NCBI GenBank assembly: GCA_040754495.1 | Contig: JBFMCO010000050.1 | Coordinates: 1-31,468 of the forward strand | DNA: 31,468 nucleotides | Source of the DNA: Candidatus Micrarchaeota archaeon | Lineage (GTDB): Archaea > Micrarchaeota > Micrarchaeia > Anstonellales > Bilamarchaeaceae | Direction: 5' to 3' | Shown here: piece by piece, positions 1 through 31,468 of the stretch | Layout of the letters: every line of letters begins with the position of its first letter | Numbering within the stretch: the first letter of the stretch is position 1 | The notes under the pieces: model-generated | The model's input: only the letters and a program-made list of their open reading frames with translations | Database searches by the model: none | Told to the model about the DNA's origin: nothing | Translations under genes and position numbers: made by a program

Positions 1-707
1 TCATGGAGAAGGCGGGCGTCCGGACGCCGAAGAAGATAAGCTCGCCGGAAAAAATCGACCGGCTCTGCATCGTGAAGGCGAGCGAGGCCAAAAGGTCGTA
101 CGAGCGGGCGTTCTTCCTTGCAAGGAGCTACGAGGAATACAAGGAGCGGAGCCAGGCGCTCCTCCGCGCCGGCAAGACGAGCGAGGAGCGGCTCGCAAGA
201 GCGACCGTGGAGGAGTACATAGTCGGAGCGCACTTCAACCTGAATTTCTTCTATTCGCCGGTCCATGAGGAGCTGGAGCTGCTCGGCATAGACACGAGGA
301 GGCAGACGAACATAGACGGCTTCCTCAGGATGCCCGCGGACGCGCAGCTCGAGCTCCTGCGCATGCAGCAGCCCTCCACCATAGAGGTCGGGCATATCGC
401 CTGCACGCTCAGGGAATCCCTCCTTGAGCAGGCATTCGACATAGGCGAGAGGTTCGTCTCGGCAGTGCAGAAGGAGTACAGGGACGGCATCATCGGGCCG
501 TTTGCCCTCCAGGGCGCTTTCATCGAGGACGACGGGGAGAAGTTCGTCTGCTTCGACGTGTCGCTCAGGATGCCCGGCTCCCCGGGAACAAGATTCACGC
601 CGTATTCGGGCTATCTTTTCGGGGAAAGCGTGAGCTTCGGCAGAAGAATCGCCATGGAGATAAAAGACGCGGAAAAGAAGAAGATGATGGAAAAGATAAC
701 GACCTAG
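1..707 (+). CDS. purP: PurP-family ATP-grasp enzyme (FAICAR synthetase-like, DUF1297), 5'-truncated by the window edge
   Basis: ERAFF, EEYIVGAHFNLNFFYSP, GIIGPFALQG and DVSLRMPGSPG segments resemble archaeal PurP-family C-terminal domains. Confidence 0.8.
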   Translation, partial: MEKAGVRTPKKISSPEKIDRLCIVKASEAKRSYERAFFLARSYEEYKERSQALLRAGKTSEERLARATVEEYIVGAHFNLNFFYSPVHEELELLGIDTRRQTNIDGFLRMPADAQLELLRMQQPSTIEVGHIACTLRESLLEQAFDIGERFVSAVQKEYRDGIIGPFALQGAFIEDDGEKFVCFDVSLRMPGSPGTRFTPYSGYLFGESVSFGRRIAMEIKDAEKKKMMEKITT

Positions 708-1117
708 TAGTAGCTCTCGGGCTGCGGCGTGTTCCCTATCATGAACGGGCCGAGCATCCTGTGCGCCTTGCGCGGCTTGTCCACGTTGATGGCGAAGATG
801 CCGTCCGTCTTGTCCCGCGAGAGCATCGAGAGCGCGGTCACGCATATCTTCTCGGTCTCGAGCATCTCGGTTATCTTGTCCATCGACTCGTTCGAGACGC
901 GGATGACGATGGCCTCCGGCGGCGTGGTCTGGAAGCCGTTGCGGGAGAGGATGTCCTGGGCCTTTCCGGGGTCCTTGACCTCAAGGCCTATTACCGCCTT
1001 GCCCCCGAGCACGTCAACCGACAGTCCCTCGATATTGACGCTGGACTTGCCCAGCACATATGATATGTCGGCAAGCAAGCCCACCCTGTCCTCTGACACT
1101 ATGGTAACCTGTTTCAT
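704..1117 (-). CDS. tandem ACT-domain protein
   Basis: EDRVGLLADISYVLGKSSVNIE is an ACT signature and a second ACT-like repeat follows; GGTGA SD before the ATG at 1117. Confidence 0.8.
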   Translation of the reverse strand: MKQVTIVSEDRVGLLADISYVLGKSSVNIEGLSVDVLGGKAVIGLEVKDPGKAQDILSRNGFQTTPPEAIVIRVSNESMDKITEMLETEKICVTALSMLSRDKTDGIFAINVDKPRKAHRMLGPFMIGNTPQPESYY

Positions 1118-1131
1118 CCCCATCACCAATT

Positions 1132-1431
1132 TTACAATAGCTGGACAAGATCGCCGCTTATGGCGTCCAGCGTCTTGAACGTCCTGTAGTTGTCCGATGG
1201 CCCGCCCATGAACGCCCTGACCTTGGCCTTCGTGACCGATTTCAGGACGCGCAGCTTCTCGCCCATAGTCAGGGAGAGCTCCTCCTCCCTGAGGAGGGTG
1301 CGCAGCTGCGAGGCGGCATCCACGACGACCTCGTATCTCATCGGGTCGTCATACATCTCTAGTTCAGTTGTCAGCCCCATTAGCTTCTTTTTCATCTTCG
1401 AACGGTTCTGGCGTATGCCAAACATAACCAT
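1132..1431 (-). CDS. hypothetical protein (99 aa)
   Basis: ORF fills the gap co-directionally with the ACT gene, host-like codon usage; no recognised motif. Confidence 0.6.
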   Translation of the reverse strand: MVMFGIRQNRSKMKKKLMGLTTELEMYDDPMRYEVVVDAASQLRTLLREEELSLTMGEKLRVLKSVTKAKVRAFMGGPSDNYRTFKTLDAISGDLVQLL

Positions 1432-1622
1432 CCCCCCACCGATAGGAACTACGGTTTAGGTGATATATATATGTTTCGAGCAAAACCATGTGAAAAAAAT
1501 CCCGAAATTTATAAAGTTTGTGCATAATTACACGGGATTTCTGTTACAATGTGTATATGATACAAATTATTAGGGAGGCCTAATGCCGCAAGCGATTAAT
1601 ACCTTCGGCACGAGAGAGACTC

Positions 1623-2507
1623 ATGCGCATAGTCATAGCGGACCAGATGGAAGATGAGGTGGTCGGCCGCATAAGGGCCCTTGGGGAGGTCTCGTACAGG
1701 CCGGCGGACCTGAAAGCCGCCCTGGCTGAAGCCGACGTCCTCGTAGTGAGGAGCGCAACGACGGTGACGAGGGCGCTCATATCAGGCACGAAGCTCAGGA
1801 TTGTAGCAAGGGCCGGAGTAGGCCTGGACAATGTGGACCAGGAGGCCTGCGTCGAGAAGGGCATAAAGGTCCTGAACACGCCCGGGGCGTCCACGAACGC
1901 CGTGGCGGAGCTGGCAGTAGGGCTCATCATCGGCGCGCTGCGCAACGTGCAGAAGGCGCACCACCAGATGAAGGGCGGCAGATGGGAGAAGAAGTCGCTG
2001 ACGGGCAGGGAAATCGAAGGCAGCACCCTCGGCATAATCGGATATGGCAGGATAGGGGCGGCTGTTGCCAGGAAGGCGCACGCGCTCGGGATGAAGGTCA
2101 TAGCCTACAACCCTCCGCCAAGGAGGGAGGATGACATAGCGACCTTCGTGGACCACCTCGATTCGTTCCTCGCGCACGCAGACGTGATATCACTGCACGC
2201 CGCCCTGACCGAGAGCACGAAGAACATAATCAACCGCGACACGATAGCGCAGATGAAGGATGGCGCAATCGTGATAAACACCGCGAGGGGGGAGATGGTG
2301 GACGAGGACGCTCTTTATGACGCCATAAAAAGCGGGAAGCTCGCCGGGGCCGCCCTCGACGTGTTCAGGCACGAGCCGTATTCCGGGAAGCTCCTCGAGC
2401 TGGACAACGTCGTCCTTACCCCGCATCTGGGTGCCGCCACCAAGGAGGCGCAGGCGAGAATCGGGGACGAGCTGGTCCGCCTCCTGAAGGAGGAGCTTAA
2501 AGGCTGA
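1623..2507 (+). CDS. serA: D-isomer-specific 2-hydroxyacid dehydrogenase (D-3-phosphoglycerate dehydrogenase-like, no C-terminal ACT)
   Basis: RAGVGLDNVD, GIIGYGRIG Rossmann motif, INTARG, ALDVF..EP, TPHLGA. Confidence 0.85.
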   Translation: MRIVIADQMEDEVVGRIRALGEVSYRPADLKAALAEADVLVVRSATTVTRALISGTKLRIVARAGVGLDNVDQEACVEKGIKVLNTPGASTNAVAELAVGLIIGALRNVQKAHHQMKGGRWEKKSLTGREIEGSTLGIIGYGRIGAAVARKAHALGMKVIAYNPPPRREDDIATFVDHLDSFLAHADVISLHAALTESTKNIINRDTIAQMKDGAIVINTARGEMVDEDALYDAIKSGKLAGAALDVFRHEPYSGKLLELDNVVLTPHLGAATKEAQARIGDELVRLLKEELKG

Positions 2508-2513
2508 GCGCCC

Positions 2514-2600
2514 ATGGCTTACGACATCGCGCTTGCGGCGCTCTCCCTCGTTTCCGGGGCCGCGGCCGCTTTCGCCATTGCATCTCTCATCGGCGTTTAA
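2514..2600 (+). CDS. possible 28-aa hydrophobic peptide
   Basis: MAYDIALAALSLVSGAAAAFAIASLIGV* starts 6 nt after the serA-like stop; below the ORF-track cutoff. Confidence 0.3.
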   Translation: MAYDIALAALSLVSGAAAAFAIASLIGV

Positions 2601-3240
2601 CCAGGTATTTTTTGAACCATTTGGCCGCCTGGTCAGCCACATCCTCGAGCGCGCCGGGCTCCTCGAACAGATGGCCGGCGCCGGGGATTATGGACATCTC
2701 CCTCTCGCACTGGAGGTTGAGGTATGCCTGCTGGTTCAGCTCTATTACCACGTCGTCGCTGCCGCCCACTATCAGCAGGGTGGGCGAGCGCACCTTCGAG
2801 AGAACCGGTATCACCATGTCCGGCCTTCCGCCCCGCGAGACCACGGCCTTTATCCGCGCCCCGAGCTGCGAAGCCGCGACAAGGGCCGCCGCGCTCCCGG
2901 TGCTTGAGCCGAAATAGCCTATGGGCATGCCCTTCGCTTCCGGCTGCTTCATCAGCCATTCTGTCACGGCCACGAGCCTCTGCGCGAGCAGCGGGATATT
3001 GAAGCGGGTCTCGTAGATGTAATCCTCCTCTTCGCTGAGAAGGTCGAAAAGGAGGGTGGCGAATCCGCGCGTACGCAGGAGGTTGGCCACGTAATTGTTC
3101 CTCGGGCTGAGGCGGCTGCTTCCGCTCCCGTGGGCGAATATGACGATGCCTTTCGGGCGCTTGGGCATGCCGAGCAGGCCTTCGAGGGCCATTGTCCCGA
3201 TTGGTATGTGGAGTGTCCGGACCTCCTCGGCCTTCTCCAT
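2587..3240 (-). CDS. dienelactone hydrolase-family alpha/beta hydrolase
   Basis: FAHGSGSSRLSPRN, GYFGSSTG nucleophile loop, VSRGGRPD, GAGHLFEEPG. Confidence 0.85.
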   Translation of the reverse strand: MEKAEEVRTLHIPIGTMALEGLLGMPKRPKGIVIFAHGSGSSRLSPRNNYVANLLRTRGFATLLFDLLSEEEDYIYETRFNIPLLAQRLVAVTEWLMKQPEAKGMPIGYFGSSTGSAAALVAASQLGARIKAVVSRGGRPDMVIPVLSKVRSPTLLIVGGSDDVVIELNQQAYLNLQCEREMSIIPGAGHLFEEPGALEDVADQAAKWFKKYLVKRR

Positions 3241-3241
3241 G

Positions 3242-3565
3242 CTATTCCTCTACCTCTGCTTCGACCGTGTCTGCTTCAACGGTCGCGACGACCTCTTTTC
3301 CGCCTTCGATTTTCTCGGCGAAATGAGTCGGCATCTTCCCCTTCGGGAAGACGACCGTATCCTTGTGCTTGAGCGGGAGCTGGAGCTCCTCGGCGAGGCG
3401 CACGAGCTCGGTCGTGGGTATGTAGTACTTGCACACGAGGAATGGCACCATGCCGTGGGCGGTCTTCTGCCTCTCGATGGTGAGCCTGTGGCTCTGCCTG
3501 AGGCCCGAGACGAAAACCTTCACGTCCACATAACCGCGCCTGAGTATCTCATCCTTGCTGATCAT
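3242..3565 (-). CDS. hypothetical protein (107 aa)
   Basis: GGAGGT SD before the ATG at 3565 (MISKDEILRRG...); lies between co-directional genes. Confidence 0.65.
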   Translation of the reverse strand: MISKDEILRRGYVDVKVFVSGLRQSHRLTIERQKTAHGMVPFLVCKYYIPTTELVRLAEELQLPLKHKDTVVFPKGKMPTHFAEKIEGGKEVVATVEADTVEAEVEE

Positions 3566-3599
3566 AAAAGCTACCTCCCAAGGAACCGCGGTTCCCTTG

Positions 3600-4325
3600 T
3601 CAGAACGTCCTCCCGACGCCTTCGAAGAAGAGCAGGCCGGGGCCTTTGCGCGCGCTGATTCGCTCCCCTTTCCGAAGCCGCCGGACGAAGATGCCATCCG
3701 TAATGAATGCGCAGTCGCTTCCGACGGTTATCGAGACCGAGCCGTCCTCCGGAAGGACACGCGGGGAGAAAGCGCGCTTGTAAGGACATATGGGGACTAG
3801 GCTTATTTTCCTTTCTGTTGGGCCCAATTTGGCCCCGCCGGCCGAATATGCGTATGCGGCCGAGCCCAGGGCGGTCGAGATAATCATGCCGTCGCCCTCG
3901 AATTGGGTTTCCTGTTTCCCGTTTCCAGTCTCGACGGATACTGTCATCTCCGCGACGCGGTAGTGCGTGGCATGGACTACTATGTCGTTCAGCGCCACAT
4001 GCCTTTCCTGGCCGAGCACGCACTCCACGGTCATGACTTTCTCCCTTCCGGGACGAGCGAGCAGCGCCTCCAGCCTCCCCTTCCAGTCGTCCCGATGAAG
4101 CTGGCATATGTAGCTCTTGTCGCTGCCTATGCCAAGGATGGCGCCTTCCAGGCGGCACCGGTGGTTCGCGTAGAGGATGGTCCCGTCGCCCCCGATGCAG
4201 ATTGTCGCATCGGCCCCTCTCGCCACAATCCTGTGCCCGCTGTCGCTGGATATGCGCTCGGTGAGTTCCCTGGCAAGCTCGCTGGCCCAGGGCTTCTTCG
4301 GGTTCGGGATGACCTTGAGCTTCAT
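3600..4325 (-). CDS. nadK: NAD kinase
   Basis: GGDGT motif, ALND, GDGMIISTALGSAAYAYSAGG; start placed at MKLKVIPNP. Confidence 0.9.
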   Translation of the reverse strand: MKLKVIPNPKKPWASELARELTERISSDSGHRIVARGADATICIGGDGTILYANHRCRLEGAILGIGSDKSYICQLHRDDWKGRLEALLARPGREKVMTVECVLGQERHVALNDIVVHATHYRVAEMTVSVETGNGKQETQFEGDGMIISTALGSAAYAYSAGGAKLGPTERKISLVPICPYKRAFSPRVLPEDGSVSITVGSDCAFITDGIFVRRLRKGERISARKGPGLLFFEGVGRTF

Positions 4326-4377
4326 GAAGCAATTCCGGATGCTGCTTTTTTTAATGCTGGCGGACGTTATGCTTTTC

Positions 4378-4839
4378 ATGCAGACTGAGCGGAGAAGGCA
4401 TGTCAGCCTCAGGTGCGCGATAGACGATTCCAAGCCGATGCAGAGGCGGCTTCTCATAGCTATGGCGAGGATGCTCGGGCCGGACGGCCTCGCGACCGCG
4501 GAGAGGGAGGCCGTGGACTGCTATAGCGACAGGCGCCTGCTGAGGCAGAAGATAAGGAGCGGGATGGAGCCTGAGAAGGCCGGGGTGGCCGTGCGCCTAT
4601 CCAAGCTCGCGCCTGGCGAGCTCCCGAAAACAGTCCTCGACCTCACGTTCGTAATCTTTTCCCTCAGCGATGGAACAGGCGCGGAGCTTGAGGCGGCAGG
4701 CATAAGGACCGTGGGGGATTTCGTTCCGAAAGGAGCGGAAGAGCTGAGGGGGCGGTGCCTGAGCGGAGCGGCGATTGAAGAGACCGGGAGGAAACTTTTC
4801 TTCTACGGAATCAGGAGCGCCAGTTTCGAGCCGCAATGA
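4378..4839 (+). CDS. hypothetical protein with a C-terminal RNA polymerase alpha-CTD/HhH-like segment
   Basis: LEAAGIRTVGDFVPKGAEEL...EETGRKLFFYG resembles the alpha-CTD pattern LKRAGIxTVGDLVxKxEEEL...EEIKxKL; start inferred. Confidence 0.55.
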   Translation: MQTERRRHVSLRCAIDDSKPMQRRLLIAMARMLGPDGLATAEREAVDCYSDRRLLRQKIRSGMEPEKAGVAVRLSKLAPGELPKTVLDLTFVIFSLSDGTGAELEAAGIRTVGDFVPKGAEELRGRCLSGAAIEETGRKLFFYGIRSASFEPQ

Positions 4840-4938
4840 AAAAGAGGAGAAAATAAAGAAGAATAAAAAATTGTATTGGACGTTCAGCCGAGCACTTCGA
4901 GGTCCGGGGAACTGCCGTTCCCCAGCTCTCGAGGTGCT

Positions 4939-6021
4939 CTAACCGAGCACCTCAAGATCCTGGCTGTAGGCCGGGACGTGGGATGCCTCTTCCTCGGAGA
5001 CGGTAGAGCCTGCGACGGACGCGCCCTTCACGCCGGTTACTATCGCGACGATTTCGAGCTTGCCCTCGTAGTTCTGCATTATTCTCGCGCCCCACTTGAC
5101 GTTGGCCTCGGCGTCCATCTTCTCGGTGACCATCTCGCCGGCCTTGATTGCGTCGCCGAGCGTGAGGTCGCTGCCGCCGGTGATGTGGATGAGCGCGCCC
5201 TTCGCGCCTTCGAAGTCCACATCAAGAAGCCTGTTCTTTATGACTCCCTCGGCCGCTGCCTTGACCTTGTCGTTGCCCTTGCCCTCGCCGACTGCGATGA
5301 AGCCGACTCCTCCGCCTTCCATGATGGCGCGGACGTCCGCGAAGTCTATGTTGATGAGCGACGGCTGGGTGATTGTCCATACGAGGCCGCTGATTGCCCT
5401 AGAGAGAATCTCGTCAGCAACAGCGAACGCCTCTGCCATGGGCAGGTTCGGGACCAGCTGGACCAGCCTGTTGTTGTCCAGGATGATGACCGAGTCGCAG
5501 TGCTTTTTGAGCGACTTGATGCCTTCATCAGCCCTCTTCTTCCTCGCGCGCTCGAGAGCGAACGGGTAGGTGACCATCGCGACTACGATGGCGCCCTGCT
5601 CCTTCGCGATCTGGGCGATAATCGGGGCTGCGCCGCCGCCGGTTCCGCCGCCCATGCCCGCGCATACGAAGACAAGGTGGGCTCCTTCGAGCTCCCTCTC
5701 CACGAGCGGCCTGTCCACCTCGCACGATTTCGCGCCGATGTCCGGGTATCCGCCCGCACCGAGGCCCTTGGTGACGGACTTTCCTATGAGCACTTTCTTG
5801 GCCCTCTCATGGACTATGTTGAGGTGCTGCTTGTCCGTGTTCACGGCCACAAGCTCGGTCCCCTTCACGCCGCTCTTTATGAGCCTGTTGATCGTGTTGT
5901 TTCCTGCGCCGCCGACACCGACGGTCACGATCTTGATGCTCTCCGAGCTCATCGCGTCCGAAGACTGCTTCTCAGCCTGCGGAGTGTTTTCCCCTACCAC
6001 GGATCTTACAAGGTCTTCCAT
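4939..6021 (-). CDS. ftsZ: cell division GTPase FtsZ (archaeal FtsZ2-like)
   Basis: GVGGAGNN, GGGTGGG tubulin-signature variant, PFALERAR, T7 loop INIDFAD; GGTGA SD. Confidence 0.97.
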   Translation of the reverse strand: MEDLVRSVVGENTPQAEKQSSDAMSSESIKIVTVGVGGAGNNTINRLIKSGVKGTELVAVNTDKQHLNIVHERAKKVLIGKSVTKGLGAGGYPDIGAKSCEVDRPLVERELEGAHLVFVCAGMGGGTGGGAAPIIAQIAKEQGAIVVAMVTYPFALERARKKRADEGIKSLKKHCDSVIILDNNRLVQLVPNLPMAEAFAVADEILSRAISGLVWTITQPSLINIDFADVRAIMEGGGVGFIAVGEGKGNDKVKAAAEGVIKNRLLDVDFEGAKGALIHITGGSDLTLGDAIKAGEMVTEKMDAEANVKWGARIMQNYEGKLEIVAIVTGVKGASVAGSTVSEEEASHVPAYSQDLEVLG

Positions 6022-6297
6022 TTTTTCACCTTTTTCTTTGGTCGCCTTTGGTTTTCATGGGTTTTCTCTCATGAATTTGAGAGTGGAAAGAAGGCGCTCC
6101 GGCGATTTAAATAGATTTGTTTTGACGGCGGAGAAGAAGAGACACAAATAACTAGAGAGAAAAACAAAGTTACGATTTTCGAGGGAAAAATTTAAATGCA
6201 TTTAGTGAATACATTTATCGCTTCCAGTACGATTGTGGAAATCGCATGGTGCGATGGTCGTATTGTGAGTGGCAATCCATGCACAACGGGGGAAAAG

Positions 6298-6513
6298 ATG
6301 GTTAAAGTAATAACGATAATGGACGACGTATACGCCGACTTGTACAAGCTGAAGAAGTCCAAGAACATGAGCTTTTCCGAGCTGTTCCGCCATCTTCTCA
6401 AGGAGCGCAGGGAAAGCGGCAGCATCATAAGCCTGGCAGGAAGCATAGGGGAGCAGGACATCAACCGTAGGGCCGTGGAGAAGATAAAGCGGGAGATGGT
6501 CTGGAACAGGTAG
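6298..6513 (+). CDS. VapB-type antitoxin (DUF217-like)
   Basis: MVKVITIMDDVYADLYKLK...SFSELFRHLL, directly upstream of a PIN gene. Confidence 0.75.
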   Translation: MVKVITIMDDVYADLYKLKKSKNMSFSELFRHLLKERRESGSIISLAGSIGEQDINRRAVEKIKREMVWNR

Positions 6514-6519
6514 GTCGGA

Positions 6520-6894
6520 ATGGAAAAGATATGCCTTGATTTCGAGACCGCGCTCGATTTCCTTAGGGGAGACCCTGGGACCATAGAGAAGCTCGGGTAT
6601 TACGCGGACCGGGAGGAGATTTGCGTCACCAGCTTCACGCTGATGCAGCTTCACGAGGCGGTTAGCAAGCAGGACGTGGTCTCGGCCTTCGCGGCCAACG
6701 TGACGATACTGCCTTTCGATGGCAAGGCCGCCCAGAACGTCGCGAAAATCATGAACGAGCTGCGCGAGCGCGGCGACGGCGGCGAAATCACCGACAGCGT
6801 GCTGACCGCGGCCATCTGCATAGCGAACGACGCGCTCATATACTCGCGCGCGCCGGCCAAGTTCGCGAGGATAAAGGGGCTCAAGAAGGTGTGA
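6520..6894 (+). CDS. VapC-like PIN-domain protein with a degenerate active site
   Basis: ICLD, ILPFD..AA, LTAAICIAND pattern of the VapC fold; several acidic residues are replaced. Confidence 0.8.
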   Translation: MEKICLDFETALDFLRGDPGTIEKLGYYADREEICVTSFTLMQLHEAVSKQDVVSAFAANVTILPFDGKAAQNVAKIMNELRERGDGGEITDSVLTAAICIANDALIYSRAPAKFARIKGLKKV

Positions 6895-6895
6895 A

Positions 6896-7729
6896 ATGAA
6901 GGCCGTTGCGCTCATCGTGCTTGCCGTGCTTTTCATGGGCTGCGCAGGCCAGCAGGCGCCAGAAGCCCCTGAAAGCCAGGCCGGAACCCAGAGTCCGCCC
7001 GATGCGCCGGCCGCTGGGGAGGGCGGCACTGGGGCTGACGGGGATGCCGCTCCGCAGGCGGATTCCGTGGCAGAAACGCCTTCAGCGTCGCAAGCGCCTC
7101 CGGATGCGGGCGGCACCGTGCCGGGCGGGGATGCCGGCCCGGGCAATGACGAGGTGCTGCTTCTGGGGAGGTCGGTCGGCTATGGCTGGGCCGGGTACAT
7201 GGGCCTCGAATACGACGACGCCACAGGCACTTACAACGGCACTTACGGCGGCAACTCCATCAGGTACATGGAGGTGGCCGGACCGCCGGACATAGCGGGC
7301 TCGGCTACGGATGCGCTCGACGAATACGATTCCGGAGTGGTGTTCTTCAAATTGTGCTTCGTCGATTTCGGGTCCGAGTCCGGCGAGAGCCTCGCGGAGG
7401 ACGAGCAGTACGTGCAGGCAGTCTATGAGGAGGCGGTCACGAAGCGGGGGAGGAAGCTCGTTGTGGGAAACGCCCTGCCCCAGCTCGCATCATCCACCAC
7501 GCCGGGCATGCGCTACAACCACGAAAAATACAACGAATGGCTCTCGCAGTTCGCGGCCAGCCACGATGGCATCTACGTCCTGGACCTCTACGGGGCGCTT
7601 GCGGACGGGAGCGGCAATCTCAGGCCGGAATACGCGGCATCGCCGGATGATTCGCACCTCAACGGGAAGGGGTATGCTGCGATAACGCCCGCGCTCATGG
7701 ATGCGATAGGGCAGGCCAGGGCCGGCTGA
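6896..7729 (+). CDS. lipoprotein with an SGNH-hydrolase-like domain
   Basis: signal peptide with LFMGC lipobox, Pro/Ala/Gly/Asp linker, LLGRSVG, FKLCFVD, DDSHLNGKGY. Confidence 0.7.
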   Translation: MKAVALIVLAVLFMGCAGQQAPEAPESQAGTQSPPDAPAAGEGGTGADGDAAPQADSVAETPSASQAPPDAGGTVPGGDAGPGNDEVLLLGRSVGYGWAGYMGLEYDDATGTYNGTYGGNSIRYMEVAGPPDIAGSATDALDEYDSGVVFFKLCFVDFGSESGESLAEDEQYVQAVYEEAVTKRGRKLVVGNALPQLASSTTPGMRYNHEKYNEWLSQFAASHDGIYVLDLYGALADGSGNLRPEYAASPDDSHLNGKGYAAITPALMDAIGQARAG

Positions 7730-7777
7730 AACGCGCCCATGCGCCTCTTTTTTATTCCTTCATCGCAATCACTAACC

Positions 7778-8554
7778 ATGCCACTCAGGGCCCTTGTCCT
7801 CTATGGATACGGCATCAACTGCGAGAACGAGAGCAAATACGCCATCGAGAAGAGCGGCGGCTCGGCAGACATAATGCACCTGAACGCCGTGCTTGACAAC
7901 CCGAAGGTCCTCGAGGGCTACAACATGCTGATGATACCAGGTGGATTCTCCTTCGGGGATGATTTGGGCTCGGGCAAGGTGTTCGGGAACAAGATGAAGT
8001 TCCGCCTGCGCGGCCCGCTCGAGGAGTTCATCGCGGCCGGCAAGCTCGTCCTCGGCATATGCAACGGCTTCCAGGTCATGGTGAAGATGGGCCTGCTCCC
8101 CGAGCCGGATTTCCGCCAGAAGGTGAGCCTGACCACGAACGATTCCGGCCACTACGAGGACCGGTGGGTAATCCTCAAAGCCAACCGGGAATCCCCATGC
8201 GTCTTCACGAAGGGCCTTGACTTCATCCTTGTCCCGGTCCGGCACGGTGAGGGGAAGTTCATACCGAGGGACGGGGCCGTGCTCGATGAATTGAAAAAGA
8301 GCAACCAGGTGGTCTTCCAGTACGTGGATGAGAAGGGCAATTTGGCCGGCTTCCCGTGGAACCCGAACGGCTCGGTGGAGAACGTGGCCGGCATCTGCGA
8401 CAAATCCGGCCGCATATTCGGCATGATGCCGCACCCGGAGGCGTTCAATATCGTCGAGAACTGCCCGTACTGGGTGAAAGGGGCGATAAAGGAGCCCCTC
8501 GGATTGCGGCTGTTCAGGAATGCGGTGGAATACGCAAAAGAAAATGGGCTCTAG
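7778..8554 (+). CDS. purQ: phosphoribosylformylglycinamidine synthase glutaminase subunit
   Basis: GINCE, PGGFSFGD, GICNGFQ, HGEG, GMMPHPE. Confidence 0.95.
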   Translation: MPLRALVLYGYGINCENESKYAIEKSGGSADIMHLNAVLDNPKVLEGYNMLMIPGGFSFGDDLGSGKVFGNKMKFRLRGPLEEFIAAGKLVLGICNGFQVMVKMGLLPEPDFRQKVSLTTNDSGHYEDRWVILKANRESPCVFTKGLDFILVPVRHGEGKFIPRDGAVLDELKKSNQVVFQYVDEKGNLAGFPWNPNGSVENVAGICDKSGRIFGMMPHPEAFNIVENCPYWVKGAIKEPLGLRLFRNAVEYAKENGL

Positions 8555-8593
8555 TCCTGCGTTGCGGGATGCAGGAAACCGGATGCCGGCGGC

Positions 8594-8845
8594 CTACGAC
8601 TTTCCCCTGCAGAGCGCGACTCTCGCGAATGCGACCACGCCGATTATCAGGAACAGGACCGGCCATGCCATGGCGGCCTCGAAGCCGGGGAGCATGCCGA
8701 GATTCACCGGCACTGTTGCGGCGCCGAGCAGCATGAACAGGTATCCGGGCAGGTAGGCGTTCTCCGACTCGCAGCTGCCGCCGCACGAGCATCCGCCCTT
8801 CGACGGCTCCGGCACTGGCTTAGACGACTTTCTCTTTGGAGGCAT
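8594..8845 (-). CDS. small two-TM membrane protein with a Cys-rich N-terminus
   Basis: GGTGA SD, CSCGGSC then two hydrophobic helices. Confidence 0.6.
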   Translation of the reverse strand: MPPKRKSSKPVPEPSKGGCSCGGSCESENAYLPGYLFMLLGAATVPVNLGMLPGFEAAMAWPVLFLIIGVVAFARVALCRGKS

Positions 8846-8885
8846 AACTTCACCTATCAATAATTATGGGGGAAATATTAAAATC

Positions 8886-9365
8886 TCACCTGGAGCCGAA
8901 GGCCAGGTAGCCGAGCACCGGGATGAAGAGCACCGCGAGCGAGATGTGGAATAGCGTGTGCATGAGGTCGAGGAACGAGTGGGTGATGAATATCGTCACG
9001 GAGTTGTGCGCGTCCACCCTTGCAAAAAGCCTCTTCCCGAAGCCCAGCGCCACGATGAGCGGTATCGCGAGCATCAGGATGAGGAAGAAGGATGTGACGC
9101 CGGGTATCTTGAGGAAAGCCACTATGCGTTCGGCGTTGTTGTCGAGCATGAAGAACGCGATGGACAGGGCGCCCAGGAAGAAGAGGGAGAAGTCAGCCAC
9201 GCGGCCTGTCTCGGGGTATATCCCCCGCGTATATTCCTCGTCCATCAGCTTGATCGAGCGCGGGATTTCCCATATTATGAACGAGATGATGAACACCACG
9301 GTCATCGAGTCGAACATGGGTATGTTTATGAGCTCGAAGAAATCGGCGATTATGTTGAGCGCCAT
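8886..9365 (-). CDS. hypothetical membrane protein
   Basis: 159 aa with about four hydrophobic segments. Confidence 0.7.
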   Translation of the reverse strand: MALNIIADFFELINIPMFDSMTVVFIISFIIWEIPRSIKLMDEEYTRGIYPETGRVADFSLFFLGALSIAFFMLDNNAERIVAFLKIPGVTSFFLILMLAIPLIVALGFGKRLFARVDAHNSVTIFITHSFLDLMHTLFHISLAVLFIPVLGYLAFGSR

Positions 9366-9474
9366 GCCTTTTCTTCGCTGGCTAGGATTTTAAATGGCTC
9401 CATGAGCGCAACTGCCGAATAGGGCATAGACGGACGACGAAATCAATTTAAAAGTTGGCCGCTGAATCTGCCTG

Positions 9475-10164
9475 ATGGAAAAAATCAAAATGGAGATCGC
9501 GGGCGAGATATCGCTCTCAGAGGACCCCGGGGCGACCATGCGCAAATGGCGCGAGATATTCGGGATTTCCCAGGTCGAGCTCGCCAAGCACCTCGGCATA
9601 ACCGTATCCACCATCAGCGACTACGAGGGGAACCGGAGGAAATCCCCCGGCACCGGAGTCATCCGGAGGTTCGTGAACGCGCTCTTCGACATAGACCAGG
9701 CCAAGGGAGGGACGATTGCCCAGAAATTCCGGGAGAAGGAGAAGCCGGTCAGCGAGTATTTCGAGGTGCACGAGTTCGCCCGCTCTATCCCGCTCAAGGA
9801 TTTCGTGGACTTGATAGAGGGGAAGATAATCACGAACGCGGACCTGCTCGACTCCAAGAAGATATACGGCTACACCCTCATTGACAGCATCAAGGTCATA
9901 CTCGACATGCCGTTCTCGTACTTCCAGAACCTCTATGGCAACGTGAACGAGCGCGTCTTCATATTCACCGGGGTGAGCACGGGCCGCAGCCCGCTCGTCG
10001 TGGTGAGGGTCAGCTCCTCGAAGCCGTCCGCAATCGTGCTCCACAACATAGACCCGTCCAAGGTGGACAGGCTCGCGGTGAAGATATCCGAGCGCGAGCG
10101 CATACCCATGATAGCGACGAACATGTCCATCGAGAAAATCAAGGACGCGCTGAACAGGATTTGA
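9475..10164 (+). CDS. XRE-HTH transcriptional regulator with a DRTGG-like domain (COG1709-like)
   Basis: MRKWREIFGISQVELAKHLGITVSTISDYE HTH; FTGVSTGRSPLVVVRV. Confidence 0.85.
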   Translation: MEKIKMEIAGEISLSEDPGATMRKWREIFGISQVELAKHLGITVSTISDYEGNRRKSPGTGVIRRFVNALFDIDQAKGGTIAQKFREKEKPVSEYFEVHEFARSIPLKDFVDLIEGKIITNADLLDSKKIYGYTLIDSIKVILDMPFSYFQNLYGNVNERVFIFTGVSTGRSPLVVVRVSSSKPSAIVLHNIDPSKVDRLAVKISERERIPMIATNMSIEKIKDALNRI

Positions 10165-10168
10165 GCCG

Positions 10169-10546
10169 CTATTTCTTCGCATAGTAAAGGATGGCCCCGA
10201 TGCCCGGGAGCACCCATATGGCAGCGAGCCACTTCACCTTCTCCCCGCCTGCCAGACCTTTGTCGCCGAAAATAACTATAGTGAATGGCACTGCCGCAAG
10301 GAGGTATGAGAACGGGGCGAGGATGATTGTCAGCATCGCCGTTATGCCTAGGAACGATTTTGCGCTGCTGCAGAGGCCGGAGAGCGCGTTGGCCAAATTC
10401 GAATCGCCTGCATCGCAGGCGCCCGGGGTGCCGGTCAGTGCCGAAATCAGGACCGGCATGAGTATGTACATCAGTATCGAAGCGAATGGAAGAAGCAGGA
10501 GCAGGGAACCGATGATCGAGCAGGCGAGCGGCACTCTCCGGTCCAT
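10169..10546 (-). CDS. membrane protein with a PLDc_N-like C-terminus
   Basis: hydrophobic helices, KVKWLAAIWVLPGIGAILYY; ATG overlaps the corA stop (TGATG). Confidence 0.6.
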   Translation of the reverse strand: MDRRVPLACSIIGSLLLLLPFASILMYILMPVLISALTGTPGACDAGDSNLANALSGLCSSAKSFLGITAMLTIILAPFSYLLAAVPFTIVIFGDKGLAGGEKVKWLAAIWVLPGIGAILYYAKK

Positions 10547-11616
10547 CAGAACCACCTCTTCTTCCTGAAATAGAAAAGCATCACGACACCTACAATCAGC
10601 ATGAGGAGGAGGATAGCCGGATATCCGAGGGGCTCGGTCAGCTCGGGCATGAAACGGAAGTTCATGCCGTAGACCCCGGCGATGAATGTCAGTGGCATGA
10701 ATATAGTCCCGACTACCGTCAGGAACTTCATCACTTCGTTGAGGCGGTTGCTCACGCTGGAGAGGTAGATGTCAACCATGCCCGAGAGCATCTCCCGGTA
10801 CGTCTCCACGTTGTCTATTATCTGGACCGAATGGTCATAGACGTCCCTCAGGTAGAATTTCGTGGCTTTCCGGACCAGAGAGGGCTTCGAGAACTCCGCC
10901 CGCTCCATGGTGGAGACCACTTCGCGCAGCGGCCAGACGGCTTTGCGCATGAGAAGCATCTCGCGCTTCAGCCGATGAAGCTGGCGCAGCGTCTTCGGGG
11001 CAGGGTTGGTTATCAGCTCATCCTCGAGGCTCTCGATTTCCTCGCCAAGCTTCTCGAGGATTATGAAGTAGTTGTCGACGACCGCGTCGACAAGGGAATA
11101 CGCGAGATAGTCCGGCCCGCTTGTGCGGATGAGGCCTTTGCCGCCCCTGATGCGCTCCCGCACATGGTCGAAGACGTCGCTCCCGTTTTCCTGGAAAGAA
11201 ATGACGAAATCCGGCCCCAGGACGAGGGAAACCTGCTCCGTCTCGATTCCGTTGTCCCTGGCAAGGCCGAGCATCTTGACTACGACATACAGGTAGTCCC
11301 CGTAATCCTCCAGCTTCGGCCGCTGGTCCGTGTTCATGATGTCCTCAAGCACGAGGGGGTGGAGCCCGAAGGCCGAGGCGAAATCCTCGAGGGCCCTGGC
11401 TTCGCTCAGCCCGCCGGCGTTTATCCAGACGACGCCCCCCTTGGAGCGGGCGGAGGCGCAATCAGCCAGCGTCGCATCCTTCTTTTCATAGAAGCCGGCG
11501 TCATCGTAGCTGAAAACCCAGAAGCGCGTCTTCTCGCTCCTCCGCTCCCCGATATGGAAGGGCGTGCCCGGGAGGAGGCCGATTTTTCCCGAGCGCTTTT
11601 TCATGAGCGTTGGCAT
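10546..11616 (-). CDS. corA: magnesium/cobalt transporter CorA
   Basis: LHPLVLED, QRPKLEDY, YGMNF signature, two C-terminal TM helices. Confidence 0.95.
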   Translation of the reverse strand: MPTLMKKRSGKIGLLPGTPFHIGERRSEKTRFWVFSYDDAGFYEKKDATLADCASARSKGGVVWINAGGLSEARALEDFASAFGLHPLVLEDIMNTDQRPKLEDYGDYLYVVVKMLGLARDNGIETEQVSLVLGPDFVISFQENGSDVFDHVRERIRGGKGLIRTSGPDYLAYSLVDAVVDNYFIILEKLGEEIESLEDELITNPAPKTLRQLHRLKREMLLMRKAVWPLREVVSTMERAEFSKPSLVRKATKFYLRDVYDHSVQIIDNVETYREMLSGMVDIYLSSVSNRLNEVMKFLTVVGTIFMPLTFIAGVYGMNFRFMPELTEPLGYPAILLLMLIVGVVMLFYFRKKRWF

Positions 11617-11666
11617 GCAGGGAAATCCTTGTTAGATTTAAAAAATGTGTCCGCCACGTTTTTCCT

Positions 11667-13310
11667 ATGCCAGAGAAAAAGACAAGGTTCATCGTGATTA
11701 CCGGCTCGATAATGTCCGGGCTCGGCAAGGGAATAGTCTCGTCCTCAATCTCGAAGCTCCTGCAGGCGCGGGGCTTCAAGGTGATGCAGATAAAGTTCGA
11801 CGGCTACCTCAACGTGGACTGCGGCACGATGAACCCGTTCCGCCACGGCGAGGTCTTCGTGCTGGACGACGGCACCGAGGTGGACATGGATTTCGGGACA
11901 TACGAGAGGTTCCTCAACACGTCGCTCCCCGGGACGTGCTCCATAACCGGCGGGAAGCTCTTCCAGAAGATAATCGAGAAGGAGAGGAAGGGCGAGTACC
12001 TCGGGAGGGACGTGCAGTTCGTTCCGCACCTCACGAACGAAATCAAGGCGTGGGTGCAGAAGGTCGGCTCGGAAAATAATGCGGACATCGTCTTAATCGA
12101 GGTCGGGGGGACTGTCGGCGACCTTGAGAACGGCTATTTCATAGAGGCCATGAGGCAGCTCTATTTCGAGCACAACAACATGGCCTTCGTGCAGCTCACC
12201 TACGTCCCTTCGCTGAGCGCCGGCGAGCAGAAGACCAAGCCCACCCAGCATGCGACGAGGCTGCTCCAGAGCCTCGGCATCCAGCCGGACATCATGATAG
12301 CACGCGAGCAGGAGAAGCTCACCGAGGATTCGAAGAAGAAGATAAGCCTGTATTGCAACGTGCCGGAGGATGCGGTCTTCGACGACCCGCTTCTTTCTAC
12401 GGTGTACGAGCTGCCTCTCGTGCTGGAGAAGCAGGGATTCTACCGCGTCCTCGCAAGGAGGCTCGGCCTGCCGGAAGGCAGGGAGGCGGACCTGAAGGAG
12501 TGGCACAGACGCGTTTCCCGCATCGTCTCGCCGAAAGAGAAGCCGCTCCGGATAGCGATTGTCGGCAAATACACCGCGGTGAAGGACGCTTATATAAGCG
12601 TGAGGGAGGCGCTCGTGCACAGCGCGGCCGCCGTGAACTGCCCGCTCGAAATAAGCTGGATAGAGGCGAGCGACCTGGAGAAGGTCTATGACGTCGCGGA
12701 AGTGCTCTCGCCTTACCAGGGAGTGCTCGTCCCGGGCGGGTTCGGCGAGCGCGGCATCGAGGGCAAGATAAAGGCGATTAAGTATGCGAGGGAGAGCAGG
12801 GTGCCCTACCTCGGCCTCTGCCTGGGCGTGCAGCTCATGGTGGTCGAATACGCGCGGAACGTCTGCGGTCTCGCGGGAGCCAATTCGACCGAGTTCGACA
12901 AGAAGACGCCGCACCCCGTGATAGACCTCCTTCCCGAGCAGCAGAAGATAACGAAGCTCGGCGCGACAATGAGGCTCGGGGCCTACGAATGCCTGCTGAA
13001 AAAAGGCACTGCCGCGCACAAGGCCTACGGGAAGGACAAAATCTCCGAGAGGCACAGGCACAGATACGAGGTCAATCCTGCTTATGTTTCCGAGCTGGAG
13101 GGCAAGGGGCTAGTGATATCAGGCAGGCACGAGTCCGGGGTGGTTGAGATAGCGGAGTGGAAGGAATCATTCGGCGTCGCCACCCAGCCGCACATAGAGC
13201 TCAAAAGCAGGCTGGAGGAGCCCGCACCCATTTTCGTAGAGTTCATGAAGGCCGTGATGGAGTACCGCGAGAAGCCGGCGAAATCCGCAGGGGAAGACAT
13301 AGCTGACTGA
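11667..13310 (+). CDS. pyrG: CTP synthase
   Basis: GSIMSGLGKG, DGYLNVD, HGEVFVLDDG, KTKPTQH, GLCLG, ERHRHRYE. Confidence 0.97.
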   Translation: MPEKKTRFIVITGSIMSGLGKGIVSSSISKLLQARGFKVMQIKFDGYLNVDCGTMNPFRHGEVFVLDDGTEVDMDFGTYERFLNTSLPGTCSITGGKLFQKIIEKERKGEYLGRDVQFVPHLTNEIKAWVQKVGSENNADIVLIEVGGTVGDLENGYFIEAMRQLYFEHNNMAFVQLTYVPSLSAGEQKTKPTQHATRLLQSLGIQPDIMIAREQEKLTEDSKKKISLYCNVPEDAVFDDPLLSTVYELPLVLEKQGFYRVLARRLGLPEGREADLKEWHRRVSRIVSPKEKPLRIAIVGKYTAVKDAYISVREALVHSAAAVNCPLEISWIEASDLEKVYDVAEVLSPYQGVLVPGGFGERGIEGKIKAIKYARESRVPYLGLCLGVQLMVVEYARNVCGLAGANSTEFDKKTPHPVIDLLPEQQKITKLGATMRLGAYECLLKKGTAAHKAYGKDKISERHRHRYEVNPAYVSELEGKGLVISGRHESGVVEIAEWKESFGVATQPHIELKSRLEEPAPIFVEFMKAVMEYREKPAKSAGEDIAD

Positions 13311-13355
13311 CCGTGTTCTGGAAACCGGATGCCCGAGACGGGAGACCAGGATAAG

Positions 13356-13397
13356 AAATTGGGCTCTGATTGGCCTTCGGCCAATTCGCCCAAATTT
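13356..13397. terminator. extended hairpin between convergent pyrG and tRNA-Val
   Basis: ATTGGCC-TTC-GGCCAAT inner stem (13369-13385) plus AAATTGGGC/GCCCAAATTT outer stem. Confidence 0.4.
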
Positions 13398-13444
13398 CCA
13401 GCCGGCAAGACCGAAGACTGGAAACTGGAGACCGGAAGCAAAAT

Positions 13445-13706
13445 TGGGCCCGCGCGGAATCGAACCGCGCATCTCCTGCATTTTGTCCTTTTTAGGAAAA
13501 CGCACAAGAACGACGTTTCGTTCTTGGCGCAGCGAGAACGTAACGACGTTCTCGCCGAGGACCAAACTGACTTGCTAATTTTTGCTCTCTGGAGCAAAAA
13601 TGGCTTACACCCAAAACCCGAGAGGGTTTTGCAACAGCCGGTTTTGGTCCCGCTTTTCCTAAAAGCGGGTGTCAAGCAGGCGTCTTAACCGATCGACTAC
13701 GGGCCC
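13445..13706 (-). tRNA. tRNA-Val(GAC) with a 189-nt intron at 37/38 (exon 1 13670-13706, exon 2 13445-13480; CCA not encoded)
   Basis: acceptor GGGCCCG/CGGGCCC with A73; anticodon arm CCTGC-TTGACA|T-GCAGG; T-arm CGCGG-TTCGATT-CCGCG. Confidence 0.92.
13481..13669 (-). mobile_element. MITE-like palindromic element forming the tRNA intron
   Basis: 11-bp subterminal inverted repeats TTTTAGGAAAA/TTTTCCTAAAA (13490-13500, 13654-13664), five internal hairpins, related module at 30735-30773; mobility is inferred. Confidence 0.5.
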
Positions 13707-13768
13707 AGAAGAGTTTCCTGTTTAGGGTTTCCTGTTCTGAACAATAGACACTAAACCCAAAACCGTTT

Positions 13769-14272
13769 TTATACCTTGGCTTCCAGCGCGCTGACGCCAT
13801 GGTGGATGAGCTTCGGGAAATAGGTGAAGCCCTGCTCTATGTGGTCTATGGATTTCGCCTCGCAAAGGCCCTTGAGCAGGCACGCCTGCGGCGATGCCGG
13901 GCTGTGCAGGTTGTTCATGACGACGACCGCGCCGGGGTTGCTTCGCCTGAACTGGGCGAGGCCCTTCTCGAATTCCGCGAACCCGGCAACAAGCTCGCGC
14001 GGGCTCAGGACCACCACGAGGTCCTTCTGAAGCGAGGGAAGGAGCAAAAGGAAGGAGGTCCAGCCGCACATCGTGACCTGCGCGGTCTCCGTGGCATGCC
14101 CCAGCACGCCTGCGACAATCTCCCTCATCTGCACGTAGTCCTTGTCGTCGATGACGATGCAGATGCGCCTGCCGGCAAGCTTGTCCGCAAGGTTCCTGTC
14201 CTCGCTGGGGAAGCGCTCGGCGCGCACTGGCTGCTTGTCTGGGATTAGTCTCGGGGCTGCTGTTGCAATCAT
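13769..14272 (-). CDS. hypothetical protein, possible receiver-like alpha/beta fold
   Basis: RICIVIDD, DLVVV, FRRSNPGAVVVM spacing is reminiscent of REC domains; weak. Confidence 0.5.
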   Translation of the reverse strand: MIATAAPRLIPDKQPVRAERFPSEDRNLADKLAGRRICIVIDDKDYVQMREIVAGVLGHATETAQVTMCGWTSFLLLLPSLQKDLVVVLSPRELVAGFAEFEKGLAQFRRSNPGAVVVMNNLHSPASPQACLLKGLCEAKSIDHIEQGFTYFPKLIHHGVSALEAKV

Positions 14273-14305
14273 GGGAACACTCTGCGCTTATCTGTGTGTG
14301 AGAAT

Positions 14306-15505
14306 TTAAAATAGTGATGTCTTTCCCTGGACAATCCGGCTCGTCACCTCGGTTATTTCCTCGAGGCGCGCATCCATCTCCTTCCTGACGACGGCCTGCA
14401 GGCGGGCGAAATCCGAATCCTTCGTGATGATGGAAACGGAGGCGACCTTGGGCTGGTCTATCGGCTTGCCTATCTGGGAAAGGAGCGTTATGGTTATGTC
14501 GTCAATGTCCGGGTGCTCCTTCGCTATCGAGGCCGCGGTCTCGCTCGCCAGCACCGAGTATATCTTGCCGACATGGTTCACAGGGTTCTTCCCGGCCGCG
14601 GCCTCCATGGTCATGGAGCGCATCGGCGTGATGAGGCCGTTGACGCGGTTGCCCCTCCCTACGCTCCCGTCGTCGCCCATCTCCGCGCTCGTGCCCGTAA
14701 GCGTGATGTAGACCGAGCCGGCCTTGACATCGTCAGCGGTGTTGACGAAAACCTCGACTTCTTTCTTGGTCAGCTTCCTGCAGAGGGCGAGTATGTCCTC
14801 GCGGACGCGCTCCTTGGAATCCACGTAGGACTGGATGCCCGGCACGTGCTTCGAGATGAACGCGCACGCGACTGTGAGCTTCAGCCTCTCTCCTTCGCGC
14901 AGGCCCATGACCTTTATGTCAGGCCCTACTTCAGGGTGCGCCTTCTTGTACTGCGGGGAATTGAGGAGGCGCTCGCTTTCAAGGACGACGCGCTCCAGGT
15001 CTGTGAGCGGCGCGAAGCCCGTGCCGAAGCTCGTGTCGTTCGCGAATGGCACCTTCGGCCCGCGGAGGAACAGCTCCACGAGGTCGCTCGAGCCAGGCGA
15101 GATGCGGGACTCGAACTCCACGTCGTCGCAGACGTCCAGCTCCGGAACTGCCTTCTCCAGGTATCTGTGCGCGGCATCCTGGGCTATGTGGTGGATTGGG
15201 AATTGCCTGCCGTCCGCCTTCTCGGTCGCGCGGCCGGAAAGTAGTATGTAGATGGGCTTGGTGAAAACCCCGCCACCGAACTCGACCGTCGTCCCGCCGC
15301 CGCATATCTGGCCCTTGTCCACGTTGTGGTGCAGGATTTTGCCGAACTCCTTGAGATACGCCTTGCTCAGCTCCCGGCTTATCTCCTCCATGATGCCGTC
15401 GATGAGGCTGTCCGGATGCCCCACGCCCTTGCGCTCGACGATTTCGACTTCCCTGCGGGCGACCGGCACGTAGCGCCCTTTCTCTACTATGATGTTCCGC
15501 TCCAT
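14306..15505 (-). CDS. mat: archaeal-type S-adenosylmethionine synthetase
   Basis: ERKGVGHPDS, HHNVDK, GDDGSVGRGNR, GKNPVNHVGKIY. Confidence 0.95.
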   Translation of the reverse strand: MERNIIVEKGRYVPVARREVEIVERKGVGHPDSLIDGIMEEISRELSKAYLKEFGKILHHNVDKGQICGGGTTVEFGGGVFTKPIYILLSGRATEKADGRQFPIHHIAQDAAHRYLEKAVPELDVCDDVEFESRISPGSSDLVELFLRGPKVPFANDTSFGTGFAPLTDLERVVLESERLLNSPQYKKAHPEVGPDIKVMGLREGERLKLTVACAFISKHVPGIQSYVDSKERVREDILALCRKLTKKEVEVFVNTADDVKAGSVYITLTGTSAEMGDDGSVGRGNRVNGLITPMRSMTMEAAAGKNPVNHVGKIYSVLASETAASIAKEHPDIDDITITLLSQIGKPIDQPKVASVSIITKDSDFARLQAVVRKEMDARLEEITEVTSRIVQGKTSLF

Positions 15506-15559
15506 AAAAATCAGCGGAAAATGGATGGGAAACGCGGTTTAAATACGTTCGTGAAAGGA

Positions 15560-15808
15560 TTATTCCGAACGGAATATATAGTGCTTCTCCCAGGAGGAGT
15601 CGTCCGGGGGGGCGCTTATCCTGTAGAACGCCTGCCTCGCCACGTTCCTGACCGTGTAGCACGGGTCGTGCTCGGAGACGTAATGCAGGGCGAGCCGGGC
15701 CATGTACGCGTCCCTGGAGCAGAGCCTGGATTTCAGTAGCTTGATTGCCTCCTTCCGGACGAGGACTTTCTTGCTTGAGAGCATTTCTATGATTGTCGGG
15801 ATTTCCAT
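15560..15808 (-). CDS. small HEAT-repeat-like protein
   Basis: VRKEAIKLL and DPCYTVRNVARQA; GGAGG SD; abuts the stop of the upstream gene. Confidence 0.6.
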   Translation of the reverse strand: MEIPTIIEMLSSKKVLVRKEAIKLLKSRLCSRDAYMARLALHYVSEHDPCYTVRNVARQAFYRISAPPDDSSWEKHYIFRSE

Positions 15809-15809
15809 G

Positions 15810-17276
15810 TCAGCCACCCTCCACTTCGATGTTCACGCGGACGCCAACCGAGCCGAGGGCGCGGATGACGGATTCGGCCTTGTTTTTCTGGCCCGCCTTC
15901 TCGCCTTCGCTCTGCCCGCCGGGGTTGAATTTCACATCCACCATGTCCTCTGCTATCTGGACCATGGCATTCACGAGGTTGCTGCGGCCGTGCCGATAAA
16001 GCGTTATGAGCTCCATCGCCGCGTCGAACTGGCGGTCGTCAGCAAACTGCAGCGCCTCAAGGGCCAGCATGATGCGCCTCTGCTCGAGGGCGGCTGCAGA
16101 TGGCGAGAGACCGTTGCCGCGCTCGATGAGGGCGCCGGTTATCGTGTAATAGGCGCCCATTGCCTCCTTCGAGCCGACGACCGGCTCAAGCAGCTCCTGC
16201 AGCGTGCCCGGGCTGTACGGGGCTATCCCGAGGAGGGCCATGTCCGAGATTGCATCAAGAAGCCTGACCTTTTCCCTTCCGTCCTGCTCCGACATCGCAG
16301 AGCCGACGAGCCCTGCGCACATATTATCAAGCATGGGCTTGAGGTGCTTGGCTCCGTTTGCATACAGGTCTGCAAGGCCGAGGGCCGCGCCGTACCTGTC
16401 CGCCCCGTCCTTCGAGAGCCTGTCTTTCAGGTCGCAGACGAGGAGAAACTCACCCGCCGCTTCCGATAGTGCGTCGATGGCAAGCAGTTCCTTTGCCATG
16501 TCCCTGAGCTCGCCGTCCGAATCCAGATAGGCCGCGCCCCTCAGGGCTGCCCTGATAACGGCAGGCTCGCTGCCTGCGAGCATGCTCAGGAAGAAGCCGT
16601 GCTTTGCCGGTGAATCGGACTGGCCGATGTCCACTGCCAGCGTGTCGATGTTCCGCATCAGGAAGTACCATCCGTGGTCCTCGAATTTCTCCGCCGGCTC
16701 CATCCCGAGCATCTTCCGGATCGTGAATTTCCTTGAATCGGGGTCGCTGAGTCTCTCCTCCCAGAAGGGGATGTAGCCATATTCAAGCTCCCAGAGGGCC
16801 TTCACGGACGAGAGGACCGCCTGCGCGTGGGTTTCGTCTCCGCTCTTGTAGAGGTCTTTCTTCTCGACAGCCCCTTTCAGGAGCGAGATGGTGCGCGAAT
16901 AGGGCGCCGTGATGAGCGCTCCCTCCGCATCCTTCGGGAGCGATTTCGCGGCTTCTGCGAAGAAATCAGCGATAACGGTGAGCGTCCGCACCTTCTGCGG
17001 GCTCTCGTAGGTGAAGGAGGAGGCGCTCTTGAGCCGTTTCTGGAGATAGAGCAGCGTCTCGGCTTTCCGCTTATCAGGCAGCGCGGAGTATGATTCCAGC
17101 GCGTCGGAAAGGTCCTCGGCTTCGCCGGAGCGGATTGCCGATTCAGCGAGCGATATCGCCTTCCGCCTCGCCTTCCTCGTGCGCAAGCCTTCGACAAGGC
17201 CGGAGAAAGGCCTCCAGCGCTTTTTTTCCCCCTTTTCCTGCGCCAAACTCGCGCACTGCATCTTCTGGTCTGACAT
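15810..17276 (-). CDS. hypothetical alpha-helical (HEAT/ARM-like) protein
   Basis: 488-aa Ala/Leu/Glu-rich ORF with host codon usage; [12 protein letters not shown] and similar helical repeats. Confidence 0.7.
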
Positions 17277-17405
17277 GTGTGATCGCCTGCACTTATTGTG
17301 CCGGGAAGTGTTTTTAAATGTGTGTATTTGTGGATTTTAGGGGAAGCGAAAGCCGGGGGTAAAAACATTAGAACCATGCGCTCGGAATATCCATGAGGCA
17401 GGATT

Positions 17406-19151
17406 ATGACATTCAAGCGCTCACCTATAATCTGCATCCTGGGCCATGTCGACCACGGCAAGACAACGCTCCTTGACTCGATACGCGGCACCGCGGTGGC
17501 CAAGAAGGAGGCCGGCGGGATTACGCAGATGATAGGCGCGAGCTATGTGGCGAAAAAGGACATCGACACGCTCGCCGGGGGCCTCGCGCAGAAGATGAGG
17601 TTCAGCATCAGCATACCAGGCCTCCTGTTCATAGACACGCCCGGCCACGAGGCATTCACGAACCTCCGCGACCGCGGGGGGAGCCTTGCCGACCTGGCAA
17701 TCCTCGTCGTCGATATCAACCAGGGATTCCAGCCGCAGACCGTGGAGAGCATCAGGATTCTCAAGCAGTACAAGACGCCCTTTGTCATAGCCGCGAACAA
17801 AATCGACACCGTGAGCGGATGGAAGAGCCATAAGACGGCCTCGTTCTTCGAGTCCCTTGCCCAGCAGCCCGAGCACATCCGCGAGCGCCTGGATGAGAAG
17901 ATGTACTCGCTGGTGGGCAAGGTTTCCGAGCACGGCTTCGACTGCGAGAGGTTCGACCGGGTCACGGATTTCACGAAGCAGGTGGCAATCGCCCCGATTA
18001 GCGCGAAAACCAAGGAGGGGCTGAGCGAGCTTCTGGTCCTGATAGGGGGCCTCAGCCAGAAGTTCCTTGGCGAGCGGCTGGAGATTGACGAGAATGGGCG
18101 GGGGAAGGGCAGCATAATCGAGGTCAAGGACGAGAAGGGGCTCGGCACGACCATAGACGTCATAATCTATGACGGCGTGATGCGCAGGAACGACGAAATC
18201 GCGTTCATGACCGCGGACGGGGTGAGAAAGACCAAGGTCCGCGGCCTCCTCGAGCCGAATATCGGCGGGAACGAGAGGTTCAAGGCCATAGACGAGGTCG
18301 CCGCGGCGGCAGGCGTGAAGATATCCGCCCCGGACCTGAATGGCGCCATCCCCGGCTCGCCAGTCGAGGCAATAGAGGATTTCGAGCGCGACAGCAAGGC
18401 CATCGAGGCGCAGTTCAAGAGCGTGATATTCCAGAAGAACGAGGAGAGCGGGGTTGTGCTGAGGGCAGACAGCCTCGGCTCCGTGGAAGCCCTCCTCCGG
18501 CTGCTCAAGGACGCGGAGATACCGGTCAAGGCCGCGGCCGTAGGGAGCATCACGCGCAAGGACGTCATGACTGCCTCGGTAGGAAAGGATGGCGCGCCGC
18601 TCCTCTCGGTGGTGCTAGGCTTCAACGTGCAGGTGCTGGACGAGGCGTGGGAGGAGAGCAGGAGCATCGGCGTCCCGATATTGTACAGCGACGTCATCTA
18701 CCGCCTCATCGAGCAGTACCAGGCATGGGTGAAGGAGGAGAAGGAGCGGCTCAAGAAGGCGGCGCTCGAGAAGCTTCCCTGGCCCGGGAAGATAAAGGTC
18801 CTTGACGGCTATGTGTTCCGCGCCTCGAAGCCGGCCATCTTCGGGGTGGAGGTGCTTGGGGGCCGCATCAAGAAGGGATACCGCCTCATGGGAAAGGACG
18901 GCCAGGCGGTCGGGGAGGTGCGGGAGATACAGCGGGAGAAGGAGAAGGTCGAGGAGGCAGGCAGCGGCGACCAGCTAGCGATATCGTGCGATGGCATCTC
19001 CATAGGGAAGAATGTTAGCGAATCGGACATCCTCTATACTTACATGACAGCTGACGAACTGGCCAAATGGGAGACGCAGCTCCAGATGCTCGGCGCGGAG
19101 GAGAAGGCGGTCTACGACGAGATGAGGCGCCTGCTGAGGAAGTATTTCTGA
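17406..19151 (+). CDS. infB: translation initiation factor aIF5B (IF-2)
   Basis: [30 protein letters not shown]. Confidence 0.97.
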
Positions 19152-19696
19152 TGTGCATATATCCAGACGTCCTTGCTTCCGGGCCGGCGCTCCTGCTTCA
19201 GGCCTTCACCGCCCTCTCGATAGCGGCATCAATCGCATTCTGGGTGTGGGCCTACCGGAAGCAGGGCGTCGGCCTCGGGGAGTACGCCATTCCCATAATC
19301 CTGTGGACTGTCCTCGGCACGCTCGACATCATGATAACCGCGAAAGGCACTTTCGGGAATCCCTTGCGGGAGGGGAACCCGCTCGCGAGGTTCGTCTTCG
19401 TGGAAACCGGATACGCCGGGCCCATGATTGCCAGCGTGCTGTGGATAAGCCTCTGGTCCGGGATAGTACTTCTTGCCAACAAGAAGGCAGGAGCGCGCCT
19501 TGCGCCGTTCATCTCGCTCTCCGTGTTCTATTCGCTTGCCACCGGTCACCTGTCCGGCTTCAGCTCGTGGTTCGTGCCGCTATGCGGAATCGCGCAGGCG
19601 CTCCCCCCGCCCGCACTGCGGCTGCCGATTATAATAGCGGCCGGATGCATCCTTGCGGCAGCCCACCTCGCATTGCGGGGAAAACGGATTTTGTGA
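19151..19696 (+). CDS. membrane protein (DUF5658-like)
   Basis: ATG overlaps the infB stop; LDIMIT...EGNPL motif between TM helices. Confidence 0.6.
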   Translation: MCIYPDVLASGPALLLQAFTALSIAASIAFWVWAYRKQGVGLGEYAIPIILWTVLGTLDIMITAKGTFGNPLREGNPLARFVFVETGYAGPMIASVLWISLWSGIVLLANKKAGARLAPFISLSVFYSLATGHLSGFSSWFVPLCGIAQALPPPALRLPIIIAAGCILAAAHLALRGKRIL

Positions 19697-19733
19697 CGCG
19701 TTCTTATAAATGCGGAGAAACACCGTCTGCGAC

Positions 19734-20411
19734 ATGAAGCTCAATGCTCCACGGGAGATGCCGGCCCGCGGCAAAAGCGCCCCGGCAGCGCCCGCGCTTC
19801 CGGAACCCCTGGCCGAGCAGAAGCGGAATGGGCATTCGCTCAAGGAAGCCGAGCTCCTCGGGATGGGGCAGGAGGCGATAGCGGCATTCGGCCTTGCGGA
19901 CATGGCAGGCATGAGGGAGGCCTTCCCGGAGCTGCATGACGCCCTCGCCGAGGCAGGACTCCGCGGAAGGCTCTCTTTCGGGGCTATGAGGACCGCGGGC
20001 TCCGGAGAGGAGAAGCGGCCCGAGGACATGGATGCGGAAGAGCTGAGAAAGCTGGACCCAACCCATCTTGATGAGCGCACGATGTACAGGCTCATCTGCG
20101 CGGAGTGCTTCAGGATGGGCAGCGGCAACCCGTATGCGGGAAGCCGCCGGGGGACTGTGCCGAAACTGCAGAGCAACATGAACCGGAAGCTGAGCAAGCC
20201 GCAGCACAGATTGTTCAAGAAATGCTGGGAGAGGATGGTTTCCGAGGGCGCAATAGCGTACAACACTAATTCCAGCGCGGCCTCGGTCGAGCCGCTGGCA
20301 GCCGTGCGCACGCCTGAAATCCGCGACGCCCTCGGATGGGCCATCAGGCAGCAGATGAAGGTCAGCGGCGAGTGGCGCGCGAAGTATGAGGGAAAGCAGG
20401 GCCGGGGATGA
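19734..20411 (+). CDS. hypothetical protein
   Basis: TTATAAAT about 25 nt upstream suggests a leaderless start at 19734; no family recognised. Confidence 0.6.
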   Translation: MKLNAPREMPARGKSAPAAPALPEPLAEQKRNGHSLKEAELLGMGQEAIAAFGLADMAGMREAFPELHDALAEAGLRGRLSFGAMRTAGSGEEKRPEDMDAEELRKLDPTHLDERTMYRLICAECFRMGSGNPYAGSRRGTVPKLQSNMNRKLSKPQHRLFKKCWERMVSEGAIAYNTNSSAASVEPLAAVRTPEIRDALGWAIRQQMKVSGEWRAKYEGKQGRG

Positions 20412-20455
20412 AAAACTATTTAATGAGAGACGGGCAGAGCTATGATGCGATTCCT

Positions 20456-21463
20456 ATGATAATCGGGCTCACGGGAGAGAACTGCGCAGGGAAAAGCACT
20501 GTAGCCGACTATTTGATGAAGAAGGGGTTCTACTATTACTCCCTCTCGGACATCATCAGGGAGGAGGTCAAGGCCGATGGCAAGGCCGTCACGCGCGAGA
20601 ACCTCATCAAAAAGGGCAACGAGCTGCGCGAGCGGTTCGGCCCGGGGATACTTTCTGTCAAGCTCGCGCAGAAGATACAGAAGGACAGGAACTACGTCAT
20701 AGACTCCATAAGGAACCCCGCGGAGGTCGACGAGCTCCGGAAGCTGGGGAGGTTCTTCCTCTTTTACGTGACCGCGCCGGCCGATGTGCGCTTCGAGAGG
20801 ATAAGGTCGCGCGACCGTGAGGAGGACCCGAGGACGTTCGAGGCCTTCCTTGAGATAGAAAAGCTCGAGATGGAGAACGCGGAGAAGACGAAGCAGAACC
20901 TCAAGGCCACCTTCGCGATGGCTGAGCACCGCATCGTGAACGAAGGGGACTTCAACGAGCTGCACGACAAAATCGACCGCTCGCTGGCAGAGGTGTCCGA
21001 CCAGTTCAAGCTCTCGCGCCCGAGCTGGGACGACTACTTCATGGGGATAGCCAAGATGGTCGCGATGAGGAGCAACTGCGTGAAAAGGAAGGTCGCGGCC
21101 GTGATTGTCAAGGACAAGAGGATCATATCCACAGGCTACAACGGCACGCCGCGCGGAACCAGGAACTGCTCCGAGGGCGGCTGCCCGAGGTGCAACAATT
21201 TCACCGAGTCGGGGAAGGGCCTTGAGGAATGCCTGTGCTCGCACGGGGAGGAGAACTCCATAGTCCAGGCCGCCTACCATGGCATAAGCATAAAGGATTC
21301 CAGCATATACACGACGTTCTCGCCGTGCCTGCTCTGCACGAAGATGATAATAAACGCCGGCATAAAGGAGGTCGTCTACAACGTGGATTACCCGATGGCC
21401 GAAACGCCGATGAGGCTGCTTCGCGATGCCGGGATAAAGGTGCGCCAGCACAAGATAGAGTGA
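20456..21463 (+). CDS. P-loop kinase-like domain fused to dCMP/dCTP deaminase
   Basis: GLTGENCAGKST Walker A; RPSWDDYFM, HGEEN and PCLLC zinc motifs. Confidence 0.9.
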   Translation: MIIGLTGENCAGKSTVADYLMKKGFYYYSLSDIIREEVKADGKAVTRENLIKKGNELRERFGPGILSVKLAQKIQKDRNYVIDSIRNPAEVDELRKLGRFFLFYVTAPADVRFERIRSRDREEDPRTFEAFLEIEKLEMENAEKTKQNLKATFAMAEHRIVNEGDFNELHDKIDRSLAEVSDQFKLSRPSWDDYFMGIAKMVAMRSNCVKRKVAAVIVKDKRIISTGYNGTPRGTRNCSEGGCPRCNNFTESGKGLEECLCSHGEENSIVQAAYHGISIKDSSIYTTFSPCLLCTKMIINAGIKEVVYNVDYPMAETPMRLLRDAGIKVRQHKIE

Positions 21464-21467
21464 TGCA

Positions 21468-21761
21468 ATGGACGAAGAGGAACCGCCCCCGGCGCCGGAC
21501 ATGCGCCCCATGATGAGAAGCCTCGCCCTCACGGCCACAGGAGACTTCTTCCTCATGATAGGCCTGCTTTTCATCCTGCTTGGAATCGCCAGCTTCGTGA
21601 CCGATTTCCTCGGCATAAAGGGAAGCGGTGAGTTCTCGGTGGGCGTCGCACTCGTCGCCGGCGCGATAGTGCTCCTTTGGCGCTCGCGCGAGGCCATGCC
21701 TGCAATGAGGCCGCCGCTCCCTCCGATGAGGAAGGGCAATACGTCAGAGGACTACAGATGA
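21468..21761 (+). CDS. small two-TM membrane protein
   Basis: two hydrophobic helices; operon-like spacing with both neighbours. Confidence 0.65.
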   Translation: MDEEEPPPAPDMRPMMRSLALTATGDFFLMIGLLFILLGIASFVTDFLGIKGSGEFSVGVALVAGAIVLLWRSREAMPAMRPPLPPMRKGNTSEDYR

Positions 21762-23101
21762 AGCCGGACTGGCACCTCCGGGCACTCATAGTCATATTCC
21801 TCGCAGCTTTCCTCCTCAAGGCCGGCTTATCCTCCCGCGAATACCTCGTGCACAACATCGACGCCGGCTACTATGTAAAGAACATGGAAGACGTCCTTTC
21901 GACCGGCTTCCCTTCGGTATCGGACCCGCCTCTCGCGTTCTACTACGGCGCCGCCTTCGCGTTCATCTTCGGCACGATGGCAGGGTTCAAGGTGGCCATA
22001 TCGCTCGCATCCGCGGCGATAGCGTTCCCGGCTTATAAGGTTGCGGAGCTGCTCTCCGGGAGGAAGGACGCTGCCATCCTTGCCGCGTTCCTTGCGGCGT
22101 TCTCCGGCACGAACATGTTCATGATGGGGGATCTGCTCAAGAACATGCTCGGGCTTTTCTTCGGCGCATGGTTCCTGTATTTCGCCCTGAAAGCCGGCGA
22201 GAAGTTCAGCCTGCGCGATGCGGCCCTGTGCGCGTTCGCCGCCATCCTGATGGTGGCGAGCCACTTCTCCTCCGCCGGATACATATTCCTCACGGCCGCC
22301 CCGTATTTCGTCCTGCGTCCATACCTGCGCCGCGTGGACGGGCCGAGCCGGGAGAATCTGTTCTGCGCAGCGCTGCTCCTTGCGCTCCTCCTCGGCGCGC
22401 TCGGCATAATCATCCTCAGGGGGTGGGACCTCTCCAGGGGCATAGGCGTCCTCGAGTTCTCCGGCAGGTGGGAGCCGAATGCCGGCTTCATCAGCGAATA
22501 CGGAATCTTCCTTTTCCCTGCGCTCCTCGGCCTTAGAAGCTCTGAAAAGAGGTGGCTCTTCCTCATCCCCTATCTTGCCGTTACGCTCCTCATGACGCAG
22601 CAGCTCTTCGTCAGGGAGGATTATACCATGCGGTTCGAATGGAACGCTTATTTCATGGTCGCGGTTCTTGCCGGCATAGGGACGTCTTGCCTCAGGGACG
22701 ACCGGGCAGCGCATATCGCCGCGGCCGCGCTCCTGTGCGCCCTGGTGCTGCTCTCCTTCTTCAGGGCCGCCGACGACACGCACCCCATCATATACGAAGA
22801 GGAGTGGCAGGGGCTGCTGCGGCTCCGTGAAGAGATGCCGTGGCTCTCCTTCCGGGGCATCTTCGGCGGGACTGAATACTGGGCCGAGGCGGCCGGGTTC
22901 GTGGTCAGCCCTGACGGGACGCACGTCCTGGCATGCGATTCCTCCATCCCTGCACCGAACAGGTGGCTCGCCGCAGGCTGCGAGCAGGCCGTCCGGATGG
23001 CTCCGGAGGAGATAAGGACGTACGAGGCGCGGGGGAAGGTCGCTGCCCGATTCGGCAGGTTCGCCGTCATCGAGGCCGGACCTCAAGAGATTAAAAGATA
23101 G
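21758..23101 (+). CDS. polytopic membrane protein, GT-C glycosyltransferase-like
   Basis: HNIDAGYY and DPPLAFY in the first external loop, many TM helices; ATGA overlap with the upstream gene. Confidence 0.6.
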   Translation: MKPDWHLRALIVIFLAAFLLKAGLSSREYLVHNIDAGYYVKNMEDVLSTGFPSVSDPPLAFYYGAAFAFIFGTMAGFKVAISLASAAIAFPAYKVAELLSGRKDAAILAAFLAAFSGTNMFMMGDLLKNMLGLFFGAWFLYFALKAGEKFSLRDAALCAFAAILMVASHFSSAGYIFLTAAPYFVLRPYLRRVDGPSRENLFCAALLLALLLGALGIIILRGWDLSRGIGVLEFSGRWEPNAGFISEYGIFLFPALLGLRSSEKRWLFLIPYLAVTLLMTQQLFVREDYTMRFEWNAYFMVAVLAGIGTSCLRDDRAAHIAAAALLCALVLLSFFRAADDTHPIIYEEEWQGLLRLREEMPWLSFRGIFGGTEYWAEAAGFVVSPDGTHVLACDSSIPAPNRWLAAGCEQAVRMAPEEIRTYEARGKVAARFGRFAVIEAGPQEIKR

Positions 23102-23113
23102 AGAGGGCTAATT

Positions 23114-23185
23114 ATAGCGGCAACGATGACCGCACCGTCCCAGGCTGACTGATGATGACAAGAGTAGCTAGGGAGTTGCCACTAT
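23114..23185 (+). ncRNA. box C/D guide sRNA, predicted to guide 23S Gm2251 (E. coli numbering)
   Basis: terminal stem ATAGCGGCAAC/GTTGCCACTAT; C-like ACGATGA, D' CTGA, C' ATGATGA, degenerate D GGGA; D' guide complementary to CUGGGGCGGU. Confidence 0.72.
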
Positions 23186-23285
23186 CAAAACACAGGACGC
23201 AAGAAACCGGATGCTGAATGCCGGAAACCGCCCGGGGGAAGCCTTATTATCCTTAGCGGGGATATAGCTTCCGAGAGGGGTATGT

Positions 23286-24029
23286 ATGAGACTTGTTGTG
23301 CAGGAAGCTCCAGCGCTCAAAGCCGCGGTTGATGCCATCGTCTGCCTGGTCGAGGAGGGCCAGTTCGAGGTGAAAAAAGACGGGCTCCAGCTCAAGGCCA
23401 TGGACCCCTCGCAGATATCGATGGTGTCTTTCACCATGCCCAAGGAGGCCTTCATCGAATACAGCGTCCCGGAGGAGATGAAGCTCGGTGCGGACATCGG
23501 GCAGCTCTCGAACGTGCTCTCGCGGGGCAAGAAAGGGGAGAAGGCGGAGCTTACGGTCGAGGAAGGCAGGCTGGTGGTGCGCTTCCTCGGGGAGAAGCAC
23601 AAGAGGACGTTCAAGATTCCGCTCATCGAAACCGGAGACAGGGTGCAGAGGGAGCCCAAAATCGAGTTCAAGAACACGGCAAGGATAAAGGCTGATGCGT
23701 TCAAGGAGACGCTGAAGGACGCAAAGCTCATCAGCTCGCATGTCCGGCTGCAGCTCACGCCTGAACAGCTCGTCGTGGACGTGCGGGGCGAGAACGGGGA
23801 TGTCAAGGCCGAGTTCGACAAGGGGAGCGCGGAGCTTCCGGAGCTTACGGTCGCGAGCGGGGCCCGGGCCACGTTCCCGCTCCAGTACCTGGAGGACATG
23901 GTCAAGGCCACCTCGTCATCATCCACCGTTTCGATAAACCTTGAAACGGACAGGCCGCTGAAGCTGGAATACGACATAGAGGGGGCGAAGGTCGTGTATT
24001 ACCTTGCCCCGAGGATAGAAACGGATTGA
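23286..24029 (+). CDS. pcn: DNA polymerase sliding clamp PCNA
   Basis: LKAMDPSQISMV, PLKLEY, YYLAPRIE. Confidence 0.95.
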   Translation: MRLVVQEAPALKAAVDAIVCLVEEGQFEVKKDGLQLKAMDPSQISMVSFTMPKEAFIEYSVPEEMKLGADIGQLSNVLSRGKKGEKAELTVEEGRLVVRFLGEKHKRTFKIPLIETGDRVQREPKIEFKNTARIKADAFKETLKDAKLISSHVRLQLTPEQLVVDVRGENGDVKAEFDKGSAELPELTVASGARATFPLQYLEDMVKATSSSSTVSINLETDRPLKLEYDIEGAKVVYYLAPRIETD

Positions 24030-24117
24030 CTCGTACGATTGTCGTAAAATGTGACACAGATTTAAAAAGAGAAAGCCACATAATAATACACCGCAGGCCA
24101 GAAACTGGAGTGGCAGC

Positions 24118-24993
24118 ATGAAAAAGACTGAATTCGCTTTCATACACGAAACCGGGAACAGGCAGCACAGCCTGGACGCCGGCAAACACGACGACTACGA
24201 GCTGCCGGAGTTCACCAGGGAGGTCCCGCTCTCTTCCAGGAAGCGCGAAAACGGCGAGACCGTGAGCGTCGAATACGACTGGAAGGACTCCAAGTCCCCG
24301 AGCGTGCGCGTGAAGAGGATAGAATTCCGCAGGGGCGAGGAGCTCTCGGACCTCTACCGGATAGCGGCAAGGGACGGGGCGGACAGCATCTGCTTCAGGC
24401 ACAATAACCACACTTACATACTGAGGAAGACCGTCAGGGAGATAGCGCAGGCGCTCTACAACGCCTATGGCAAGATTAAGGGGGCCCTCGAGAACATCGT
24501 CGGCTACCTGAGGACGGCCCTCGGCAATGACTACGTGCTGTCAAGGGTGGAGCAGGAGTCGTGGGCATTCGACCGGAGGATAGCCAAGGGCGGCGTCCAC
24601 TACGTCGAGGTCGACGCGCTCGACAAGAAGGGCAGGGGAAGGCTGGTCGAGATGATAACGGAAAGGATAGCCGACCTCCATGCCAGCAACCTCATCATAG
24701 GCCGCTTCACCCTCAACAACATACTCCTCGGCGCGGACGACATGAGGTTCACGGACCTGCGCAAGCTGCGCGTGTCCAGGAGGAGGGCTTTCGTCATAGA
24801 CGAGTTCAGGAGCATACTCCAGTACCTCTTCGCGGTGGGCCTCGCGACCAAGGAGGACATATACTGCGCAATCGCTTATTATGCGGCCAGAAACGAGGAC
24901 GGCTGCAGGGAGTGGTTCCAGGACCGGACCGGAAGGAAGGCCTCGGACCAGCTCGACGTAGTCGGCAGGATAGAAGAGGACGTATACAGCTAG
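24118..24993 (+). CDS. hypothetical protein with a C-terminal kinase-like (Bud32/RIO/Kdo-type) segment lacking the catalytic Asp
   Basis: IADLHASNLIIGRFTLNNILL...FTDL aligns by eye with LxxLHxxGIVHGDLTxxNIL...xIDF. Confidence 0.6.
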   Translation: MKKTEFAFIHETGNRQHSLDAGKHDDYELPEFTREVPLSSRKRENGETVSVEYDWKDSKSPSVRVKRIEFRRGEELSDLYRIAARDGADSICFRHNNHTYILRKTVREIAQALYNAYGKIKGALENIVGYLRTALGNDYVLSRVEQESWAFDRRIAKGGVHYVEVDALDKKGRGRLVEMITERIADLHASNLIIGRFTLNNILLGADDMRFTDLRKLRVSRRRAFVIDEFRSILQYLFAVGLATKEDIYCAIAYYAARNEDGCREWFQDRTGRKASDQLDVVGRIEEDVYS

Positions 24994-25027
24994 AGCAGAA
25001 CCGCCTCAGAACGTCCGGCCACCAAAT

Positions 25028-27328
25028 CTACATCGCCTCTACTTTCGTCTCTCCGTTGCGCTCCTTGTCCCTGCTCAGCCTGTAGCTCGACGCGAATTCC
25101 GAACCCATGAACGCCTCGTCGTGTGTTATGACGAAGGTTTGGTTGACTACCTCCGGAACCTTGAACTGGAGCGCGGACGAGAGCATCTCCACCGCCTCGG
25201 CATCCAGGTTGTGCGTCGGCTCGTCCAGGATGAGCCAGCCGAGCTTCGGCGTGAGGACCATCGCAAGGGCCACGCGGAGCGCAAGGGCGGCGCATGCCCG
25301 CTCCCCGCCGCTCGCCACGGTCTCCAGGCCGCGCCAGCCGCCACCGTCGTCCACCTCGAACATGTAGTCCCTCTCGCTCACCCCGAGGCGCAGGGCGCGG
25401 TAGTTCTTGTAAGGGTAGAAGAGGCCCCACACCTCGTTCATGGCCGTGTTTATGGCATCCGCGAGGCCGAGCCTGAGGCTTGCCTGGGTTTCGAGCAGGG
25501 CGTTCTTGTAGACCGAGAGCTGCTCCTCCAGGGACGCCAGCGATGAGATGTCTTTCTCCATCCCGCGCAGGGATGACAGCTCCTCGCGCACGAGTTTCAG
25601 CATGTCGTCATTGTGCCTGAGGTCGGCTTCCAGCGCCTTCTTCGCGGACTGGTGCTTCTCGGATTCAAGCCTGGCGCGCTCCGCGGCAGAGCGCAGCCCC
25701 TCGAACGCCTTCTCGTCGAATTTCAGCCCTGCGAGCTTCCCGCGGACTTCGGCCAGGGCTTTTCCGAGCTTCTCCGCCCCGGCTTTTTTGGACACGAGCC
25801 CCTTGAGCTCGCCCGCCGCAAGCCGGGCGGATTCCAGCTCGGGCGTGAGCTTCTCCATAGACTCATGCAGGGCCTTGCGCTCGCCCCTCAGGGCCGAGAG
25901 CGATGCGTCCAGGGCGGCCTTCCGCTCCATGGCCGCCTTGGCATCAAGCTCCTTCCGCAGCTGCTCCGCCCTCTCGGAAAGCATGGACGCGCGCCTGATT
26001 CTGGAGAGCAGGTCGTCGTTCTCCGCCTTCTTCTGCGCCGTTTGCGAGGAAAGCCCGGATGCCCTCGCCTTTTTCGCCGCTATCAGGCGCTCCTTTTCCG
26101 CCCTCACGTGGGCGATGCCGTCATCGCTGAGCTTCGCCATGCAGAGCGGGCATTCGGAGAGCCCGGGCTTGAGCTTCAGGAGCGAATCGCCAAGCTCTGC
26201 CGCCTCATGCTCAAGAGACTTGCGTTCCGACTCCATGGAAAGCAGGGACTGCTCGGCGGCCTTCTGCCTTTCAAGGAGCGCCTCCCTGCTTTTGCCCTGG
26301 AGGGCCTCCCCAAGCTCTTTTTGCACCGAGGCAAGCTTCTCCCCGGCCTGCGCGGCGCTTTTCAGCCTCTCGTCCAGCGAGCCGGCTTCCTTTGATAGCG
26401 AGGTGTTGCGCTCGTCGAGGGTTTTGAGTTTTGCGTTCAGGGTTGTGCGTTCTGCCGATAGCGCCGCCGCTTTCTTCTCCAGCTCCAGGAGCGCCGCCTC
26501 ATCCACGCTTCTTCCTTCCAGCTCCTTTGCCAGGGCCGAGTGCTGGGCAGAGAGCCGTATCTCGTCCTTGGCCAGGCGCTCGAACCCTTCCTTCTCCTTT
26601 GCCATTCGCCCGAAAGAGTCGCCGAGCGCCTTCGAGTCCTTCTCCTGCCTCTCCAGGGCAGCGGATGCCTTCTCCAGGGAGGCGGCAAGCTCAGAGCGCT
26701 TGGCGGCGCCTTCCTTCTCCTTCGACTCGAGCCAGGCAAGCCTGTCCCGGCTGAACCGCTCCTCCAGCGCCTCGCGCTTCGAGCGCAGCTTGTTTATGAC
26801 CGCGACCGCATTGCTTCTCGCAAGCTCGAACCGGTCCAGGCCGAGGAGGGCGTCGATTTCCTCCTTGCGCCTGCGCGGGTCGAGGGTAAGGAAATAGTCT
26901 ATGTTGTTCTGCTCCGAATAGATGGCCCGCGTGAATAGGTCGTAGTCCACCCCGGTAAGGCTCTTTACGTAAGCGGTTACCGCCACGGGGCCGTTCTCGA
27001 CCAGGGCATTCTGCCGGTATATCTCGGCATGCGAGCTCGTGCCCTTCTTGGAGCGCTCTATCGCCCGCTCTATGCGGTAATCAGCGCCTTCCCAGGCAAA
27101 ATCCAGGATTACCCTGGCATCGGGCTCGTTCAGCCGGATGACGTTCTCGAGCTTCAGCTTGCGCCTCTCCACGGCGGGGAAGGTCCCGAAGAGGGCGAAC
27201 GCTATGGCTTCGAGGATGCTGGATTTCCCGGCCCCCATGATGCCAACAAGAAGGTTCGTGCCCTTCCTGAACTCCAGCACGGACTGCGAGTGGGAGCGCC
27301 AGTTGAGCAGGCGTATGGATTTGAGCAT
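25028..27328 (-). CDS. rad50: Rad50/SbcC-type SMC ATPase
   Basis: GIMGAGKS Walker A, CPLC zinc hook in the coiled coil, ASGGE signature, ILDEPT Walker B, ITH. Confidence 0.88.
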   Translation of the reverse strand: MLKSIRLLNWRSHSQSVLEFRKGTNLLVGIMGAGKSSILEAIAFALFGTFPAVERRKLKLENVIRLNEPDARVILDFAWEGADYRIERAIERSKKGTSSHAEIYRQNALVENGPVAVTAYVKSLTGVDYDLFTRAIYSEQNNIDYFLTLDPRRRKEEIDALLGLDRFELARSNAVAVINKLRSKREALEERFSRDRLAWLESKEKEGAAKRSELAASLEKASAALERQEKDSKALGDSFGRMAKEKEGFERLAKDEIRLSAQHSALAKELEGRSVDEAALLELEKKAAALSAERTTLNAKLKTLDERNTSLSKEAGSLDERLKSAAQAGEKLASVQKELGEALQGKSREALLERQKAAEQSLLSMESERKSLEHEAAELGDSLLKLKPGLSECPLCMAKLSDDGIAHVRAEKERLIAAKKARASGLSSQTAQKKAENDDLLSRIRRASMLSERAEQLRKELDAKAAMERKAALDASLSALRGERKALHESMEKLTPELESARLAAGELKGLVSKKAGAEKLGKALAEVRGKLAGLKFDEKAFEGLRSAAERARLESEKHQSAKKALEADLRHNDDMLKLVREELSSLRGMEKDISSLASLEEQLSVYKNALLETQASLRLGLADAINTAMNEVWGLFYPYKNYRALRLGVSERDYMFEVDDGGGWRGLETVASGGERACAALALRVALAMVLTPKLGWLILDEPTHNLDAEAVEMLSSALQFKVPEVVNQTFVITHDEAFMGSEFASSYRLSRDKERNGETKVEAM

Positions 27329-27362
27329 CGCAGATTAGTAGCAGGAAGCGGATAAAAAACCG

Positions 27363-28403
27363 TCATCTCCTGCGCAGGAGCGAGCGCGCGAACAGCGCCA
27401 GGAGCAGTATGAAGCCCCCGTAGTCGAACACCGGTATGAGGAAGCAGCAGTAGATGATTGCCCCTCCTGCGCCAAGAAGCGCCATTATCGCCGCCCCGGA
27501 ATTGTGCACTGCATGGAAGAAGGCGGCGATTGGCCAGCCGGCAAAGAGGCCGAACGCCGGGGCGCCGTAGCGCGCCTCCCTGAGCCACCCTATGAAGGCG
27601 CCGGTTATGGCCGTGTAGAAGCCGTGGTTGGCCGAGAAGAATATCGAACGGAGAAGGAAGAGGACGAACCAGCCTGCGGTGTCCGAGCCCAGCGGATTGC
27701 CGAGGAAGTAGAGCCAGTTCTCTATGAATGAGAAGCCCATGCCGATTACGAAGCCGAAGACCATGCCGTCCTCGACCGAATCGTATTCGTGGTGCTCGGA
27801 GAGCAGGCAGAGGCCGGAGCCCTTGAACAGCTCTTCCACGACTGGCGCGACCAGGAACAGGCCGACGACGCCCAGGCCGAAGGCGCCGAGGAAGGCATCC
27901 GAGATGGTGTTGAGGCCGATGGCCATGAGCGCGGCGAGCATGCCCCAGAGGAACAGGGTGACCAGGAGGCGCAGCGGCTCTCGCTCGCGGTAATCCGCGT
28001 ACCACCAGGCGGCGCACCACAGGAACGGGATGATGAGGGCGGCAAGGCCGGAGAACACGAATGCGATTGATGCCGTGGGGGATTTCCACGGCTCGGCCGA
28101 AAGCGCCATGTAGAGCAGGATTATCGCTATCCCCATTGCCTCGAACGCCCAGAAATACGGGGAGAGGAGCAGGGCGTGGAAGGCCTGGAGGAGCGACTTC
28201 GCCCCGTGGAGCGGGTTGAGGAGCGCCGAAAGCGAGTATTCGCCGTCTACTTCCTCGCGGTGCTTCAGGGAGGACGCGATCCTGAGGCCGATGACCGCCA
28301 CCGGAAACATCACGAAGAGGTAGGCAAGCAGCAGCGAGCCGCCCATCAGCAGCGAGAAATCCAGGAACGAGCCCTCGTACGACCGCCAGTCGGCATCAAT
28401 CAC
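27363..28403 (-). CDS. PrsW-family intramembrane metalloprotease (probably the 3' part of a longer frameshifted gene)
   Basis: APVVEELFK, GMGFSFIEN, HGFYT, HAVHN; frame stays open upstream of the GTG. Confidence 0.85.
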   Translation of the reverse strand: MIDADWRSYEGSFLDFSLLMGGSLLLAYLFVMFPVAVIGLRIASSLKHREEVDGEYSLSALLNPLHGAKSLLQAFHALLLSPYFWAFEAMGIAIILLYMALSAEPWKSPTASIAFVFSGLAALIIPFLWCAAWWYADYREREPLRLLVTLFLWGMLAALMAIGLNTISDAFLGAFGLGVVGLFLVAPVVEELFKGSGLCLLSEHHEYDSVEDGMVFGFVIGMGFSFIENWLYFLGNPLGSDTAGWFVLFLLRSIFFSANHGFYTAITGAFIGWLREARYGAPAFGLFAGWPIAAFFHAVHNSGAAIMALLGAGGAIIYCCFLIPVFDYGGFILLLALFARSLLRRR

Positions 28404-28855
28404 AAGCGGGCCCGAGGAGTATTCTTCGCCTGCCCTGGTGAAGACGCCGTACAGCCGGTATGTGCTTCCCCGCTCGTACTCGTATGGAAGAGCGGTCTCG
28501 CAGCGGAATTCGACAAGCCCGCGTATTCTTCGGTGGAATCGAAATCGCCGAGGCAGTCCGTATAGTAGAGTTCCTTGCCCCCCGAGTATATGCGCAGGAC
28601 CACCAGGTCGTTCTCCTGCAGGGACGGGGTATGCACGGTCACGTTGAGACGGTAGGGCGAGTCAGAAGGGCGTATTGTTTCGAGGCGGGGCTCCAGGGAA
28701 AAATCATCCCGGAAGGCCATGTGGCCGAATGTCTCGTACTCCACGTCCCCGCCGAGGAGGTCCGGCAGGAAGAGGGTGAGGATGCTCACAGTTACGCCTA
28801 CGAAGGCTGCCGACATCAGCATGGCCAGGAGGAGGCGGTTGAGCGTCTTGAGCAT
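28400..28855 (-). CDS. N-terminal TM plus extracellular domain, likely the 5' part of the PrsW gene
   Basis: N-terminal TM helix; the protein-like sequence switches to the PrsW frame near 28515-28520. Confidence 0.55.
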   Translation of the reverse strand: MLKTLNRLLLAMLMSAAFVGVTVSILTLFLPDLLGGDVEYETFGHMAFRDDFSLEPRLETIRPSDSPYRLNVTVHTPSLQENDLVVLRIYSGGKELYYTDCLGDFDSTEEYAGLSNSAARPLFHTSTSGEAHTGCTASSPGQAKNTPRARL

Positions 28856-30451
28856 TCACGGCCTCTTGTAGAGCTCCGAGAGCTTCCTTATCTCACGGAG
28901 CTTCCCGTGCGCGGACTCCAGGCGCGACATGCATTTCACGAACGTGGCCGGGGCGTAGGCCTTCTTCGAGTAGAGGCGCTTGAGGTGCTCCGAGTAGGCC
29001 GAGTTTATCTGCTCGCGCAGGAGGACGTCGTTTTCCCGCATCGCAGCCACGTCCGCGTCTATTATCGAGGGGAAGTTGGCCGAGAGGTGGCCCAGATCAT
29101 CCATGATGCGGAAGTGGACCGCGTCCACGTCGCTGCAGGCGTCGGAAGACATCAGCCTCCCCGAGGTTCTCATGGAGTTGGCTGCGTAGGCCATCGCGAC
29201 GCCGAGGTCCGCTATCTGCTCGAGGGCGTTCGACATGCGCAGGAGGAGGACGTTGCGCGAGACCTCCTTAGGCGAGAGCGCCCGGCCTGAGAGCTCGAGC
29301 AGCGCCTTCTCTATCCTCTCGTCGAGGTAATCGTTCAGGGCTTCGCGTTTGAGAAGGCGGCGGAAAGCCTGGCCGTCCTCTCCGTGCATGACGTCCCTCG
29401 AGCGCTCCATCACCTTTATCGTGTTGGAGAGGAGATGGCGGAGCTCTGCCTCGACCGCTGCGAACGCCTTCGGGTTGTCTTCGGGGAGCCTGTCGTTCAG
29501 GCTCACGGTCTGGAAAAGTATCTCCTCCTCCCTGCCCGGGACGAGCTTCTCGACGAATTTGCTGAACGGCTGGAGGACAATGAGGAATGCCCCCGTGGCT
29601 ATTATGTTCGAAATCGTGTGGGCGTTCGCCGCCTGCTGGGCCGCGCTGCCGCCGAGGGACATGATGAAGGAGACGAACTGCGGAAGGAACGGGAGGATGA
29701 GCAGCACCCCGGCCACGTTATAGAGGAACTGGGCGACGGCGGTCCGCTTCGCGAAAAGCCCGAGCCTGAAGGAGGATATCAGCGGGGTTATGGTGCCGAT
29801 GTTCGAGCCGAGGACCAGCACGATGGCTTCCTGCACGCCGATTATGCCGTTGCCGGCAAGGACGACCACGAGGCCGGTGAAGACGCCGCTGGACTGGAAG
29901 AGGTTGGTGACTATGAATCCTACGAGAAGGGCGGTTGGCACGTCGGAAAGGGTTGAGATGTACGATACCAGGGCCGGGTCGTCGCGAAGCGGGGCCGTGG
30001 CCCCGGCTACCAGCCCCATGCTGTGGTACACGAAACCGAAGAAGAACAGGGGCCTCCCGAGGAAGGCGAACCTCCCCCCGAAGAGGCTGAGCAGGAAGCC
30101 GAGCGGTATGAAAACGATACCCAAGGAGGTGAAATTCAGGGCGACAAGCTGGGCGGTTATCGTGGTGCCAATCCCGGCGCCGAATATTATGGCGAGGCTG
30201 TGGGCGAATGATATGACGCCGGAATCCACGAGGCCGAGGGTTATCACTGCAACAGCCGTGCTGGACTGCACGAGCGCGGTCACGACAGCGCCAAGGAGCG
30301 CCCCGCGCGCCGGGTTTTTCGTCGCGCTCCTGATGAACGAGCGGAACCTCTCGCCCGCGACGCGCTGGATTTCCATGCTGAACTGCTCCATGCCGTAGAG
30401 GAACAGTATCAGGCCGGAGGCGATTGCGAGTATGAGCCCGAACTCAAGCAT
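28856..30451 (-). CDS. Na/Pi cotransporter family protein with PhoU-like C-terminal domains
   Basis: LFLYGM, QSSTA and QSSG repeats, GAGIGTT/GSNIGT, helical C-terminus; start at MLEFG. Confidence 0.92.
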   Translation of the reverse strand: MLEFGLILAIASGLILFLYGMEQFSMEIQRVAGERFRSFIRSATKNPARGALLGAVVTALVQSSTAVAVITLGLVDSGVISFAHSLAIIFGAGIGTTITAQLVALNFTSLGIVFIPLGFLLSLFGGRFAFLGRPLFFFGFVYHSMGLVAGATAPLRDDPALVSYISTLSDVPTALLVGFIVTNLFQSSGVFTGLVVVLAGNGIIGVQEAIVLVLGSNIGTITPLISSFRLGLFAKRTAVAQFLYNVAGVLLILPFLPQFVSFIMSLGGSAAQQAANAHTISNIIATGAFLIVLQPFSKFVEKLVPGREEEILFQTVSLNDRLPEDNPKAFAAVEAELRHLLSNTIKVMERSRDVMHGEDGQAFRRLLKREALNDYLDERIEKALLELSGRALSPKEVSRNVLLLRMSNALEQIADLGVAMAYAANSMRTSGRLMSSDACSDVDAVHFRIMDDLGHLSANFPSIIDADVAAMRENDVLLREQINSAYSEHLKRLYSKKAYAPATFVKCMSRLESAHGKLREIRKLSELYKRP

Positions 30452-30502
30452 GGGAAAATATTCCACCGTCGCGATTAAATATCTCTGCTGGGGATATTTT
30501 GC

Positions 30503-30575
30503 AATGATGACAACGGTGATTGCCTGGCTGCGGCCAGGTCTCACCGTCATCAAAATGATGACAACGGTGATCGCC
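30503..30575 (+). repeat. 22-nt direct repeat with an internal inverted copy
   Basis: AATGATGACAACGGTGATYGCC at 30503 and 30554; TCACCGTCATCA at 30541-30552. Confidence 0.85.
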
Positions 30576-30734
30576 GAGCGAAGCCCTAAGCCACCCGATT
30601 GTTCGGAGTGCCGAACAATGGGCCCCATGAACGGTTCGCCGTTCATGTGGGGTTCCGGATACGTGTCAACGGCCCGGAAACAGGGAGCAATCCCGGCCAC
30701 GGCGTAAGCGATGAAGATTGACGTGCGGTCTGAT

Positions 30735-30773
30735 GCGCCTTTTAGGAAAAGGCGCCCAAAAACGGGTTGTTGC
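30735..30773 (+). repeat. second copy of the tRNA-intron 5' module
   Basis: GCGCC-TTTTAGGAAAA-GGCGC-CCAAAAACGGGTTGTTGC versus intron CCCGC-TTTTAGGAAAA-GCGGG-ACCAAAACCGGCTGTTGC. Confidence 0.75.
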
Positions 30774-30904
30774 GCTCGCCTTCGGCTCGCGTCGTAGGGC
30801 ACGGCTAGTAAGTCGCGAGAAGGAGAAACTGCTGAAAATGTTCCTGGATGCTCCGAGGTTCAGGCAGCCATCAGAAGGAGAGCATCAGCGATAATGACAA
30901 AGAC

Positions 30905-31405
30905 TCAGAAACCACGCAGACCAAGCTCATGAAACATGCTCTCATGCTTGATGCAAGTCACGTTATATCTCCTGCAAACATCAGGTATCTTTGGCCTATC
31001 CCTTGTGCCGATTGACTCATCTGTGACTAGAACGACTTCACGGGGATTCTTCTTCTTTTTCTTTTCGACTTCTTTTCTCTGAAGTGCTAGAGCAATGACA
31101 AACGGGTCTGCGCAAGTGGATTCTTTTTCGTGGTCAACAAGCCTTTCAAATTCAGCCATGATTTCCTTTACTTTCTTGAGTTGGTCGTCATCCTGAGATT
31201 TGAACATCTTCTTGTTCTTCTTGTTCCCGAACCATTTGTGCAAACCGTCGTCAACTTTTTCAAGTTCATCCAAAACAAGTGAATGAGAAATAATGTGCTC
31301 ATTCTCTATTTGAGCTTCTATGCCTTTCCACAAAGAAGGGACTGAAAACAGCGGACGAATTTTCCCCAAAAGCAGCGGAATCGTCCCAGCTCTAATACTC
31401 GCCAA
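30905..31405 (-). CDS. DUF4411-like PIN-domain protein, possibly N-terminally truncated
   Basis: PSLW..IE..I....IISHSLVLDEL, ADPFVIALA, LVTDE, KIPDVC; AT-rich; TTG start is uncertain. Confidence 0.7.
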   Translation of the reverse strand: MASIRAGTIPLLLGKIRPLFSVPSLWKGIEAQIENEHIISHSLVLDELEKVDDGLHKWFGNKKNKKMFKSQDDDQLKKVKEIMAEFERLVDHEKESTCADPFVIALALQRKEVEKKKKKNPREVVLVTDESIGTRDRPKIPDVCRRYNVTCIKHESMFHELGLRGF

Positions 31406-31468
31406 AAAAATAAAAACATACGCTCGTTCGCCTCGCTCGCTACTCGGTCTTGGCTTCTGAGGTGTCAG

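What the first reader, a model, noticed from the sequence alone, without database searches (positions are those of the whole stretch)
13445..13706. tRNA-Val(GAC) interrupted by a 189-nt MITE-like hairpin array
Most archaeal tRNA introns are much shorter. This one contains five perfect 8-10 bp hairpins: CAAGAACGA/TCGTTCTTG, GCGAGAACGT/ACGTTCTCGC, TTTTTGCTC/GAGCAAAAA, CAAAACCC/GGGTTTTG and CCCGCTTTT/AAAAGCGGG. It also has a long-range GGACCAAA/TTTGGTCC pair and 11-bp subterminal inverted repeats that could bring the splice sites together. The BHB is relaxed: U32-U33-G34 pair with CAA, A35 is mismatched, and both bulges are 3 nt. No C/D boxes or ORF were seen. Inference: a non-autonomous palindromic element that parasitises tRNA genes and is made harmless by the host splicing endonuclease.
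Basis: partly seen in the sequence, partly recalled or inferred. Interest (0 to 1): 0.8.

Follow-up and report, generated by a model that had tools for sequence, protein, structure and literature searches.

The report
Repeat-built long intron in tRNA-Val
The only valine tRNA gene found in this tiny archaeon (Micrarchaeota) carries a 189-base, probably spliceable intron assembled from small hairpin repeats that recur in many tRNA genes of its genus, and related genomes show stages from no intron up to this one, which bears on how archaeal tRNA introns arise and grow.

Summary
A tRNA-Val(GAC) gene lies on the minus strand at 13445-13706.

The intron is not one MITE. It is a mosaic of genus-specific modules: two inverted end hairpins with tails, a core shared with Ile, Ala and Thr tRNA introns, and a nested 58-nt two-hairpin insert. 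Alleles of this same intron without that insert occur in three public metagenomes.

Orthologous Val(GAC) genes in the genus have no intron, a D-loop intron, or 37/38 introns of 30-101 nt. So the intron is neither ancient nor fixed.

The genome encodes an epsilon2-type (ARMAN-2-like) splicing endonuclease with broad specificity, and RtcB ligase. The BHB is relaxed but energetically accessible.

I found no target-site duplication, matching transposase, reverse transcriptase or viral copy. No RNA data exist, so splicing is inferred.

This scan had already found the same intron family on other contigs of this genome. New here are the ortholog series, the empty-site alleles and the consistent insertion point.

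Closest known: transposed tRNA introns of Thermoproteales.

The parts
13445..13706 (-). tRNA-Val(GAC) gene including its intron
   Evidence: The spliced form is called tRNA-Val(gac), 73 nt. It is the only Val tRNA found in the assembly, which is 80% complete.
13670..13706 (-). Exon 1 (positions 1-37, anticodon GAC)
   Evidence: It is 97% identical to exon 1 of the intron-less ortholog in G022.
13481..13669 (-). 189-nt intron at the canonical 37/38 position
   Evidence: Orthologs place introns of 0-101 nt at the same site.
13445..13480 (-). Exon 2 (positions 38-73, no encoded CCA), followed by a T-run at 13440-13444
13649..13669 (-). End module A: 9-bp hairpin (GC stem, T-run, 3-nt loop, A-run) starting at the first intron base
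   Evidence: The genome has 36 perfect hairpins of this design against 0-1 in shuffles.
13643..13650 (-). Tail P of module A; pairs with P' at 13559-13566
   Evidence: In the MFE this pair closes the central domain.
13578..13631 (-). Core with hairpin C (13612-13631) and hairpin D (13578-13601)
   Evidence: The core is 80-84% identical over 80-110 nt to introns of tRNA-Ile(GAU) on C9, tRNA-Ala(CGC) on C4 and tRNA-Thr(CGU) on C59.
13559..13566 (-). P' tail, which overlaps the 5' arm (13559-13562) of the split end hairpin B
13501..13558 (-). Nested 58-nt insert with two related hairpins (E1 at 13532-13555, E2 at 13505-13526) inside the 5' arm of hairpin B
   Evidence: Contigs from three metagenome studies that are about 95% like the gene skip 13501-13563, with 6-12 extra bases carried at or beside the joint. 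That is equivalent to lacking the 58-nt module at 13501-13558 mapped. The same module is 93-95% identical inside tRNA-Cys (G029) and tRNA-Asp (G018) introns, and shows a clean 58-nt indel.
13485..13500 (-). Loop and 3' arm of end hairpin B; also the 3' partner of the 11-bp subterminal inverted repeat with module A
   Evidence: With the insert removed, B is an intact 8-bp hairpin.
13481..13486 (-). Host-specific 3' tail: supplies the strand that pairs with U32-G34 and two bases of the 3' bulge
   Evidence: In the orthologs I checked by eye, the last intron bases are complementary to positions 32-35.
13766..13773 (-). Candidate archaeal TATA box 60-67 nt upstream of the tRNA 5' end
   Evidence: Read from the sequence only. 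This is an inference and was not tested.
30735..30773 (+). A second copy of end module A plus tail in this window, outside any tRNA gene
   Evidence: It lies in the N-terminal extension of a Na/Pi-cotransporter ORF, upstream of the Pfam domain.

Best explanation
This is the working tRNA-Val(GAC) gene of a Micrarchaeota archaeon. It is interrupted at the canonical 37/38 site by an enzyme-spliced (BHB-type) intron that has grown to 189 nt by accumulating small palindromic DNA modules specific to this genus.

Anatomy:
- Two end modules are inverted copies of each other. Each is a GC stem plus T-run/A-run hairpin with a short tail.
- A two-hairpin core is shared with several other tRNA introns.
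- A 58-nt two-hairpin module is nested in the 5' arm of the 3' end hairpin.

Proposed mechanism (inferred):
1. In the transcript, the inverted ends and tails pair, so the intron folds into a compact multi-hairpin domain.
2. This brings the two splice sites together.
3. A few host-specific bases at the 3' end pair with anticodon-loop positions 32-34 and form a relaxed bulge-helix-bulge.
4. The genome's epsilon2-type endonuclease cuts, and RtcB joins the exons.

Shown here: the gene, the modules, their recurrence, the presence/absence states among orthologs, the empty-site alleles, and the enzymes. Inferred: splicing itself, and that the modules spread as DNA by an unidentified, site-preferring insertion or copying process.
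For: Gene integrity:
- The joined exons give a canonical tRNA-Val(gac).
- The exons are 97% identical to those of the intron-less ortholog in G022. The only two differences form a compensatory acceptor pair, 7:66.
- No other Val tRNA was found in the assembly.

Fold and BHB:
- Fold z = -8.8.
- The BHB-forming structure is only 1.8 kcal/mol above the MFE.

Splicing enzymes:
- A 391-aa EndA matches ARMAN-2 EndA (4FZ2) at E = 1e-132. The loop lysine and the catalytic Tyr/His/Lys named in PMC3488258 are conserved in the alignment.
- RtcB is present.
- The epsilon2 enzyme cleaves strict and relaxed BHBs in vitro (PMC3239211).

Family:
- The genome has 36 perfect end hairpins against 0-1 in shuffles. 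Of these, 22 lie in 16 tRNA genes.
- The core is 80-84% identical to the Ile, Ala and Thr introns.
- Module matches occur across the genus. Order-level relatives matched exons only.

Turnover at this gene:
- Orthologs, many of them syntenic with metK, are intron-less (7 genomes), carry a D-loop intron only, carry 37/38 introns of 30, 41, 49, 56, 77 or 101 nt, or carry both.
- On a metK tree the nearest relatives have D-loop-only or intron-less genes.

Nested insert:
- Empty-site alleles of this very intron occur in three metagenome studies.
- A clean 58-nt indel separates otherwise identical tRNA-Asp introns of G000 and G018.
- All four host hairpins carry the insert at the same point, between the GC stem and the T-run.

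DNA-level presence: one module copy lies in frame inside pyrF.
Against: - No RNA data exist, so neither splicing nor circularisation has been observed.
- The central BHB helix has only 3 pairs plus an A.A mismatch, and its pair probability in the free ensemble is about 0.04.
- The intron carries sense-strand T4-T5 runs, which could act as archaeal terminators.
- The mode of spread is unknown. I found no target-site duplication, no Y1 transposase or reverse transcriptase (assembly 80% complete), and no viral copies by exact pattern.
- The insert is 93-95% identical between species whose metK DNA is 72% identical. This fits recent movement, but it also fits selection on the module.
- The metK tree is a single gene with moderate support.
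Confidence: 0.78

Rival explanations
1. Classical MITE. The whole 189-nt insert is one non-autonomous DNA transposon with terminal inverted repeats, moved in trans by a transposase, and it happens to be tolerated in tRNA genes because it is spliced out.
For: - The ends are inverted repeats (19 of 22 positions).
- It is small and non-coding.
- Many copies exist, and a few lie outside tRNA genes, including one in frame in pyrF.
- Four TnpB-like genes are present in the genome.
Against: - No two introns share the whole unit. Ends, core and insert recombine independently, and the A and B stems usually differ within one intron.
- No target-site duplication is seen at the exon junctions.
- No Y1 transposase was found, and BLAST of the intron gave no hit near the TnpB-like loci.
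- 22 of 36 perfect hairpins lie in tRNA spans, which make up about 0.3% of the genome.
Confidence: 0.12
2. RNA-level spread. Excised (circular) introns re-enter other pre-tRNAs at BHB-like sites by reversal of the endonuclease/ligase reaction. They are then fixed in DNA by reverse transcription and recombination.
For: - There is a strong bias to tRNA introns and to positions that can form BHBs.
- All four nested inserts have the same orientation relative to the tRNA sense strand.
- The sense strand folds more stably than the antisense in 15 of 19 family introns (p = 0.014; the introns are related to each other, so this is weak evidence).
Against: - No reverse transcriptase was found.
- Module copies exist in a protein-coding gene and in spacers, where EndA chemistry is not expected.
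- No precedent for this route was found in the papers read.
Confidence: 0.08
3. Functional intron RNA. The conserved core and hairpins make a stable (possibly circular) non-coding RNA with its own role, as with the C/D-box guide RNA in the haloarchaeal tRNA-Trp intron.
For: - Very strong fold (z = -8.8).
- The core is conserved across several tRNA introns and genomes.
- Hairpin D keeps its pairing through changes on both arms between alleles.
- The tRNA-Asp intron is identical in two species.
Against: - No Rfam family matched, even at E <= 10, and there are no C/D boxes.
- The intron is absent or completely different in orthologous Val genes of close relatives, so no function is tied to this locus.
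- Palindromic DNA repeats keep stems paired without any RNA function.
Confidence: 0.08
4. Disabled gene. The long insert, weak BHB and internal T-runs prevent production of mature tRNA. The gene is a decaying pseudogene backed up by a copy in the unassembled part of the genome.
For: - The central BHB helix is weak.
- The intron has T4-T5 runs.
- The assembly is only 80% complete.
Against: - The exons are intact, and their only differences from the G022 ortholog form a compensatory pair.
- The same intron-bearing gene persists at about 95% identity in three other metagenomes.
- Most tRNA genes of this genome carry similar introns, so they cannot all be dead.
- No second Val gene was found.
Confidence: 0.04

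Closest known systems
Transposed tRNA-intron families of Thermoproteales (Sugahara 2008; Fujishima 2010, as summarised in PMC4090602, PMC4033280 and preprint 10.64898/2026.10.13.758758)
   Same: - Related intron sequences recur in tRNA genes of different isotypes, at both canonical and non-canonical positions.
- Splicing depends on a BHB and on an endonuclease with broad specificity.
- Presence differs between close relatives.
- The route of arrival is unknown.
   Different: - A different phylum (Micrarchaeota) and a different enzyme type (epsilon2, not alpha2beta2).
- The introns here are much longer: about 50-210 nt by ARAGORN's estimate, and 189 nt here.
- They are modular, with inverted end hairpins, a shared core and nested inserts.
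- Empty and filled sites are directly visible.
- Module copies also occur outside tRNA genes.
MITEs and other small palindromic repeats (REP/RAYT and IS200/IS605-derived elements; Rickettsia palindromic elements). Named from general knowledge.
   Same: - Short, non-coding and hairpin-forming, with inverted ends and many copies.
- Occasionally inserted in frame in a protein-coding gene (pyrF).
- Nested insertions occur.
   Different: - No target-site duplication and no partner transposase were found.
- The units are only about 30-60 nt and combine as a mosaic.
- They are overwhelmingly located in tRNA introns.
ARMAN-2 (Ca. Micrarchaeum acidiphilum) disrupted tRNA genes and epsilon2 EndA (PMC3239211, PMC3488258, PMC12397907)
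   Same: - Same phylum and the same three-unit endonuclease (E = 1e-132 to 4FZ2), with the key lysine conserved.
- A high share of interrupted tRNA genes.
   Different: The ARMAN-2 introns tested in that paper's splicing assay were 13 and 25 nt. No repeat-built long intron family was found described in the papers searched.
Long functional tRNA intron: haloarchaeal tRNA-Trp intron carrying a C/D-box guide RNA (general knowledge)
   Same: A long (about 100 nt), structured intron at the canonical site.
   Different: There are no C/D boxes and no Rfam match here, and the intron is not conserved among orthologs.

Membership tests
Archaeal enzyme-spliced (BHB) tRNA intron | Removing the insert restores a canonical tRNA | tested here: met
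   The joined exons give a 73-nt tRNA-Val(gac) cloverleaf. They are 97% identical to the intron-less ortholog in G022.
Archaeal enzyme-spliced (BHB) tRNA intron | Bulge-helix-bulge at the exon-intron junctions (3-nt bulges separated by a 4-bp helix) | tested here: inconclusive
   Both 3-nt bulges are possible, but the helix has 3 pairs plus an A.A mismatch. The structure lies 1.8 kcal/mol above the MFE, and pair probability is about 0.04. This is a relaxed motif.
Archaeal enzyme-spliced (BHB) tRNA intron | Splicing endonuclease and RNA ligase encoded in the genome | tested here: met
   An epsilon2-type EndA with catalytic residues and the loop lysine conserved. RtcB at E = 8.6e-166.
Archaeal enzyme-spliced (BHB) tRNA intron | Spliced tRNA and excised intron observed | not testable with these tools
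   No RNA run holds the locus.
Transposed/mobile tRNA-intron family (Thermoproteales type) | Similar intron sequence in tRNA genes of different isotypes within one genome | tested here: met
   Modules are shared with the Ile, Ala, Thr, Leu, Lys, Pro, Asp and other genes.
Transposed/mobile tRNA-intron family (Thermoproteales type) | [quoted passage not shown] | tested here: met
   Val(GAC) orthologs carry the end module in the D-loop, at 37/38, at both, or at neither.
MITE | Terminal inverted repeats | tested here: met
   19 of 22 positions match once the nested insert is removed. The 11-bp perfect core is confirmed.
MITE | Target-site duplication flanking the element | tested here: not met
   No direct repeat is seen at the exon-intron junctions or at the 58-nt insert. 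The junction is ambiguous by only one T.
MITE | Autonomous partner with matching ends (a transposase in the genome) | tested here: not met
   No Y1 transposase was found. Four TnpB-like genes are present, but BLAST of the intron gave no hit near them. The assembly is 80% complete.
MITE | The whole element is repeated as a unit at unrelated sites | tested here: not met
   Only sub-modules recur. No second full-length copy exists in the genome or in the genus.
C/D-box sRNA-bearing intron | C and D boxes | tested here: not met
   No C box and no sense-strand D box. No Rfam match.

The most novel reading that the evidence does not exclude
The hairpin modules may be a currently active, site-preferring insertion system with no recognisable transposase, one that both creates and enlarges archaeal tRNA introns. 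Because the inserted units carry inverted ends, each new insert would supply the helix that brings the splice sites together, so it would be spliceable from the start. If so, this genus would give the first step-by-step view of archaeal tRNA-intron birth and growth, with empty site, short intron, long intron and nested intron all visible at one gene.
Probability: 0.3. Interest if true: 0.8.

Novelty: new variant of a known kind. Interest (0 to 1): 0.6.

Why it matters
How intron DNA enters archaeal tRNA genes is still an open question (stated in preprint 10.64898/2026.10.13.758758 and in PMC4090602). At this one orthologous gene, close relatives show a full range of states:
- intron-less;
- a D-loop intron;
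- 37/38 introns from 30 to 189 nt built from the same parts;
- a 58-nt sub-module with both filled and empty sites, and a consistent insertion point.

That turns an abstract question into a testable one: which enzyme inserts these hairpins, and do inverted ends make an insert spliceable?

There is also a practical point. Standard tRNA finders miss nearly all tRNA genes of such genomes, so tRNA counts for these MAGs will be too low.

Tried and rejected
- RNA evidence: no RNA holder was listed for the locus. The four runs laid were DNA contigs only.
- Rfam: nothing at gathering score. At E <= 10 there were only chance hits and a partial tRNA hit.
- Tandem Repeats Finder on 13150-13850: no array.
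- Bacterial-type promoter scan: uninformative for an archaeon.
- Y1 transposase and reverse transcriptase: not found in the 80%-complete assembly.
- TnpB-like genes: present, but BLAST of the intron gave no hit near them.
- Exact end-module and insert patterns: not found in viral contigs.
- A second Val(GAC) gene: ARAGORN's call on C70 is, by my reading of the sequence, a Ser-type gene with a misplaced intron. BLAST finds no other Val gene.
- Sense versus antisense folding test for RNA-level selection: only a weak signal, and the data points are related to each other.
- metK tree: too poorly resolved outside one clade to count gains and losses.
- Full-length copies of the 189-nt intron elsewhere: none found.

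Full report
WHAT IS THERE. On the minus strand, 13706-13445 reads as a tRNA gene:
- Exon 1 is 13706-13670: acceptor, D arm, 5' anticodon stem, and the loop up to A37, with anticodon GAC.
- The insert is 189 nt, at 13669-13481.
- Exon 2 is 13480-13445: U38, 3' anticodon stem, 5-nt variable loop, T arm, acceptor and A73. No CCA is encoded, and a T-run follows.

Joining the exons gives a 73-nt sequence that ARAGORN calls tRNA-Val(gac) and that RNAfold folds as a cloverleaf. Default ARAGORN and Rfam at gathering score miss the gene.

The precursor folds far better than shuffles (z = -8.8). The intron has no C/D boxes and no sense ATG, and the overlapping mechanical ORFs have no Pfam match.

ORGANISM AND SPLICING MACHINERY. 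The neighbours are CTP synthase and archaeal S-adenosylmethionine synthetase, metK. The metK protein is 80% identical to proteins of 'Candidatus Micrarchaeota archaeon' MAGs.

The assembly has 72 contigs, 1.63 Mb and 59.5% GC, and is 80% complete.

It encodes a 391-aa endonuclease that matches the ARMAN-2 epsilon2 EndA structure 4FZ2 over its full length (E = 1e-132). The alignment conserves the loop lysine and the catalytic Tyr/His/Lys that PMC3488258 identified. RtcB is also present. The epsilon2 enzyme cleaves strict and relaxed BHB motifs in vitro (PMC3239211).

THE SPLICE SITES. With the canonical geometry:
- U32, U33 and G34 pair with three bases near the intron's 3' end.
- A35 faces an A.
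- The bulges are C36-A37-C and A-A-U38.
- Two C-G pairs and the 11-bp end-to-end helix follow.

Enforcing the three central pairs costs 1.8 kcal/mol, but in the free ensemble they are rarely formed (probability about 0.04). This is a relaxed BHB. Splicing is plausible but was not observed.

In the orthologs I checked by eye, the last intron bases are likewise complementary to positions 32-35 (sequences). The extreme 3' end of each intron therefore looks host-specific.

THE INTRON BELONGS TO A GENOME-WIDE FAMILY. ARAGORN with introns allowed finds 29 tRNA calls in the genome, two of which look false. About 20 of them carry introns of 32-213 nt.

BLAST of the Val intron hits other tRNA introns:
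- The core is 80-84% identical over 80-110 nt to introns of tRNA-Ile(GAU) on C9, tRNA-Ala(CGC) on C4 and tRNA-Thr(CGU) on C59.
- The end module recurs in many more introns.

A structural search for the end hairpin (5-bp stem, T-run, short loop, A-run, complementary stem) finds 36 perfect copies against 0-1 in shuffles. Of these, 22 lie in 16 tRNA genes. Nearly all have the same short tail on one side.

The 3' end module is the reverse complement of the 5' one, so the introns have inverted ends. For the Val intron the match is 19 of 22 positions once the nested insert is removed.

A few copies lie outside tRNA genes. One is in frame inside pyrF. Another is in this window at 30735-30773.

Across 60 relatives, intron modules matched throughout the genus. 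The order-level genomes matched only the exons.

THE SAME GENE IN RELATIVES. Val(GAC) genes were collected from the genus, from named Micrarchaeota MAGs and from metagenome contigs. Many lie next to metK, as here, which supports orthology. The states are:
- Intron-less: 7 genus genomes, plus several metagenome contigs.
- A 42-59 nt D-loop intron only, made of the same end module.
- 37/38 introns of 30, 41, 46-49, 55-57, 77-79 and 99-101 nt.
- Both positions occupied.
- The 189-nt form, found only in this genome.

The family-type 37/38 introns form an architectural series:
- 30 nt: end hairpin alone.
- 56 nt: end hairpin plus tail.
- 77 nt: both end modules.
- 101 nt: both end modules plus hairpin C.
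- 189 nt: hairpin D and the nested insert as well.

On a metK tree (single gene, moderate support), this genome is sister to two genomes with a D-loop intron only. The next clade out is intron-less. The intron is therefore neither ancient nor fixed.

THE NESTED 58-NT INSERT. Window 13501-13558 holds two related hairpins (E1 and E2). They sit between the GC stem and the T-run of the 3' end hairpin. Four lines of evidence mark this as a discrete insertion:
- DNA contigs from three metagenome studies match the gene and intron at about 95% but skip 13501-13563, with 6-12 extra bases carried at or beside the joint. That is equivalent to lacking the 58-nt module at 13501-13558, and it leaves an intact end hairpin.
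- The same module is 93-95% identical inside the 5' end hairpin of a tRNA-Cys(GCA) intron in G029 and of a tRNA-Asp(GUC) intron in G018. metK DNA is only 72% identical between this genome and G018.
- The tRNA-Asp introns of this genome and G018 are identical except for a clean 58-nt indel at that point (alignment A1).
- A diverged copy sits at the same point of the 3' end hairpin of the tRNA-Leu(CAG) intron in this genome.

All four copies have the same orientation relative to the tRNA. With so few and possibly related cases, that is not significant.

HOW IT PROBABLY WORKS AND SPREADS. These parts are shown: the gene is intact, it is the only Val tRNA found, its intron is a mosaic of repeated modules, and the enzymes are present.

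These parts are inferred: the transcript folds so that the inverted ends pair and present a relaxed BHB to the epsilon2 endonuclease, and RtcB then ligates the exons. The excised intron may become a circle.

For spread, a DNA-level process fits best, because copies occur in a coding gene and in spacers. But I found no target-site duplication, no Y1 transposase, no reverse transcriptase and no viral copies. Sense strands fold somewhat better than antisense strands (15 of 19). This hints that RNA pairing is under selection, but the evidence is weak.

COMPARISON AND NOVELTY. The closest described phenomenon is intron transposition in Thermoproteales (summarised in PMC4090602 and PMC4033280, and used as a positive control in preprint 10.64898/2026.10.13.758758).

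This case shares recurrence across isotypes and positions. It differs in five ways:
- the phylum;
- the enzyme type;
- intron length;
- the modular palindromic build;
- visible nested insertions with empty sites.

Full-text searches found no paper describing such introns in Micrarchaeota or DPANN. It fails the MITE tests for target-site duplication, partner transposase and whole-unit repetition, so 'MITE-like' is an analogy and not a classification.

Earlier agents of this scan described the same family on other contigs of this genome. I re-derived the family independently. New here are the Val ortholog series, the metagenomic empty-site alleles, and the common insertion point of the 58-nt module.

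Noticed in passing
window 30735-30773 (+): A free copy of the intron end module (hairpin plus tail) lies outside any tRNA gene. It sits in the first ~25 codons of a long Na/Pi-cotransporter ORF (28856-30802, minus strand), well upstream of where the Pfam domain starts. It may therefore lie in a leader or spacer.
   Followed up: partly
window 30500-30579 (+): A weak match to the archaeal C/D-box sRNA family sR44 (23.8 bits, E = 0.0038, below the gathering score). The stretch contains a C-box-like motif, so it may be an unannotated guide RNA.
   Followed up: no
window 13300-13444 and 13707-13745; also G000 C31:48520-48679, C14:25165-25407, C22:56228-56398, C4:14170-14240: Short GGAAAC/GGTTTCC-type motifs flank the tRNA-Val gene. 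They also make up a second kind of intron, forming long imperfect hairpins, in other tRNA genes. Tandem Repeats Finder reports no array in the window stretch.
   Followed up: partly
G000 C46:1648-1797 versus L007:1424-1649: The anticodon-loop intron of tRNA-Asp(GUC) is 100% identical between two species whose metK DNA is 72% identical, apart from the 58-nt indel. The D-loop introns of the same two genes are unrelated. The identity is unexplained; it could reflect selection, gene conversion or recent transfer.
   Followed up: partly
G000 C61:190-345: A 17-nt direct repeat flanks a ~120-nt segment that ends in an intron end module. The site is apparently intergenic. This may be a duplication made at insertion.
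   Followed up: no
G000 C14:17199-17219 (L115:1000-1020): An end-module hairpin lies in frame inside the OMP decarboxylase (pyrF) ORF, within the Pfam domain span.
   Followed up: partly
G000 C66:800-979 and C66:1722-1919: A TnpB-like ORF lies about 0.7 kb from a tRNA gene that carries a family intron. BLAST of the intron gave no hit at the TnpB locus.
   Followed up: partly
L124:76-96 region versus L132: In metagenome contigs, a 99-nt Val(GAC) intron looks like the 48-nt type with a further hairpin block inserted inside it. This appears to be another case of nested growth.
   Followed up: no
whole genome G000: Default ARAGORN finds no tRNA in this window, and Rfam's tRNA model reaches its cut-off at only 14 places in the whole genome. 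Standard annotation will badly undercount tRNA genes in these MAGs.
   Followed up: partly

Follow-up and report, generated by a model that had tools for sequence, protein, structure and literature searches.

Positions 30555-30733 of the + strand of the window very probably hold the local ortholog of a single-copy box C/D sRNA found phylum-wide in the Micrarchaeota, a predicted methylation guide with an expanded insert. The window is the whole stretch of DNA analysed, 31,468 nucleotides of contig JBFMCO010000050.1, and its source assembly (G000) comprises 1.63 Mb in 72 contigs and is 80% complete. A first-pass annotation, made from the letters alone, had described an unassigned structured RNA here and offered four identities for it: a divergent SRP RNA, a long C/D-capped RNA, a transposon-derived RNA or a new class. 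The second of these is the correct one. A new class was too strong a claim, because the short orthologs are ordinary box C/D sRNAs of 55-65 nt. The RNA thus belongs to a known kind but has been expanded in an unusual and conserved way; an SRP RNA it is not.

Archaeal box C/D sRNAs are usually called uniformly compact, and large structured additions are treated as a eukaryotic trait, that of the snoRNAs that act as rRNA-processing chaperones. The present gene supplies intermediate steps within one set of orthologs, from a canonical form of 60 nt, through a small conserved loop domain in RNAs of 85-90 nt and a three-way junction at about 130 nt, to an RNA of 180 nt with additional mobile hairpins. 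The RNA is also a candidate guide for Cm1402 and Cm1533, and brings to light a phylum-wide habit of keeping at least one guide mismatch against a universally conserved rRNA site, which can be tested.

Box architecture, extent and identity of the RNA

Twenty homologs from the genus were aligned with MAFFT without regard to structure, and a covariance model was built from that alignment. The order of elements was box C, 12 nt, D', a structured segment of variable length, C', 12 nt and box D. The features in and around the window RNA are listed below.

30474-30481, +: TATA-like promoter box ATTAAATA, common to the divergent Na/Pi cotransporter gene (predicted from sequence)
30503-30554, +: 5' insertion/duplication of 51 nt (direct repeat at 51-nt spacing, two inverted pairings)
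30555-30561, +: box C (AUGAUGA); UGAUGA invariant in 20/20 aligned genus homologs and in the phylum model matches
30562-30573, +: D' guide, 12 nt; core complementary to the 16S 3' tail (anti-Shine-Dalgarno)
30574-30577, +: box D'; CCGA in the window, CUGA in most relatives (alignment and D' tally)
30578-30709, +: structured insert between D' and C' (covariation, single-sequence fold)
30578-30579 with 30708-30709, +: helix P1 (RNAalifold)
30583-30585 with 30701-30703, +: helix P2 (RNAalifold)
30586-30589 opposite 30698-30700, +: invariant internal loop, CUAA opposite CAC (conservation in 53 carriers)
30590-30592 with 30695-30697, +: helix P2b (RNAalifold)
30593-30652, +: two junction hairpins with 9-bp stems (30598-30619, 30626-30647), only in the window and G029
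30653-30679, +: hairpin P3/P4, loop GUCA (RNAalifold)
30683-30694, +: hairpin P5 (RNAalifold)
30711-30717, +: box C' (AUGAAGA), from the alignment; fifth position variable among relatives
30718-30729, +: D guide, 12 nt; invariant in the genus, 11/12 complementary to 16S 1398-1409
30730-30733, +: box D (CUGA), end of the conserved RNA; invariant in 20/20 genus homologs and in the phylum model matches
30735-30772, no strand assigned: dispersed hairpin repeat with a T4 run at 30740-30743, outside the RNA family

The C-D' and C'-D spacers are both exactly 12 nt, and the D' and C' boxes are closed by the covarying 2-bp stem P1. The terminal stem of the window RNA is 2-3 bp at best; several of the 55-65 nt orthologs have one of 4-5 bp. 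A first copy of box C lies at 30504, but no D' box is found 12 nt downstream of it, so the second copy was taken as the working box C. The first-pass annotation had suggested that the CTGA at 30730-30733 could pair with the 5' box C. The CTGA is indeed a box D, but the functional box C is the second copy, at 30555-30561, and not the one at 30504.

The RNA is shorter than the interval of 30501-30806 originally drawn for it. A blastn search of 36 genomes of the same genus returned two conserved blocks in 35/36 (window 30555-30593 and 30679-30733), and in those 35 relatives conservation ends exactly at the CTGA at 30733, where every blast and model match stops. The covariance model matched the window once, at 30552-30736, with 88.5 bits. 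The existence of a structured RNA was itself borne out, by a fold better than chance and by covariation in relatives: the 240 nt of 30501-30740 fold with -108 kcal/mol (z = -5.1), and 0/200 shuffles folded equally well. Every sequence feature named in the first-pass annotation was found, either where it had been placed or within one base of it, and the two hairpins it described are perfect 9-bp stems. It had also drawn a closing helix, GCCG..GCCCTA/TAGGGC.CGGC, between 30573-30588 and 30795-30805. The complementary strings are present, but the long-range helix was rejected: its 3' arm lies in non-conserved dispersed hairpin repeats and its 5' arm consists of P2 and the invariant internal loop.

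The RNA lies between two minus-strand genes, a Na/Pi cotransporter-PhoU gene (Na_Pi_cotrans/PhoU) that starts at 30451 on the 5' side and a DUF4411 gene that ends at 30905 on the other flank. The TATA-like box at 30474-30481 would, as we infer from its sequence, serve as the promoter. In one relative (G021, locus L012) the same TATA-like box is followed by 24 nt and then box C, and in most homologs AT-rich boxes stand approximately 22-30 nt upstream of box C. The T4 run at 30740-30743 may end transcription of the sRNA. Beyond 30800 the G+C content falls from about 0.6 to 0.45, in the segment that carries the DUF4411 gene at the contig end (window 30800-31468), and this drop may mark the edge of foreign or mobile DNA.

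No tRNA was called in the window and a search of the whole window against Rfam gave nothing above threshold. Under permissive settings only weak matches to archaeal box C/D sRNAs appeared, over 30500-30579 and 30706-30776. Sub-threshold scores follow from the way the sR1 and sR2 families are defined, ie by other guides. The same holds for the short orthologs, which align end to end with the Rfam archaeal sRNA models sR1 and sR2 and score below threshold. Like Pyrococcus sR1 and sR2 (RF01152, RF01139), the window RNA has C, D', C' and D boxes with two 12-nt guides. The genes for the core proteins are present in the source genome: fibrillarin on C21 (278.9 bits), Nop5 on C59 (178.2 bits) and L7Ae on C64 (96.9 bits). 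The difference lies in size. Archaeal dual-guide sRNAs have a D'-C' loop of 3-10 nt (a K-loop) and a total length of 50-70 nt, whereas the window RNA, at about 180 nt, carries a 132-nt multi-helix domain in that place and so falls outside the compact range. Compact size is a typical trait of archaeal box C/D sRNAs and not a chemical requirement.

There is next to no chance that the region encodes RNase P RNA or some other housekeeping RNA, a divergent SRP RNA included. The SRP idea arose from a local likeness of 30671-30689 (GGCCCGGAAACAGGGAGCA) to the helix 8 consensus, and a length of about 300 nt would suit it if the limits originally drawn were taken. That stretch is present, but its GGAA is the 3' strand of a covarying helix and not a tetraloop, and the short orthologs have no helix-8-like region. 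No SRP or RNase P model matched the region; SRP models gave no match within 30300-31100 even at E <= 10. A search for another SRP RNA in the genome, a find that the first-pass annotation itself took to speak against the SRP identity, located a full-length copy with a canonical helix 8 on contig C66 (5182-5433), and the RNase P RNA sits on contig C61 (full-length match, 71.4 bits). A transposon-derived RNA can likewise be set aside, since there is no HEARO/OMEGA match in Rfam and no transposon gene adjoins the RNA, its neighbours being Na_Pi_cotrans/PhoU and DUF4411. It is also very improbable that the Na/Pi cotransporter-PhoU gene uses the conserved element as a leader or riboswitch on the minus strand. 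The region does lie upstream of that gene, and its 5' duplication is able to form two exclusive hairpins. However, the box motifs and G-U pairs are kept on the + strand only, homologs in other genera adjoin other genes, and the TATA-like box stands 23-30 nt from the transporter start codon, a spacing that fits a leaderless mRNA. As a separate observation, the SRP RNA on C66 (5182-5433; L001:1503-1750, minus strand) reached 72.4 bits with the Bacteria_large_SRP model (cut-off 60) but only 46.8 bits with the archaeal one, short of that model's cut-off.

Homologs, size classes and the D'-C' insert

Using the covariance model, one copy per genome was found in 99/151 genomes of the order and in 72/151 genomes sampled from the phylum; the model E-values are rough, and related genomes are non-independent samples. 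An exact-motif scan of 185,579 species genomes gave 83 loci, most of them under record titles that name Micrarchaeota lineages (Micrarchaeia, Anstonellales, Bilamarchaeaceae), and the model confirmed the RNA at 72 of the 80 motif-scan loci listed. Homologs in other genera have different neighbouring genes. The sRNA is absent from Rfam, and it was not found among the top-ranked results of a literature text search that included Micrarchaeota. One 92-bit match to the sRNA lies on a contig of a bacterial MAG (L062, CAZAYB010000075.1, labelled Pirellulales), which is probably mis-binned.

The homologs fall into four size classes. Most are 55-65 nt long, textbook dual-guide sRNAs that belong to other orders, to other families or to certain genera of the window's own family. 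RNAs of 85-90 nt are found in several genera of that family, probably the Bilamarchaeaceae, and in their linker a 4-by-3 internal loop separates a short stem from a second one that ends in a tetraloop. The third class, at 125-135 nt, comprises the window's genus and a few neighbours, and has two hairpins in place of the tetraloop. The few RNAs of 170-190 nt, the window's among them, have further hairpins inserted at the junction. In two genomes of the window's genus, G025 and G026, the RNA is no longer than 61-62 nt. About 75 nt of the insert is common to the genus, and a core of about 30 nt with the CUAA/CAC loop is common to the family.

Covariation across relatives had been proposed as a check on the structured RNA. 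RNAalifold on the structure-blind alignment gave five insert helices with compensatory changes in 15/22 pairs, and the single-sequence fold agrees with them. When pairs were counted directly, 95.9% of the cells were paired, compared with 30-43% when the partners were slid by 1-3 columns, and the observed covariation score was reached by 0/500 shuffles. For 72 sequences aligned with the model, an alignment that leans towards the model, the corresponding values were 94.8% against 28-45%, and 18/22 pairs changed on both sides. G-U cells (about 41) outnumber non-pairs (18), an excess that fits the + strand.

The most constant nucleotides of the insert are unpaired. CUAA is identical in all 53 insert carriers (100%) and the CAC across from it is 91-100% conserved, whereas the paired positions next to them show 55-98% identity and several covary. 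Within the genus the GUCA loop of P4 hardly varies. That unpaired nucleotides stay constant while the neighbouring stems have turned over suggests selection on a contact surface. The insert motif occurs only once in the source genome. According to a review (PMC7994747), the C'/D' element of archaeal sRNAs is usually a K-loop that a short terminal loop closes. The 132-nt linker of the window RNA is closed by a stem, and its C'/D' element would accordingly be a true kink-turn and not a K-loop.

Two further functions of the insert were considered and rejected. The GUCA hairpin might mask the D guide in cis, and it was the best internal site in 14/24 sequences, yet the duplex energies were on average no better than those of shuffles (mean z -0.33) and strong in one subclade only. 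Mimicry of rRNA by CUAAG or CUAAGCCA strings was also discarded, as these occur in 16S at chance level; they are of the same sense as 16S, and pairing with it is therefore impossible.

Guides and their predicted 16S targets

The source assembly contains 16S positions 4-828 only and no 23S, so the targets were read from the rRNAs of relatives. Positions are given in E. coli 16S numbering, assigned from the conserved sequence. In several assemblies of the genus the 16S match ends or begins at model position 828-830 beside a contig end (G000 C48:6425-7267; G025 C4:107-994; G034 C4:83478-84111), and two relatives have uninterrupted 16S genes. A weak point of the assembly could explain this, as could a variable insertion at the site.

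The one position at which the D guide fails to pair with 16S 1398-1409 is a C-U mismatch at C1403, and by the fifth-nucleotide rule the sequence points to C1402 as the target. This is by far the best D-guide site in the 16S and 23S rRNA of a relative. It is also the only near-match that recurs in five genomes, leaving aside the antisense of the gene itself. Searches of 5 and 7 genomes for perfect alternative targets returned only that antisense.

The D' guide has a 7-nt core, GGUGAUC, in the window, and an 8-nt core, AGGUGAUC, in most relatives; a C replaces the first A in the window, giving 7 bp as against 8 bp. It pairs with the anti-Shine-Dalgarno tail at 1530-1537, the 3' end of 16S in the relatives being GAUCACCUCC, and by the N+5 rule C1533 is the predicted target. 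Nearly all of the approximately 75 homologs retain GGUGAUC and the four 5' positions of the guide vary freely, so that the conserved part of the guide is exactly the stretch complementary to the 16S 3' end. A 23S target was rejected: a GAUCACC occurs at about position 1832 in one relative (G033), in a variable helix, and is absent in another (G031).

The D guide varies between families, but all of the approximately 75 tabulated homologs keep at least one internal mismatch to 1398-1409. It lies opposite C1403 in the window's family and several others, and elsewhere opposite C1402, C1400 or C1404. In some families it falls on C1402, the N+5 nucleotide itself, a position where, as in-vitro work suggests, it would hinder methylation. 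Covariation of the D-guide variants with 16S was tried as an explanation and discarded, the 16S being canonical in 12/12 genomes from eight other families of the order. One may speculate that the kept mismatch reflects selection for a weakened duplex or for an unpaired cytidine.

The closest comparison by guide sites is sR13 of Nanoarchaeum equitans, also a member of the DPANN, whose guides pair at 1405-1415 (Am1408) and 1531-1540 (Am1534) of 16S (Seistrup et al. 2017, PMC5389701). Both RNAs thus have guides at the helix 44 decoding site and at the anti-Shine-Dalgarno sequence. They differ in that sR13 targets A1408 and A1534, has the opposite guide order and is of normal size, and in that N. 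equitans has no RsmA/Dim1 whereas the window's genus has RsmA. Both modifications predicted here have measured counterparts in other archaea: N. equitans has Cm1402 and I. hospitalis has Cm1533, and neither was given an sRNA (PMC5389701).

Among eukaryotes, the box C/D RNAs U3, U14, U13/snR45 and snR70/SNORD43 resemble the window RNA in being long and in having added structured domains. Some of these multi-domain snoRNAs are folding chaperones of 18S rRNA, and the nucleotide equivalent to C1402 is methylated under the guidance of snR70/SNORD43. The extra domains show no sequence similarity to the present insert and no sign of shared origin with it, and the likeness is one of functional analogy.

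Possible roles of the insert and recent additions to it

The particle would be assembled by L7Ae binding to the C/D and C'/D' kink-turns, with Nop5 and fibrillarin completing it. Through its two 12-nt guides the particle would then grip neighbouring segments of the 3' minor domain of 16S, one with each guide. The D guide, on the decoding-centre strand at 1398-1409, would direct 2'-O-methylation of C1402, and the D' guide, on the anti-Shine-Dalgarno tail at 1530-1537, that of C1533. In cryo-EM structures the face of the particle on which the loop ends of the sRNA lie is an exposed one (PMC5062973). A loop end that faces outward could tolerate an insert, which is therefore sterically plausible at this place. 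Most likely the insert offers a surface to which a partner binds, either a protein or an RNA. As a tentative and rather doubtful extension of this, the CUAA/CAC domain may be a docking module and the sRNP a small-subunit maturation factor, in which the guides clamp nascent 16S at the anti-Shine-Dalgarno tail and the decoding-centre strand, the insert recruits a processing or modification enzyme, and the mismatch has been selected for release in these mesophilic archaea with reduced genomes. If the docking module is real, the sRNP would be an archaeal counterpart of multi-domain snoRNAs such as U3, U14 and U13.

It is possible, though we think it unlikely, that the RNA is a chaperone or scaffold capped by box C/D motifs and no methylation guide, with guides that only tether it to nascent 16S rRNA (decoding-centre strand, anti-Shine-Dalgarno tail), an insert that positions a maturation factor and a mismatch that tunes release. 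This overlaps with the preferred explanation, the sole difference being which of the activities matters. The mismatch argues for it, since at least one is kept at C1400, C1402, C1403 or C1404 in all of the approximately 75 homologs against an invariant 16S site, and falls in some families on the N+5 nucleotide; so do the invariant unpaired loop nucleotides of the insert. For sR13 of N. equitans, too, a part in folding and as a checkpoint was proposed, namely the timing of the folding of helices 44-45 (PMC5389701). On the other side, a particle that methylates requires intact boxes and spacers of exactly 12 nt, as found here, both Cm1402 and Cm1533 occur in other archaea, and no binding partner of the insert was found. 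Moreover, KsgA/RsmA (PF00398) was detected in 40/40 genomes of the genus, which leaves no missing checkpoint to replace, and the specific idea that the RNA stands in for an absent KsgA/Dim1, as in the Nanoarchaeota, was rejected for the same reason. Less likely again is that the insert is functionless baggage, ie selfish hairpins accumulated in a permissive D'-C' loop, where covariation would come merely from keeping the loop folded and D' and C' together. Recent origin and membership of dispersed families do hold for the 9-bp hairpins, for the 5' duplication and for the downstream repeats, unrelated simple hairpins occupy the same place in other families, and the 61-62 nt form in G025 and G026 manages without the domain. 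Neutral filler would not, however, be expected to keep the CUAA/CAC and GUCA loops invariant across genera while the surrounding stems changed several times, and the motif is unique in the genome and not dispersed. We prefer a methylation guide, although the C-U mismatch next to the predicted target, the short D' duplex, and the CCGA form of D' and weak terminal stem in the window RNA count against it.

Some parts of the window RNA are additions of its own. The 5' insertion consists of a copy of box C and the guide (30503-30520), an apical hairpin (30523-30538) and an inverted copy (30541-30552). Thus 30503-30524 duplicates 30554-30575 at 51-nt spacing, with the inverted copy and the small hairpin in between. 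The duplication is absent from G029, the nearest relative in the core, and from G021, which has the same TATA-like box and spacing. Five other species have analogous insertions at the same spot with different apical hairpins, and these are independent of the window's. That such insertions are recent follows from a close pair of genomes, G005 without an insertion and G018 with one. The two junction hairpins fall in a 78-nt insertion in the model alignment, and the sequence of the second recurs elsewhere in the source genome (C24, C28).

The repeat at 30735-30772 has at least 10 further copies in the source genome (including G000 C14:17188-17220, C52:5566-5597 and C46:1699-1733) and many in nearly every genome of the genus. 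It is approximately 33-39 nt long, with a 5-bp G+C stem, a TTTT-AGG-AAAA centre and an A-rich tail, and may be a bidirectional terminator or a mobile hairpin. The 5' duplication, the 9-bp hairpins and the downstream repeats are probably all recent, neutral insertions of small hairpin elements, and the 5' duplication looks like a by-product of such an insertion and not like a designed switch. A loose scan of the genome for the direct-inverted-direct layout gave 19 loci, few of them clear cases, compared with 3-4 in shuffled controls, a suggestive excess. The layout is also seen at the 3' end of ftsZ (window 4888-4963), and the copies, including those at 30503-30575, are 51-55 nt apart.

A different element, which is not in the window and has no Rfam match, begins with UUCAUUAGCCUGA and can fold into a hairpin of about 9 bp. 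In many relatives from several families it follows directly on the T-run of the sRNA, as at L028:1075-1125 (minus strand) and in the 3' flanks of L164, L168, L174, L186, L187, L191, L192 and L199.

Follow-up and report, generated by a model that had tools for sequence, protein, structure and literature searches.

Why does a short hairpin-forming sequence that lies directly behind a putative non-coding RNA recur as the beginning of a tRNA intron in the same stretch of Micrarchaeota DNA, and what kind of element is it? A preliminary description of the window (the whole 31,468-nt stretch that was analysed) had reported that the first 39 nt of the intron, at 13631-13669 on the minus strand, match positions 30735-30773. 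Both stretches read as reported. The intron copy (13669 to 13631, minus strand) is CCCGC-TTTT-AGG-AAAA-GCGGG followed by the tail ACCAAAACCGGCTGTTGC, and the other copy (30735 to 30773, plus strand) is GCGCC-TTTT-AGG-AAAA-GGCGC followed by the tail CCAAAAACGGGTTGTTGC. The TTTT-AGG-AAAA core is the same in both, three of the five outer pairs are swapped with all five still paired, and the tails agree at 14 of 18 positions without a gap.

A dispersed family of hairpin-and-tail modules

The preliminary description had proposed one dispersed element family, had called for a covariance-model scan, and would have given up the idea had no further copies turned up in the genome. We built such a model (R1) from 22 copies, covering a 9-bp hairpin and the tail, and at a threshold of E ≤ 0.01 it found 44 copies in the 1.63-Mb genome; the family therefore stands, with members inside a tRNA intron and bordering a non-coding RNA. 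The resemblance of the two copies in the window is also significant, since R1 scores them at 61.8 bits (13669 copy, E 3e-15) and 56.5 bits (30735 copy, E 1e-13). Searched for by itself, the 11-mer core turned up at 17 sites in the genome. The unit spans about 40 nt and usually consists of TT, a perfect hairpin of 21-23 nt and a CCAAAAC...TGTT tail. In its 21-nt form the hairpin has a variable 5-bp GC stem around a fixed TTTT-NGN-AAAA, and the tail follows the consensus (N)CCAAAAC-NGG-YTGTT. The 22 aligned copies show little or no variation in the AAAAC and G of the tail, and none in the four inner T-A pairs of the hairpin.

The outer stem varies in a coordinated way. Double-sided changes occur at all five outer pairs, in 23 cells of the genome set and in 42 cells of an independent set of 24 copies from relatives (211 cells), and no shuffle reached the covariation score of the real alignments. 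The suggestion that the hairpin is under constraint is thus upheld by covariation of the outer stem. The two copies in the window are nevertheless not a case of compensatory change between them, as had been supposed, for they are separate members of a family with at least nine stem variants. Because our first list of copies had required a paired stem, the count was repeated with the core and tail as the sole criterion; all five outer pairs were formed in 30 of 35 such matches. The stems are almost purely Watson-Crick, with a single G-U pair (a U-G) among the 211 cells of the relatives' set and none in the genome set. This near-absence of G-U pairs favors a palindrome kept as DNA, or on both strands, rather than a helix that forms in RNA only, and such stems would fit a DNA palindrome usable on either strand.

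The left end of the module is well defined. Among 60 copies of one variant, taken from some 30 MAGs, 55 have T at position -1 and 49 at position -2, with no preference at -3, so that the boundary is sharp. Copies occur in both orientations and include at least eight inward-facing (inverted) pairs in the genome. A T-loop motif is found no more than 300 nt away from 30 of 43 copies, where 10% would be expected; paired copies are not independent in this count. Among seven sampled congeners, six carry 4-39 R1-type copies and the seventh none, and genomes of the phylum outside these congeners hold 0-4 copies each (151 genomes sampled). An exact 29-nt module variant was found at 60 sites among 185,579 species genomes, and its carriers are only Micrarchaeota, Micrarchaeia, Bilamarchaeaceae or unnamed archaeal MAGs. 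From these searches the repeat appears to be specific to one Micrarchaeota lineage.

Table 1. Features of the window discussed in the text, with the basis of each assignment
Feature	Position	Strand	Basis or remark
tRNA-Val(GAC) exon 1, positions 1-37	13670..13706	-	fold and intron-less orthologues
tRNA-Val(GAC) exon 2, positions 38-73	13445..13480	-	fold and intron-less orthologues
bulge-helix-bulge intron, 189 nt, at 37/38	13481..13669	-	fold; junction fixed by intron-less orthologues G011, G029, G039
5' module of intron (hairpin 13669-13649, tail 13648-13631)	13631..13669	-	R1 match, 61.8 bits
nested 74-nt two-hairpin element of another repeat family	13487..13560	-	92% identical to loci in G021, G034
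degenerate inverted module core, TTTTCCTAAAA on RNA strand	13486..13503	-	core search (13490-13500) and minimum-free-energy fold
TATA-like ATTAAATA	30474-81	+	22 nt upstream of first box C copy
5' duplication of small RNA: 18-nt direct repeat (30503-20, 30554-71) around 33-nt insert	30503..30554	+	sequence comparison
long box C/D small RNA, conserved, structured central domain	30555..30733	+	BLAST in 75/98 genomes; 12-sequence alignment
box C ATGATGA	30555-61	+	small-RNA alignment
box D' CCGA (CUGA in others)	30574-77	+	small-RNA alignment
two extra hairpins in central domain of small RNA	30594..30652	+	alignment; present in this genome and G021 only
box C' GATGAAG	30710-16	+	small-RNA alignment
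D guide, 13 nt, invariant	30717-29	+	small-RNA alignment
box D CTGA	30730-33	+	small-RNA alignment
linker T (30734) and 21-nt perfect hairpin of solo module	30734..30755	+	R1 match 30735-30780, 56.5 bits; 9-bp hairpin fold
module tail CCAAAAACGGGTTGTTGC, gives module orientation	30756..30773	+	22-copy alignment
CTCGCCTTCGGCTCGC motif	30775..30790	+	5 genomic occurrences (C5, C29, C46, C50, C71), downstream of modules or tRNAs

Module-built introns of tRNA-Val(GAC)

That position 13669 is the first base of an intron, as the preliminary description had it, is confirmed by a bulge-helix-bulge fold and by the intron-less orthologues, in which A37 is joined directly to T38 within a canonical cloverleaf. 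At the 37/38 junction the minimum-free-energy fold gives CCUGC-UUGA-CA^C and ACAA-AA^U-GCAGG, the motif being read by hand inside a 7x7 internal loop of that fold. Its 4-bp helix (UUGA/ACAA) consists of three Watson-Crick pairs and an A-A mismatch, with the bulges CA^C and AA^U. In the helix next to the motif, the core of the 5' module pairs with the degenerate inverted core near the 3' end of the intron and closes the intron. By sequence and fold the segment has the features of an archaeal bulge-helix-bulge tRNA intron, and its excision is predicted. The element nested within it, being 92% identical to loci in two other genomes, belongs to a second small repeat family.

Orthologues of this tRNA present the same gene empty and filled in many forms. 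The 37/38 intron is a hairpin alone of about 30 nt in G037, a single module in G019 and G024 (~56 nt), the 3' inverted module alone in G005 (~44 nt), and two inverted modules in G002 (77 nt), with similar arrangements in G021 and G009; in G012 two modules flank a central hairpin in an intron of 101 nt. G027 has an unrelated intron of 41 nt, and three further relatives (G025, G015, G020; loci L120-L122) are without the 37/38 intron and have instead a module-built intron of ~40-53 nt in the D-loop. The placement of the hairpins is regular, since hairpin A, where present, begins 0-2 nt past the 5' cut, and in all five introns with a 3' inverted module precisely 2 nt separate the end of hairpin B from the 3' cut.

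Gene finders handle such tRNAs poorly. With default settings ARAGORN missed tRNA-Val(GAC), reporting no tRNA in the window, and with introns allowed it called the gene Phe; elsewhere in the genome it called a probable Arg(CCG) Trp and a probable Glu(UUC) 'Stop'. Its anticodon calls are thus unreliable for intron-bearing tRNAs, and we read the junctions by hand. Long introns were seen in nearly all tRNA genes of this genome. A canonical bulge-helix-bulge could not be drawn for every module intron, one example being tRNA-Thr on contig C52, which may have a relaxed motif. The genome encodes a splicing endonuclease of the multi-unit type, a 421-aa reading frame at about 34.5 kb on C14 with two tRNA_int_endo matches, and the three-unit enzyme of ARMAN-2 cuts relaxed motifs (PMC3239211). 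Rfam yielded no family for the tRNA-Val intron locus or for the small-RNA locus described below, at either gathering or permissive thresholds.

The copy behind box D and other module sites

The second copy in the window stands behind a small RNA that is conserved in its own right. We searched 98 genomes of the family by BLAST with positions 30440-30900 (a 461-nt query) and obtained matches in 75 of them; many matches end at query base 294, which is window position 30733, and others begin at 295. Box C near the 5' end and box D at the 3' end are invariant in all 12 aligned orthologues, D' (CUGA or CCGA) follows box C by 12 nt, and C' (GAUGA(A/C)G) precedes box D by 13 nt. RNAalifold found 28 pairs in these 12 sequences, nine of them with compensatory changes. 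The order of boxes C, D', C' and D and the guides of 12-13 nt are those of archaeal box C/D small RNAs. Unlike the usual members of that class, which measure 50-70 nt, these RNAs are 126-191 nt long across orthologues, hold a conserved structured domain between D' and C', and reach no Rfam family at threshold (best match 23.8 bits against a cut-off of 45, with weak C/D matches only). Standard libraries do not recognise this small RNA of the window, which is widely conserved and, for a box C/D RNA, unusually long.

The D guide pairs at 11 of 13 positions with ACCGCCCGTCAAG, a sequence found in all five relatives searched, and the internal mismatch adjoins the predicted site. We take ACCGCCCGTCAAG, a candidate target, to be the decoding-centre region of 16S rRNA, in which the rule that the modified base lies 5 nt from box D would give C1402. 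The D' guide had no consistent target; LSU rRNA is not assembled in this genome. At the 5' end of the small RNA, the 33-nt insert between the two copies of the direct repeat includes a small hairpin along with the 18-nt repeat in inverted form, and G025 shows a comparable layout in which the repeat measures 16 nt. The upstream block, made up of the start of the Na/Pi gene and ATTAAATA, is present also in G018, the sole relative compared by eye. The GAACGGTTCGCCGTTC hairpin of the central-domain insert occurs five times in the genome, in some cases inside tRNA introns. We also considered two other identities for 30501-30806: SRP RNA gave no match in the window (its best candidate lies at C66:5182-5433, E 1e-9, 46.8 bits against a cut-off of 96.5), and RNase P RNA was located on another contig. 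The AT-rich contig end (30905-31468, minus strand) encodes a DUF4411 protein (E 6e-26).

The module begins one T after box D of this RNA. The anchor ...GGTCTGA of the box D region is present at 48 of 50 orthologous 3' junctions, and 45 of the 50 loci are empty; the five filled ones carry a module at +0 or +1 after CTGA, with three unrelated stems, GCGCC here, CCAAC(C/T) in G019, G013 and G017, and TGAAAC in G068, a genome of another genus. In many relatives (loci L085, L092, L095, L102 and others) box D is followed by a conserved trailer, GTAG(T/A)TTTCATTAGCCTGA. Of the earlier placement of the module "inside or at the edge" of a non-coding RNA, only the edge survives: it lies in the 3' flank, one base past box D, and conservation across the 50 orthologues stops at CTGA. 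Given that a module marks the first intron base in tRNA introns, one might suppose that this copy, too, opens an intron, here within the non-coding RNA. In the 45 empty orthologues the DNA beyond box D is unrelated, and R1 found no inverted partner module. Downstream of the module there is neither a second exon nor a duplicate of the small-RNA 3' end (alignment score 16, with shuffled sequences at 15 on average), and the search for such a duplicate scored equal to shuffles in a further two filled loci, those of relatives. Since nothing downstream resembles a second exon or small-RNA end, we place the copy in the 3' flank and, judging from these comparisons, regard it as no intron of the small RNA; that it starts one seems to us hardly credible. 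Its right boundary is undefined by comparison because the closest relative, G021, has no homology or synteny past box D.

Other copies show how varied the sites are. The proposal that the module targets structural RNA genes is too narrow, as one copy follows the stop codon of rpl23 and another sits in frame in pyrF. In RNase P RNA (C61:150-340, locus L040) the 3' strand of P1 is followed by one T, the module, about 100 more bases and a 16-nt repeat; this exact copy of the RNA end (ACTATGCCCCTCACTT) closes an insert of ~130 nt. In three tRNA trailers the order is discriminator base, one T and hairpin. A duplicated gene end was seen to adjoin a module at tRNA-Gly. The rpl23-rpl2 spacer (C19:11762-11808, locus L041) is filled by a module from the rpl23 stop codon to the rpl2 start. 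In pyrF (C14:17174-17219, locus L039/L044) the in-frame module would encode RLLGKGAPKRGVT; modules of 39-42 nt occupy the same site in this genome (G000) and in G034, 11 orthologues have 6-7 residues there (mostly KCGKKY-like), and G037 has an unrelated 12-residue insert. This case is a replacement and no clean insertion. Altogether, empty and filled orthologous sites are found in three kinds of gene.

These positions could be read as the work of host selection, with the module serving as an RNA processing or termination signal. A hairpin one nucleotide past a terminal helix would make a helix-bulge-helix site for the broad-specificity splicing endonuclease or another 3'-end enzyme, and the cuts would fix where tRNAs, RNase P RNA and the small RNA end on the 3' side, and likewise the intron ends. 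In favor of this, the discriminator base, the P1 helix and box D are each separated from the module by exactly one T, and in different species three module variants hold the same point behind box D. The splicing endonuclease cuts between bulge nucleotides 2 and 3, which agrees with the distances of 1 nt and 2 nt found at the ends of introns. The hairpin also has a T4-T6 tract, and the encoded enzyme is multi-unit, like the ARMAN-2 enzyme that accepts relaxed motifs (PMC3239211). A signal selected by the host is, however, hard to square with its lack at 45 of 50 orthologous small-RNA loci and at many tRNAs, with copies in coding sequence and after a protein stop codon, and with the range of 0 to 39 copies among congeners, and the near-absence of G-U pairs speaks against an RNA-only constraint. 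We consider a host-selected signal unlikely as the main explanation.

Proposed mobility of the module and comparison with known systems

A number of observations point to a mobile DNA repeat: the swings in copy number among congeners, the empty and filled orthologous sites, the replacement of one variant by another at one site, the occurrence of both orientations, nested insertions and Watson-Crick-only stems. The reading that we favor, with moderate confidence, is that the module is a short, non-autonomous palindromic repeat, mobile at the DNA level and tolerated where its RNA copy is removed or harmless, and that 30735-30773 is a solo copy of it. Such a repeat would spread and turn over as DNA and would persist where its RNA copy gets removed or does no harm. 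In tRNA genes, single modules or inverted pairs are themselves the introns, with the hairpin against the splice site at about 1 nt past the 5' cut and 2 nt short of the 3' cut. A bulge beside a helix is the geometry that the splicing endonuclease cuts, and cleavage would fall at the base of the hairpin. Survival mostly in tRNA genes would fit removal by that enzyme, of which this genome encodes the multi-unit form. Behind stable RNA genes the module lies one T past the mature 3' end, and the 30735 module would most likely be a co-transcribed trailer or a T-tract stop that is trimmed off.

What might move such a repeat is less apparent. The preliminary description had proposed a search for a cognate transposase, and none was found; no PF01797 (Y1/RAYT) gene is present in this genome, which is 80% complete, or in G022. 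We rejected a Y1 transposase as partner, since it is absent from both these genomes and the copy in G034 belongs to an IS200 with its own CCGGTCTGTGACCGG end hairpins. The PF01797 copies of G013 and G034 are IS200-like, with hairpins that differ from the module. A module adjoins IS200 in G034; there, at C1:~64.5-65.1 kb (locus L060), the IS200-type transposase gene with its CCGGTCTGTGACCGG hairpins lies directly upstream of an intron-bearing tRNA-Arg(CCG). TnpB genes are present, and no link between them and the modules was seen. No target-site duplication was clear beyond T or TT. Measured against MITEs of DDE transposons, which combine terminal inverted repeats with a fixed target-site duplication and an autonomous relative, the family has inverted-pair forms and shows only T or TT readable as a duplication; no autonomous element was found.

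Random insertion followed by tolerance would not by itself lead one to expect the exact +1 placement behind mature RNA ends. Tolerance leaves the constant 1-nt, 2-nt and one-T spacings unexplained, and for this reason both the processing signal discussed above and a route through RNA keep some weight. Along the latter route, intron RNA released by splicing would be joined to the ends of processed RNAs, or inserted by reverse splicing at sites that resemble a bulge-helix-bulge, and then copied into DNA; such intron RNA starts 1 nt ahead of hairpin A and stops 2 nt past hairpin B. Copies that begin exactly at splice sites and mature 3' ends would follow from this, as would introns without a long target duplication and the duplicated gene ends that adjoin modules at RNase P RNA and tRNA-Gly. 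Yet we found no reverse transcriptase in this genome (80% complete), copies lie in both orientations and in intergenic DNA and coding sequence, and the TT left boundary is independent of context; on these grounds we judge spread through RNA to be quite improbable. A further idea, speculative and somewhat doubtful though with a real chance, is that the module acts as a portable "cut here" device. A TT-hairpin beside any RNA helix would make half of a bulge-helix-bulge site for a relaxed endonuclease, so that the repeat could be removed from tRNA, RNase P RNA, guide RNA and even mRNA, and the host might be starting to use it for the 3' ends of stable RNAs.

On how archaeal tRNA introns are gained, a census of Asgard genomes in 2026 identified no general route of arrival (bioRxiv 10.64898/2026.10.13.758758). 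We found no published description of this module, of repeats in Micrarchaeota or DPANN tRNA introns, of MITE-like archaeal introns or of archaeal REPINs in a literature search of incomplete coverage. The closest described case, as far as the summary in PMC4090602 presents it, is the transposition of tRNA introns in Thermoproteales (Fujishima et al. 2010, Mol Biol Evol 27:2233), for which that summary gives transposition as inferred without a mechanism. There, as here, near-identical intron sequences occupy different tRNA genes and positions, the introns have bulge-helix-bulge motifs, the endonuclease is of broad specificity, and gain after speciation is inferred (PMC4090602). Unlike those introns, the shared unit in Micrarchaeota is a defined palindromic module of ~40 nt, single or in inverted pairs, which also occurs in RNA-gene trailers, intergenic spacers and coding sequence.

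Two further systems share parts of this picture. Integrase-generated attL/attR duplications at tRNA genes (PMC3293823) resemble the duplicated 3' ends that bracket the insert at RNase P RNA (16-nt repeat) and at tRNA-Gly; in contrast to them, the insert here is only ~50-130 nt, there is no integrase, and no such repeat is found at the small-RNA 3' end. The closest structural analogue is the bacterial REP/REPIN family with its RAYT transposases (PMC3116915, PMC3733652), whose members are likewise palindromes of 20-40 nt, in high copy number, non-autonomous, lineage-specific and often arranged in inverted doublets, which fold into a long hairpin. The module differs from them in lacking the GTAG/CGTC tag, having instead a TT left end and a CCAAAAC tail; in the absence of a RAYT or Y1 transposase from this genome (80% complete); and in its archaeal host, where the majority of copies are introns within tRNA genes instead of intergenic repeats.

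In concept, the nearest parallel is the eukaryotic introner, or transposon-derived intron (PMC11282704), in which a small repeat likewise makes a removable intron where it lands. Unlike introners, the Micrarchaeota element is only ~40 nt long, and its predicted removal is by a protein endonuclease that reads RNA structure, with no spliceosome. In the present family the presumed mobile unit is narrowed down to about 40 nt with a sharp left boundary, sister species show one tRNA gene both without the unit and with many forms of it, and the unit is found outside tRNA genes as well. The copy directly behind the small RNA offers an unusually direct look at the possible origin of tRNA introns in archaea, and the properties just listed make insertion and excision directly testable. 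If the "cut here" idea is true, the module would be an archaeal counterpart of eukaryotic introners.
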